Below, in pieces: positions 1-64,000 of a stretch of 64,000 bases of DNA. The stretch is from assembly GCA_977017645.1 (NCBI GenBank), contig OZ360225.1, forward strand, positions 124,372,001 to 124,436,000. Direction: 5' to 3'. A program made the translations under genes and the position numbers. Source of the DNA: Torpedo marmorata (lineage: Eukaryota). The notes beneath the pieces were generated by a model. It worked only from the letters and a program-made list of their open reading frames with translations. It made no database searches and had not been told where the DNA came from. Each line of letters starts with the position of its first letter. Within the stretch, counting starts at the first letter, position 1.

Positions 1-816
1 CTTCCCGAAGCACTCCACTTCATCCGCTCCCTGCTATGCACATCCACCAATGCCACCCCTCATGACAGACTCTTTTCCTTCCCCAGGAAGTCGACCACCG
101 GGACTACCTTACCAGCATGGCTGACGTTCTCAGGGCCAGTGCTGCTCCGGAAACATGTCAGGAGGGTTCAACTACTACATGCGAACCCCCAGTACGCCTA
201 CGTGGTTTTTCCTGATGGGTGGGAAGACACGATCTCCATCCGGGACCTGGCGCCCGCAGGAGCACTGGTGCCCGCCCCCGAACACTCCGTAGTTACTGTC
301 ACCCCCGCACCTACCATTACAGACACACAAGAGGCACCACCCAATTCAAACCTGACACCAAACGTACTGGTATATACACACGAGGTTTTGTGAACGCCAG
401 ATATGCTGGTACCCCAAATCAGGCAGGAGGCAGCACCGCCGCCTGCCCCATCACCACAAGTACCGCACCGATCACAGCGGCGGACCCGACCGCCTGATCG
501 ACTCGACCTGTAATTTGTAAATTCTTTGAAAATATTGTTACACCCTTCACCCCGTGGGACTCTTTTAAAAGGAGGAGTGAATGTGGTAAACCACTATGTT
601 TAGGTTGTGGGCTGGGTGATATGTCTGGACATGCCCTCTGCTGACTGTCCCGGTGGCTCCTCCCACAGACCCCCTGAATAAAGGCTATTGTGCCACCACT
701 CCTCCCCCAGTCCAGGACAGACAACCAGCATGGATGTAGCTCCATTCTTTTGCTAATAAAATCCTTTCAGTTCAAGTACAACTTCTAGTCTTTTGAAGTT
801 ATTGATGGGCTCATCA
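1..816 (+). mobile_element. 3' part of a Ty3/Gypsy LTR retrotransposon (integrase C-terminus, PPT, 3' LTR), truncated by the window start
   Basis: Frame 1 reads LPEALHFIRSLLCTSTNATPHDRLFSFPRKSTTG...ANPQYAYVVFPDG, colinear with the element at 2180..6672. After a frameshift it ends in RPPDRLDL* (~513). PPT AAAAGGAGGAGTGAA at 567..581. Confidence 0.93.
582..816 (+). repeat. 3' LTR (235 bp, TG...CA)
   Basis: Starts TGTGGTAAACCACT like the LTRs at 2180 and 6422, ends CATCA, follows the PPT directly, and contains AATAAA. Confidence 0.92.
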
Positions 817-1989
817 CCTTGCTAGCTGCATCCATGTGCAATTAGGAAAAAAAGGAATAATCATTCTTCAGTAGTAATATACCTAATATGACAAGGAGAT
901 GACAGCTCTGGTTTGTCTTTCTGATTTTTGGTGGAATATTGTTCCATTACTGAAAATGTACCAAAGAACCTTTAACTTGCACATGACCACTGAGCAGCTC
1001 CCGGGATCTACTGTCTCATCTGAATCAGACATTCAATGTGCTCCACTCACTAACAGATCTAATAACCCTAAATACATGCTTAACCTCCGATCCAGGACAG
1101 CTATCGATTCTCCAAAGCTGATTTACAGCACACCGGAATATTATTAAAATAGATTGCAATTGCAAGGGATATTGCTCAATTCAAAGCTCAGTGCTACTGG
1201 ATCACTTTTTGATACATTTGATACATTTCATCTTTGTATCTAGTTTAAGTGACACATTTCAATTGTTTTGCATTGAAGGAATTTCGGTATGAGTTTTGCA
1301 GCTTGACAATACACAGGCACTTGGACTTCTGCCAGGAGATAAAAGGAAACGTTTAATTTTATAAGAACTCTATTCAATAAGGACTGCTTTCTTTGTAATT
1401 GAAATATTTATTGGCTAACATTCATTTTTCTTGCAAGGAGATCCATTCTCATGTCCCTCCCCATATCACATGGAATCTTGCCTTATGTGTACTTCCCTCA
1501 GTTCTCTCATTCTCTCTATGTTCATTGCAATACATTCTTAATGCTGCTGCTAACCTTTCACTCTTCTCCAGAAATTATGTGTAAAAACATAGAGGGTTAC
1601 TGCCAATACTATGAAATTAAGTTTTCATGAAATATACAAACATGTGAAAACAATGGACATGATAATATTTCATGGGTCCCTCTCTCTCCTGAAGAGCATT
1701 AGCACAAGTCACATGACCCAGCAACATGTTCAATAGCTCTATTATCCTGGGGAAAAGGAGCAGCAAATAATATCTAACCTTTTATACAACTGTTACCATA
1801 TACCTTGTTCTTCCTCAATGTGTGATGGGACTGGAAAATTCACCATAGATTTATAAGGTTCACAAACCTTACATAAGAGATTAAAGCACATGGGAGTGTG
1901 GGCAATACACTGGTATAGATTGAAAATTGGTCGAAGACAAGAAACAAAAAATAGTAGAAACAAGTCTTCTCCTGTGTGGCAGCAGGAGT

Positions 1990-2136
1990 CAGTGGGTGGA
2001 GCAGCAATCAGTGGGGTGCTGCAACAATAGGAGGATGCAGCAGTGATTGGTGGGTGCTGCAGAGATTGATAGGTGCTGCAGATTTTGATGGGTGCTGCAG
2101 GGATCGGTGGATGATGCAGGGATTAGTGGATGCTGC
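1990..2136. repeat. Degenerate ~19-20 bp minisatellite (GATCAGTGGGTGCTGCAGA-like), left part
   Basis: Recurrent GGTGCTGCA/GATGCAG units; the same unit resumes at 7035..7140. Confidence 0.7.
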
Positions 2137-2179
2137 CGGGGCATATCTATGGAAAATAGCGCCTATGGCAGGGGTGGCC

Positions 2180-2430
2180 TGTGGTAAACCACTGTTTATG
2201 TATTGTGGTGTAGAGGTGTATTGCAGGCTGTCCCGATGTCTACTCCCTCCCCTCCCTTGGGTGTCCAGGTAATCCCTCCCCTTTCCTCACCTGAATAAAG
2301 GCCACTGTATCTCGGCCACTCCTCCAGTCCGGGTCAGATCTGCTGGAAAGCTCTGCATAGTTCTTAGGTAATAAAAGCCTATGGTTCACTCACGCTCATA
2401 GTCTTCGAGTGTTTATTGATAGGCCTATCA
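2180..2430 (+). repeat. 5' LTR
   Basis: Base-by-base match to 6422..6672 on visual comparison. Confidence 0.97.
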
Positions 2431-2453
2431 ATTTTATTACCTAATAAAATCTG

Positions 2454-5400
2454 ATGGAAGGAGCCCTAAAACCGGACCGCCTGGACATCGATCACCTAGC
2501 TCCTGATGCCAGTAACTCCTTCGAACACTGGCTACGATGTCTGGAATCGTTTATGATCACCGTCCGAGCCGAAAGTGAGGAGCAGCAACTGAGAGTCCTC
2601 ATCTCCAGGGTGAGCTCTCGGGTTTTCACAACAGTGAGAGACTGTAGAACCTACACGGAGGCCATGGATGCGTTGAAAAAGATTTACTTGTCGCCTGTCA
2701 ACGCGGTCTACGCGAGGTACCGACTCTTTTCGCGAAAGCAGCGAGCTGGGGAGTCGACCGTGGAGTACGTCAGGGACATACAGTCGCTGGCTCGAGCATG
2801 CGACTGTAAAGCCCTAACGGCTGAGGAACACGTTGGAGTGGTGGAGAGAGATGCATTCATCATGGAGATCAGGTCGGTATATGTGCGCCAGAGACTGTTG
2901 GAGCACGCCGACCTGGACTTTCGTGGGGCAGTAGCGATGGTCCACACGCTGGAGTCCGCGCAGCGGAACTCCGATGCAATGCAGGTACGCGACCCCCAGC
3001 CCGCAACGTGGTCATCCCCATCCCCCAGCCCTGACAACGAACTGACTGCCGCCGCCGCCGCCGCCGTCCGTAGTGACCCGATCGCTACCGCGATCCTCAC
3101 CGCCGCTGCCGTCAACCGCGAGCCCGAGAAGTGTTACTTCTGCGGGCTCGATAAACACCCGAGGAAACGCTGCCCGGCCCGCGACGCAACTTGTTCCGGA
3201 TGCGGCAAGAAAGGCCATTATGTGAAGGCCTGCCGCTCCAAGTCGCGCCCGGGCCCGAGCAGTGCCGCGTGCGAGCTGCGGGGGCGGCCATCTTACCTGC
3301 TGCCGCTTCCGGCGTCGACCTCGTGTGAAGAATGGAGGCGACCATCTTTGATGCTGGCACTTCCGGCGCCACCACCCGCGTCGGTACTTCCGGCCTTACT
3401 ACCGCCGCCATCTTGCAGCGCGAGCAGCAGCGACACGTGCGATCCACGGGAGCGGCCATCTTTGACAACAGTAGAGGAGGAAGATGACTACATCTCAACA
3501 CTTGCATCAGTCACCCTTGACCAGAGTGTTCCACACCAGCTATCAAGATCCATGATGGACATTCTGGTGGAGGGGCACAAAACCACCTGCCTCTTCGATA
3601 CGGGCAGTACGGAGAGTTTCACTGTCCAGCGCTGTGGCCTCACTACCATACCGGTAAGCCAGAGGGTGGCCATGGCGTCTGGGGCTCACACAACAGACAT
3701 CCAGGGGGCTTGTGTGGCAAATATTGTTGTACAAGGGACTGAGTATCGACAATTTTCGTTATTTATTATGAATCGGTTGTGTGCACCTGTTTTATTAGGA
3801 CTCGATTTTCAGAGCCACTTACGTAGTGTTACTATGCGTTATGACGGTCCCCACCCTGCGATCACTGTAGTAAACCACCAGTTCCTGAATAATACGCCCC
3901 AAACTACCTGTGGCCTCTCCACTCTTAAGATCTCGCCGCCGTCGCTATTCGCCAACCTGACCCCTGACTGTAAGCCTGTGGCAACCAAGAGCAGGCGATA
4001 CAGTTCGGAGGACAGGGCGTTTATCAAGACGGAGGTGCAGAGATTATTACAGGAGGGGATTATTGAGAGGAGTAATAGTCCCTGGAGGGCACAGGTAGTC
4101 GTAGTAAAAGGGGCCAAGAGTAGGATGGTGGTGGATTACAGTCAGACGATTAATCGGTTCACACAGTTGGACGCATATCCGCTACCACGAATAGCGGATA
4201 TCGTTAATCAGATCGCCCAATACAGGGTCTTTTCCACTATCGACCTGAAATCCGCATATCATCAGCTCCCTATCCGACGGGAAGACCGACAGTACACTGC
4301 GTTCGAGGCAGATGGGAAACTTTTCCATTTCCTGCGGGTTCCGTTCGGGGTTACTAATGGAGTTTCTGTGTTTCAGCGGGAGATGGATAGGATTGTGGAC
4401 TACTATAAACTTAAGGCCACTTTCCTGTACCTGGACGATATCACCATCTGTGGACTGGATCGTCAGGATCACGATAACAACCTCCGGAAGTTCCTGCAGG
4501 CGGCAAAAGCACTAAACCTGACATATAATAAAGAAAAATGTGTGTTTGGTACCACACGCCTCGCTATTTTGGGGTATGTGGTAGAGAACGGGGTGATTGG
4601 GCCCGACCCCGACCGCATGCGGCCCCTACTGGAACTTTCACTTCCTCCCACCCCCAAAGCACTCAAACGATGCCTCGGGTTCTTCTCATATTATGCGCAG
4701 TGGGTACCAAATTATGCTGATAAGGCCCGACCCCTGGTGAAATCCACCGCATTTCCCCTTGATTCGGAGGCACGTAAGGCCTTTGACCTTATAAAAGGGG
4801 ACATTGCTCGAGCAACAATGCACGCAGTGGATGAAGGGACACCTTTTCAGGTAGAGAGCGACGCATCGGACTTCGCGCTGGCTGCTACCCTCAACCAGGC
4901 GGGAAGGCCGGTGGCGTTTTCCTCACGGACCCTTCAAGGCCCCGAAATTCGGCACTCCGCGGTAGAGAAAGAAGCCCAGGCCATAGTGGAAGCAATCAGG
5001 CACTGGAGGCACTATCTTGCCGGCAAGCATTTTACCCTGCTAACCGACCAACGCTCGGTGGCATTTATGTTCAACAACCAGCAGCGGGGTAAGATCAAAA
5101 ACGACAAGATCATGAGGTGGAGAATAGAACTCTCCACCTATAACTATGACATCCTCTACCGGCCCGGGAAGCTCAATGAGCCCTCGGACGCTCTATCCCG
5201 GGGATCATGCGCCAGCGCGCAGGTCGACCGATTACATGCCCTACACGACGTCCTCTGCCACCCAGGGATTACCAGGCTCTTTCACTTCGTGAAGTCACAG
5301 AACCTGCCATACTCCCTGGAAGAGGTCAGGACATTGATCAGAGGCTGCCGGGTTTGCGCGGAGTGCAAACCTCAGTTCTACCGCCCCGACAGGGCACAGC

Positions 5401-5873
5401 TGATCAAAGCCACTCGCCCCTTTGAACGTCTCAGTATTGACTTCAAGGGGCCCCTTCCCTCCACGAACCGCAACGTGTACTTCTTAAACATCATTGATGA
5501 GTACTCGCGGTTCCCCTTTGCCATCCCCTGTCTCGACACTTCAGCTACCTCAACCATAAAAGCTCTCCACCAGGTATTCGCGCTGTTTGGTTTCCCAAAC
5601 TACATACATAGCGACCGGGGAGCAGCTTTCATGAGTGAGGAGCTGCGACGGTACCTGCAGGCCCGAGGCATCGCCACTAGCAGGACCACCGGATCCAACC
5701 CCCGGGGAAATGGGCAGGTGGAGAGGGAGAACGCTACTGTATGGAAGGCCGCGCTCCTGGCTCTCAAGTCCAAGGGATGGCCGGTCTCCCGCTGGCAGGA
5801 TGTTCTTCCCGAAGCCCTCCACTCTATCCGGTCCCTGCTGTGCACATCCACCAACGCAACCCCTCATGAATGA
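2454..5873 (+). CDS. Gag-Pol polyprotein (1139 aa to a premature TGA; the frame continues to 6332)
   Basis: Two CCHC knuckles (CYFCGLDKHPRKRC, CSGCGKKGHYVKAC), protease LFDTGS, RT LDAYPLP...YLDD, RNase H VESDASD...EKEA...TDQ, integrase HHCC (H..LCH...CRVC) and D,D35E (IDFKG, HSDRG, VEREN). Confidence 0.96.
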   Translation: MEGALKPDRLDIDHLAPDASNSFEHWLRCLESFMITVRAESEEQQLRVLISRVSSRVFTTVRDCRTYTEAMDALKKIYLSPVNAVYARYRLFSRKQRAGESTVEYVRDIQSLARACDCKALTAEEHVGVVERDAFIMEIRSVYVRQRLLEHADLDFRGAVAMVHTLESAQRNSDAMQVRDPQPATWSSPSPSPDNELTAAAAAAVRSDPIATAILTAAAVNREPEKCYFCGLDKHPRKRCPARDATCSGCGKKGHYVKACRSKSRPGPSSAACELRGRPSYLLPLPASTSCEEWRRPSLMLALPAPPPASVLPALLPPPSCSASSSDTCDPRERPSLTTVEEEDDYISTLASVTLDQSVPHQLSRSMMDILVEGHKTTCLFDTGSTESFTVQRCGLTTIPVSQRVAMASGAHTTDIQGACVANIVVQGTEYRQFSLFIMNRLCAPVLLGLDFQSHLRSVTMRYDGPHPAITVVNHQFLNNTPQTTCGLSTLKISPPSLFANLTPDCKPVATKSRRYSSEDRAFIKTEVQRLLQEGIIERSNSPWRAQVVVVKGAKSRMVVDYSQTINRFTQLDAYPLPRIADIVNQIAQYRVFSTIDLKSAYHQLPIRREDRQYTAFEADGKLFHFLRVPFGVTNGVSVFQREMDRIVDYYKLKATFLYLDDITICGLDRQDHDNNLRKFLQAAKALNLTYNKEKCVFGTTRLAILGYVVENGVIGPDPDRMRPLLELSLPPTPKALKRCLGFFSYYAQWVPNYADKARPLVKSTAFPLDSEARKAFDLIKGDIARATMHAVDEGTPFQVESDASDFALAATLNQAGRPVAFSSRTLQGPEIRHSAVEKEAQAIVEAIRHWRHYLAGKHFTLLTDQRSVAFMFNNQQRGKIKNDKIMRWRIELSTYNYDILYRPGKLNEPSDALSRGSCASAQVDRLHALHDVLCHPGITRLFHFVKSQNLPYSLEEVRTLIRGCRVCAECKPQFYRPDRAQLIKATRPFERLSIDFKGPLPSTNRNVYFLNIIDEYSRFPFAIPCLDTSATSTIKALHQVFALFGFPNYIHSDRGAAFMSEELRRYLQARGIATSRTTGSNPRGNGQVERENATVWKAALLALKSKGWPVSRWQDVLPEALHSIRSLLCTSTNATPHE

Positions 5874-6332
5874 TTTTTTTCCTTCCCCAGGAAGTCGACC
5901 ACCGGGACCGCCCTACCTGCCTGGCTGATGTCCCCGGGACCAGTGCTGCTCCGCAATCACCTTCGGAGCAGCAAATATGAGCCGACAGTTCAGAGGGTGC
6001 AGTTGGCGCACGCCAACCCCCAATATGCGTACGTGGTCTTCCCTGATGGACGTGAGGACACGGTCTCGATTCGGGACCTGGTGCCCGATGGGGCACCGGA
6101 AGAACATTCCGACGGGCAAGACCACTTGCTGCAACCCCTCTCTAACTCCCCACCCAATGTGTCAGACCCAGCCCCCTCGACGGGACCACAGGCATTCCAA
6201 GAGGCCAGGCAGGAGGCGACGGCGCAGACGACCTTACCATCTTCCCCATCACTACCACCTCCCCCATCACCACAACCCGCCCCACGCAGGTCAAAGCGGC
6301 AAATTCGGCCGCCGGATCGCCTTGACCTGTGA
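5874..6332 (+). pseudogene. In-frame integrase C-terminal domain beyond the premature stop
   Basis: Same frame as 2454; FFSFPRKSTTG...ANPQYAYVVFPDG...RRSKRQIRPPDRLDL* aligns with the sister element at 1..513. Confidence 0.9.
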
Positions 6333-6421
6333 AAAAGGACTTGTACATATTTTTCTTTTATTGTGTGTTTAATTAGAGTGGTCACGTCACCCCGTTGGAT
6401 TCTTTTAAAAGGAGGGGTGAA

Positions 6422-6672
6422 TGTGGTAAACCACTGTTTATGTATTGTGGTGTAGAGGTGTATTGCAGGCTGTCCCGATGTCTACTCCCTCCCCTCCCTT
6501 GGGTGTCCAGGTAATCCCTCCCCTTTCCTCACCTGAATAAAGGCCACTGTATCTCGGCCACTCCTCCAGTCCGGGTCAGATCTGCTGGAAAGCTCTGCAT
6601 AGTTCTTAGGTAATAAAAGCCTATGGTTCACTCACGCTCATAGTCTTCGAGTGTTTATTGATAGGCCTATCA
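6422..6672 (+). repeat. 3' LTR
   Basis: Follows the PPT AAAAGGAGGGGTGAA, is identical to the 5' LTR and is followed by the TSD TGGCC. Confidence 0.97.
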
Positions 6673-7134
6673 TGGCCAACCTTTTACATTCCATGCGTCA
6701 AAATAAATGGTGACAAGGAGGAATTGCGAGAGCGGGCCTTGGTAGCCGCCATGTTGTATTTGGCTTCGGCCTTTTAATAAGTTGAGAGTGAACAGGATGA
6801 TGAGGAAGGGTGGACAGAGCGGAGAAGAAAGAGGTGTGTGTTCTTTGTATGTCGGGGGGTATCGGGGGGTGGCACTGGCTGGGGTTGGCGCTGACCGGGG
6901 TGGGGGGTGGCGCGAAGCCCGGCTGAAGAAAATTATTTTTTCATTATCCAAGGATAGAAACTGCTCAGTGGCGCCCCCATTCAAGTAGCGCCCAGGGCAT
7001 ATGCCATACCTGCCACACGTTAGATGTGCCTCCAGATGCTGCAGAGATCAGTGGGTGCTGCAGAGATCGATGGATGGTGCAAGAATTGTTGGGTGGGGCA
7101 GGGATAGGTAGATGGTGCTGGGATCAGTGGGTGC

Positions 7135-7462
7135 TGATGATGCTATAGCCTTGTCCCTCCACTCCGACCTGACCCACTTGGAAGACGACGCCTCATACTC
7201 CAGGGTGCTGTTCATCGACTGCAGCTTGGTGTTTAATGCAATCATTCCCCAGAGGCTGGTGGAGAAGCTGTCCTCGCTGGGACTCAACAGCCTTCTCTGA
7301 AACTGGATCCTGGACTTCCTAACAGAAAGACCACAGTCTGTCTGGGTCTGTAGCAGAACATCGAGCACCGTCACGCTGAGCACTGGCGCACCTCAGGGCT
7401 GTGTGCTCAGCTCGCTCCTGTTCACACTACTGACCCACGACTGCATCATCAGATCCAGCTAC
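7135..7462 (+). mobile_element. Rex1/Babar-type LINE RT fragment
   Basis: DAIALSLH...[16 protein letters not shown]...[12 protein letters not shown]...GAPQGCVLS, with a stop/frameshift. Confidence 0.85.
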
Positions 7463-7469
7463 CAAATAT

Positions 7470-7855
7470 TTTTAAAAAGGGTAATCAGGATAGGGTTCCA
7501 CTCAAGGACAAAGCAGAACATTTATGCCAGGACTCAAAGGAAGAGGAGTAGATAGTAAATGAGCACTTTTTATCTGTATTCAGCAAGGGAAAGGACATGG
7601 GTGGCAGTGAGATCAGGGAGGCGTATGTTGATATTCCAGGACCTGTTGATTTCAAGCAGGAGTTGATGTTGGGTCTCATGAAGAACATTATGGTGGACAA
7701 GTTTCCAGGACCTCATGGCATCTATCCCAGGATACTGAAAGAGGCAAGACAGGATATTGCTGAGATCTTGATTGAAATCATTGCTTCCTCTTTAGCTGCT
7801 GATGAAGCCTCCAGACAGTAGCCAATGTTGTTCCTTTATTTCAGAAGGGAAATCA
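7470..7855 (+). mobile_element. CR1-type LINE ORF2 fragment
   Basis: NEHFLSVFSK...DKFPGPHGIYPRILKEA...ANVVPLFQKG, characteristic CR1 pre-RT motifs. Confidence 0.8.
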
Positions 7856-8183
7856 GGAAAAAATATGTTTTTAACTAAAATAGCATGTAATTCTTTTGTA
7901 AAGCCACTCGTTTCATATGAGTATTTTCAGACAATATACTGGAGACCTTTATTTTCATTGTAGCTACAATAAATGTCCACAAGATGGCAGCTGTTGTGTT
8001 GTGTATTCAATCCAAAAACTGCACTTATTGAATAATTTATATTAAAGGAAATTAAATACATTTTAAATGGTCCATTTTTTTGTTAATTACATCTGAATTA
8101 CTGAATTGCAAGACATGTTATAGGCTTTCACAATTAAACCTGTGTAGCTCTGCTCAGCTGTTTACAAGTGTTTACTCACCACT

Positions 8184-9915
8184 TCAGAATCAGAATCAGA
8201 ATTTATTGTCATGAACAAGTCATGAAATTCGGTGTTTTGCGGCAGCATCATAGTGCAAACATTCATATTATAACCATCTTACGACATTACTATAAAAATA
8301 TATATAAAAATAATAGTGCAAGAAAAGTAAGGCAGTGTCTTTGGTTCATTGCTTATTCAGGAATCTGATGGCAGTGGGGAAGAAGCTGTCCTTGTGCCAT
8401 TGAGTGCTCATCTTTAGGCTCCTGTACCTTTTTCCCGATGGTAGCAGAGTGAAGAGGGCATGGCCTGGGTGGTGTGGGTCTTTGAGGATAGAGGCTGCAT
8501 TTTTAAGACACCACCTCATGTAGATGTCCTCGATGGAGTGAAGTTTGGTGCCTGTGATGTCACAGGCCGAGTTAACAACCTTCTGGAGTTTACTCTTGTC
8601 CTGGGAGTTGGCGCCTCCATACCAGGCAGTGATGCAACCAGCCAGAATGCTCTCCACGGTACACCTGTAGAAGTTTACGAGAGTCTTCGGTGACATACCG
8701 AATCTCCTCAGACACCTCACAAAGTATAGCCGCTGGCGAGCCTTCTTTGTGATTGCATCAACGTGGAGGCTCCAGGACAGATCTTTGGAGATGTTGACAC
8801 CCAGGAATTTGAAGTTCTTGACCCTCTCCACTACTGAGCCCTCGATGAGGACTGGGTCGTGTTCCCCTGACTTTCTCCTGAGGTCCACAATCATCTCCTT
8901 GGTTTTGCTGACATTGAGCGCAAGGTTGTTGTTGTTACACCATTCAACGAGCTGATCTATCTCCCTCCTGTATGCTTCCTCATTGCCGATTGTGATTCTT
9001 CCGACAACTGTGGTGTCATCGGCAAACTTGTAGATGGCATTGGAGTTGTGCCTGGCCACACAGTCATAGGTGTATAATGAGTAGAGCAGTGGGCTAAGCA
9101 CACATCCTTGGGGTGCGCCTATGTTGATAATCAGTGAGGAGGAGACGTTGTTTCCAATTCGTTCTGACTGTGGTCTTCCGATGAGAAAGTCAAGGATCCA
9201 GATGCAGAGGGGGGTACAGAGGCCTAGTGTTTGTAGCTTCTTGACCAGCTCTGAGGGAATAATGGTATTGAAGGCCAAGCTGTAGTCGATGAAGAGCAGC
9301 CGTATGTATGAATTGCTGTTTTCGAGGTGATCCAGAGCTGAGTGGAGAGCCAGCGATATTGCATCTGCTGTGGAGCGATTGTGATGATAGGCGAATTGTA
9401 GTGGGTCCAGATCTTTGCTTAGGTACGTGTTAATTCTGGCCATGACCAGCCTCTCAAAGCATTTCATCACAGTAGAAGTTAGTGCGACTGGGCGGTAGTC
9501 GTTGAGGCAGCTCACACTACTCTTCTTGGGTACCGGGTTTAAAGAAAACCCCAAGGCATTCTACTGTTATGGACCATGACTGACCATTTGGACTGTGGAC
9601 GGTCAGCAGGAAGGATGAAGTCTTTTGGAGTATACACTGGGACCATTGAGGCAGCCCACACTACTCTTCTTGGGTACCAGGATGACTGATGCCCTTTTGA
9701 AGCAGGTGGGAACCTCTGACTGCCGCAATGAGAGGTTGAAAATGTCCGTGAACACTCCGGCTAGTTTGTTGGCGCAGATTTTCAGTACCCTGCCAGGTAC
9801 GCCGTCAGGGCCTGATGCCTTGCGAGGGTTCACTCTCTTGAATGATGTTCTGACGTCGCCCTCAGAGACAGATATCACAGGGTCCTCAGCCTTTTCAGGG
9901 ATTCTAGTAGGCACT
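8184..9915 (-). mobile_element. 5'-truncated Rex1/Babar LINE with an almost open RT frame (8346..9534) and an (ATTCTG)n tail
   Basis: [62 protein letters not shown]; the 3' end is TGACAATAAA plus ATTCTG repeats. The upstream part at 9646..9915 encodes RKASGPDGVPGR. Confidence 0.93.
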
Positions 9916-10639
9916 TGAGCCCACGGCTGACAAATAATCATTTCAGTGGAGGCTCTTTGTGTTAATTTTGTTGCTCTTTGTGTCAATTTTATTGGATGCT
10001 TGTACATATCTGTGGTCACACCGGCTGTCAAATTGTGAGGGATGTTGGCATATGCAACTCTAAAGTTGCTTTAGGCATGAAGAGTAGGCAGACCATGGTG
10101 TCAATCAGAATGAAACACTGACTTAATAACACCTCTGTCAAATTGTAACATAAAAATGCAGCCGTTGCCACGTGTTCAACGTACAGTACATAAGGATTCA
10201 TGAGCAAGAAGTATCTCATACTCGAATCTATAAATATGATCGTTATTTATATTTTGTTTGCTGATTGATTGATTAAGTATTACTTGAATCATTCACTAGT
10301 GGCTCTCTGAAGAAGATGTTAAGGTTTATATTATCTTGTGGCAGGTAATGAAGGAGATTGTGCTGACTGCAAGGCATCTGCAACAATCAGCTGATCGTAG
10401 ACAAGCGATTCTCCTCAGTGGAGAGTGATTGGGAGAATGAGGAAAGGCGTGCAAAGTAGAGGAATGAGGGAAGAGGAGGAGGAGAAAAAATTGAGCCCAA
10501 ATCCACAACGATCCAGTATATTCAAGAACTAATTCTCCTCTGGAAATCTATTCACTGTGAAGTGAGGTCTTTGTGCTTCGATTAAAAACTCTTCACTGAC
10601 ATAGGCCACATTTTGCAGCAAAAATTCTGACTGCAAAGC

Positions 10640-11620
10640 CACAAACATTGCCAATATTAATTAAGGATAAAGCTGTCATCTTCCTCAACATCTTCTACAA
10701 TCCCAGTGTCTGCAGATTTTCCTGTTTGTCTTCTATGTATCAGGCTGGCTGTGGATCCCAGTGTGTCATAGTCTGTTGCATTCAGAAGATCACAGACCTT
10801 TGCTGTTTCCAGAGAACTGAATGCTTATCATTTACTTTATCAGATAGCAGCAGCTGGAGAGAGCACAAAGTGTTGTCTTCATTATGGCAGACCCATGCCA
10901 AAGAATGCCATTGATTGCACATTGCTGCACTACAGACATTATGGTGTACTGCAACTGGAAGGAAATCCAGTCATTGCTGTGTGATTATTCACAGCACAGC
11001 ACACAGGTCAATTCCTGATTTATGGCATCAGTTGTGATGTTGTGACTGCTTACAATGCCTCCATGACAAAGACACGGTTGTTTCTGGGCTACAAAAATTA
11101 TTTACTAACCATATGCCATCGGGTTATAGAGAGATGCAGCACAGAAGTAGGCCTGTTGTCCCATCACTTCTGTACCGACCATTCACTCTAATCCTGCAAT
11201 TTGTTCTCCCCACATTCCCCACAGATTCTATCATTCACCTACATACCTGGAGAAATCTACAGGAGTAAATTAGCCTACCAGTTCATGTCTTTGGGAGGTG
11301 GGAGGAAAATGGAGCAGCTAGGGGAAACCCACCTCCAAACAACGTCAGCAATGGATATCAGCAGTGAAGTCGAATCAATGGAACTGAGAGGCAACAGCTG
11401 CACCACTGTACAGCCCCTGGTCTGGAGGAGTCTGGAGTACGCAGCAGATCAGGACCATGATGTGTGATGGTGTGCTGCACATTAAACATCCTCATCACCA
11501 TTAATGTTCAGGCTTTGTCACCAGCTCTGCAACAGCAGAAGCTGGGACACGAGGCGGTGGAAACGGAAGAGGAAGAGAAAGCAAGGAGGCAACCTTGGAG
11601 GAGGATCTACAAAGGTACTG
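10640..11620 (+). mobile_element. Highly decayed PIF/Harbinger-like transposase remnant, interrupted by a SINE
   Basis: Fragmentary motifs LNIF..., NAIDCT, YCNWK and MVCCTLN resemble Harbinger GAIDCTH / NRKG / CCxLHN, followed by an acidic tail. Many indels. Confidence 0.45.
11125..11410 (-). mobile_element. V-SINE/HE1-like SINE
   Basis: GGGAGGTGGGAGGAAAATGGAGCAGCTAGGGGAAACCCAC resembles the reverse of the V-domain; similar to the copies at 21.9, 22.5 and 24.9 kb. Confidence 0.6.
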
Positions 11621-12624
11621 CAATTACTTGCTCGGGCTGCTCAGACAACACTTCCCCAGCCTGCATGGACATGGGTGGTCTGCACATGGGTGCACGAGGT
11701 TCCCCTCCAGGTCACTCATCCTCCTGACTTGAAGAATGTCAATCATGCAATTCTCTCCCCAGCTGCAAAGTGAGTGAACCTTCACCAGAAGGTGTTGCTG
11801 AAGTTCAAGAGGTAACTCACCACCAATTTCTCAAGGGCAATTATAGATGGGGAATAAATGCTGACTTTGCCATCAAAGTCGTGATCTGGAAAATAAATTA
11901 AAATATCTAGATGGTTCCTTTCTAGTTATGTGGCCTGTTGCCAATTCATCTGGCTGTGCTGCTGATGAATGCAACCGTGAATTTCCATGCAGACCCAGTT
12001 AACCAGATTACCAAAATTTTATCCCAAACATAAAATATAGATCAAACCGTGTCAAACACCATACAGGTTTCCTGGTGTAGGACTGTTTGGTTTAAGGAAA
12101 TTCTCATTTGAAGAATTTACCAACCATTACCCAACATTTTAAGATATGGAACGAAATTCACTCTCATGGAATTTATATGAAGAAAAGTAAATAATCACAA
12201 AACTATTTTGTTTCAACTCATATTTCTTGCTGCATGTGCAAATGATGTGGCTTCAGATTGTGGGAAATAGTGATCATGGATGTTTTCTAGAATGGCAATC
12301 CACTACAGGAGTTGTCTGTAATTATGTCAACCTATCTCCCTTGTGTTTTCCATTAGAGCCTGTCTCTGGTGTACCTTTGTCATTTGAAGCTTCTACGGAG
12401 TACTTGCCTTTTGATGAGGTAAAATTGGTCTATTGAGTTTTCGTGAAGGAGATTTCAGATGACTTTGCATGACAACTTTAAGAAACTCTGGGGGCTGGAA
12501 GATCAAGCTTTAGGCCGCTCCTTCTTAGAAGCAGGAGCAACAGTCTGATTGGCAGGTGAGACATGGCATTGATGGAGACATTACAGTGGAATTGTCAGTA
12601 CCTCACTAACTTATATCTCATGAA

Positions 12625-12955
12625 ACTACGACAAAAATCAATTTGCTAGATGAACTCAGTGGGTCAAACAGCATCTATGGAGGTAAAGAAATTGTCGACC
12701 CTTCGAGTCGGAACCCTGCATCAGGATTAAGAGTGTAGATGGAATAGAGGGAAGTCATTCATTTGGCTGTGCTGCCAATGAATACTAAACCCAATTCCCC
12801 TTTTAGCCACATTCCCGAGGCTAACTTAGTACCAGTGCAGGGTCCCGACCCAAAACACCAACTACCTCCACAGATGCTGCTTGATCAGCTGAATTTCTCC
12901 AGCAATTATTTTTTCTGCTCCAAATTCCAACATCTGCAGTCCTTTGTGCCCCCTT
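12625..12955. mobile_element. Inverted pair of Penelope-like terminal repeats
   Basis: TGCTAGATGAACTCAGTGGGTCAAACAGCATCTATGGAGG is mirrored by CCTCCACAGATGCTGCTTGATCAGCTGAATTTCTCCAGCA. Confidence 0.6.
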
Positions 12956-13709
12956 GAAACTACTGGAGTGGTGATTCAGTCTCCTTGAAATGTAACAGGT
13001 GTGAATGACAGCCCATAACCTCATGAACACTGACACCAGTAACAGATTGAACTTTCATAAAAATTGTTGCAAAAACCCATCTGGTTCTCTTCAGAGAATG
13101 AAATATGCTTTCATTATCTGGCTTGGCCTTCATGTGACTTCAGACCCATCATCATGGTGGCCATTAATTATCTCCTTAGTTCATCAGCATTTACAGAAGG
13201 ACATTAAATTCTGCCATTGCCAGCAATGTCTGTGCGCAAACAAATTAAAATAAAGCACACCAAAGACTTCCAAAGATTGCCTGCAGCCCAATGTTTCCAA
13301 GGCTGTTGCTTCACCCGAATCCAAGTATAAACCATTAAGCTACAGATCATCCAACAATTGCACAACTTATAAAAAAGGTTTTCATTAAGTAAATTAATTC
13401 AACAATTTCATTGGATAGGAAATTTGCATGTCAAACCGGTAAAATACTTTACATCACTCCAGAAGTTTTGAGTGTCACTCCAACATTGATGTAACTTGAA
13501 GATAAAAGGGACTCCAGATACTGGAATCTGGAACAAAAAACAGAATTCTGGAAGAACTCAACAGGTCAAGCAACATCAACTGAGGCAAACAGTGCATGTT
13601 GATGTTCTTCCACCCAGTGTTCCATTATGCACTGTCATTTGTTTCTGGTTACCCCACTCTCTATTTGACTTATGCAGATAGCTTTCACCTATATTAGTTC
13701 TATATTGAC

Positions 13710-13985
13710 AAATAGAACATTACAGCGTATTATAGACCCTTTGGCCAAAAGTTGTGCTGACTGATGTGAACCTACTCCACAACAATCTAAACCTTCCCTA
13801 CCTCACCCATAATCTTCTATTTTTCTTACATTTATGTTTCTATCTAAGAGTCTTCTGAATGTCCCTATTGTACCAGCCTGCACCACCACCCCTGGCAATG
13901 CATTCCAGGCACCAACCACTCTCTGGCCTCTGACGTCTCTCCTAAATTTTCCACCACTCACCTTAAATAGAGGACCTTCTTGCTA
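13710..13985 (-). mobile_element. CR1-like 3' end fragment
   Basis: ATAGAACATTACAGC...CCACCACCCCTGGCAATGCATTCCAGGCACC is the typical reverse CR1 3' end. Confidence 0.6.
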
Positions 13986-14109
13986 ATGTTGCCCCAGGTA
14001 AGAGCTACTCTCCCAGGTCTAGAATTCTCTGCCTACCCTCCTATATTTCCTCCCATTTGCTTCAGACAATATTTCCAAAAATTGTAAATCAAAGAACTCC
14101 AAATGTTGT

Positions 14110-14610
14110 AAATCATGAAGTGCCCAGATAGAAGATGAAGAGCAGCATCCCATTTTCCATCCGGGTATGTTGCAGCCTTTGGGCTTCAATATCAAATTCT
14201 ACAACTTCAGCTAACTCGCTCTTTCTGCTTGTATCATAACTGCCCACTTCTATGCAAGGTTTACTGTAATTTTAACTCCGTTTTTTCCCCTTCACAGGCA
14301 CTGCCTGACAGCTAGGCATTTTCACTATTCACCTTTTCCCCTGAGTCCTCGGTAACAGTTTCTGACCTGCATTTCATTGTTTTAGTAGATCCCTTTGTTT
14401 TCTCTCTGACTTCCTTCATTAATCTATTAACCTGGACAACCTTGGTCTTACCCAATTAGAAATATTCCTTTTATCCTATCCACTTCTCCCCTATCTTATT
14501 TGCAACTTAAAACTAACTTGTTTCCTCACTTTCCCAGTTCTGACGAAGGATCTTCAATATGAAATGTTAATTTTGATTATCATTACACAAATGCTGCTTG
14601 ACCTGCTATG
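14110..14610 (+). mobile_element. Penelope-like 3' region (GIY-YIG C-terminus and terminal repeat)
   Basis: EEQHPIF...LQPLGFNIKFYNF-like coding, then CTGACGAAGGATC...GAAATGTT...ATGCTGCTTGACCTGCT. Confidence 0.6.
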
Positions 14611-14611
14611 T

Positions 14612-15013
14612 TTTTCCACTATATATTCCTCCTCCCCATCGATGTGATCTACTGGGATCATTGTCTGAAGAGGGTGTGCAAAATCATTGAGGACCCCTTC
14701 ATCTTTCAGCTGTTCCCGTCGGGGAAGAGATACAGGAGTATCAGAGCCAGCACCACCAGGCTGAGGAACAGCTTTTTCCCATGGGCAGTGAGAATGCTGA
14801 AAGACCAAAGGAATTGCTCACACTAACCATCCTAGACTCTCATATGTACAAAACAATATTTATTTATTTATTTGTTTTGATGAAATACTTGTTTGTCTGT
14901 GTGTGTGTTACGTCTGGTTGTGTGTCTGCATGTTTTGCACCGAGGACCGGAGAACGCTGTTTCATCGGGTTGTACTTGTACAATCAGATGACAATAAACT
15001 TGACTTGACTTGA
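14612..15013 (+). mobile_element. Rex1/Babar 3' end with a (TGACT)n tail
   Basis: [30 protein letters not shown]; ends TGACAATAAACTTGACTTGACTTGA. Confidence 0.88.
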
Positions 15014-15529
15014 CATATCATCTCCTATTTTATCCTGTCTTCAGTGATCTCACTTAACATTTCTTCTTGCGATGTAATTGTGACATTAACATGATTTAAT
15101 GGCAGTGTAAAAGTTAGAAACATTAATACATCATTGCCCAATAAACAAACCCATCCTTGCTTGTGTCACGTAAAATGTATGTAAAATTATTTTGTACATG
15201 ATTTAGTGTCATTGCACCATTTCTGCTAAAAGTTCCAATAATCAGGAAATTGGACCAGGTTCTATTGCATGTCAATCCCTTGGCATCATTCGAATGCATA
15301 ATAAATCATCAATATGCGTAATGGTCACTTCTTCAACAACAGTTTAAATTGGTGGAAAATGAGCAACACATAATTGGCATTTTTCACTCACAGTACAATA
15401 CAGAGATAACCATACATGAATTCAAGTCTCCCTGCTTTGCTTCCTCATTTTGCAACTGATCAGTTTTGTGTGTGAATACTTTCAACAGCTTTTCAGTGCA
15501 AAACCATCTACAGGATGCACTGCTGCAAC

Positions 15530-15850
15530 TCATGAAGACTCCTTAACAGCATCTTCCAAATCCATGAACCCCAGAAGGACAAGTGCAGAAAACCATGAGT
15601 ACACCACCATCAGAAAGTTGTTCGAAAAGGCACAGACCACCCTGACTTGGCAATAAGTGGTTGTTCCTTCACCATCACTGGGTCAAAAGCCTGGAACTCC
15701 CTCAATAACAGCATTGTGGGTATACCCACATCTCAAGTACTGCAGTGGTTCAAGAAGGCAGCTCATCGCCACCTTATCAATGCAATTAGGGATTGGCCAT
15801 TAAATGCTGGCTGAGTCTACGAAGCCAAAATCCCTCGAGTGAATTTAAAA
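15530..15850 (+). mobile_element. CR1/L2-like 3' end
   Basis: GGGTCAAAAGCCTGGAACTCCCT...GTGGTTCAAGAAGGCAGCTCA...TAAATGCTGG; the same tail is seen at 11790..11900 and 17325..17420. Confidence 0.55.
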
Positions 15851-16219
15851 AAAATGGCCAGACTTAATTAGGAAAGCAGTAAAACATGAAAGTCTGCAGA
15901 CACCGTGGTTGAAGTAAAAACACAATGCTGGAGAAACTCAGCAGGTCAAACAGTGTACTTTACATAGTAAAGATAAAGATACATAACCGACGTTTCAGGT
16001 ATGGAAAAATGTCAGCAGGAGTCTGAAACAGCAGTTATAACTTCCTCCTGAGATCTCCAGCAGCACAGAAGCCAGTCACCAGCAAATTTAATCACCCCAT
16101 TTTATATTAAGGAACAGATAAGAGTACTGTATATAGCAAAGATAACGGGACTAGACAGCTCCCAGTTGTAGCACTGAAAACCTGCATTCCAAAACTTGCT
16201 GCACCAATTTGTTCCAGTG

Positions 16220-17150
16220 CATTTATAATATTGGCATCTACCCAACAAGGAGGAATATTGTCCAGGTATGTCCTGTCTGGAAAAAAGCAAATCAAATCCA
16301 GTTTGGCCAATTACTGCCCTATCAGTTGTCTCTCAATCATCAGTGAAGTGTTGGAAGCGGTTGTCAATAGTGTCATCAAATAGCACTTACTCACTAATCA
16401 TCTCTTCGTTGATGTTCAGTTTGCTTTTGATAGACCCCAGACTCATCACGGCTTAAGTCCAAACGTGGGCCAAAGAGTTGAATTTTACAGGAGAGGTGAG
16501 ATGACTGACCCTGGCCCCGGTACAACTGAAGTCAATGGGTATCAAAGGGAAAGTGCTCCAATAGTGATGTGAATGTTGGAGGTTAATCATCCCAACTCCA
16601 GATTATAGCTGCAGGAGTTTCTCAGGACAGTGTCCTCAGCCCAACTATCTTAGCTGCTTTTGATTATAAGATCATAAGTGGGGATATTCATTCAAAGGTA
16701 TTATTATTCCCGAGTCCCCTGGTGATCACCACTGATGAGAGACTTAACTGGACTAGCCACATGGAGAAGTTACAAGAGCAGGTCATTCTGGGTATCATGT
16801 GGTGAGCAACTCACCTCTGACACTCAATGCCTTCCTACATACAGTCTGCAGGGCACAAGTCAGAGTCTAATGGAATTCTCTCGATTTGCTTGAATATGTG
16901 TAGAGCCAATAACTCTCAATAAGCTTGATTGCAATCGGGAATAAAAGCAGCCTGTTTGATTTGCACCCCATCAACTACCCAACCCTTTCATTCTATTTTC
17001 CATTGCCACAACATGGTTGCAGTGAATATCATTCGCAAAATGCACTGCAGTTACCCATACACCTCCCAAGCCCATCTTTATCTCAAACCAGAACAAGGGC
17101 ATCAGGGAAATGGGAATAACATCACCTGTAGGTTTCCCTCCAAGTCACAT
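16220..17150 (+). mobile_element. Decayed CR1/L2-type RT fragment
   Basis: ANYCPISCLSIISEVLE, AGVSQDSVLSP and LNWTSH remnants. Confidence 0.6.
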
Positions 17151-17454
17151 ATAAAGTTTGAAAAACATTTCAACAGGAACAGGAAAGGTTGAGTACTAAA
17201 TGGGCCAAATGTAGGCAGATGGCACTCGCTCAGATGACAACTTGGCTGGCATGGATGAGTTGGGCTGGTGGGCCTGTTTACATGCTCTACGATATCATCC
17301 TAACATGGATATATGTTATAGGTTCTTCATCACTACTGGATATAAATCCTGGAATTCCCTGCCCATCAGCACTGTGGGAGCACCTTCGATATCAAGGAGA
17401 GACAATAAATGCTGGTGCAGATTCCAAAAATGAATTCATAAACAGTCTGAGAAC

Positions 17455-17815
17455 AGTGATGGTGTAGTGGTTAATTTACTGTACAAATGATCTGGAGGCC
17501 TGGACTAAAACATCCAAAGATCTGATTTCAAATTCCACAATGACTGGTGTGGATTTTAAATTCAGTTTATATACTAATATTAAAGAAAATGCCTCGTGAT
17601 GAATAATGCAGACTACAAGCACCTGGATTGTCATAGAAAAACATGATTTTCTGACATTTTTGGGAGAGGAACTTTGCTATCCTTACTTGGTCTTGTTTGT
17701 ACATAATTCCATGTTGTTGGCTCTTATGTGCTCTCTGAATTGACCCAGTAAGCTACTCATTTCAAGGGAATAGGCAATGAATATGGACTTTTCCAGTGAT
17801 GGCACAATTCTGAAA
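17455..17815 (+). mobile_element. Ancient tRNA-derived SINE
   Basis: GGTGTAGTGGTTAA (A-box-like) and TTTCAAATTCCAC (B-box-like), followed by a body and a LINE-like tail. Confidence 0.45.
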
Positions 17816-18189
17816 AACAAATTAAAAAAAGCAAACACTAGCATTTGTTAAAATACTATTTTAGATGTATCTGAAAATGATAATCAGACTGTACTGGTAA
17901 ACTGACTGAAGTGGAAATGCGATCAGGATAAGGGAGAAAATTGTGATCTTCTTCTAAGGTAATACAGATTAAAATCTTATTCCCATCCATTCCACCTTTT
18001 CTGCATTGTCTCACTGTCACATCTTTCTCCAGATTAGTCTGCACTCCAACTTATTCTCTTTATTATTTTTCTGCTGCCTTCATTCTCTCGTTTGCTTAAT
18101 CACCTATTCTTCATCTTCCCTCGCCAAACTGTTCCATCTCCAGAATTTTTTAATGGATTTCTCTTCATTTAGAAAACTCCCTGATTTGC

Positions 18190-18560
18190 TGCTTGGCATT
18201 AATATCGACTTCTCTGGCTTTCGTTAAACCCCCCCCCCCCCCCACTTCTTTCCCCATCGCCTTCCCCCAGCTCCGTCTCTCCCTTTTCCCTGTCTCCTTT
18301 CACACAGACATGATAAATTCTCACCTCTCCCCTTATCATATCTAATTAACACCTTTTTTTTGGTCTGGATTCCTGCCCCAACCAGCATTGTCTGAATTCT
18401 GAGATTTCCCGCTTCTGGCTCATTCTGCTTATTCCTTGAGGCCCGAAACGTCAGCAATATATCTTTGTCTCCTATAGACGCTGAAAAGACCGGCTGAGTT
18501 CCTCCAGCATTTCGGTGTTTTTACTACAATCACAGCGTCTGCAGACTTTCCGGTTTCACT
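18190..18560 (+). mobile_element. Penelope-like 3' end
   Basis: GINIDFSGF (GIY-YIG C-terminus, as at 53886), then GGCCCGAAACGTC...GCTGAGTTCCTCCAGCA...TCTGCAGACTTTC. Confidence 0.75.
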
Positions 18561-19125
18561 CGGACGAGAATGATTGCTTCCCTCTGTTTAATCTCTTACT
18601 TTTCTAAAACAGTTCCTCTTTTCTCATTTGTTCCATTTTCTCTATTTTTTTTGAGCTATCCATTTGATTTTGATTTTCTTCCTGATTGACTATTCTTCTC
18701 CCTTTGAATTCGTTTCCAGATTAGCCATCTACCCATGTAATAGATTACCACTTATTGTCCTGTTTGCCAAATTGCTTCCTTTAATTTGCCCCCTTCCCCC
18801 TTTTCTGAATTGCCCCCCTTTTGGAAAATACCATATCCTGCCCGTCTTTGTTCATTTCTTCTTCATTGTTTATTCTGGCAAGATCCTCTTTCTTGCCTTA
18901 CATCCTTGTTATCTTTGATCCTGGACTACACAAATTCTTTACTTTTTATTCCCCCTCCCCCCACCATTTTCATTACCTCTTTCTTACAGGAGTCATTTAT
19001 TTATTTTGTGTTCGGCTCTCTGGATGCTCCACTGTTTCTTCAGGTTAACGTCGTCAATGTCCCTTTTTGGGGAGTGAGCTCAAGGTATAGCCTTTATTCA
19101 GAACTACAGCCCTTTGAGTGAGTTT

Positions 19126-19211
19126 GCCCCCCTCCTCCTCTTCCCTCCCCCCTCTTCCCTCTTCCCCCTCTCCCCTCTCCCCCCTCTTCCCCCTCTCCCC
19201 TCTTCCCCCTC
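19126..19211. repeat. Pure polypyrimidine/polypurine tract upstream of the promoter
   Basis: About 85 nt of C/T only (CCCCTCTT/CCCCTCT units). Confidence 0.85.
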
Positions 19212-19339
19212 GTATTTTTTTTTACTTGCCCTTGCCTGGAATCTGGAATGTCCCCTTTGGTAGATTGCTACCCACTCCCTCCCCGAGTTCCTATTTCTTA
19301 AATTGTCAATTTTTTCAATTAATGTTTTTTTTTTCTTCA

Positions 19340-19920
19340 ATTGCAGCGGCGACTTGTTGCTTTGCTCACTCTGTGTCTTCACTGGACTGCCTCTTCATTC
19401 AGTGACCGCCAGCCCACCCTGTGTGTGGACGCCGCCCTGTGCTGTGCCCGAGGACGGCGGGGTCGGGCCGGACCGACACGTCACTCTGCTCCAGATAAAG
19501 GCGCAGCAGCGAGTGCGCTCCCGCAGCGCAGAGCACCAGCAACACCTGCAACCACTGACCCGGCCAACCTCTCCTTGTGTCCACCGCAAAACAAAACGAC
19601 ACGAAGGCTCCCTCTTTTCCGCATCCAGCCCGGTTGTGAGGGCGGTGAAGGTAAGTGTCCGGGCTGTTTCCCCTCTCTAACTCTCCGGGCACAGGCTCTG
19701 CTCTCCCTCTGTCCGATTAGAAGCGGACGGACCGATGCTGATCGCGGAGCTGGCTGGCCCTGGCCAGGATTCCGTACAGCGGGCAGTGGGTCGGCCTCCC
19801 AGGCACACCTGCAACCAGCTCTCGCCAGTGCACGGGCAGGATATCACTCAGGTCAATGCACGGCGACCTGATCTGCCCGCTCTTTAGTTTTAATAGGTTA
19901 TAAATCAATGTTCACAGCCG
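19340..19920 (+). promoter_or_regulatory. CRISPLD1: GC/CpG-rich promoter region of CRISPLD1
   Basis: Repeat-free CpG-rich island upstream of the first coding exon, with GC boxes (GGCGGGG ~19456), an E-box/CRE-like CACGTCA and a TATA-like GATAAAG (~19494). Confidence 0.65.
19520..19650 (+). other. CRISPLD1: Probable non-coding exon 1 (5' UTR); start approximate
   Basis: Consensus donor AAG|GTAAGT at 19650/19651; downstream acceptor TTCCTCATTGCAG| at 20084. Confidence 0.65.
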
Positions 19921-20149
19921 CCGTTTGATTGGATGTGGACATTTACTAGCGTCCTAGTTCGTCTCCATGACAACTCAAGCGGCACACTTTCCTTCCTGTT
20001 TATGTGTTGTTACTTGTGTATATTTAGTTAAACTGATGTACTAAGCTCTTTAACCTACAAACAGCATGTTCTTCCTCATTGCAGTCTCGTAGTTGGAGAG
20101 CAGTTGAGTATCTTGGAGATAATCCCAGTGGGTTCCGGGGTCATCCATC

Positions 20150-20488
20150 ATGAAGGGTGCAGAATTTGAATGGAAAAGATTGACTGCTCTACTGTTCGTT
20201 GCCCAAGCCGCTGTTGCGATTATGAACCCCAACATTACTTCAGAACTGGATGCAATGCTAGCAACGTTTCTGGAAGATGGTGAAGAACGCGGGGCAACAG
20301 GAACAAACCTTGAAGCAACTGGTAGTTTAGATTCAATCAAATCCAATTATACGAATCCAAATGAACCACCCAGGACTTCCAGAAGAGCTAAAAGATCTAT
20401 CACAGATAACGATAGACAAATAATTTTGGATCTGCACAATAAATTGAGAAGTCAAGTGTCACCAAGTGCATCTAATATGGAATATATG
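20150..20488 (+). CDS. CRISPLD1: CRISPLD1 exon 2 (signal peptide, pro-region, RRAKR furin-like site, CAP start)
   Basis: MKGAEFEWKRLTALLFVAQAAVA...RRAKRSITDNDRQIILDLHNKLRSQVSPSASNMEYM|GTAAGT; the exon starts at 20085. Confidence 0.95.
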
Positions 20489-21896
20489 GTAAGTGTACAT
20501 CATCTGTTTTAGAATTGTTTAGCTCTTATAAAAAGTTGTAATTAAGCTTTTTATGGCCAGAAATATGGATTAAAATTTGTTTTGGTTCAACTTTCATTGA
20601 GATGTAAGTGCTCTGCACAAACAAGCCATTACCCTTTGGTAAGACTAACAATGCGAAGGTGGAAATGAACAATCAGAACATTATTTCATCATGCTATACG
20701 AGTTAAAAAATCAAGAAATAAGTCATTTTAGTAGGACCTTGCGATCGTTTGCACTTTCAAATGTACACATTCTAAAATAACGTGCTTTGTGGGAGAGCAC
20801 AGGAACACCTTCTGTCCTCTTTGGATGAGGCTGTCCAGAGTTGAGTAATGGTTACCATATTCCAAAGAGAAAAATGAAAATTTTTATGTTCTCTCTGAGC
20901 ATAAACTACTTCTTCAGGAATAAAAGCATGTTTTCAATATGTTCCTATTTCTGTGGCAAAAATAAGTACCACAGTAATTTCAGAAACACTGCCCGAAAAG
21001 CCAGTCGTTGCAACCTTATTTTAAACGTCATCCTACTTCATAAATGGCCTTCGAATATAATGTCCAAACACTTTTATTTGGGAGCTGGTTGGTGCCGGGT
21101 AATAATTATTCTTTATTGCACAATTTATTTGAGTAAACTTAGGGTTGGCCAGCAGAGGGAGTTAAGTTGTCAGTGCCACAAGGCACGCTTATCTGATGTT
21201 TTCATGAACGGATTAATGCGTTTATTTGAATATCAGCAAGTGAAATTTTATCTGGAAGTACAACACATTATTGTAGTCACCTATGGCACAATTTCATCAA
21301 TAACGCTTCAGAATGTTGAAAGAATGTAAGATTTCATTGATAAGTTTATGAAGCGAAAGTTTCCATTTACAATAATTATCACATTCCAGTGGAAATCCCG
21401 AGGTGCCCCTTTTGGCAATGTGATAAAGGCACTACATTTTGACGTTCAAAAACAAGAAGGAAACCAGAAATTATAAACCGGACCTTTACATTTCCTTAGT
21501 GAAATAGCAAACTTTGCAGAACATTATTGTGCAGAAGAACACGGGTGAATCTCTACTGAGCTCTTGTATTAACATTCTTACTTTACACAGGTGATCAGAA
21601 GAATTTAAATTGATATACATATTCTGTGAACTGTTTTATTTGTCATATCATGTACATTGGCAAATAGTTTTTTCTTCAGTTTATTGTAAAGCCGCCAGAC
21701 CCAATACTGACAATGTTTATATGCATTTTTGATGTAAGTACACATTTACAATGGATGTTTGGTCAGCTTCTGTTGTTTATTGCATCAATAAATAAAGTAT
21801 TCAAATGCTTTTTCCAGGTAGATACATTGTATATGTTTTCTTTCCAATTTTTGATGATCCATTGAGCAGCATGAATATTTGTACAGTATAATTGAG

Positions 21897-22125
21897 TGAT
21901 ACAGCATGACAACAAATCCTTCTGGCCCAGCCAAGAGCGTGTGCTGCCCAAGTACACCCATGTGATCAATCAATGTTCCAACCCTGTACAGTATATCTTT
22001 GGAATGTGGGAAGAAACCGGAGCACCCAGAGGAAACCCATGCGGTCACAGGGAGAATGTAAAAATCCTTACAGACAGCGCTGGATTCAAACATGGGTTGT
22101 TGACGCTGTAATAGCACTAACAGTA
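21897..22125 (-). mobile_element. V-SINE/HE1-like SINE
   Basis: GGAATGTGGGAAGAAACCGGAGCACCCAGAGGAAACCCATGCGGTCACAGGGAGAA is the reverse V-domain; a B-box-like GGATTCAAAC is present. Confidence 0.8.
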
Positions 22126-22461
22126 CAACCCAAAATATTAGTAGTTATCATTCTAGCATTAGTTTGTGATCAACATGTGTAGGACTTGAGTTTGGGTAAA
22201 TAAATGAATTCTCCTTTTGCTTGTGATGTCTGCAATTACCACTTACAACAATTTCTGGTCCATTGTGTGTATTTGTTCAAGTTTATTTGATGTTTGTTTT
22301 TCTCGTTAGTTTTAAAATGGATGGAAAATAATAGGGAAAATCATGAAAGATCTATTGTATGGAGTAGAATGTGGTCAATGCTGAAATATATTTGATGTTC
22401 TGTTACATCAATATAAGGCAGTTTTGGATGTTCGTCAATACAATATTTGTACTTCTTTTAA

Positions 22462-22686
22462 ACATACAGCATGGTAACAGGCCCTTCTGGCCCAGGATCC
22501 CGTGCTGCCCAAATGCCCCAATTGACCTACAACCCCCATATGTTATGAAGGGTGGGGGGAAACCAGAACACCCAGAGGAAACCCATGCAGACACGAGGAG
22601 AACATACAAACTCCTTACAAACAGCACCAAATTAAAACCCGGGTCACTGGTGCTGTAATATCGTTGTGGTAACTACTATGCTAACC
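22462..22686 (-). mobile_element. V-SINE/HE1-like SINE
   Basis: Similar to 21897..22125 (GGAAACCAGAACACCCAGAGGAAACCCATGCAGACAC). Confidence 0.8.
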
Positions 22687-23285
22687 AGAATTGCATCTGA
22701 AAAATATGTTAATTATTATGGACATCATTATTTCAAAAGTTCAGTGGCTGCCCTTTGGATTGCTGACTTTTGTAATCAGAAATCAGTTTGCAAGAATTTG
22801 TATTGGAAATTCAGATGTATAATTTTCCAGTCAATTATATTTCATTAGGCAATTAAATACTTCAATGCAGATGATGCCAGGAATTTAAGGTCAGAAGCCT
22901 TTTCCCTTTGAAGTTTGTGTTAAGACTTCTGAATGACCAATGATTTGGAGATGTGCCATTGGAATAGTATAGTTGCAGTTCTGTGTTTGTGTTAAACTGT
23001 TATACATATATCCTGTGATGTGACCTAGTCACTCCTCAACATTTGGTGATTATTTTAGCACTGCTTCATGAATACTCAAAGAAGTTGTGCAAAATACAAC
23101 CAATTTATTTTTTATCTATAAATGTCTTTATCATGGACTCTATAATAAATTAAATAATTATTGCACAGAGCAAACAAAAAGGGAATATAAAGCTCTCCAT
23201 AAACACCTTCAGCGACAGTTTTCCCACCACAGAAACAGGCATCAATCATTACCATCATTTTCCTGCTACTTAGCCAGTTTTGGAT

Positions 23286-23520
23286 GTAAAGGTAAAGGTT
23301 CCATTATTGTCACATAATACTACATTTAGAATGTAACATACATGAAATTCTTTAATTTTTGTCTACCGTAAGGCAGACAAAGGTCGCTATTTTGTCCAGG
23401 GCCCCTCACAGAAACCTACAGCACCTGGTGTTCCTTGGCGGTCTCCCCTCCAAGTACTGACCAGTCCTGTGCCTGCTTAGCTTCTGAGATCAGACAATCC
23501 CAGTCGTATTCAGGCTATTA
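23286..23520 (-). mobile_element. 5S rRNA-derived SINE (SINE3-type) with a LINE-like tail
   Basis: The reverse of 23412..23520 reads ...CTGATCTCAGAAGCTAAGCAGG...GGTCAGTACTTGGAGGGGAGACCGCC.AGGAACACCAGGTGCTGTAGGTTT (5S rRNA). It is followed by ~125 nt ending GTGACAATAATGGAACCTTTACCTTTAC. Confidence 0.85.
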
Positions 23521-24869
23521 ATTTTCTACTCTCCCTTTGGTGCCATCTGCTGTTACTTATTTTATTTTAAAAGCATGCTATGTGGAACTTTGTCAGAAAC
23601 TTTGCTCGTCCTTGTAAAGTAGGTTAAATGCACCACCCTAATTAGGGTTCCTTTTTGACTTCTACAATTAGTCTGACCTTTCTTTAACAGATCCATGATC
23701 ATTGTACTTTATTAACCTGTGCCATTCTAAATGAAGGTTCATACTGTCTCTCAGATTTTAATCTAATAATTTTCCCAATATTGAAGTTGAGTGAATTACC
23801 TTGTATTTCCTTCCTTCCTTCCTTCCTTCCCCTTTACTGTTCTATGGTACAGAGAAATTTGGTTCCGTTGGCCATCCACAGAAGTCTAGATAATGTGTAA
23901 GAGAAAGCCAATTACATTAGTGCAGTAGAGCAGGAGAAGCATTTCCATCAAGAAAATAATGTCTTTTGTGGCCTCAGGAGTCCCTGCAGAAAAAAACCAG
24001 GTGTCTGAGGAAGAATACTCTGCCATATGCACCCCGTTACTTTAGAGGAAGTTTCATGAGCAGCTCAGACATAAAAACTGGTGTTGACAAAGATGCATGA
24101 ACGGGGCAGAGTGAGCAGGCCAACAAATGTGTTGTTTGATAAACTGCCATTGTAAAAATCAGTAGACCAGGAGACCGAAGGGCCGTGTTGCTCCAAAATA
24201 GTTTTGTGTGGGGAAAGAGTTTTCATAAATTCTCTTCAAAATTGTGAGCAAATCCAGGGATCAGTGTGCCAAGTCAAGGGAAGGGCTAGGGTAATGGTTT
24301 AGTGAGGCTTGTAATGGGAATTGGAGGGACAAGTTCGATCATCAGACTGGTGGCCTTAGCTATGATAGAAATTGATGCATGGTGTGAGATAAAATGTCGG
24401 TTGGAGCGATGGTGGGAAGGAATGAGGTTGATTTGTCAAATTGTGGGTGTGAGGTGGCATTGATGATGGTTGTGGTATACTTAGGTTGGGGGATGTCTGG
24501 AAAGTGATGGTGCTGGGGGAGAACCGTCATGACAATTAGGCTATATTTGGATCTGACCTACATGGGTCAGGTTCCCAATGCTGAGCTTCACTAGCTGTAA
24601 CCAACTTGGAGATTAATACCCTTTAAGCAATGCAGAAACAGGCCCTGGAAGCGCTGTGAAGGCTTGGCTCTGCATGAGTGGCCTATGATGTTTGTGTACA
24701 TAAACCCTCTTGGTATTCAGGTGCGTATCAGATGCACGGAGAACCCAGAAAGTAAATGGCGCATCATACAACTTGCAGTAAATCTTGAATGTTTTTCTTT
24801 TTGTTATTGCATTTTTTCATTATATTTGAATCACCCCCATCCCCCAATCCACCTCAAGCCCAGATTCTG

Positions 24870-25068
24870 TGAGTTACCTACACACCATGCGCAATTTATA
24901 GGGTCCAATCCAATTAACTGACCACCTGCACATTTTTGGGATGTGGGAAGAAACACAGTTGCAGGAAGAATGAGCAAGCTCCATGTACACAACACTGGAG
25001 GTTGAGATTGAACCCAAGTCGCTGAAGCTGCAAGGTAGCAACTCTAAGCTGCACAACTGTGCCACCCA
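24870..25068 (-). mobile_element. V-SINE/HE1-like SINE
   Basis: TTTTTGGGATGTGGGAAGAAAC...GATTGAACCCAAGTCGCTG...CTGTGCCACC. Confidence 0.7.
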
Positions 25069-25534
25069 AATACTTTTAATTCAAAATGGCACAGAGTGAT
25101 CCATTTCGTGGGCATCATTAACAATGTTTATTACATTGTAAACAACCAATTTCACCTGAAGGTGTCAAGGTGGTTTGCAGCAGGCATTAGTTGAGAAAGT
25201 TGTACAATGAATAAAGGTAGTGAGGCTTCCGAAAAGGGGGCTTTTCATTAAATTTTAAATTCTTTATATTTATGAAAGGAAATATTTTGTTATCTGGAAG
25301 ACTTTGGAGCTGAATGAAAATAACAAAGGTGTCTGTTATAAACTTATGCAAAACAACACAGTTGTTTCAAATCTCAGATTTTGTTGAAGATTTTCTTCAA
25401 TAATTTCAGCAACCCTCTGATTTGGTTAATCAAATAATATTTTTTTCAGTAGAGCCTAGACATTTTTAAAGTTTTCATTTGCCTGGATATCCAAAATTGA
25501 TCTATTTCTAGGACTATGGTAATAATTCTTTTAT

Positions 25535-26095
25535 ATTCTTTTTATTGAATTATATATATAAAACAAAAAATGTAAGAACAAGAGAAATGTACTCTACAGG
25601 TCCAGAGTAAATACAATGTATCCTAGAATAAAAAAATCATTGCAACTATGATAAACAAATAGGCAGAATTCAGTATTATATCTCTTGTTCCTGCAGAAAA
25701 AAGAAACCAAAAGTAAAAGACTGTAACTAATTAATCCTGAATCTAGAGCCCCTAAACTAAAAAGAAAAAAGACGCTGGGACACCTTAAACCACCAAAAGG
25801 GTAACAGTAACAGTACGTTGGTGAATTGCCTTATATGTAAATAAGTAAGTTCAGGAAGAGATTATAAACGTTTTGTATATTATATACAAAATAGTAAACC
25901 ACTGTATTATTCATAAACATTAAAATATTCCATAAAAGTGTGCCACATTTTATCAAACTTAACTTCAGTTTTCAAAACATTACATCTAATCTTCTCAAGG
26001 TTCAAGCATGATAAGGTTTGGGTCGTCCATTGTGCAGAACTGGGAGGGATAGAGTCCTTCCATCTTAGCAAAATATGGACTATGGTAATAATTGG
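25535..26095 (-). mobile_element. L1-clade ORF2 3' end
   Basis: ILLRWKDSIPPSSAQW...LEKIR...KFDKMWHTFMEYF is a typical fish L1 C-terminus; AATAAAAAG end at ~25540. Confidence 0.75.
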
Positions 26096-27804
26096 TATTT
26101 TATTATTCAATAGTTATGTATCAATTATTTTCCCAGTTAATCTTACCCGTAAGATTATCTGTTCCCTGCATTATATTTTAGTTACATATAATGTTCATTG
26201 AGGCTCTACAAGTGTAATTTTTTAATCAAGTGCACTAATTTTAATAAAGTAATAGACAATACAACAGTACACTATGAGCATTTTTATTTTGTGCATTTTA
26301 GTTTCTTTACTAACATAAACTAATCCCAAACTTAAACAAATTATCTACCAGAAAACAGCTTTCTCCAATTTGAATTTTGAATTTTATGCACAGATATTAC
26401 TGAAGTTAAATTTGTACTTTGTTGTAACATTTGCTCTCAGCAGATGAAACAATGAACCATTTACTTCTGGTTGACTTGCCTTTTTTTGAATTGAAAGCCA
26501 ATTTACACAGTAAAAGCAATATTAATTTGAATCAAGTTGATTTGATATGAATGCAGTCTCCTGTTGGTGTTTACATTGCTGCTGCCTAATCCAAAATTTT
26601 CCATGAATGTCTTATATCAAGTGACACATGCTTTGCTTCTTAGGACAGAAAGCTATAGGTAATTTAATGAATTGAGCTCTACTGTTGTAGTTTGAATAAA
26701 GTTTATTTGTAACCATTCTGAGAAAATTTATTGAAAGTGTGCAAAGGGGCTTAACATGTATTGGACTGGAAAACATGCTTGAAAGGAAAATTTGACTTGG
26801 TGTAGGATGTACATGAAATTTGTGCCCCCAGCTCATTATTGTGATTTGAAACTATTTGGAGAGGTGCTTATTGGCTGTGCTTGATAATGGAGTAATTCCA
26901 CTGGTTTTGCAGTGTTAGAGAGGGAAGGTACCCTGGATTGAGAGAGAGTTTTTTGACTGCCTTGGGGAATGAGTTGGAGGAACTCTTCTTCCTGCAGGCC
27001 CCAGTGTGGCTTGTTCATAGTCAAGCATCAGTGGAGAAGTCCAATTAAAATCAACTCCAGGAAGTTCTAGAGAAGTGGATGCAGTGCACAAAAAGCTTAA
27101 TGTCTGTGTCTGCATGAACAAGATCGGTTAAAGGCAATATCAAATCCCTCTCTGAAAAACTGTGCCATATACCTCACATGATGCTTCACACTCTAATCAC
27201 CAACACAACATTAGTCTCCATCATCGGGACTCCTATGGAATTTTCCTTATCTAAGTCTCACAGCTTCTGCATCCCTCAGCCTTATCAGACGTTGCAAAGT
27301 ACTTGCTAGTACATTTTGCTATCACTTGAAGAGAAGAAGGCAGTAAACAAACATTGTCAGTGAGCATATACTTATTCTATGGACCTATTTTATGACCAAT
27401 ATTAGGCCTCTTTATAGCAAGGTTCATGCCCAGAAGTGGTATAAAGATCATTTGAGTGTACTAATATGCTCTGGTCCAATATCTCCCTTCCTTCTACACC
27501 CTTGCCCACTGTACTCTAATTCCTTTACAGGAGAGCTGCTGCTTTGAAAAGCCTGCACCTGTTACATGTCCTTTCTACTTATCACCATATCCTTGTGCTT
27601 TCCTTCCTTCAGATATAGATGTTAATTAAACTATTTGAAAGAATAAGACATTGCATTTTATTTTGTTTGAGGCATAGAAATACATTAATTTAATCCATAA
27701 ATAGAAAACTTGCTTCATGACTGGAGTTACAACTAGATGTAATTTTCAATTTTTTTGTCAAGGTACACCATTTGAACCTTTTAATTATCTGAAGAATAAC
27801 CATA

Positions 27805-28283
27805 GTAACTGCCTAGTACAAGACCGCAAAGTACTCCAGCGGGTGGTGAAAACTGCCCAGCGGATTATTGGCATGCAGTTGCCCACCATCGAGAACATCT
27901 ATAGAGAACGGTGTCTGGGCAGGGCGAGGAACATCATTAAGGATGCATCACACCCAAATCATGGACTTTTTACTCTTCTCCCATCGGGCAGACGCTACAG
28001 GAGCCTTCGCTCGCGTACCAGCAGGCTGAAGAAGAGTTTCTTTCATGAGGCTGTGAGCCTGATGAACACTGAATCACAGCGCTGAGTGGTACTGCACTCA
28101 CAGTGTAATATCAGTACTTTTATAATAGTTTGTTGTTGAATAGGTTGTCGTTGTTGATTAGGTTATTGTTGGTTTTAATTGCACATGTTTTACTGTGATG
28201 TATATAGCACTATTTTTTAACTTCTGGTTGGATGCTAGTTGTATCTCATTGGCTTGTTTTGAACTGGTACAATGACAATAAAG
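27805..28283 (+). mobile_element. Rex1/Babar 3' end with an (ATCTA)n tail
   Basis: LQRVVKTAQRIIG...[31 protein letters not shown]; TGACAATAAAGTGCATCTAATCTAATCTAA. Confidence 0.9.
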
Positions 28284-30332
28284 TGCATCTAATCTAATCT
28301 AATAGGCTTGATTGTGCCTTTGGCTGGGATCCATCTGGATTTACTACCAAGTCCAGGGCAGTTCTGGATCATCCTGAGCCGGAAGTTTGGATACACTTTA
28401 TTTCTGGCCTTTTAGCTTTATGCCAGCCATGGTCCCATTCTTTTAAATGTAGTTGCTGACCTTCATTAAAAACATAAGTGGAACATTTTTGTTTCTTTTT
28501 TATTTTTGATTTATATCAATGTTACATTATTTAGAGGAGTTTAATGCATTTTAAATGGTTTTTAATTACTGTATTCAATACTTAGCATCAGTGGTCTACC
28601 TTGTATTCCACCAGCAAGAGAGGCTGTCACACATCACAACTTTTTTTAATCGAAAGGGCATTAAGTATTATATAGTCCACAAATGGTCTACATGCTGTGC
28701 ATCAATCACCTTATTTGAATGAATTCAACATCTCTCACTCCTTACTCACAAGAGCTTTGGATGTCAATCTTCTAACCATGGATTTTTAGTGCGATGCTGT
28801 GTATTCCAACATTTCCATTTGTTTCTCCCTTTCCAAGCTTCCATCTGTCATGAACTCTTTGGAACAAAGTGAAGAGATTTTTTTTAACTTTGAAAAAATT
28901 TACCCTGCATAAACAGATTTATTGCATTTAATTACTGTTTTTGGCTTCTGAAAACTCCAATACTCTCATGAGGAATTAAACAAAAATGATCATAATTTCT
29001 TCCTTTTTTCTGTACCCCTTTTATCTGTAAAATCAATGGATAAAGCTTTCTATCTATGTACCAAATGTTGACCATCTATTTTAACAGCTGTGACAATAAC
29101 AAAGCCCCAACTGTATTACTTCTCTTTCTGTATGGATGAGTTCAGGGGAACATCAATTGGACCAATCTTGTTAATATGCATTACTTTTACAATTTACAAA
29201 TTGTGCATAAAAATAAACAACATGTAGTGTTATTAAAACCAAAGGCTATGCAGTCACACCATAATTATAGTAATTTGCTAATAAAATTGGTGATAGACAA
29301 ACTGGTGTCTTGTTACCAGACTCAACAAAACTGCTATAGTCCAAATTATAGAATGAAGAAACTATCTTTTGTTATCCAAGCCTGTTTCCTATCCAAATCT
29401 GTTCATTCATGATCACATGTCATTTGCATTTCACTCAAAAGTTTTCTTCCTCAAGGGATTTAGCTGTTTATTTTCAATCTGTGAAGGCACTCGGTTCTAC
29501 TTACTTTTCCCAGACCAAGCCACCAGTGTGGTCAATCTACTGTTTGTACCACACTTTCAGCTCTTGGAAACATTATCTGTGTGTTCTTATGGCAAGGAAG
29601 CATTCATAGACTTAGACTAGTATATGAGCAAACATTTCGTGAAACAAAAGTTTCAAACAGATATTATGGTCATGTATATTGTGGATCTCAATGGAAATAT
29701 TTCCACGTATACCAGTTCTAATTTAAGTCCATTTAAGGAAATGTTTTACATAGAATAAACTATGAAATTATAGAATTTGCTCTTATTATTTCCTGGTTTT
29801 AGTATTTAGTGAGCCAATTCATACTGTGCCTCAGTGAGACCTGGAGTCACCAGTGCTTCAAAATCTATTTCAATTGTTTCCAAATCCCTCTATTAATCAG
29901 ACATATACCTAGGCTGTATATTACTCTCACTGCATTGCCAATAAATACAATTGTAATTCATCGTTCACCCTTTGTTCCAAATCTGCATTGTCTCTAATTA
30001 TAATACTATTCATTTCACTATATTGCTGACATGAAATTTCAACAAACAATCCAGGTTTCAAATCAAATTTATAAATTTGAACCATGCCAAAATGCTTACA
30101 AACATCAACTTATCAACTTTTTGCATTCCTCTGTTCCCTGTCTTCTGGAAGCTTATGCAGTCCTTATCGTTTTACATCCTGCTCCATAAGAGACAAAATC
30201 AAAATGGATGGAAATGTGCGAGTTTCAGTGTGGCAGATTGTGGATAGGTTGGAATGAAGATCTTGAGTTAGAATATCTGACTTTGTACGTCACCACCTGG
30301 GCAAGGTGGCAGTGTTTCTGGGCTGTCTGGCT

Positions 30333-30463
30333 CTGTACCTTGATGAAGGGCTCAGGCCCGAAATGTTGGTGTACCATCGTATAGATGCTGCATGACCTGC
30401 ATCGTTTCTCCGGCACGTTTGTGTATTGCACTCAATCCCAACATCTGCAGACGTTCCTGTTTA
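30333..30463 (+). mobile_element. Short Penelope-type terminal-repeat insertion flanked by a ~21-bp direct repeat
   Basis: AGTGTT(T)CTGGGCTGTCTGGCT at 30311..30332 and 30464..30484; the insert begins with TTGATGAAGGGCTCAGGCCCGAAATGTT. Confidence 0.75.
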
Positions 30464-31659
30464 AGTGTTCTGGGCTGTCTGGCTGAAAGGCAAGTGCATG
30501 GGGACTGCCTGGGTGGTAGAAATTGAAGCTGTTAAACAAGAAAATTTGCAGATGCTGGGGTCAAGTGTAATGGTCCCTTCGTCAGGTAGAAAAAAACAGG
30601 CTGATGCTGAATAAAAAGGTGGGGGGAGGTGGGGAAGAGGAGAGGAAGGGGGAGCAATGGAATCTCAATTACTGCCAGACCTGGGAAGGACTGAAAATTT
30701 GTGCTTTATGTGGCATGTGCCACACCCCAATGTGATGCCTTAGTAATCTTTGTTATCTGTGGAGGATAGATAGCTGGACTGTATGCTGGTAGCCACTGCT
30801 GTGACAGCAGTAAATGGGCTGGTAGCTGGAAGAGTTAAGACTCACAGGGTGTCTTCAACCCAATCTCTTCTTGTTCTTCAGCACTGCCTAGCCAGGAAGT
30901 AGATCTTGGCAAACTCATCGTTAAATCTAGAAAAGCTTGAAGGATAATTGAGAACTTGGTAGTGGGAGGGAAAATTTAGTTTCAGGATATTATCATGTAC
31001 CACAGATTGTGCTCCACCTGCTGGTCACAGGCTGCAAATCTGTCACTCCCTATGTGGCCAGTGCAGTTTCCAGTTGCAGGTAAGATGGTGCAGCAGTACT
31101 TGTATGCTTCACTCTTCCTTTATCCGCCTTCAGTTGTGCATCACCTTGCTTGCAAAGGGGTAAAAAGTACATAACTAAATGCACCCTCTGCGAATTGTTT
31201 CTGAGTAATTGGCATTGTGAACAAAGAGAAGCTGGAGGGACTTAGCGGGTCAGGCACCATCTGCGGAGAATAAAGGACAGTCAAAGTTTCAGGTGGGGAC
31301 CCTTTATCAAGATTCCAACATCTGCAGTTCTTGTGTTTCCCAAATTTTCAGTGCATGCAGTTTATGAGAGATGTTTGTGAGATTTACAGCAATCGTCTGT
31401 GAGTGAGAGAATGACAGTATTTGATTATTCGGTACAAATCCTGACAGAATTTATTTTGTAAGGAAATGATGAGCATGTGATACATGAAACATTGTTTGAG
31501 TCTTGTGGTAAAGATAGATTATGGTTGTTTAAAATATAATCTCTGACCTTCACCATGTGTGTGAGGTCTTTTCACTCCTCATGCCTTTGCAGCTAGATAT
31601 TTGGGGCTTGACTCCTTGTTTGCTGTACCTATCTCTGCCTATTGTCATCTTTTGGGGGT

Positions 31660-32400
31660 GAAAGAAAGAAAATCTTGCATTTCTATAATACTTTTCATAT
31701 TCCTTTCAGGAGGTCCCAAATACTTTACAGCTAATAAAGTGCTTTTGAAACGCAGCCACTGTCGTAAAGAGTTAAGAGAACACAGAAATGACTCACAAAC
31801 TGCAAAGAATGCCAGTTCAAGTTTATCATCCCCTGTATCAGATATGCACTGAATGAGGAGGTTTTGTGAGCTGACAAGTGAGGAGCTGCATTGGGATGAC
31901 TGATTGAAAGTTTGGTAAACAGAATGTATTTCCAATCAATGAATATCCAAGGCAAAGGAAAAGCAAGCTGCTTTTAGAAATTCCAGAGAGTAGGGCTGGA
32001 TTAGCTGAACGTAATGTACCGAGGTGGAGTGAAAGAAAGTAGATACATAGAAAGCTGAACCTGGAGGACCATAAGATATTAAAGTATGGGGCAGTAACAT
32101 TAAGTTGGGGTATGTTGGGGAGAGATTTCAGCCTGAGGATGGGGAGTTTAAATTGTAGGGTTCCAACATGATGTGGATGATGGCAACAGTGACTTTGTGT
32201 GGGAGGGTAGATTAGATATATTTTCGCCAAACATGCATATTACTGAGGCCAGAAAGGAAGGTGTTGGTTTGACGAAATCTAAAGATGGTTAGTAGTTTCA
32301 GCTGCATGTGTGCATGTAGAGCAGTGGGATTCATGCAAGGTGGGAAATGTTGCCCAGGGGCACAAATCCGTCAAGGGATTGAGAAGTATTTGTGCCTATA
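31660..32400 (-). mobile_element. Decayed L2-like 3' end
   Basis: AAAGAAAGAAAATCTTGCATTTCTATAATAC...TCCCAAATACTTTACAGC is the reverse L2/SINE tail. Confidence 0.5.
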
Positions 32401-34712
32401 AATTGGAATACACTGACATTTTGTCCATTAAAACATTGCATTCATTGCTTGTGCAAAATTTGTGCTTCCTGTACAAAAAGGTGTGAATTTGGTCAAAGTT
32501 CATCCATAGACAAGGGAAAGGAGGACTTGCGTGATTCCTAACAGGACTTTGCCCAATTTGGTTCAATTCCAAACACTTTCCTGCATAGCAGTCAGATAAG
32601 GATGTCAGCCCTTAAAGCACTCAAATTACCTCGCCCTTCCCCTGATCCCAACCCCACCCTCCCGTTATATAATACACATACACCACCCATAGAGTAAGAA
32701 TGCTTCAGCTGTCTTGGGAGTGATTGAAGCTGCAGAGAGAGAAAAATTGTTCCCACATTCACTTAAAGGACATGCACATCCCATTCAACAAGATGTATAA
32801 GGAAGAGTGGTCTTGTTTACCAGGGGCTTAAAGACCTGCCAAGTTTATTTCAAAAGATCCTGGCAGAGCGGTTGTAGTAAACACTTCCATAATTGAGCGT
32901 CCAAGCACTATGGAGCCAAACTGAAAGAAATTCCCTGTTCCCATCCCATGTATGATCTACACAATATACAGTAGTTCACACAGAGTGGAGATTCATACCT
33001 AAAGGGGTACTCGTTGTTTTTCTTGGACATTGTTTTGAAGATCGTGCAGTTTTGTTTATCAGAAACTATGTGAAGGAAATTCCAAAGAAAAATAATGTTT
33101 TCAGCAGATGACTCTAAAATGGGATTTATTTGCATCACATTCCAGTTTACAAATTGAAGTTTGATAATATGAAACCCTTGTTTACTTCCTAGAAATATGA
33201 AGAATATTGACCTTCATAAAATTGGAAAGTGTACTTTGATTATATTCCTGGATTACTGATGCACCTTTCAGATCTTAATGATATGGACTTTCTCTTTTAT
33301 TTTCCTTGGACGTCTAAATCTAGAAAAGATTTTCAGCCTGACCTCCTGGGTTTTGCTGTGGCTGATGATTTCTCTGTTTTTTTTCTCCTTAAACTGTTTT
33401 CTGATTTTTAAACTCTCAGCTGGCTCTTCTTTGGCATTGCTGCAAGCATCTTATTTCCCCTGTTAGTTCAGAGTTTTTAGATTAGTGCACTTTTTTACAC
33501 TTTTGGATTAACTGCTATCAGGAGTTGGGATAAGGGGGTGATTACCTTGTGTGCATTTCTGGTCAGTCCTTTATTTCCATTGATTTTACAGTAGGATGTT
33601 GAGCAATGGAAGGGGCTGTTTCTTGCAATAATTCCTATTTGGGATTACAGCTCTTTTTTTATACCCCTAACTTGTGTTCTTGTCCAATTCAACTTTTCAA
33701 TAGCAAATGAAAATCAGAAAAAAGACAGATACTAGACATAGAATAGAAATAGAAAATGCTGAAAATACTCAGCAGGTCAGATCTGACAGAGGATCTCGGA
33801 CCAGACATGTTGACTCTGTTTCTCTTTCCAAAGATGCTGCCTGGCCTTTCCAGCATGATCAAAATTTCAACCCCTGATGCTTTAATTTTCTTATCTTCTC
33901 TCTTACATCTCTGCTACTTTCTCTGTGCAGGCTAGGGCCCTATATGTTTTGTCTCAATCCTAAAGTCTTCTAATTTGTTCCACTTACTGGGTTTTTAATG
34001 TGTCCACGATTACTAATTGAAAGATTTCTCTCAGCTCTTGTTATTCATGTAACTGGTTCATAATCACCTGCTGGCATATTCTAAAATACAATGTTTCCCT
34101 GAAATTTTCTTTTTTTATTGGTTTGTTCCTTTATTTGTCATGCCAACTTTTCTGCAATAATATTCCAATTCTCAATACTGAACTTTATTTTTTGATGTAA
34201 CCTTTTTCCCCTATTTTCTTGAACATCCTGTCCATGCTATTACCTCAATTATTGCTGGTAGAAATGCCACACATTTATCCTGCCTGATATGTAAAGTATT
34301 TTTTTTTGTTTCTTTTAGTTGTCCATGTATTTTCTGCAATAAGAAAGTAAAATTTCTGGCTACAAGACTTTCAAAGATCACTAGTCAATATTTGATATCT
34401 GTAGTGAAGCTTGGAAGCAATTTCCAACAGTGGTGTAAAGATCTTGCTACAGCTGCAGTCTGATCCCATTGTAATTCTTTCCATGCTATTGAAGCATTTA
34501 ACCTTTATGACATGAATGCCAAGTTCTATGCACATAAATATGCAGGTATACGCAGCTCTCTTGTGCTCTGCTGCTCTAAGTAGAAAGCAGCCAATTATTC
34601 TGTGTCATCATGATTGGTTATAAATTTTACATTTTTATTTTAAGAAATCATTCTTGGAAAATTAGCCTTCAAAATTTCTGAGCTGTCTTTTATTTAACTG
34701 TTTGCTTTGCAG

Positions 34713-34831
34713 ACATGGGACATTGAACTGGAAAGGTCTTCAGAAGCATGGGCTTCACAGTGTCTTTGGGAACATGGACCTGGTTACCTCCTACCTTCTA
34801 TAGGACAGAATCTGGGTGTGCACTGGGGCAG
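34713..34831 (+). CDS. CRISPLD1: CRISPLD1 exon 3 (CAP domain)
   Basis: ttgcag|[39 protein letters not shown](R)|gtattg. Confidence 0.96.
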
Positions 34832-34925
34832 GTATTGTATACAAGAGGAGACCAAAATACATTTAAATTGTTTAAATTGTAGTATGTATGTTTTTGCATT
34901 CAAAAATTACATTTTAACTCCACAG

Positions 34926-35058
34926 ATACCGGCCTCCCACATTTCATGTGCAAGCTTGGTATGATGAAGTTAGAGATTATATATACCCTTATCCTCAAGA
35001 ATGCAACCCTTGGTGTCCCTTTAGATGTGTTGGTCCAGTGTGTACCCATTATACTCAG
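34926..35058 (+). CDS. CRISPLD1: CRISPLD1 exon 4 (CAP domain)
   Basis: cacag|[44 protein letters not shown]|gtatgg; missed by the ORF track. Confidence 0.96.
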
Positions 35059-36440
35059 GTATGGTTAACTTAAATAAGATCTTTTCATAGCTGCTTTTTC
35101 ACATAGACCTGCATGAAATTGGATTGAATGGACCTTATTTGGCTTCCCAACGTAAAACTGACACTTGGTTGGCATTTCTACTGTGGTAGAAAGTATCTGG
35201 GAAATTGGAATACCGGAAGTTCTAAGGAGGCTGTAATTAAAAATAGGATAATTTTTCACTTGTGTTGTGCTTTCCAGAACATCAGGACACGCTAACATGA
35301 TCTACACCTATAACAAAACTTCTTCCTCGTAATCTAAGAAACATGGCAATCAATTTATTTACGGCAGACCCAAATCTGTGATGATGACCAGACAATGTTT
35401 CAGTATGTTTGGCTGAGATATAAATATAGGCCCCATTTACAGGCAAACTCCTCTTCCCTTCTGAGAAGCAAGGATGCTACTATCTGAGATAAACTAGAAA
35501 GATGTTCCTTTCTGCCTCTGATTGCTATATCTGCTCTATCTATGTTTCAGGAACTTTGTATCATGAAGTAAAACATTCCACATCTGGAATTTAAACCCAT
35601 TTTCTAGCTGACCATGTGGAAAAGCAAACTGCATTTTTCATACATTTTCCACTTGATCAATGCTCACTTTGGCTTTCATATGTTCACAAAGAGCATTTTG
35701 TGTTTAATATTAAACTTAGAGGTGAATTTCTTCACCACTGGTCACTGAGGAACATAACTCTTCCAGCCCTTTTTGTATTGCTTGGTGGTTTCTGGCGAAG
35801 CCGTGATGTGAACAGGGTTATTCAAGAAGGCCTAGCAACTCACAAGAAGCAGGATGGCGTGTAGTCCACTTTTTGCTTTATTTCCCTCACCCAAAACCCA
35901 TTCAGAAAGCCACCCTGAAAGGGGCATTGGTCCTGTTTGCAGAAACCTGAAAATTAAATAATTAAAATTGGCACAATTTATAAAAAAAAAAAGAAAATGT
36001 TTTTCCTAAGGGTTACTGGAGACCATCTTTTTGCCTGAATGGAATCAATGTTGCTAATGCTGCATACATACCAGTGGCTTGGACAGGACTACCAATCCAT
36101 GCATGTCATGTCTATTAGTGACTTATTGATCCACCTACCCCGTTTCCATCCACCATCCGTTCTCTGGTTCCCTGGTTTCCCCGGAAGGAGTGCACCATCT
36201 CATGATCATTTTTTGCACTGTCTGATGAGGCTGTGATTCCCTCGTTGACATCAATAGTTGCCTTAAAACCCATTTAAAAAAAAAAAGAGGGGTGATCAAT
36301 TATCCTCAATTCCAAGGCACCACCAAAGAAGAAAAAAATTGTCATCATCGTTTTTCTTATATGATTCTGTTAACCTTTTTAATAATGTGAGCATGTTGTC
36401 AGATGCAACCCAAGTTACTTTTATATTTTCATTCTTCCAG

Positions 36441-36556
36441 GTAGTATGGGCAACAAGTAATAGAGTAGGCTGTGCCATTAATTTATGTTTTAACATGAAC
36501 ATCTGGGGCCAGGTGTGGCAACAAGCTGTCTACTTGGTTTGCAATTACTCTCCAAA
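36441..36556 (+). CDS. CRISPLD1: CRISPLD1 exon 5 (CAP signatures)
   Basis: ttccag|[38 protein letters not shown](K)|gtaagt. Confidence 0.96.
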
Positions 36557-37926
36557 GTAAGTAAAACTCAGAAATGGTGAAATTTGAACTCTGATTTTGT
36601 TAAATTTCTGAGAAGGTGTATAAAATTTCACATAATTCTTTTTGGGGGGGGGGGGGTGGATTGTAACATGCCTAAGATCGGCCAAACATTAATGGTGCTT
36701 ATTATGTTCTGGTTATAGAATTAACCTAGAAATCATGTGTAAATTATTTTCATGAGGTTTTATACAAATGATTAGCAATTATGAAGTATCAACATAATTG
36801 CATATCCACAATGAAACATTAATTTCCATATGAAAATTAACTTGTGGGTGAGAAATTGTACCAAGTCTGAAAAGGAGAAATGTTTGAGACCATTGCCATC
36901 TTTGTGAGAGCCTAAGCTGTCATCCACAAATAGGGTAGGATTGTTGGTTTAATTGTCCACAAAGGCTCTTCATCCTCGAGATTTTACAATTGAACACCTC
37001 GCAGAGCAAAATAGGAAGCAAAATGGGTTTGGGTGATGATTAGTATTGAAGGCAGCTGGGGATATGATTTTTGAGGGAGGAAGGTGGATTGACCCAGAGG
37101 GAGATGATGATTGTTTGAGTTGAGGCTTGAGATTACTGGGGCAAAAATGTGGGGAGAGGGCATTGGCAGCATGATAATGGTGAGTGGAAGTAGATGGGTA
37201 CTGTGGACTCCATGGCAGAAGTACAGATTAGGTTGGGATTTCTTCAACAAATGTCGAAGCAAGCCTCAACCTTACAGTTAAGGCCTGTGATATTCCAATA
37301 TTTTTTAGACACAGAAAAGTTTTGTGCAAGTGACATAATGTACTTTACATACTGTCTGATGACACTATACATATCCATTGGCCATATACCTTGGAGAACC
37401 TGGAACAAATTGCAGCACACCTAGCATCAGACTACATATAACAATTGCATTGTTTTACTAAAATACCATTCCCTCGTGCGCAAACATTTTACATGACACC
37501 TTGAATTTCTAGGCCAGTGAGCATTAGAAATATTTAGTGTCTTGGAATGAGGTCCATGATAATTTGTTATCTTGAATTTCATTTATTTTTACTAAAATGT
37601 TATCTCTGGGTCTTGAAAATTACATCATTTTCTCGTATTTATTCCTTCGTATTTATCATTGTATCTACTTATATCAATGCAATTCTGGCTGATTATACTT
37701 GAGAGGCAGACATCCTTTGAATGTGAATCTTATTTGGTAACTTTGGAAAATTGCTTCTAATAACAATAGTAGCTCCCATTTTTTTTCATAATTCCAGTCA
37801 ATGATAGAAAAGCTATAAAAAAAATTCAATGAAGAGTGAATTATTTTACAGTTGTGCTAGATACATTATTGTGTAATCTAATACATATTCCTCTATAAAA
37901 TATTATTCAAAAATACTTATTTTCAG

Positions 37927-38027
37927 GGGAAACTGGTGGGGCCATGCACCTTATAATCACGGAGCTCCCTGTTCAGCCTGTCCTCCAAGCTATGGAGGGA
38001 GCTGTAGGAATAATCTATGTTACAAAG
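37927..38027 (+). CDS. CRISPLD1: CRISPLD1 exon 6 (hinge)
   Basis: tttcag|[33 protein letters not shown]|gtatgt. Confidence 0.96.
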
Positions 38028-38321
38028 GTATGTGCTATTGTCTTTCTTTGCTTTATAAGTCTTTAATATCATAGCTTATAAACAACACTCAATGATTCTT
38101 TACGCATATCACACTTGGGGTAAATATTCTAAATAGTGACCTTGCTGCAAATTCAGTCAAAATTTCCTATAACTTGAGTAAATGCTTGTGCAATTCATCT
38201 ATTTTCTTTTTTGATTTGTATTGTTTGCCATGTGTCTTGAACGGAGATTACAATAGCTCAAATGTATGGGAAAAAAAATCAGCTTTCTGTGTTTAAATAA
38301 TTGTGTCAAGAACAGTATTTA

Positions 38322-39016
38322 CAAGTAGTTCCCAACTTGCGACCTATGCGACTTACGTCCATCCGCATATATGACCGAATTTCTTTTAAAAATATATAAG
38401 AAAAAATATAAAATTTACACGGTTTATGTTGTATTTGACAAACTATAACAGGGATACAGGGCATGTAAGAGCCAAAATGTCCGTACTTACCTTGTTAGTC
38501 GGCGTCCCGGGGTCCATAGGCTGGGCGCGGCCACCTTGATTCCTGTGCGCATGCGCGAGTCTTCGGTTGGCGCACGCGCAGTGGGTTCGCGTATTGGAGT
38601 TCGGTTGGTGCATGTGTGAGAGTTAAGGGCGCGAATTCAAAATCGTCAGGGCGCTTAACTCTCGCGCATGCGCCAACTGAACTCCAATACGCGAACCCAC
38701 CATGCATGTGCCAACCGAAGACTCGCGCATGCGCACAGGAATCAAGATGGCCACGCCCAGCCTACAGACCCCGGGATGCCGACTAAAAAGGGAAGCATGG
38801 ACTAGAATGTGGAAAGATTCGCCAAGGTTGATCGACAAAAATTCAGGAAGTTTTAAATTGTTATCGTCAAATCTATGATGAAAAAAAGATTTGATTAAAA
38901 AGTTTGCTTTAAGACTTTGGTACTCCACGCGCTCGGTCAAAATTCCGACTTACATCCATTCCGAGATACGACCGATCCTTTGGTCCCAATTACGGTCATA
39001 AGTCAGTGACTACCTG
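38322..39016. mobile_element. Tc1/mariner (Tigger/pogo-like) MITE with a long internal palindrome
   Basis: TA|CAAGTAGTTCCCAACTTGCGACC ... GGTCATAAGTCAGTGACTACCTG|TA; internal inverted repeat at 38495..38786. Confidence 0.85.
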
Positions 39017-39849
39017 TAATTCAATAATATCAGATTTTATGCAGTGTTGAAATAGAATTGAATCAGCGCTTGAAACTGATCTTGAGATTAAGGGAGAACA
39101 TTGGACAGAAGAATTCGTTTTGAATTGCTTTAGTAAAGGGCAGGCATGGATACAGTGGTTGAAACGACTCTTCTGTACATCTTTGAAATGCCATATTTAA
39201 CCTAGCTGTACTCCATGCATGTGCAATCAATGTTTGTGTTTAAAAGCAAAAACAAAAGAAAATGCTGGTAGGCAGCATTTGTGGAGAAAAAAGCAGAGTT
39301 AAATTGGAAGGTTCGGATGGACGACAGGGTGAATGTGAAGAGGATATTTTCTTTTGAAAGAGAATCTAGATCTTGGAGTTATTTTAAAAATAAGGAATAG
39401 CCCATTTAATACAGATGTGGCACTTCTTTAGGGTCACAAATCTTTGGAACTTGCCTCTTCAAAGGAGGCAATGATTTTGAATACTTCATGGTACATTCTT
39501 GATAAGCAACGAGTTAAAGGTTATGGGGGTGGGGGGGGGGGGAATTGGCAGGAATGCAGATTTGAGTTGAATCACTTCTAAAGACCCTATATCTCTACAG
39601 ATACATGACACTGTATTACTATATGGTCAGCCATGTTGTACAGGTATTGAATAATGGAGCAAACTCAAGATGCTGAGTGACCATTCTTGCTCCTAATTTG
39701 GACAGTTATATGTAAGTTTAGAAATCCTAAAGCACTTTAGGTAACATTATTCCAGACATTGGATGATTTGGGTCAATTATCTTTGAGAGAAAATGTCTTT
39801 CTTTTTAATGATTTTTTTTAATGAATCTATGAACTTATTCCTAGTTTTG

Positions 39850-40860
39850 TGTTCTGCAGCTATTTATTTCTTCTGGGTCCCCTGTGTATTTTACACACAT
39901 AAAAGACCCCAAACATACATGTGGGTGGCTGGCGTCCATGCAGTGCACACCTGGATGGCAATTCAGTGGTTTTAACCCACATATACACGTGGCTCTTGCA
40001 CACAAGCAGGATTTCACAACACACTGTCTGCTTCATCATTGCTGAAAGGAGACGTGCTAGACAGGTCCTCAGCTGTGGAGTCTTGTACTGGGAACCTACC
40101 TGTCTCACAATCATCTTTAAATAAGGTGGTTAACATGTCTCCAGTGAAGAAGAGAAAAATGTACCCAAGCTGGCCCTCATCCTCATGGCTACATTTGTGC
40201 GTTGCTGCATCAAGCTGTGTGTGCATGTGCTGAGGTTTTACCTCCAAAGGTTTTGTTCCATTTTGTTGGACCTTGTCACACCACCTAACTTCTGTAGCAT
40301 GGAATATCCTGGAAACCCTGCAGAAGATGGGAATGGCAGACCTGTGGGATAGTTCCTTGAGCAGACAGTCTCAAGGGACTCCAGTCTCAGGTCGTTTAGC
40401 AGAATGGCTCCTTCATCCACTCATCTCCAGAACTCACAAATAAGCAACAGGGCCTTGCTTGGCTGGCAGTGGGAGGGGGCCCACTCACCACATCCTTTAT
40501 GTCGGGCCCTCAGTCCCACCACACACAGCTGACAAAAGGCTGTGGTGTGGATGAGACAATTATCTACCTACTTCTAGACTGTGCATTTGCCAAGAAGGTG
40601 AGGAATGGAATGCAATGCTCCTTGTTGAAGTTTACCCTGAGCAGCTGCATAACAGAAAGCTCGGTGATCCATGGGTTGTTCCCATTGAGACAAAACAACT
40701 GCTCCTGGAAGACCAGCTTGATGAGAGACGTACTTTGACCAGCATGAAACTTGGGCTTCCAGTGTAAGGAGATATCCACAAGTGAATGCTGCAGACTAGC
40801 ATATTCCAAGGTGCAGAAGTATGTGTTAAAGGACACGCTAAAGCTTGGTTCTTCAGTTCA
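39850..40860 (+). mobile_element. Decayed Tx1/L1-clade ORF2 3' region
   Basis: GCGVDETIIYLLLDCAFAKKV resembles the C-terminal CCHC (C..ET..HLL.EC..A..VW) motif. Confidence 0.55.
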
Positions 40861-41283
40861 GCCTCACTCCCACCAATATCCAGGCCCACCCATATCCCCA
40901 ACCTTTTCTCCAGCTCAATCCTCGCCAGACCTGCCAACCTCCATCCCTACTGACATTCTGTTGTCACAGCCCCTGATGCTCCAACCTAACTCTTGGTCCC
41001 TAATTTGACCCACCAACAAAGCAAAGCTCATGCACCTTCATTATTTTTATTGTATATTTCCGAGTTTAATGATCTGTAAAAATAAGTGGTGAGTTGTGTC
41101 GATGTACCAAAGTCCTGCTTAATTAAACTCTGTTTACAAAAAAAACACACGGTTACTTTTGCTTTCTCTCATTGACAAGAATTTGCTTTGACAAATGTTT
41201 CTGTATCTCTGAAGTACAGTTTAGATATTTACGAAAAACCTTGTATGTCTTTCATCCCTTTGTATTTTTGTTTCACCTTGAAG

Positions 41284-41454
41284 ATGATGGTACAGATTAC
41301 TACTATTCTCCTTCAGAACCAGAGGAAGAAACTAACGAGGTTGAGAGACAGAGAATAAAAACCCAGGAAACACAATTAAATACGCGAACACGAACAGATT
41401 CCTCAAGATCAGAGCATCTTGACGCAAATGAGATTATAAATACCCAACAAATGT
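41284..41454 (+). CDS. CRISPLD1: CRISPLD1 exon 7 (acidic linker)
   Basis: ttgaag|(D)DGTDYYYSPSEPEEETNEVERQ...NEIINTQQM|gtaaga; an in-frame alternative acceptor is possible at 41295. Confidence 0.88.
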
Positions 41455-42114
41455 GTAAGAACAACTTGTTTTATACTCAGAAATAAAGGCAAGATATAAT
41501 GAGCACATAAAATCCAACTGGAAAATGCCGGAAAGAGAAATAAAATAGCAAGTAGCAAGTGTCTGACAGTCCTGAGACACTCTTGTGGATTGAACATATA
41601 TGTTCAATGTAGCTCTCAGCCAAGTTGATTTGGGCACGCCAAAGTAGATGAGGTAGCTTTATGAATTAGCACAAGAGGATAACAGATTGAAAGCAGTAGA
41701 ATAAATACTGTAGAATGGAAGGGGTATTTGGCACCATAAAAAATGGGAAAAGAGAAGTTGAAAGGATTCCAATTGATTGCAAGGGAAGATGTTGTGGTAA
41801 GGGGGAGGATGTGCTGTTAATGAAAGAATATTGACTGGGGTGATGGGGAAGGATTGGTTGTTCAGAATGCTGTAGGAAAAGGAATGATACATTTTGCATT
41901 GCCATATTGGAGTGTAATATACCATTCCGTGAGATTATATGTGAACAACTGATTCGCACAATTCATAAATCTGAATTTGCCATTTATTTGAAAATGAGTC
42001 AAATAGTGACTGCTGCTTTGTGACATTATGCTTTGGACAACATAATGTCATAAATTTTAGTTTCACACTCTTCTTGATTGTGAAGTCCACAGCATCCCCA
42101 AATAATACAATCTC

Positions 42115-42141
42115 AATAATAATAATAATAATAATAATAAT
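42115..42141. repeat. (AAT)9 microsatellite
   Basis: Direct reading. Confidence 0.9.
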
Positions 42142-42253
42142 ACATTTTCTTAAGAGTGCCAGACTCCATTTACTGAATAATTAAATCCCATATGTTTTGA
42201 GATTCTGAAACCGATCCAGAAAAATCTCAGTCATTAAATTATTTACTCAACAG

Positions 42254-42314
42254 CTCAGATGGTATCCTGTGAAACCAAACTACGTGACCGCTGCAAAGGA
42301 ACAACTTGTAATAG
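42254..42314 (+). CDS. CRISPLD1: CRISPLD1 exon 8 (LCCL1 start)
   Basis: caacag|(S)QMVSCETKLRDRCKGTTCN(R)|gtgaga. Confidence 0.95.
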
Positions 42315-42619
42315 GTGAGAAATGGAGGCAAAAGCCATTTCTTATGAGTTAAAGTAACTGATTGTCTGCCTTTTCTTAGAAATATCCTAGGGATTAAAAA
42401 GTAGCTCTTGAAAAACAACCAAACAGTGTTTTAAAATTCTTGTTTAATCCTGTTTCTGTAAATATGTATTGATTGGTAATGTAACCCTTGATTTTAGAAA
42501 ATTCTTTTCATTGACATTCTGATGAATTAAGTAGAAATGTATTGTTCCAGCCAAAGTAATAAAATTGTATAAAGAAAATCGACAAGGATCCAACTTGAAT
42601 CTTATTTCACCTCCTACAG

Positions 42620-42686
42620 ATATGAATGTCCAGCTGGTTGCTTGTATAGTCAAGGAAAAGTAATTGGGACTTTGCATTATGACATG
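42620..42686 (+). CDS. CRISPLD1: CRISPLD1 exon 9
   Basis: ctacag|YECPAGCLYSQGKVIGTLHYDM|gtgagt. Confidence 0.95.
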
Positions 42687-43799
42687 GTGAGTGAAAAATA
42701 AAGAAATAGTTTCATGGATTGTTAGTCTTTGCATAATACTCAGTTTGGTTTGTGAAATTTTGAAAGCATAAAACTCATTTACTTATTCTGCAATTTTGCA
42801 GAAGATGTGTCCAATCTTTCTATTGACAAATGTTGACCAATTCAATAATGACACTGAATGTAAGATTTCCAACATTTACACTATGCTAGCATTTTCTTAT
42901 TTTATAAATAACATTGGACTGGTGTTGATCAATATTTGACTGAAAAATTTCTATTTTTGCAGTTTCTTAATAGGCTCTATTGAATGAGAATTTGATTTGC
43001 AGCCACGTGTTTTTCTGCCTTTACAGAGAGCATCAGATACTTAAATTTTGTGCCAGGACTTCAGGACTTGTTGTGCCAAAACTGCACCTAACACCACATA
43101 GTATTTTGTGGTTTTTAGCCATTCTGGAGATGATAATCTTGTATGTTATCTGTAACAATATATATTAGAAAACAAATGAACATATTTGCTTCCATTTTTA
43201 GTAGTGTTCACTGGTATAATTAATCTACAAAAAATTAATTCGAGCAAACAATGAGTGAACTCCCCTTTATTTCCTAGCCCAACAGATGTTATAAACCTGG
43301 AAAGAGAAGGGAGGGACAAGCAATTGGTGACAAAGTTAGCAGAGAAAAATGAGTGACTGCTCAAAGAAGCACCACTCTGTCATGCAGAGTATGTGAGGAG
43401 AACATTCAGTGGGGAGGAGAATTCCTCCAATTATGCCACTTGCTGAATTTCTGATTTGTCTGTTAGTTTCGGTGCAGCCTTATCTAATGTGCAATGGACT
43501 TGCAGAGACAGTGACCCACTTGTTGGTCACATTTGCTCTCGGGTTTTGTTAGCCAGTTCTTCTCGAAGAGGAGAACAACATTATATATTCCCTGCTGATA
43601 GATTCTTAAGATGTGCATACCAAGACAGAATTGTGATTGGTGCAAAGGTGGTACAAACGTGAAAAAAATGAAGGGAGACTGTAAGGGCAGGAACACCTTT
43701 AGATTGTGGTAGCAGCATGGAAAGAAGATTGGGTTGATATTAAGAGGCCTAAATGGGTAAGACAGATGAACTCGGGGCACGGATTGGCTCGGGCAACTG

Positions 43800-43987
43800 G
43801 TGGTCAGGGTGGTGAAGAAGGTACTTGGCAATTGGTTATTGTATCAAGGATAAACATTGGGATCTCATGATGCAGCTGAACAAGGCATTTGGAGTATTGT
43901 GTACAGTTCTAGTTGCTAAGCCATGGAAAGAATATCAGTAAGATGGAAGGGGTGCAGAGGAGATTCACCAGAATGTTCACCAGAATG
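43800..43987 (+). mobile_element. CR1 RT C-terminal fragment
   Basis: LEYCVQF...MEGVQRRFTRM motifs. Confidence 0.65.
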
Positions 43988-44615
43988 TGCCTTTCCTGAG
44001 CACATCTGATCCTGTCGTTAAATTTGTTGGAATATTGCTATCAGCTCATGGATGCATCACCCTGCAGCAAGTGGCCACAACTAACTGTGTTAGTGATCAC
44101 TTTATCTTATTGGCTGGATATAAACGGCCACCTTCTCCTGAGGACCCCCAGAATTGTGTTTGAAATTTAGACAAAATTCTTGTCTGCTAGATGGGCTTTA
44201 TTAAAAGAAAAGGAGGTTTCCTTTGCTGTATATTAAAAGCATCACAATATTTTATTTCTATTGGGTTTTTTTAATACATTGGGTAGGTGTTACACTGACA
44301 AATAAGGTTAAAATTGAAATTAGTAGGCCTCCTAGAAATGATTAAAAAATGGTCAAGATGCTTTAATAGTACCTTTAAATTGGGCCTTTTGCTAACATGG
44401 TTAGAAGCATTTATCAACTAGCTCAATTTAATGCTTATTTCTAATGTGTTGAGATTTCTTGCCCACTCTCTCCAATGTTCCAATCCATAATTAGATTTGT
44501 ATTTGTGTAATCTTTGATAGTGGCACACATAAAATGCCTACAGTATTTTGTTTAAGGTAGATTTCCAAAAATATAAGATGGATAATGTTCTTTAATTTCA
44601 TGGGCATTTTTACAG

Positions 44616-44746
44616 CAATCAAGCGTCTGTAGAGCTGCAATGCATTATGGAGTGCTGGACAATGAAGGTGGTTGGGTAGATGTTACAAGACAAGGAAAGA
44701 AGCCTTTTTTCATAAAATCATACAAGAATGGGATCCAGTCGATTGG
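44616..44746 (+). CDS. CRISPLD1: CRISPLD1 exon 10 (LCCL1)
   Basis: ttacag|[43 protein letters not shown](G)|gtaaga. Confidence 0.96.
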
Positions 44747-44850
44747 GTAAGAATTTATGACTTCAATTGCAGCCTATTTGTACACAAATGAAAGAAATCA
44801 ACAAGTAGGGCTCCATTATGAAACATCTTCATGTGCAGCACCTCACTGAG

Positions 44851-46186
44851 ATTCAGATTTCAGATTTATTGTCAGAGTACATACATGACATCACATACAA
44901 CCCTAAGATTCCTTTTTCCTGCAGGCGCGGCAGAATTACCACTAATTGGTAGTGCAAAAATAAACTGTACACAGCGTAAACATGTAAACAAATAAAAGAA
45001 CTGTAAACAGATAATGAATGTAAACAAACTGACTGTGCAATACAGAGAGAACAAAAGAAAATCAATAAAGTGCACAAGAGTCCTTAAATGAGATACTGAT
45101 TGAGTTTGTTGTTGAGGAGTCTGATGGTGGAGGGGTAGCAGCTGTCCTGAACCTGGTGGTGCGAGTCTTGTGGCACCTATACCTCTTTCCTGATGGCAGC
45201 AGCGAGAATAGAGCATGTGCTGGGTGGTGTGGGTCTTTGATGATTGCTGCTGCCCTCCGACGGCAGCGTTCCCTGTAGATGTACTCAATAGTGGGGAGGG
45301 TTTTTCCTGTGATGTCCTGGGCTGTGTCAAGTACCTTTAGGAGGGCTTTACGCTCAGGGGTATTGGTGTTCCCATACCAGACTGTGATGCAGCCGGTCAG
45401 CACACTTTCCACCACACATCTGTAGAAATTTGCCAGGGTTTCTGGTGTCATACCAAACCTCTGCAAACTCCTGAAGAAGTAGAGGCGCTGACGTGCTTTC
45501 TTCATGATGCCATTGGTGTGTTGGGTCCAGGAAAGGTCCTCCGAGATAGTGACTCCCAAGAACTTAAATTTGCTCACCCTCTCCACCTCTGATCCCCCAA
45601 TGATCACTGGATTGTATACCTCTGGCTTTCCTTTCCTGTAGTCAACAATCAGCTCCTTAGTTTTGGTGACATTGAGTGCAAGATTGTTGTTGGTGCCCCA
45701 TTCAGCCAAGTTTTCAATCTCCATCCTGTATGCTGACTCATCCCTTCCTTTATACAACCCACTTCCATGGTATCGACGGCAAATTTGTAGATGGTGTTAT
45801 TGTCGTACCGAGCTACACAGTCGTAGATATAAAGTGAGTAGAGCAGGGGGCTAAGAACACAGCCCTGTGATGCTCCGGTACTGATGGAGATTGTGGAGGA
45901 GAAGTTCTTACCAATCTTCACTGATTGTGGTCTGGAGGTGAGGAAATCCATGATCCAATTACACAGTGGGGTGTTAACTCCCAGGTCTTGGAGTTTGCTG
46001 ATCAGTTTTGAGGGGATGATGGTGTTAAATGCCAAACTGTAGTCGATAAAGAACATGCTAATGTTTGCATCTTTGCTGTCCAGGTGTTCCAGGGCTTTGT
46101 GTAGAGCCAGTGAGATGGCATCTGCCGTAGACCTGTTACTACGATAGGTGAACTGGAATGAATCCATGTCACCGCTCAGACAGGAG
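44851..46186 (-). mobile_element. 5'-truncated Rex1/Babar LINE (frameshifted RT)
   Basis: [47 protein letters not shown]; tail TGACAATAAATCTGAAATCTGAAT. Confidence 0.92.
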
Positions 46187-46589
46187 AGACTAGGAGTGCT
46201 GAAGTTTCCTTGTAAATCATTGTAATGTCCTTCTGGATATTTGGTCTGTATACTGTTTTTCGTGTATATTTCAAGGACTTGAGGAAATTAGCAACCCTGA
46301 ATATCCTTGGGCAGTCTTTTGTTATTCAAATTCATTGACACTTTCTAACACTGAAATAGTGGAGGGGATATGGCCTCAGGTTAGCAATGGAGTGTTGGTG
46401 TGTTGCTGTGAGAGGAGAGCATTTATTTGAGGCTGGAAGTTGCACATGCCACTGGGATCCTGCTGATCCAGACTCAGAAGTTCCACAGTCTGTACCAGGG
46501 GAGCACTTGCCCAAATACTCAACCCCACCATCCCCAATGCCCCAGGATCTGATACAGTACCATAATTTTGTCAAACTTTCTCTTCACAG

Positions 46590-46815
46590 GAGGCACACAA
46601 TACTGGAATCTGGAGCAGCAGACATTCTACTGGAGGAACTCAGCAGCTTAGCAGCATTAATAGGATTAAAATAATTGTCAATGTTTCGGGCAGGAGCCCT
46701 TTATCGGCACCCTCCCTCAATCCTGGTGAAGGGCTCCGACCCAAAATGTTGACCAGTCTTTTCTCCCACTGATGCAGCTTGCGATGCTGAGTTCCTCCAC
46801 TAGATTGTGTGTTCC
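46590..46815. mobile_element. Inverted Penelope-like terminal-repeat pair
   Basis: TGGAGGAACTCAGCAGC ... GCTGAGTTCCTCCA inverted; contains CCTGGTGAAGGGCTCCGACCCAAAATGTTG. Confidence 0.65.
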
Positions 46816-47259
46816 TTTCTCAACACAGAGCAGAGTCTAAAATTTCAGAAGGCTGAGGGTTCAGGCTGTTTCATAAATGGACTCTCATTTGTCCATGGGA
46901 ATCATTACTGCCTTTTTGGAAGCTAGTGCACTTCATACCACAGGGGACTCCAGTCTACAGTCTTACACTGGGACTGCTAACTACAAAGGGAAGCTCAGTG
47001 TGCAGAAGGCTAAATGTGAAGGTCGCTCAAGAGAAAATAAAGGGAGTGGAGCTGAGCCATGAATGAAAGGCTGTGAGATTCAGAGGAGAGGAAAGGAGAA
47101 TGTGGGAGTGACGTTAAAAGGAAGAGTTGACAGGTGTCAGATTAATTTTTTATATAAATAAAATGTTCTGTTGATTATTTCCTGGTCTACATTTAATTAT
47201 AATTTTTTGATTTGCATTCTCCACCATCATCAACTAACATATTTCTTTCTTTGTTTTAG

Positions 47260-47303
47260 TAAATACAAACCTGCCAATTCATTTACTGTCTCTGAAGTAC
47301 CGG
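47260..47303 (+). CDS. CRISPLD1: CRISPLD1 exon 11
   Basis: ttttag|KYKPANSFTVSEVP|gttagt. Confidence 0.93.
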
Positions 47304-47397
47304 GTTAGTGCAAGTTCTAAATATTTAATTGTAAATTTTAAACATTTTATTTCAGTTTTGTTTTCACTAATAACTATAACTCTAATTTTATCCATAG

Positions 47398-47470
47398 TCC
47401 GATCTGCTACCTGTCAGACAAGAGCATATCAAATGTGCACGTTCAAAAAACCAACTTCACATTGTCCAAG
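47398..47470 (+). CDS. CRISPLD1: CRISPLD1 exon 12 (LCCL2 start)
   Basis: ccatag|(V)RSATCQTRAYQMCTFKKPTSHCP(R)|gtgagt. Confidence 0.93.
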
Positions 47471-47745
47471 GTGAGTGAGAATGAATGATTTGTCACTTGA
47501 ACAACTTGTTTAGCACTTTGTCTGCATTGTCATTGAAGAGGGACTTGTCTTCAGCTGTGAGCTTGTTGGGGCATGAACGTATGGAGAACAGAGAGTTGGG
47601 TGGTGCGATGGGAGCACAGAGAAGTAGAGCACCTCAGTTGTCACAAGGGAGGTTTTTGAGTTGCTGACAGCAGCTCCTTCCTCCATATCACTGCTGGGTT
47701 TCTTGGACCTTGGGAAATCTGGCAATTAGAGTTTAAATTGGGCAT

Positions 47746-48137
47746 TTTCAGATTTTAGATTTATGGTCAGAGTACATACATGACATCACATACAACCCTG
47801 AGATTCCTTTTTCCTGCGGGTGCGGCAGAATTACCACTAATTGGTAGTGCAAAAATAAACTGTACACAGCGTAAACATGTAAACAAATAAAAGAACTGTA
47901 AGCAGATAACGAATGTAAACAAACTGACTGTGCAATACAGAGAGAACAAAGAAAATCAATAAAGTGCACGAGTAAGAGTCCTTAAATGAGTCTCTGATTG
48001 ACTTTGTTGTTGAGGAGTCTGATGGTGGAGGGGTAGCAGCTGTTCCTGAACCTGGTGGTGCGAGTCTTGTGGCACCTATACCTCTTTCCTGATGGCATCA
48101 GCGAGAACAGAGCGTGTGATGGGTGGTGAGGGTCTTT
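47746..48137 (-). mobile_element. Rex1/Babar 3' end, same subfamily as 44851..45240
   Basis: Near-identical over ~390 bp (GTCAGAGTACATACATGACATCACATACAACCC...). Confidence 0.92.
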
Positions 48138-48603
48138 TTAAATAATGTTCTGGATATAATACATCTTTCTAAAATAGAGCACCTGTATGCTTTGCTGATT
48201 CTCACTGGATAGAAACTGACAATGTTTACAGATGCATTCTTTTAATCTCACCGTCATTGGCAATCGCACATTCAGTCACACAGGCTTGAAACTCTACAAT
48301 TCCCATGATCCTGATGCTCTGTCTTCTCCATAGAATACCAGGTTGTCAGGCATCAGAAGGTCATAACATAGCTATGAGGAACTTGTATAAGAATGCCTTC
48401 AAGTATAAATTAGTGTATTGGTTGTTCAGTAGCACACTTATTCATATCGGAAATATCCAAAAAAATATTTAATGCTTTTCTTCTCTGTGACATACTTTTT
48501 GACAGCGAAAATCACACTGCATGGTCCGTGTGATTGCTGATGCTTGTGTCTGTTTTACTTGAACCAAAGTGCTGAATCTGTGCATTTCCCTCCCAATTTT
48601 CAG

Positions 48604-48679
48604 GATGTATTGTCCACCAAATTGTATGGAGGAAAATCCACATCTGGCTCGGGTAATTGGGACCCGGTCCTATTCTGAT
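48604..48679 (+). CDS. CRISPLD1: CRISPLD1 exon 13
   Basis: tttcag|MYCPPNCMEENPHLARVIGTRSYSD|gtaagt. Confidence 0.95.
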
Positions 48680-48786
48680 GTAAGTAGCAGGAATGGATAT
48701 TGCTGAATGATTGCTTTTAGTTAGTGTGTAATGCTGTCAGTGTCAGAGGGGCTCAGCTAGGGTTGCTCTGATTTCTGATGCACAGG

Positions 48787-51700
48787 TGTACTGATAGAGT
48801 GCTAGTGCTAATTCTGACCACTAGGGGGAGTCGGGAGATGAGCTGTTGTATCTTGGGTAGATTCAAAATGGATGCCTCCATGAGGTCTTTTGTGAGTGTG
48901 CTCTAGCTAATAAATATAGTTGTTTTAAAAGAACCCAAGTTTCTTTATTACAATAAAAGAAACATCACATGGTACCAGGAGTGTGCAGTGTGCACAGGAG
49001 TGGAACATACACCAGGAGTGTGCAGAGTGAGTATCAGTTGATATAGCAACAGAAAATATGGAGAGTATAAAGTCTCCTAACGCTGTAAATTGGACTAGAA
49101 ATGTCGACCACGAGTGGAGGCTGTTCAAACAAAGATTCACGCTGTACCTGCAAGCCATTGGAGTCAGTAGAAAACCTGATGCATGGAAGATTGCACTGCT
49201 ACTTACTGTGGCGGGACCTCAAGCACTAGAGGTTTTCAATACATTTGTTTTTGCCGAGGCAGAAGACCAGGGCAAGTTCGACAAAGTTATTAAGATGTTT
49301 GATGAACACTGTTCACCAAAGAAAAATGAAATGTTTGAGAGGTACGTGTTTTGCTCGCGCACGCAGCTGCAGGGAGAGAGCTTTGATACTTTTTTAACAG
49401 ACTTGAAATTAAAAGCAAGAGCATTCAATTTTGGATCGCTGCAAGATTCAATGATCCGTGATCAAATTGTGTTCGGGATTATTGATAAGAAAGTGAGAGA
49501 GAGGTTGCTGCGAGAGACAGAGCTTACCTTAGCTGGAGCTGTGAAGATATGCAATGCTAATGAATTAGTTCTGCAGCACGTGAAAAAGGTGAGAGTGCAA
49601 AAGCCATTGAAAACGAAGGCATAGCCGTAGCCACAATGTGTGTCCACACACATAAACAAAAAACTAATATAGGAAACAAAAAAAGATGGAGAGACATTCA
49701 AGTGCAAACGATGTGGCACTCAATATGCACCAAACCAATGCCCCGCCTATGGAAAAGTCTGTAATAAGTGCAAAGGGCAGAATCACTATGCAAAGCAAAG
49801 TTTTTCCAAAGGGAAATAAAACAGAAGTGAAAGCGTATACACTGTACACACAATAGAAGGAACTGCCCTCAGTGATACACTTTTCATTGGCATGGTAGTG
49901 CAGGAAGATTATAAACCAACAGACACTGAACAGCCAAGCGTGAACAGAGTCGAGCAGGATAAGTGGACTGTGTCATTGCATACAAATGGAACAAATATTC
50001 CTTTCAAGCTGGACACAGAGGCAAAGGTCAATTTGATCTGTGAGCATGACATCAGGGCAATGAAGATAAAGCCATACATCCATGCAAATCCGATACAGCT
50101 CAAAGCCTACAATGGACAGAGCATTGACACGAAAGGTACATGTAAACTCAAGGTGAATGTTAAAGATAAAGAGGACCACCTCAGGTTCACAGTAGTCCCA
50201 GATGGACATGAATCACTGCTTGATGACAAAGCATGTGAAAACTTAAGCCTAGCCAAGAGGGTGTTCACACCAGGGAAACCTATTGTGTTAGCTGATGCGT
50301 TGTCTAGGGCAACGACGCAGGGTGAAGCAAACAATGAGAGTTCCACAGAGACAGATGTGAATCTCCACGTGAATCTGATCACTGAATATCTTCCCGTATC
50401 TGACATGAAATCCAAGCAGATTGCAGCTGAACAGACAAGGACACAGTTCTACAGAAGGTCATCGAGAATCTGAATGAAGGATGGCCTAGAGGTGAATGTA
50501 AGCCATACTTCAACATCAGAGCTGAGCTGAGTGTTGTCAATGGGCTTCTACTCAGACAGAGCACAATTGTCATTCCTCAATCACTGCGACAAGAGATACT
50601 GAAAAGAGTGCATGAGGGGCACCTTGCAATGGAAAAATGCAAGAGGACGGCCAGAACTGCTGTTTATTGGCCAGGGATAAATGCTGACATTGACAGAATG
50701 GTTTCAAGCTGTGAGACCTGTTTGAAACATCATGCAAAGCAGACAAAGGAACCCATGATCATAACTGCCTTACCAGCGGAACCATGGCAAAAGTTGGGAC
50801 TGATCTGTTCCACATGGATGGATGAATTACTTGCTGGTTATTGACTATCTATCAAACTATCCAGAGATTGTGCTGCTTCCTAATATGTCTGCTGCTTGTG
50901 TGATCAAATATATGAAATCGATCTTTGCAAGACATGGAATTTCTCAAATTGTCTGCAGTGACAATGGATCATGCTACAGCTGTAGAGAATTCCAGAACTT
51001 TGCAGAAGAGTATGATTTTCAACATGTGACTTCAAGTCCTCTGTATCCACAGTCAAACGGTAAAGCAGAGAAAGGAGTGCACATAGTTAAACAGTTGCTC
51101 AATAAAGCACTAGACAGTGGCTCAGATCCGTATCTAGATCTATTGAGTTACAGAGCTTCGCCATTTGAACATGGCATGTCATCCGCTGAGCTTCTAATGG
51201 AACATAGACTACGCACCACACTTCCCTACTCTGCATACCCAAACAAGAACAGAGATGTCGAAGATGTCGAACGGAAACAAAAGCGTCTTCAATGGAGACA
51301 AAAAGCAAATTATGACAAGTCAGCAAGAAGCTTAGGTCCACTGGCACAACATGACACAGTGAGAATCAGAGATTCCCACACTTGGGACAAAAAGGTTACT
51401 GTTCTGGAGGAAGTAAATCCAAGATCCTACACTGTCAGAACAGAGGATAGTCGAATACTGAGGAGGAATTGAAAGAGCCTGCTGAAAATGCAAGAGACAC
51501 TGCAGGAACAGACAAATGCAGAAGATCCAGCCTGCACAGCAATAGAGAAAACACCACCAGTGCTAGACAGTAGTGGACCAGCAGAGCCGACACAAGCACC
51601 TGTGTTAAGAAGATCCACACGCGTTATCAAAGCACCTGACAGATTGAATCTCTAAAAGAAAAAGAACTGCACATTTAAAAAGTTTGTGCTGCTGATGTGT

Positions 51701-51967
51701 TTACGTTTGTGTTGAACTTTAAATTGAAATGAATGCTATATTAGTGTGTCATGTTGTTAGATTAAACATCTCAAGGAAAGGAGATGTACTGATAGAGTGC
51801 TAGTGCTAATCCTAACCACTAGGGGGAGTCGGGAGACGAGCTGTTGCATCTTGGGTAGATTCAAACTGGATGCCTCCACGAGCTCTTTTGTGTGTGTGCT
51901 CTAGCTAATAAATATAGTTGTTTTAAAAGAACCAAAGTTTCTTTATTACAATAAAATAAACATCACA
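48787..51967 (+). mobile_element. Older Ty3/Gypsy (Mag-like) element lacking RT and most of RNase H, in intron 13
   Basis: 183-bp LTRs (48787..48969 and 51785..51967, ~10 mismatches), TSD ACAGG, PBS TGGTACCAGGAGTG, PPT AAGGAAAGGAGA. Gag (WRLFKQRF, RDQIVFGI), PR (FKLDTEA), IN (HEGH..C..C, SDNG, SNGKAE); several stops and frameshifts. Confidence 0.95.
48970..48983 (+). other. Primer-binding site complementary to the 3' end of tRNA-Leu(TAA)
   Basis: TGGTACCAGGAGTG is the reverse complement of ...CACTCCTGGTACCA, the vertebrate tRNA-Leu(UAA) 3' end as recalled. Confidence 0.75.
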
Positions 51968-52029
51968 ACAGGTTCATGACTCAGTCCAGAGAGTTGAGTG
52001 CAAAATTTTAGAGTATAGAAACAATTTTA

Positions 52030-52410
52030 GAGGTGAAGCATTTTTTTTTCAGTGATCCCTACTGCTTTCTCAGTTGATCACTGAAGGCCCATGTTACTGG
52101 TTTGAGGAGAAGCAGGGATAGTATTCTCGGTGTCCTGGCTAATATTTCACAATTCCATTTGTTGTCAAATACACAAAAATATTTATTTTCTTTGCCTAGT
52201 AAAGGCACAGAATCATTACAAAGACATTTATCCATCAATCAATCAACAATTTTTAAATTTGACCTGGTCACTGATGTATTGCTATTGTTGTCTGCTTATT
52301 CTTTACTTTATGATGGTGATTGCATTTCATGAATACTTTAAAAAAAAGTCTCCAGGGTGCTTTGAAAGGAATGTGAAAGGCAGAACATAAATGCAAGAAT
52401 TTCTATTTTT
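52030..52410 (+). mobile_element. Ancient DeuSINE-like element
   Basis: GAAGCAGGGATAGTATTCTCGGTGTCCTGGCTAATATTT resembles the Deu domain; L2-like tail ATAAATGCAAG. Confidence 0.5.
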
Positions 52411-52509
52411 TTGTCATAATTATCCAGTTAACCATTTCTGATGCACTAAGTAATAGTGTTGACATCATCTCAATTTCCTTTGAATAATGTGACTAGAATA
52501 TATTTTAAA

Positions 52510-52880
52510 AACATGAATATGCTAACATAAGGATTAGGAGCAGGAAAAGGCCACTTGGCCCTATCAAGCTTGCTCCAACATTTAATCAGATCAGCTGTGA
52601 TCCTATTATAATCTCAACAATATCTCATCTGTCAATAATTTCCCACAAGACAAAATATTCTCTTCACCTCTACTCTGTTATGACCCCTCAAAATCTTGCA
52701 TTTCTGTTAAGTCCACTCCAACTGTTCAGAACTCCAACAGATACAACCCTGCTCCATTCAACCTTTCCTCGTATGACAGCCTGTCCTTTCGGGTATTAGT
52801 CTAGGGACCTTCTCTGATTGCTTCCAAAATAACAACATTTTATTTAAGTAAGGAGACCAATACTGCACATATTCCAAATG
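52510..52880 (-). mobile_element. CR1-like 3' end
   Basis: CATAAGGATTAGGAGCAGGAAAAGGCCACTTGGCCC ... GACCAATACTGCACAT. Confidence 0.6.
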
Positions 52881-53537
52881 TAGTTTCAACATTGTTAACA
52901 TTCTGTTATCTCTCCTAATTACCTGGAGTACCAGCACGTTAGCCTTTGTGCACCATGCACTAGGTCACCCAGAGCCCTCTGCGTCTCAGCTCTGCAATCT
53001 CTCACCATTTAGATACTGTGCATTTTTATTATCAGATACATTGAATTACAAATTTAATGAGATATGTATTGTGGAAAATTGTTTATTGGATTATTTTGGA
53101 TTTTTCACCAAACAAGATGAAAGTAGAAGTGACAACATAGTACTAAATTTTCCAGTGAGCTCTCTGAATGCAGCTCCCTAACAGCTGAACATGATTGATG
53201 AGTTTGGCTTCAGTTTTCTCAGGAAGCATGCTGACAAAACCGTACAATGATTTATTTATAAAATGGTGAGTAATGGTGAGCAAGAAAACCCAGATATTTA
53301 ATGGGCTGGTGCCTGTGTTTTAAGTGCTGACAATGCAAAATTTAATTTCAACCAGAGTAGATCATGCCACTGATCATTTCTGGGTGAATCTATAGCAATC
53401 ATGAAATTGGAACAGAAACTGGAACAGTGCCTGACCATTAATAATATCACTAGTCAAACAACAATGTACAGGAGCTGGAGCTCCACACTCTGACTGCTGT
53501 GGAGAATTCTCAATAGAACCAGGAGCAGGAGTAAAAC

Positions 53538-54105
53538 ACAAAAGTCTGCAGACTCCGTGATTGAAGTAAAAACACAATACTGGAGAAACTCAGCAGGTCA
53601 AACAGTGTACTTTACATAGCAAAGATAAATAACCAAAGTTTCAGGCTTGAGCAAGCTATGCATCAAGATATGAGCAAAATGTAGGCAGGCGCACAGACAA
53701 AATGGTGGGGGGGGGGGGTGAGGGGGAGGAGCACAGTCCCACAGGCAGGAGGTAGAGGGATAAGGGAGGGAGGGCACACCAACAAACAAGGGGAGGGCGG
53801 ATGGCTCTGTGAATGGAGAGGGAAGGGGGTGCAGAACTGGAGAAAAGACAGAGGGATGGGGAAGAGAGGGAGAACAGTGAGTAGACTAGTGGAAACTGGA
53901 GAAGTCGATGTTAATGCCCTCTAGTTGGAAGGTGCCCAGATGGAAAATTAGGTGTTGCTCCTCCAATTTACGGGTGGTTTTGGTTTGATGGTACATGAGG
54001 TCATGGACAGACATGTCAACGCGGGAGTGGGGTGCAGTATTGAAATGGTTGGCCACTGGGAGATCCCTGTCACTGATGAGGACGGAACGAAGGTGTTCAG
54101 CCAGG
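53538..54105 (-). mobile_element. Penelope (Poseidon-type) 3' end with GIY-YIG C-terminus
   Basis: LAEHLRSV...LPVANHFN..PHS...RKLEEQHLIFHLGTFQLEGINIDFSSF; the terminal repeat is shared with 15888..16000 and 57415..57500. Confidence 0.85.
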
Positions 54106-54245
54106 AGCATGTTGGACTCGCTTTTGTTTCCTTCTACCAATATTTAAGAGGACACTCTGTAAACATTGGGAGACCTGACAGGCAGCTTCATGAATTGCTA
54201 CAGACATTGGACAGGCAAGATCTTATTGACTAGTGGACCTGGGAT

Positions 54246-54406
54246 TGTGGGTGTGGAGGGTGAGTGGGGGGGTGTGGGTGTGGAGGGTGAGTGGGGGGGG
54301 GTGTGGGTGTGGAGGGCGAGTGGGGGGGGGTGTGGGTGTGGGGGGGGTGGGTGTGGAGGGTGAGTGGGGGGGGTGGGTGAGTGGGGGGGGGGTGGTGGTG
54401 GTGGGT
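54246..54406. repeat. G-rich minisatellite (GTGGGTGTGGAGGGTGAGTGGGGGGG)n
   Basis: About 5 degenerate ~27-bp units. Confidence 0.85.
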
Positions 54407-55335
54407 GCTAAATGTCTTGCTCTCATTCCTGTGTACCTGGCTTGATTTGATCAAGAGTCATAACTTTCAAACTCATTCCTGCAGTGAGTTCTTAGACAAA
54501 ATGTTGCTGAGATTTTTGGAATGATCCACTTTAGAATATGAAGGAAGGATGCCGCCACTGGGGACCAGCTATGGCTCAGTGTTTGAGCTAGAAACCCTTC
54601 CAGAGAAATTGGAGTCAAAAACCAAACTGATATTTATTTATTATTACTTTATATTTGCCAAAACTCTGTGGAAAATTTTACAGTAGAGGTACAGAGAACA
54701 ACAGTTCTACAGTGATGCCATCCTTTCCAGAATGAATTTAATGAAGGAAAGTAAGTCATACATCCATGGGTGGTAAGAATATGTAATGTTACAAGTGGCA
54801 GCTCCACATTACATCAGCATGGGTAAAGTTTACTACTGTAATAAAAAATTGCCCCATTTTTCTTACTTCGGTGCACTGTTCAAAATCTGACTAATTTGCA
54901 TTTTATTCTCATTAAAATTGATCCTAACTCCACATTAGCAGTATTTGAAGCACTGCACTTGATATGCAATAGACCTCACTTATTCTGCATAGTTTGCATA
55001 AGTTTCCCTTTCAAATCTTTGAGAGAACCTATCATATGCCTACATAAAATTAGAATTTTAAGACTTTTTAAACAATTTTCTGTGCAATACTTACAGTACG
55101 CTTCCAATATTTGATTCAGGGTTTAAATGTTTATTACCTGATTTACAGACATAAACTATACTTTATAGCTTGGAATCAGAATTTTCTTGAGACACTGGCA
55201 GTGACATGACCATAATATTTTTGATAAATTGCTGAAAGCTAGAATTTGATTTGATTTAATAATAGCTTGTGCATAATACACAATTAAAATAGTGTTAGTG
55301 ATTCCTGTTGCTTAGTTTGCATTGTAAATTACATG

Positions 55336-55338
<3 letters not shown>

Positions 55339-55369
<31 letters not shown>
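55339..55369. repeat. (TA)15 microsatellite
   Basis: Direct reading. Confidence 0.9.
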
Positions 55370-55372
<3 letters not shown>

Positions 55373-56522
55373 AGCTTCCAAGCAAATTTTTCCATCACAC
55401 TGCCTGCTGATTTGCTTGCAGTTCCACTTGTGAATTATTATTCTTGTGCTATTCATCAAATTGGTACCATGGCAGAATGTACATGCCAGAGATTATACAA
55501 TAGGCAGTTTGTGATCATACACAATCTTTTAACCAGGATGACATCGAGCCTGAATGATTGGCCATTTTCACGAGCTTTCCATTACCTGCAACTCCATCAA
55601 GCAGGGTGGGCCTGATATTGGTACTACTCACTTCTTACTCCTCCAGATTCATCCCTCCTTAAGTCGAGTTCATTAAGAAAATATTGTATTATTAAAACTT
55701 GCTCCAGCAAAAATAATTGCTGCAGGATGCTCATGTAGTCTGAGATGGAGGTACATTATTAAATAAGAGCAGAGCAGCCTGACTGTATAAGGCTGCACTT
55801 TACCTCACATGGTGCAAAACATGAGAATAATTTTAATCTTAAATATGTTTTTAAAACATTCTATAACTTGCAAATCAATAAAAATAGTCTGAGGAGGCAA
55901 AGCTGTGTTAGTGTTTTCACTGGGTTCTTTAAGGATTATGAATTTCAGGCAGTATTTATGACAGATTTATTTATAAAATCAGAGTCCATTAAGAACAATG
56001 ATTTGTGTTTATCGAATGTGATTAATTATATGTGAATTGCTAAAGCTGCTTCTTTAACTGTCAGATTCTTCCTTCACCATGTATTTAGGATTCAGGGCCA
56101 TTGCTGATTTTGGATTCTTTTTCCACATCTCCCTCTCCTGCACAGACTGCACGATGACCTCATCACCACATTATAACTGTGATTGTGCCATTATTTCCTC
56201 ATAATTATTTTGCTGTGGTTGCTGACCCTTTTTACTTGCCTCACATTTTCCTTAGCTGCAAATACACAATCCTAAGTAAGCTCTATTCACTTGATATCCT
56301 CATGGTTTTGGAATGAAGACTTCATGCACAAACTCTTAACTCTATAGTGGTAATCAAAATTTAAGATACCAAATGTTAGCAATAGTTCCACTTGCAAATT
56401 TATTTTAGTTGTCTAACATAATTTCAAATCCAAAGTGATTTCATTTTCTTGATGATTGTGATTTGAGTGGCTAATAATATTTATTTCTCATGTTGATTAT
56501 TTATTAATTTTAATTTTCCCAG

Positions 56523-56656
56523 AGATCCAGTATTTGCAGAGCTGCAGTGCATGCTGGGGTCATTCGGAATTATGAAGGAGGTTACATTGATATAATGCCA
56601 GTTGAGAAAAAGCAACGTTACTTCGGCTCATACCAGAATGGAGTATTCTCTGAAAG
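56523..56656 (+). CDS. CRISPLD1: CRISPLD1 exon 14 (LCCL2)
   Basis: tcccag|[44 protein letters not shown](S)|gttaga. Confidence 0.96.
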
Positions 56657-57137
56657 GTTAGAACAATAATCTACAGCAGCAGATTTATTCAAGTGCCAAA
56701 GTTACATTTTGAACAGCAAAGCTTGTTGAACCTTTATTTGGTATGTGAAAAACAAACTGGCTGAAACAGTCTGTCCCATCCCAATGTTTCACAAAGCAAT
56801 TAATGAATCCAGTGGAGGGTATGGTACGCAGAACTGCCTGGTTCCAGTAAGCTGATAAAACATATCCCCTAAAAGCTGCTTACTATTACATCACAACAAA
56901 TATTGTTTTTATAGTGGCTGTTTACAAAATGTCCGAACTTCATAGAAAAATAGCAAATATTTCAGATGAATTTTGGGATTTATTAATAATATTCCCCAAT
57001 ACTGATGGTCCAGAATATTTTCAATCTGTGGATATTTGTATTCTGATAAGTATTCCAAGACCTATTGCACACAAACTTATGCCGTGTATTGTTCAAGAAT
57101 CTTAAAAGACCTGTGAAAATTCTGCATGTTCGTTGTA

Positions 57138-57357
57138 CAGTAAAACCCTCGCTATCTGGCACCTATGGGGATTGGTAGTTGCCGGATAAGTGAATTTGCC
57201 AGTTGCTTGAGATTGCGTGTTGTGTGATTGGCAAACTAACCGCTAGGGGAGTCAATTTTAAACGTTCGTATTTTTTACCTATTTATTTTCCGAGATTTTT
57301 TTGCCAGTTGCTTGAGGCTGTCGGTTGCTTGAATTCTGGATAACGGGCATTTTACTG
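57138..57357. mobile_element. Tigger/pogo-like MITE
   Basis: TA|CAGTAAAACCCTCGCTATCTGG ... CTGGATAACGGGCATTTTACTG|TA. Confidence 0.8.
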
Positions 57358-58152
57358 TAATTAATTAAGAACAGGATGAAATGATGTTAATGTTACTATC
57401 TGCAAAGCATAAGACGAAAGTCTGCAGACACTGTGGTTGAAGTAAAAACACAATGCTGGAGAAACCAGCTGAGCTTCTCCAACATTGTGTTTTATTTTTA
57501 TCTGCAAAACATGTGCTATGAAGAATTAAATAGCTAATATTATTGCAGATCCCTGCAGTTATGAAGCCTGTTGCTATGGTGATCACTGTCAGGGAGTCTA
57601 AGATACTGCATGAGGGGTTCAACCTAGTATGTCAATAATAGAAGCTTTTGTGTGCAGAAAGGGAGGGTGAAAGATTACAGATAACAATATAAATACCCTC
57701 ATTCCAATCAGTCATTTTAAATCTTTGTTTCAGCATTCTCGCTGAGGTATCTTATTTTGAAATAACCTCCTTTTACATAAATTTCTGCTTTGGGTATAAA
57801 CAACAATGGACAGAATGCATGTTCAGGCTCCACCCAAGCTCACACAGCTCAAGAGGTTAAGCTTTAATGTTCATCAGTCACTATTCTGAATTTTTGTCTA
57901 TTAGACTGACTGTTTCAGTTCCGCCACATTCAGAATTTTTACTTAAGACTTTGTGAAATGAGAAAGGATGTGGATAGCCTCTTTTCAGTTCAACACATAC
58001 ACAATATTTTTAGACAGATGAGTTAAAAACAATTTTTCAGTTCTATTTAAAAAATGTCAACTGAAACAAGATTAATCACAAGGAATAGGATGTTGTTGAT
58101 TTCAAATCAATTATTGAAAGAGCATTTCCTAACTTTTTTTCTCTTTTTTTAG

Positions 58153-58204
58153 CCTGAAAAATCCACCTGGAGCCAAAGCATTCAGAATATTTGCAATCAT
58201 TTGA
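58153..58204 (+). CDS. CRISPLD1: CRISPLD1 exon 15 (last coding exon)
   Basis: ttttag|LKNPPGAKAFRIFAII-TGA. Confidence 0.95.
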
Positions 58205-60260
58205 TACTGATCAAAAGTAACCACGTTTAATGCAGGACTTGGAAGAAGCAAAGGAAAGTGTTTCAACTATTTCCTGTGGTTTTTTTTGCTGTTTTAGAAT
58301 ATTGGCAGAAACAGTTTTATCCATTGCAAACCAACACTTTCCTGTAATAAAAAAGTGTAATGCAGAAAGTTAAAATCACATAAGCAATAATTATGTCCAT
58401 AATGCAACTGCCCCACGCAAAATAAATTTACAATTTTAAAATTGTTGTTGTAACAGAATGCTGCTAACTCAATGACACAACCAAAACAAAATGAACACCA
58501 AGGTTCAGACCAAAAACCATGATTAGGTTGAACTAATCAAATCTTTTGAGAACCTGGCAGTTATTCCTGCAGGCCAGGAAATAAATTGATTATAATAATG
58601 TATTAATGGTAGAGTGATCAGCTTGTACAGTCCATTGGAGAGCAATTGGAACTCATTGCATCCATTTTCTGGGCAAACAAAGAGCAGTGAAAGACACATT
58701 TTGTTGGATATATTGCAGCTTGTTGCTCCTGAAAGGAGATGCCAGTAGCTTTAAATTCTTCAGAGCGTCTCACTGAAATGAACCTTGAATAGGCAAAAGT
58801 GTCCTAATATTTTGCTTTGGGCCCTTAATAGTTTCATCATTGACTGAACAGAGCTTGCCCCTTGCAAGCTCTGTCCAGTTTACTTTGGAGTGTTCAGCTA
58901 CATAACTAGTATCCCTTTCAATTATCCCTCTAAAATTATTAGAGACTCCATACTACTTCCATATCTGTTGAATCATTTGGATTTGGAGTTCTCCTCTTGC
59001 ATTGGCAAATGTATTGTGGATAATTTAAAAACCAAATTGCCCCTTCATTTCCCCTTTACTTTTATCTCCCTCTCCTTCATGACACCTTCCTGGAGGTTGC
59101 CAGTGTCAGAATCAGCATATTTTTAGAGCTGTTTTGGAATACTTGATTGGTATCTGCTGCAGATAAGGCCTGATGTCCAGTTTAGACCAGGCCTCAGGCA
59201 GTGTTTAAGGGTTATGTTTATTTTGTGACACCATTTCATACCTGTCCTTAACACAACTCCAATAATTTGCCCAAAATGCAAAATAGAATGTATAAATCAT
59301 ACTTTCACTCATTATATCAAAGTAATGAAATAAATTTCCAAGCAGAATTTGCATACTGTATGCATAAATGGGACATGGGTTATGTAGTGCACCTTTACAT
59401 TCCATTAGTTGGTATGTGAAACGTGGTATAAAGTTGATGTTTGATTCTATTAAAAATCTATATTGCTTACTGACCACAAGCTGTTGAAAGTTATTTATGT
59501 TATTTTATTATCATGATAAAATTGCCTTTGTACACTTAAACATTTTATGAAATCTGCCTTTCAAATATACTGTCTGCCATTATATATCTTTACTACCTCA
59601 GATACTATACTTGTTTGTAGTGTACATGCTTTTGAAGATTTTTATTAGTCAAATCTGCAAGTTTATTTCTTATTTTGAATTAAAAACCCTGTAAAGATTG
59701 CACTGCTGCTGTTTCATCTATTTTTTTTTTCATAATTTGTGCATGGGAGAGGATCTTTTTACATTCCAGACAGTTCTCCTTTAACGTACCATATTTTTTG
59801 AAAAATAAAATGTTTTAAAATTATTTTTAAAAAGCTATTGTAGTAAATCTATGAAAAATGCAGATTAAAATACCTCTTTAAACATTTCTGATCTTAAATT
59901 ATTTGGCAAGATCAAAACTGAAAGAATTATTTGTCTATGTACCGCAATGTCATTCTGTCACTTTTGGATAACAGTTATGACATATTTTTTTACATCAGTG
60001 CTGAGTGTGGAAAATTGTGTTAAATGTTCAAATTTCTGTGCAGACATATCTGATGTTGGAACATTTAAAATTATATGTTAATATGCCTATTTATGCTTTT
60101 CTGTGGCTTGTAGTAACTGGTTTGAAAAATGACAGCCAGTTGTATCTGAATCTTGTGCCCAATTTATTAACAATCTTTATTAAAGACATGATTTTTACAC
60201 CATTGGCATTATTGAAATGTGCACTGTTTTAATAATAAATGACAATTACTGATGCAAAAC
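58205..60260 (+). other. CRISPLD1: Probable ~2-kb 3' UTR with a distal poly(A) signal (AATAAA ~60234; others at ~58421, ~58580, ~59804)
   Basis: AT-rich and free of recognisable TEs, unlike the introns; the end position is inferred. Confidence 0.5.
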
Positions 60261-61529
60261 TGATTTTAATATCCAACATGCTCCCAGTAAGAAAAATTGT
60301 GTTGAATCTTACCTGGCTCTGCTCAGCAGCAGCAGGCAGGAGAGTTGTTAAAATCAGTTGAATTTATTTATCTTCCACTTGTCCATTTAACTGTTGACTC
60401 ATTTAGAAGGCCGAGCACGGCAGAAAGCAGCCAGGTGACTGGAACATTTATAAACCGATGCGGTAATTAGGACCTCAATACAAATCCAATTAGTAGATCA
60501 GAAACTCATCCTTGTGGGCCACAGCTGAGTTAAACTACACAGTTAACTTCAGTCACCGACTGAGTGATGAATAATGCAAATGGACTTTCATTTATAGACA
60601 TCTGAACTTGGAGATCTGAAACCTAAAGTAAAAAGGGGTTGCTGCAAATACTCGGCAAGTAAAACAACATCTGTGGAATGTGAAACAGAATTAATGTTGC
60701 AGTTAATGATCTTGCATCAGAATTATTTCCTCTTTCCACAGATGATGCCTGATTTCATAAACATTTCCAGCATACATGTATTAACTTTTTATTCAAGATT
60801 TCCAGCATTAGCAATATTTTACTTTCAGATCTGAATCATATTATGTCTAGTAATGTTTCAAAGACTTTTATTTTCCTTTAGAAATTCAATGGCTGAGGAA
60901 TTCCATGGGCTTGGCTGCCATTGACTAGAATGTTGCATGTTTTGGAGGCAAAACTGCTCCCAATGGGACTATGGCTACACATGCAGTGTTGGGGTAAGGA
61001 GGAAGGCCTGGTGGTTGGAGCCTGGGCTGAAGTCGGGTTGGTAGGGTGATAGACGTGCAATGTAGAGGTGGAAATGCAATCCTTGTTGACTAGATTAGGA
61101 GTCTGAAAAGGCCACCATTAAGGAGCAGCTGTAGGATAAAGATTAATTATGAGACTTATCTCAGTGAGCTCTCTGTTCTGAATTGTGAAGTGTGAGTTAT
61201 TACAGGTGTTCCCAAAATTTGGTGGACCCTAGTCAACTTGGTTTAATCTCTGATACGTGCTCCAAAAGGAGCATTATCTGGGGAATAAAACATGTTTAGT
61301 AGGGAAATTATAACAGATGCAAAGGTGCAACCAGGATAGGTGTAGTCAAATATCCAGTGATTAATCATTTGTGCATTTCACTCCACACTTGGAATACCAT
61401 AATGCAGTTGATTTTTTAAAATAATATTTTTATTTTGAAATTGAGTTTCTCAAAATCCCATTTGCTTTTGAAATCATTTAAGATAAAATTATAATTAATG
61501 AATGAAGTTTATTGTTATATACATAAGTA

Positions 61530-61940
61530 CGTATATACTGTTTACTAGTCGAGTTTTGGGGACCAATTTTTCAGGTCAAATTTGGGGGTTGACTTTTACA
61601 CGGATACAACTTTTGACCGCGGTAAGTAACTGCGTTTTTCAAGGCGTCGGGAGCTCGGATGGCCGGGACCGGGTGGTAAGTCCACGTTCGGGGCATCGGG
61701 AGCTTGGAAGGGCAGGCGGCTGAGGCGAGGATCCACGGTCAGGGTGTCAGGAGCTTGGATGGTCGGGTAGCCAAGGCTAGGGTTCGTAGTTGGGGCATCG
61801 GGAGCTCGATGGGTGAGTGGTCGGAGCCAAATATAGGGGATCAACTTTTACACGGTATGTACGGAAAATACGCGAATTTTGGGCCAAAGAAGGGAGAGTC
61901 AACTTTTACACAGGATCGAATACTACATGAGTATATACGG
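61530..61940. mobile_element. Mariner-type MITE
   Basis: TA|CGTATATACT... and ...GAGTATATACGG|TA termini; internal repeated GACTTTTACACGG and GCATCGGGAGCT motifs. Confidence 0.7.
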
Positions 61941-62039
61941 TACAATGCACAGATACCATGCAAGTCTTGTGGCAGCTTCCTAAGAACATAAAATACACAA
62001 CATGTAACAGCAAAAAATATTAAAAATATATATAAAAGG

Positions 62040-62605
62040 AAGAGGGAAGAAATAAATAATAATAAATATTCATAGTTGGTTATGGTGTAGACAAATATTT
62101 GGGGCTCTTAAAATAGTGATGTGGTGTGGTATAGGGAGGGTAAAGAGCCTGATAGCTGTTGGGGGAAAATCTGTTCTTGAACCTAGAGGTTCTGAACTTT
62201 TGGCTTCTGTGCCTTCTGCCTGAAGGTAGCAGCTAGAAGAGATCAAGGCCAAGGTGACAGGGTCTTGGCAGCCTTTTTGAGACTGCACCTCATGTAACTG
62301 TCTTCAATGCCTGGGAGGTCGGTATCTGTAATGAACTTGGCTTTGCCTGTCAGTTTCTGCAGCCTTTTGTGTTCCTTGGCATTAAAGTTTCTAAACCAGG
62401 CTGTGATGCGACCAGTCAGTATATCTTCTGGTGTATACCGGTAGACGTTTGTTAGAGTATTCGATGACAAGCCAACACCTCTCAGATTCCTGAGAAAGAG
62501 GAAATATTGGTGTGTCTTCATGGATACCTCAATGTGCTAGCTCCAGGAGAGATCCTTGGATATGTGAATGCCAAGGAACTTGAAGTCACTAACTGTCTCC
62601 ATCCC
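62040..62605 (-). mobile_element. Decayed Rex1/Babar 3' fragment
   Basis: FLRNLR..GLS..TLTNVYR...ILTGRITAWF...LQK, homologous to the 8346 frame. Confidence 0.8.
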
Positions 62606-63777
62606 AAACACCAATCGTGCCAGTCAGCAGCTAGGCCAGGAAATTATGGCCATATATTCAACTCAACTTTATTAGTGGGTGAATATTTCTGCCATTAAGT
62701 TAGCTGGCTGATCTACAGCTCATCTGACTGTCTCTTCCAACAAATTTAAATTTGAGTTGAGCAACTGATCTGGGCTAACAATTGTCTGATTTGGAGAGAG
62801 GATGAATAAGTCAGTCGGCTTAGCTTCAGCTATGCACCAGAAACCGTGTGTCTGGTTTCCATGGGAAGGCAGGAATTAAATCAACAGCTATGATGCTATC
62901 CAGCGGAATAGCCTTTCCACACTCAGTACTCAGTGTCAACAAAGGGCGAAAGGCAGCAATGGAAGCACTGGAATCGCACTCCATAATTAGCCTAAGATTT
63001 TGGCAGAAGAATGTTGGAAATTGTGATATAAGAATAGTGATTCTATGTTTGGACTCTGATCAAACTGTCTCTCAGTAATCTTAGTTACTTCCCATTAAAT
63101 ATAGTGGCAAGTGACTGAATTATTTGTGGTGGAAAGCTGAATTCTGTATTATCTAACTCATATGTATGAAAATGGCAGCTTCAATTAAGATACAATTTAA
63201 AATTGCGACATTGGGTGAAACGGGGGCCTTTCACCTCTATGCACTGAGATCAAATCCAGACTGGACTGATGGAATAAAGCCTGTCAGATTGGGTAAAACA
63301 TGGAGCAGACTGGTAATTGATTTCACACCCTGCCTCTTTTTATTTCCCTTTGACTTTAATGTGCAAAGAAATGACAGCAAGATGGACACAGTTAACCAAG
63401 CTTTCAAAGAAAAAGAGATTCAAGCCAAAAATGAGCAAAAAAAAAAAGATTAGAACTACAACCATTACTGGGGATGAGGTGTTTAGGATGCTGACTGCAT
63501 ATTTCCCAGAGAGCCTGGAGAATCTAACACGACGTAGCAGATCTCCAGAAGAAAATGAAAGAATTGATAAATGGCTCACTCCCAGAGTTTTTTTAGCCTT
63601 CCTTTTACATATAATTCCAGTGCTACCTTCTCAGTAGGTTGTGTAGCGAATGCTAAATACACACTGCATGAACAATAAAGAGGACACACGCAATGGTCTT
63701 TAGTAAAGAACCTATGTAGTCATTTTATTTCTTCCAACAACCGTTTCTTCTTCCCAGCAAACCTCACTCGACCATGC

Positions 63778-64000
63778 TGAGGTGCCATCAATTACTTCAA
63801 AAGACTACAAGTTTTATAGGAATTGAAAGGCTTTTATTAACAATAGAATCGTGCCACGTCCGTGTTGGTTGTTTGTCCTGGACTGGGGAAGGAGCAGTGG
63901 CACAATCGCCTTTATTCAGGGGGTTTGTGGGAGGAGCCACAGGAACAGTCAGCAGAGGGGCATGTCCAGACATATCCAGACAGCTTACACAGCCACAACC
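63778..64000 (-). repeat. LTR (3' or solo) of the same family as 582..816, truncated by the window end
   Basis: The reverse complement aligns with ~603..816 (ATATGTCTGGACATGCCC..CTGCTGACTGT..GTGGCTCCTCCCACA..CCCCCTGAATAAAGGC). Confidence 0.9.

Follow-up and report, generated by a model that had tools for sequence, protein, structure and literature searches.

A Gypsy retrotransposon lineage of Torpedo marmorata with a primer-binding site complementary to its own long terminal repeat

Introduction

To our knowledge, self-priming of reverse transcription has been shown only in the fission-yeast retrotransposon Tf1; it has been predicted for related chromoviruses and for a single lineage of plant Copia elements, with some animal Gypsy elements also reportedly called self-primed in Repbase notes. 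The available text on Tf1 describes priming with the RNA's first 11 bases after RNase H cleavage (PMC7175516), and that on the Tf1/sushi elements describes a chromodomain together with a three-duplex structure (bioRxiv 10.1101/2022.12.06.519325). In the portions available of further papers, Tj1 is proposed to prime itself (PMC4600332), the same is predicted of Tcn1 and TAR Copia (PMC6317226), and alternative transcript starts are described for Tf2 (PMC5341516).

Here we describe a Gypsy element from Torpedo marmorata, found in a window of 64,000 nucleotides (the whole stretch of DNA analysed). Like Tf1 and Tf2 of Schizosaccharomyces pombe, Tj1, Tosmo, and the Tf1/sushi elements, it combines the order protease, reverse transcriptase, RNase H, integrase (PR-RT-RH-IN) with a site for primer binding (PBS) that is complementary to its own long terminal repeat (LTR) and a short spacer between the two, and predicted stems neighbouring its primer duplex recall those of the Tf1/sushi group. 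In contrast to Tf1, the poly(A) signal itself serves as the pairing segment, the duplex comprises 14 bp rather than 11, and the primer is predicted to begin ~37 nt before its paired part, rather than consisting of the first 11 bases. As with Tcn1 (Gypsy) and TAR, Houba, and Osr-1 (Copia), self-priming is inferred from LTR/PBS complementarity, a trait predicted in more than one lineage; those elements are, however, from plants and fungi, with Tcn1 chromoviral and TAR a Copia element, and the available text of the paper concerned does not mention overlap with a poly(A) signal (PMC6317226). With 13–14 nt at the docking place of a tRNA pairing with the element's own terminal repeat, DNA copying is likely to start from its own RNA, and we put the probability that this element and its relatives prime reverse transcription in this way, rather than with a tRNA, at roughly 0.9.

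Results and Discussion

Architecture and classification of the element

The element occupies positions 2180–6672 of the forward strand, with intact ends bounded by a 5-bp target-site duplication, TGGCC (2175–2179 and 6673–6677). Its 251-bp LTRs (2180–2430 and 6422–6672) are of the TG...CA type, the 5' LTR having the terminal letters CTATCA, and are 100% identical; the copy is young, and the 6.2 Gb T. marmorata genome contains many others 99% identical to it. A single gag-pol open reading frame (ORF; 2454–5873), encoding two CCHC knuckles, protease, reverse transcriptase (RT), RNase H (RH), and the integrase core, is closed by an in-frame stop codon (5871–5873) upstream of the integrase C-terminal tail (5874–6332), with a polypurine tract (PPT) at 6407–6421. 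The TG...CA LTRs, target duplication, PPT, and PR-RT-RH-IN order place the element among the Ty3/Gypsy LTR retrotransposons, and Ty3 is the closest of the solved structures to its RT. Among named proteins, the closest matches come from rays and a catshark (74–82% identity), followed by those of a sea anemone and of Trichuris/Trichinella (57–65%). A tandem repeat region with a 19-bp period surrounds the element on both sides (1996–2154 and 7016–7155).

The initial annotation described an element without a chromodomain and with a double CCHC motif, and this description extends to the lineage, with no Pfam chromodomain in the tail of the window copy or in any of 11 relatives (0/11), and two CCHC knuckles in 76 of 86 members; a chromodomain search across the genome gave 15 matches. 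These traits distinguish the element from the Tf1/sushi group, under which it is not filed for want of a chromodomain, despite its probably Tf1-like working. A second element in the window (48784–51967), which on the basis of database names we take to be a K02A2.6-like Gypsy of the Mag type, is internally deleted, with LTRs 94% identical and a TGG-type PBS, and was used as a contrast. Both lineages are animal, chromodomain-less, and have a single ORF and short LTRs; the K02A2.6-like elements, however, have TGG-type PBSs, RT-RH sequences only 24–30% identical, and one CCHC knuckle in 44/44. In an unrooted RT-RH tree of the two groups (37 rows), they are split by a branch with a support of 100.

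Naming of the clade was attempted by two routes: the RT motifs of the element were not found in five supplements of PMC6238403, and a protein atlas gave generic RT clusters only. The available text of PMC6238403 and PMC2774666 holds nothing on PBSs or self-priming, and the portions available of the full-text literature searched (including PMC3601003, PMC6934838, PMC10886601, PMC5006619, PMC5443660, and PMC2774666) gave no account of this lineage as self-priming.

A primer-binding site complementary to the LTR

The 5' LTR is followed by a spacer of one base (A2431) and by the PBS, TTTTATTACCTAA (2432–2444), which is not of the TGG type and is the exact reverse complement of positions 2364–2376 of the 5' LTR and 6606–6618 of the 3' LTR. 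This arrangement, reported in the initial annotation, is confirmed by the sequence and by shuffling of the leader, in which a 13-nt match to the LTR was reached in 0/20,000 shuffles. The annotation was also right that the leader between LTR and ATG is only 23 nt and that the pairing segment overlaps AATAAA, the segment ending in the poly(A) hexamer (2370–2375); an additional AATAAA upstream in the LTR (2294–2299) was absent from it. A hairpin within the leader itself (2431–2450) was considered and rejected as weak (−1.3 kcal/mol, compared with −12.9 kcal/mol for the LTR duplex).

In the family the duplex is 14 bp long, with the window copy mismatched at the fourteenth position. Of the 30 closest copies, 29 keep this mismatch, which suggests that overwriting of the PBS from the primer is rare. 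Two close copies differ in other ways: in L007 the PBS matches the LTR out to 16 nt, a possible overwrite from the primer, and in L028 the LTR has changed without a matching change in the PBS.

Covariation across the genome

A pattern in which AATAAAA, the junction CAATTTTATT, and the start codon were fixed and the remainder left free identified 29,263 LTR-PBS junctions in the genome, compared with 5 for a reversed control pattern. Covariation was examined in 90 of the first 100 pattern matches. Positions 8–14 of the duplex, on which the pattern placed no condition, are paired in 0.90, 0.97, 0.98, 0.97, 0.94, 0.90, and 0.80 of these copies, compared with 0.45, 0.32, 0.80, 0.48, 0.45, 0.39, and 0.49 with shuffled partners, with as many as four Watson-Crick pair types at a single position. 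The 90 copies contain 47 different PBS 7-mers, 52 copies are perfectly paired, and pairing ends abruptly past 14 bp (0.14 at position 15). With 11 family clusters (79 copies) taken as the units, 6.4 of 7 positions are paired with the cognate LTR and 3.3 of 7 with non-cognate LTRs, a difference reached in 0/20,000 permutations. The PBS/LTR covariation check proposed with the initial annotation thus shows pairing kept while the letters vary.

Three candidate extensions of the pairing were also considered. Position 18 of the duplex register pairs in 0.60 of copies (0.38 shuffled) but is isolated, and a pairing reading was rejected, as was pairing of the 5' tail of the primer with the leader and the start of gag, which beats shuffled tails but shows no family-specific covariation (p=0.43). 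A CCAT just 5' of the duplex (2357–2362 register in sister families), present in 44/90 copies and also in L145, could pair with the ATGG of the start codon and lengthen the stem across it; covariation of this extension was looked for and none was found.

The pairing recurs in related families. The window begins with the 3' part of a sister family (1–816), for which the genome holds at least 4,712 LTR-PBS junctions, and ends within the LTR of another (63778–64000, reverse strand, cut by the window end). The PBS that had been predicted from the first of these LTRs (582–816, the forward-strand 3' LTR) is seen in most copies of its family, with sub-variants tracking the LTR, and the prediction from the second is seen in 93/100 copies among the matches listed. 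Among 21 metagenome loci, a readable leader was present in four independent families, three of which retain the duplex although their LTR sequences are unrelated (13 bp ending on ATTAAA in one, 16 bp in another, and 9 bp with a bulge in the third), in each case with a one-base spacer, GCC behind the hexamer, and AATAAA or ATTAAA as the hexamer. In the fourth, L147, the LTR complement is absent. The viral contigs searched contained no relative.

The TGG-starting PBS of the tRNA-primed clades (Mag, CsRN1, errantiviruses) occurs in 0/90 leaders, and a search for a TGG-type PBS behind this type of LTR gave mostly unrelated matches. Screening of host tRNAs gave a longest PBS match of 5–7 nt, in a set of 27 tRNA genes for 7 amino acids only, which likewise missed the tRNA of the TGG control element (48784–51967). 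As the set is incomplete and misses the control's own tRNA, a tRNA primer is excluded by the covariation rather than by the screen: because 47 PBS variants track the LTR, no single host RNA could match them.

LTR anatomy and predicted folding

The upstream AATAAA (2294–2299), 76–79 nt before the hexamer of the duplex in 75/90 copies, precedes the A of an initiator-like CCAGTC (2324–2329) by 32 nt. TATA boxes and start sites are spaced in this way, and we predict that the upstream motif acts as a TATA-like box and that transcription starts at A2326, as suggested by the conserved spacing and by the pile-up of arm ends described below. A second initiator-like motif (2357–2363) could provide an alternative start giving a short primer, with the A at 2359 present, with pyrimidines on its flanks, in 34 of 59 distinct sequences. 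Downstream of the duplex hexamer, CA dinucleotides at 12–23 nt and a GT-rich tract resemble a poly(A) site.

The local 5' duplex is present in the lowest-energy fold of 90/90 copies. When folding begins at 2326 the hexamer is paired with a probability of 0.98–0.99, compared with ≤0.03 in the context of the 3' LTR, where the AATAAA (6612–6617) is predicted to be unpaired. Beside this central duplex, a nearly invariant GCCT (2377–2380) is predicted to pair with 2421–2424 in a stem of 3–4 bp, the alternative to which is a hairpin at the end of U5 across the LTR edge (2415–2432); both stems are conserved, with almost no two-sided changes and little covariation in the hairpin. No third, covarying duplex of the kind found in a "pretzel" structure was detected among the family copies. 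In retroviral 5' LTRs the poly(A) hexamer is likewise hidden in a stem, an example being the polyA hairpin of HIV-1; the strand hiding it in the present element differs, however, in being the PBS, which lies behind the 5' LTR only, and the stem is likely also the primer.

Mis-copied elements with inverted LTR arms

A search for PBS copies extending beyond 14 nt, using four patterns blind to arms shorter than 17 nt, gave 127 matches (controls 0). After one duplicate was dropped, 126 mis-copied elements were examined, in which the LTR and spacer A are followed by an inverted LTR arm, with many of the whole structures bounded by 5-bp duplications. An idea that extended PBS copies end at 18 nt proved wrong, most continuing much further. 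Of the arms, 52 are partial and 74 span the whole of U3.

The ends of the partial arms pile up 51–53 nt upstream of the duplex end, at the initiator-like A 32 nt behind the TATA-like box. Of the 52 ends, 14 fall within 3 nt of the predicted start and a single one in the 7 nt lying upstream of that interval; within 3 nt the count is 1 of 44 ends (p=0.001) in control structures, which are mirror images crossing the same sequence in the same direction. The discovery set gave 7/24 against 1/19 in the control (p=0.06), and families fetched once the idea had been noted gave 7/28 against 0/25 (p=0.011); the pile-up also survives windows of 2–5 nt and removal of three events with one shared acceptor. 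Given this difference from the control, the template was most likely an RNA with its 5' end at about 2326, although a second packaged RNA, and not an attached primer, could have supplied the copied end. The mis-copied elements are moreover a selected minority, in which long-tailed transcripts may be over-represented. Arms continuing past the predicted start (15 of the 52 partial arms and all 74 whole-U3 arms) need fold-back or mis-transfer as an extra step, and a second cluster consists of short arms of 17–24 nt, with three short arms being start-codon look-alikes.

In 22 cases the arm enters PPT-side bases instead of host flank, some for 76 to >1,300 nt before sense sequence resumes. Six mini-elements of ~420–450 bp (L255, L256, L281, L315, L325, and L330) consist of one LTR and an inverted U3-R arm; they terminate in U3 at either side, are bounded by perfect direct 5-bp target duplications, and are apparently integrated snap-back strong-stop DNA. 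The target duplications of the mini-elements and the arms running into the PPT side would place the errors in reverse transcription, before integration, and the mis-copied elements show that plus-strand DNA ended in the PBS copy. A separate set of six near full-length copies with target duplications (L218, L220, L221, L225, L234, and L244) has a 5' LTR with U5 inverted behind AATAAAA; in these the normal primer site can no longer form.

Proposed priming mechanism and alternatives

The proposal of the initial annotation, that priming is independent of tRNA and uses an LTR-derived segment, gains strong support at the level of sequence from the covariation, both sister-family predictions, the distant relatives, and the mis-copied elements. 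The evidence leans towards a primer that would derive from the 5' rather than the 3' copy of R and be longer than its paired part. The mechanism is probably Tf1-like, with a capped 5' primer of ~51 nt (2326–2376) whose 3' end is the final A of AATAAAA and whose pairing would be confined to its last 14 nt. Transcription would start near A2326, and 2363/4–2376 would then pair with the PBS, as folding predicts and covariation supports. The duplex would hide the 5' AATAAA, so that no early cut and tailing occurs, with the hexamer of the 3' LTR staying free. By analogy with Tf1, RNase H of the element may cut between 2376 and 2377, just 5' of GCCT. The 3' end thus created would lie one base off the LTR edge, a geometry seen directly in the sequence, and DNA synthesis from it would copy ~55 nt before a jump to the 3' R by way of the stretch bounded by the cut and the poly(A) site. 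The mis-copied elements suggest that the primer would remain attached and that plus-strand strong-stop DNA would normally pair via its 14-nt PBS copy, with an occasional run-on to the 5' end of the primer, or fold-back, giving inverted LTR arms. An unpaired primer tail of 37 nt looks costly, and no Tf1 precedent for it was found in the available text.

A primer of plain Tf1 type, in which the 5' end of the RNA coincides with that of the duplex or slightly precedes it (2359–2364), yielding a primer of 14–18 nt, with minority transcripts from 2326 making the mis-copied elements, would explain the sharp duplex edge at 14 bp, the initiator-like A at 2359, and the cluster of 17–24-nt arms, and would match both the 11-base primer of Tf1 (PMC7175516) and the alternative starts of Tf2 (PMC5341516), as given in the available text. 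We nevertheless consider it unlikely, as the sole TATA-like box lies 32 nt before 2326 with none before 2359, the biggest pile-up of arm ends is at 2326, and three of the short arms are the look-alikes noted above. Quite unlikely, too, is priming from the 3' copy of R, with the 3' end of the same or a second packaged RNA trimmed to AATAAAA. This would account for R reaching ~37 nt upstream of the duplex, those 37 nt serving strand transfer, and read-through would yield the mini-elements and the arms that pass via U3 and PPT into internal sequence; the 3' hexamer is, in addition, predicted to be free. However, minus-strand-like arms ending at the transcript start are then expected and were seen in 1/44, the 14/52 pile-up is not produced by this route alone, and the local 5' duplex would need displacing.

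The duplex might instead merely hide the 5' poly(A) signal, with priming by a tRNA fragment or other host RNA. The invariant core of the duplex is indeed the hexamer, AATAAA and ATTAAA are the sole forms seen, and the tRNA set screened was incomplete, but a duplex always ending at the required primer end point, one base off the LTR edge, together with PBS variants that no fixed host RNA could match and the lack of TGG in all 90 leaders, makes this very unlikely. Least probable of all is that the inverted-arm copies are products of host DNA repair or replication at the 14-bp inverted repeat, and so uninformative on the primer, which would leave self-priming to the covariation alone. Rearrangement within an integrated element would likewise retain the target duplication; in the mini-elements, however, the direct 5-bp duplications abut the inverted U3 end, arms proceed into PPT-side bases rather than host flank, and host enzymes would not halt at a transcript start.

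The lineage-wide self-pairing PBS is a real feature and probably represents a variant of a known self-priming mechanism. A wider reading, to which we give slightly less than even odds, is that self-priming arose independently in an animal Gypsy lineage that lacks a chromodomain and is widespread (rays, sharks, sea anemones, trichinellid nematodes), with one 14-bp duplex acting as primer and poly(A) switch, the primer being a capped RNA of ~50 nt or the RNA's own 3' end, and its 5' end recorded in mis-copied elements. If this were so, such elements would allow retroelement primers and start sites to be mapped from DNA alone, and as fossil reverse-transcription errors with target duplications they would be rare genomic evidence on an intermediate. 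A very abundant animal self-priming lineage outside the Tf1 group, with covariation at the family level, would show repeated loss of host tRNA use, and dropping the tRNA would therefore also mean escape from control by tRNA fragments. Fusion of the primer with the poly(A) signal would solve the asymmetry of the 5' and 3' LTRs with a single stem.

Other features of the window

Inspection by eye suggests fragments resembling LINE-type (non-LTR) reverse transcriptases at 8346–9467 and 45062–46167 (both reverse strand), 27717–28085 (forward strand), and 7150–7450, and a forward-strand ORF at 20150–20512 resembles an exon of a host secreted protein of the CAP/CRISP type. An inverted repeat of 152 bp, 88% complementary and with arms 20 nt apart, is present at 38479–38802.

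Follow-up and report, generated by a model that had tools for sequence, protein, structure and literature searches.

The primer-binding site (PBS) of a young Ty3/gypsy retrotransposon in Torpedo marmorata is complementary to a segment of the element's own long terminal repeat (LTR), and a second helix, overlooked in the preliminary description of this DNA, begins at the first base past that segment. On balance, we favour an arrangement in which the LTR-PBS helix (P1) is likely to supply a self-primer, the second helix (P2) is predicted to sit on the 3' end of this primer, stem-loop A acts as a variable cap, and stem-loop B at the LTR end is a lineage-specific alternative. The complementarity and covariation of P1, the one-base gap between the terminal CA of the LTR and the PBS, and the complementarity of P2 at a fixed position can be read from the letters themselves. 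Modelling predicts a ground state composed of P1, P2 and A, with 2425-2431 left single-stranded. A helix starting at the likely primer cut site, and predicted by the folding models to block stem B, is shared among relatives. The preliminary description had proposed a selected U5 fold in which A and B together bring the primer to the PBS; a covarying LTR-PBS helix and a structured U5 are borne out, but the architecture of A plus B is not.

Element 2, element 1 and the sampled relatives

Coordinates refer to the window, the whole 64,000-nt stretch of DNA that was analysed, and the features described lie on its plus strand. Element 2 (2180-6672) is a young Ty3/gypsy LTR retrotransposon. Its 5' LTR (2180..2430) and 3' LTR (6422..6672), each of 251 nt and identical in sequence, begin with TG and end with CA, and the element is flanked by the target duplication TGGCC (2175-2179 and 6673-6677). 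A polypurine tract, read from the sequence, lies at 6407..6417, 4 nt 5' of the 3' LTR. A single frame (2454..6332), with a stop codon inside it at 5871-5873, encodes gag with two CCHC arrays, followed by protease, reverse transcriptase (RT), RNase H and integrase. This domain order, obtained with Pfam, is that of Ty3/gypsy, and the RT is nearest to Ty3, the best PDB match being Ty3 Gag-Pol. No tRNA-type PBS is present in element 2, and the PBS does not start with TGG. A chromodomain at the integrase C-terminus, as expected of the Tf1/sushi group, was not found by Pfam in the C-terminal part of element 2. In addition, no chromodomain accession occurred among the 120 homologs listed for its protein, and 12 chromodomain loci from the genome had no pol match. 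Among the matches listed, ray and shark proteins are the nearest named ones (75-83% identity); next, with an identity of about 60%, are sea anemone and nematode proteins and unnamed marine sequences. Rfam gave no match in window 2180-2600, and 24 stretches of viral contigs contained no relative of the element. Element 2 sits in a degenerate 19-nt tandem repeat that resumes on both sides (1996-2154 and 7016-7155). Elsewhere, at window 50828-51130, there is a weak integrase-region match (25% identity) that is probably a piece of another element.

Element 1 is represented in the window by its 3' LTR (582..816, target duplication CCTTG); its 5' LTR and PBS are located outside the window, on the upstream side, and were taken from a longer locus (L031). 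At 7,570 nt (L031 2247-9816) it exceeds element 2 by about 3 kb. Of 225 bases aligned between its two LTRs, 9 are different, and the 5' copy has lost 10 nt of stem-loop A. Between the LTRs of elements 1 and 2, 157 of 229 aligned bases are identical.

A pattern describing the LTR-PBS junction matched 36,787 times in the genome, compared with 2,213 times for a control pattern. From the pattern matches and from individual loci, 45 junctions were hand-picked for diversity and aligned (alignment A2; L250 was left out). In most rows of A2 the search patterns impose AATAAA, the last bases of the LTR and TTTTATT, so that these columns are uninformative. Depth beyond this genome was provided by 80 metagenome loci and 8 contigs from prokaryote bins, which we take to be host DNA; 48 of them, with a gag start and at least 100 nt upstream, are referred to as external loci. 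The eight bin contigs (L252-L259), which come from bacterial genome bins, carry these animal-type retrotransposons and are probably host contamination. Ten of the 48 external loci, lacking an intact P1, were left out: seven look decayed or have a single mismatch, and L105, L159 and L160 yielded no junction. Tests at larger distance used 30 distinct distant families, selected for an intact P1 and with duplicates within a family removed. Covariation was judged by 500 column shuffles, by parsimony counts on a 43-row gag tree (L062 and L071 were excluded for their long branches) and by RNAalifold. A second lineage of the same clade was found in the same genome (the L192 group); it has an 18-bp primer helix without AATAAA and a P2 hairpin of 6 bp, and stem B is absent from it. 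A supposed third lineage (L262, L287) had neither gag nor P1 and was rejected. One junction pattern also matched by chance a tandem repeat array with 50-55-nt units (G000:C1:26554323-26555546; L263-L283).

The putative primer helix and the junction helix

The putative self-primer, the 5' strand of P1, occupies 2364..2376 and contains AATAAA at 2370-2375. It forms 13 Watson-Crick pairs with the PBS (2432..2444), which begins one base past the terminal CA of the LTR. A PBS complementary to an LTR segment, with no tRNA PBS, is what characterizes self-priming of the Tf1 type, and by this analogy 2364-2376 is likely to be the element's own primer. In A2, 97% of the 585 cells of P1 are paired and 96 are double-change cells, a result reached by none of 500 shuffles. 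On the gag tree, 37 of 42 primer-side changes are matched on the same branch, with one G.U cell. Furthermore, 10-19 perfect pairs starting one base past the CA were found in 38 of the 48 external loci, and the one-base LTR-PBS gap is present in 118 of 122 own-genome loci having 9 or more pairs. Almost all families have AAA at the end of the primer segment, and the G that follows AATAAAA is almost invariant (493 non-G matches, 134 in the control). Among 33 rows with primer variants, 11 were single-copy variants without a match in the PBS, and the 22 matched rows were all amplified subfamilies; a change confined to the PBS was seen in 16 rows. One external copy (L121) carries a matched change in both LTRs and in the PBS. 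A further pairing, of the PBS with the bases directly 3' of it (window 2431-2450), is available in element 2's family and was not seen in other subfamilies.

In Tf1, the first 11 bases are described as pairing with the PBS, and RNase H as cleaving after base 11 (PMC7175516). Since the Tf1 cut falls at the end of the primer duplex, the likely cut here is 2376/2377, which is the P1/P2 junction. By extension from Tf1, RT/RNase H would nick at this junction and RT would extend the new 3' end, copying A2431 first and then U5; strand transfer would proceed via a short R, extending from 2377 to the poly(A) site. The primer would be copied during plus-strand synthesis, and the PBS so rewritten in one step. 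Such copying would explain why the double changes in P1 are Watson-Crick only, although the single-copy variants without a match in the PBS do not bear it out. Stem B might arise once the nick has been made, or on the DNA end.

An initiator-like motif lies 15-19 nt 5' of the primer 3' end in 14 of 16 lineage representatives and in 6 of 29 distant families. A second AATAAA, 84-108 nt before the primer 3' end (window 2290-2301), is conserved in the lineage and may be a TATA-like promoter that would give a longer leader. It is followed after about 30 nt by a second initiator-like motif (window 2323-2329), which lies about 50 nt before the primer end. Because the initiator is scarce in distant families, and because this upstream AATAAA/initiator pair is a rival start, the primer is possibly not the RNA 5' end.

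P2 joins 2377..2382, beginning at the first base past the primer, with 2419..2424, which is a portion of the 5' arm and loop of B. The bases directly after the primer are GCC or ACC in most families and are paired with GGY. In 23 of the 30 distant families, the first three post-primer bases are paired with a probability above 0.5. The mean probability of P2 across the 30 families is 0.71, against 0.46 in shuffles with the first four bases left unchanged (Wilcoxon p 1e-5); seven of the 30 have no confident P2, and only a few exceed their own shuffles singly. The first pair varies (A-U in 7, G-C in 6, G.U in 9 and U-A in 1), inner pairs are changed in L107, L144, L192 and L254, and in total 89 Watson-Crick and 11 wobble pairs were counted. 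Since the position of the partner strand varies among distant families, these pairs were fitted rather than aligned; in most of these families P2 takes the form of a local hairpin that is remote from the PBS. Within the lineage of element 2, P2 is 86.5% paired and 98 of 500 column shuffles are as good, so its covariation is not above that of shuffles, because the core and the 3' strand hardly vary.

Folding of the whole primer-to-PBS region gave z -4.5 for element 2 and -4.1 for element 1, with none of 200 shuffles as good in either case. In this fold A forms and B is replaced by P2. When A plus B were folded alone, z was -1.7 for element 2 (10 of 200 shuffles as good) and -1.2 for element 1 (23 of 200). 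RNAalifold on the 45 junctions likewise returned P1 and three core pairs of P2; neither A nor B, for both of which covariation had been claimed, is in the consensus.

Stem-loop B, stem-loop A and the competing readings

Stem-loop B of element 2 (2415..2432) straddles the LTR end and is mutually exclusive with P2, because P2 uses its 5' arm and loop. The preliminary description gave its letters and coordinates correctly as a perfect palindrome and placed it at the end of the LTR; the LTR in fact stops at 2430, and the palindrome extends two bases beyond it, T2432 being the first base of the PBS. The counterpart in element 1 (803..816), TGATGGGCTCATCA, is a hairpin and not a palindrome. The compensatory A-T to G-C swap reported between the two elements is real, at 2421:2426. 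Of 54 distinct junctions, 47 give P2 a higher probability than B, and 48 do so after a modelled nick. In one subfamily, whose B is one base shorter, the probability of the P2 core is near 0.01 unless it is forced. Coexistence of the P2 core and B as a pseudoknot was considered and rejected: each would have to lie directly against one and the same closing pair of P1, without a linker, and, by reasoning on the geometry, just 2 nt would be available to cross the groove.

Stem B may nonetheless be selected within element 2's lineage. A possible, still tentative, extension of the main explanation, which it would not replace, is that both states are selected: P2 would hold the junction for cleavage, after which 2415-2421 would re-pair as B, a U5-IR-like hairpin beside the PBS serving initiation. 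As expected of a strand with two partners, the shared strand ATTGA, in the 5' arm of B, shows no parsimony changes in five columns, whereas its P2 partner strand shows 5-6 changes per column; 2 of 31 changes fall on the shared side (binomial p 5e-7). In A2, B is 98% paired, with double changes at two pairs (5 cells). Genome-wide, 676 junctions have a C at the 2420 position; of the 100 listed, 86 carry the G that compensates for it. The wobble state has 1,605 matches in the genome. Against such a succession of states, the gag tree records just two compensatory events in B, both stepwise transitions and none simultaneous. The C-G swap is a single stepwise event in one subfamily, where the next pair is an A-C mismatch, and its C strengthens P2 as well; in a small subfamily the swapped pair is mismatched (6 of 100 rows listed). 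Moreover, B remains minor after the modelled nick (mean 0.05), and TCA is imposed by the search pattern in most rows. The wider proposition, that a widespread non-chromoviral animal Gypsy lineage self-primes with an architecture of its own, in which P2 marks the RNase H cut in nearly all families and, in the abundant lineage, the strand then switches to B, is equally conjectural. If true, it would amount to a cleavage-to-initiation RNA switch, undescribed for Tf1, in a very abundant vertebrate lineage.

A constraint on the DNA end could also account for the invariant 5' arm of B. The 14-mer at the U3 end (2180..2193 and 6422-6435) has dyad symmetry and is almost invariant in the lineage; counted from the end, its centre falls between base 7 and base 8, as does that of element 2's B, and a short template hairpin may therefore follow each priming site. 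Dyads of 13-14 bases at both LTR ends, read by integrase or formed in the single-stranded cDNA, would need no RNA-fold role, and B is indeed disfavoured in the RNA context. We nevertheless consider it unlikely that B is simply a feature of this kind, as the LTR ends have no common letters past TG, distant families are without such dyads at either end, and the loop of B is free to vary.

Stem-loop A lies inside P2, at 2392..2412 in element 2 and 780..800 in element 1. The preliminary description was correct in the letters and coordinates of the stem, in its 6 bp in both elements and in the 9-nt loops that both contain TAGTCTT; one pair of element 2's stem is G.U. The further claim that the stems differ and yet pair is sound for the pairing. 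However, TAGTCTT has a different place in the two loops, starting at position 2 (element 2) or position 1 (element 1). The elements had been compared one base out of register, so that the greater part of the difference seen does not reflect covariation. When the stems are aligned on TAGTCTT, the core letters are largely shared, and one true double change and one wobble are left. The larger alignment showed no covariation of stem A (453 of 500 shuffles score as high, in element 1's register), and in that register the stem is 66% paired in A2, a figure lowered by register shifts among subfamilies. Of 25 representatives, 16 have z below -1 against shuffles when the stem A segment is folded singly; the segment is weak in the other 9, including the whole of one clade. 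Stem A is therefore best described as a tolerated or mildly favoured cap with no fixed motif. These results bear directly on the multibranch that A and B had been supposed to close. In favour of such a fold, neither stem conflicts with P1, most subfamilies can fold A and B together when B is forced, and A folds better than shuffles in the 16 representatives. Nevertheless, B competes with P2 for one strand and loses, and an LTR-end hairpin is no commoner in distant families than in shuffles (8 of 30, p 0.51). Together with the weakness of A throughout a clade, this makes the joint multibranch quite improbable.

For P1 itself, the alternative is that it hides the poly(A) signal of the 5' LTR from premature 3' processing, priming being achieved by other means. 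AATAAA does lie inside P1 in element 2, its complement is present only after the 5' LTR, and AATAAA or ATTAAA occurs in the primer segment of 16 of 30 distant families. The other 14 families, however, keep P1 without the hexamer, and as the AAA end is near-universal, P1 fits a primer better than a mask. In addition, P1 begins at a fixed point one base past the LTR end, the position required of a primer; it is nearly free of G.U pairs, unlike P2 with 11 in 100; and a tRNA-type PBS is absent. Masking as the sole function is accordingly very unlikely, and it could be a second role of P1. As for the palindrome as a dimer-initiation site, which the preliminary description had suggested, 16-mers do self-pair at -24.9 kcal/mol (element 2) and -22.9 kcal/mol (element 1), but the idea is hardly credible, given that the palindrome is perfect in only 12 of 45 rows, self-duplex energies run from -24.9 to -6.2 kcal/mol, the loops are mostly not self-complementary, where a conserved self-complementary loop would be expected, and the loop is taken up by P2.

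Comparison with known self-priming systems

Hairpins A and B are less important on their own than the P1/P2 junction. The choice of the RNase H site for self-primers has been studied almost solely in Tf1, and the present relatives offer dozens of diverged families with one geometry: AAA followed by RCC, a one-base LTR-PBS gap, and a helix at the next base. With this shared geometry, the position of the cut and what determines it could be tested precisely on short RNAs, in a family that has tens of thousands of junctions in a single genome. Furthermore, a tRNA-independent element would presumably also escape silencing targeted by tRNA fragments.

The retroviral U5-IR stem-loop, as in Rous sarcoma virus, and its Tf1 counterpart are stems near the PBS. 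Either B, as a short stem at the end of U5 beside the PBS, or P2 enclosing A, as a large-loop stem near the PBS, would resemble this structure. Unlike the structure of Rous sarcoma virus, B is limited to one lineage and competes with P2, and no tRNA is involved. As to its clade, element 2 presumably resembles Cigr-1 and the Mag lineage of non-chromoviral Gypsy elements in its compact length of about 4.5 kb and its single frame, as well as in short LTRs, two CCHC arrays and marine animal hosts; this resemblance serves as a lead.

Cigr-1 has been placed in the Mag lineage and occurs in molluscs, according to PMC6238403. Short-motif searches of the supplements to PMC6238403, PMC8556966 and PMC3601003 gave no reference sequences by which the clade could be named. 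Neither self-priming nor a P2-type helix in a non-chromoviral animal Gypsy clade was found in the literature covered, which included few subscription papers and no Repbase. As described in PMC6317226, complementarity between LTR and PBS over 10 or more bases led to the prediction of self-priming in the plant lineages Tcn1 (gypsy) and TAR (copia); these belong to another superfamily or to the chromovirus branch, whereas the hosts here are animals.

The closest parallel is with Tf1, Tf2, Tj1 and the Tf1/sushi group, which, as far as they are described in PMC10085805, PMC7175516 and PMC4600332, likewise have a PBS complementary to an LTR segment and no tRNA PBS; the extra U5 pairing beside the central duplex is also like that of Tf1 in these sources. 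The Tf1 leader is reported to contain three duplexes (the "pretzel"), two of which are formed by PBS-adjacent sequence with U5 (PMC10085805). A duplex between sequence 3' of the PBS and U5, as in Tf1, was no better than chance here (in 30 distant families, as in 15 lineage families, a median fraction of 0.49 of the shuffles did equally well). B matches the pretzel duplex that involves the sequence directly 5' of the PBS, as that duplex is described, yet here it is outcompeted and lineage-specific. Unlike the Tf1/sushi chromoviruses, element 2 has no chromodomain match and has two CCHC arrays, and its primer-PBS stretch and those of its relatives span 10-19 bp rather than the 11 bp described for Tf1. 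Finally, what sets these elements apart from Tf1 is the conserved extra helix, P2, that begins at the first post-primer base.
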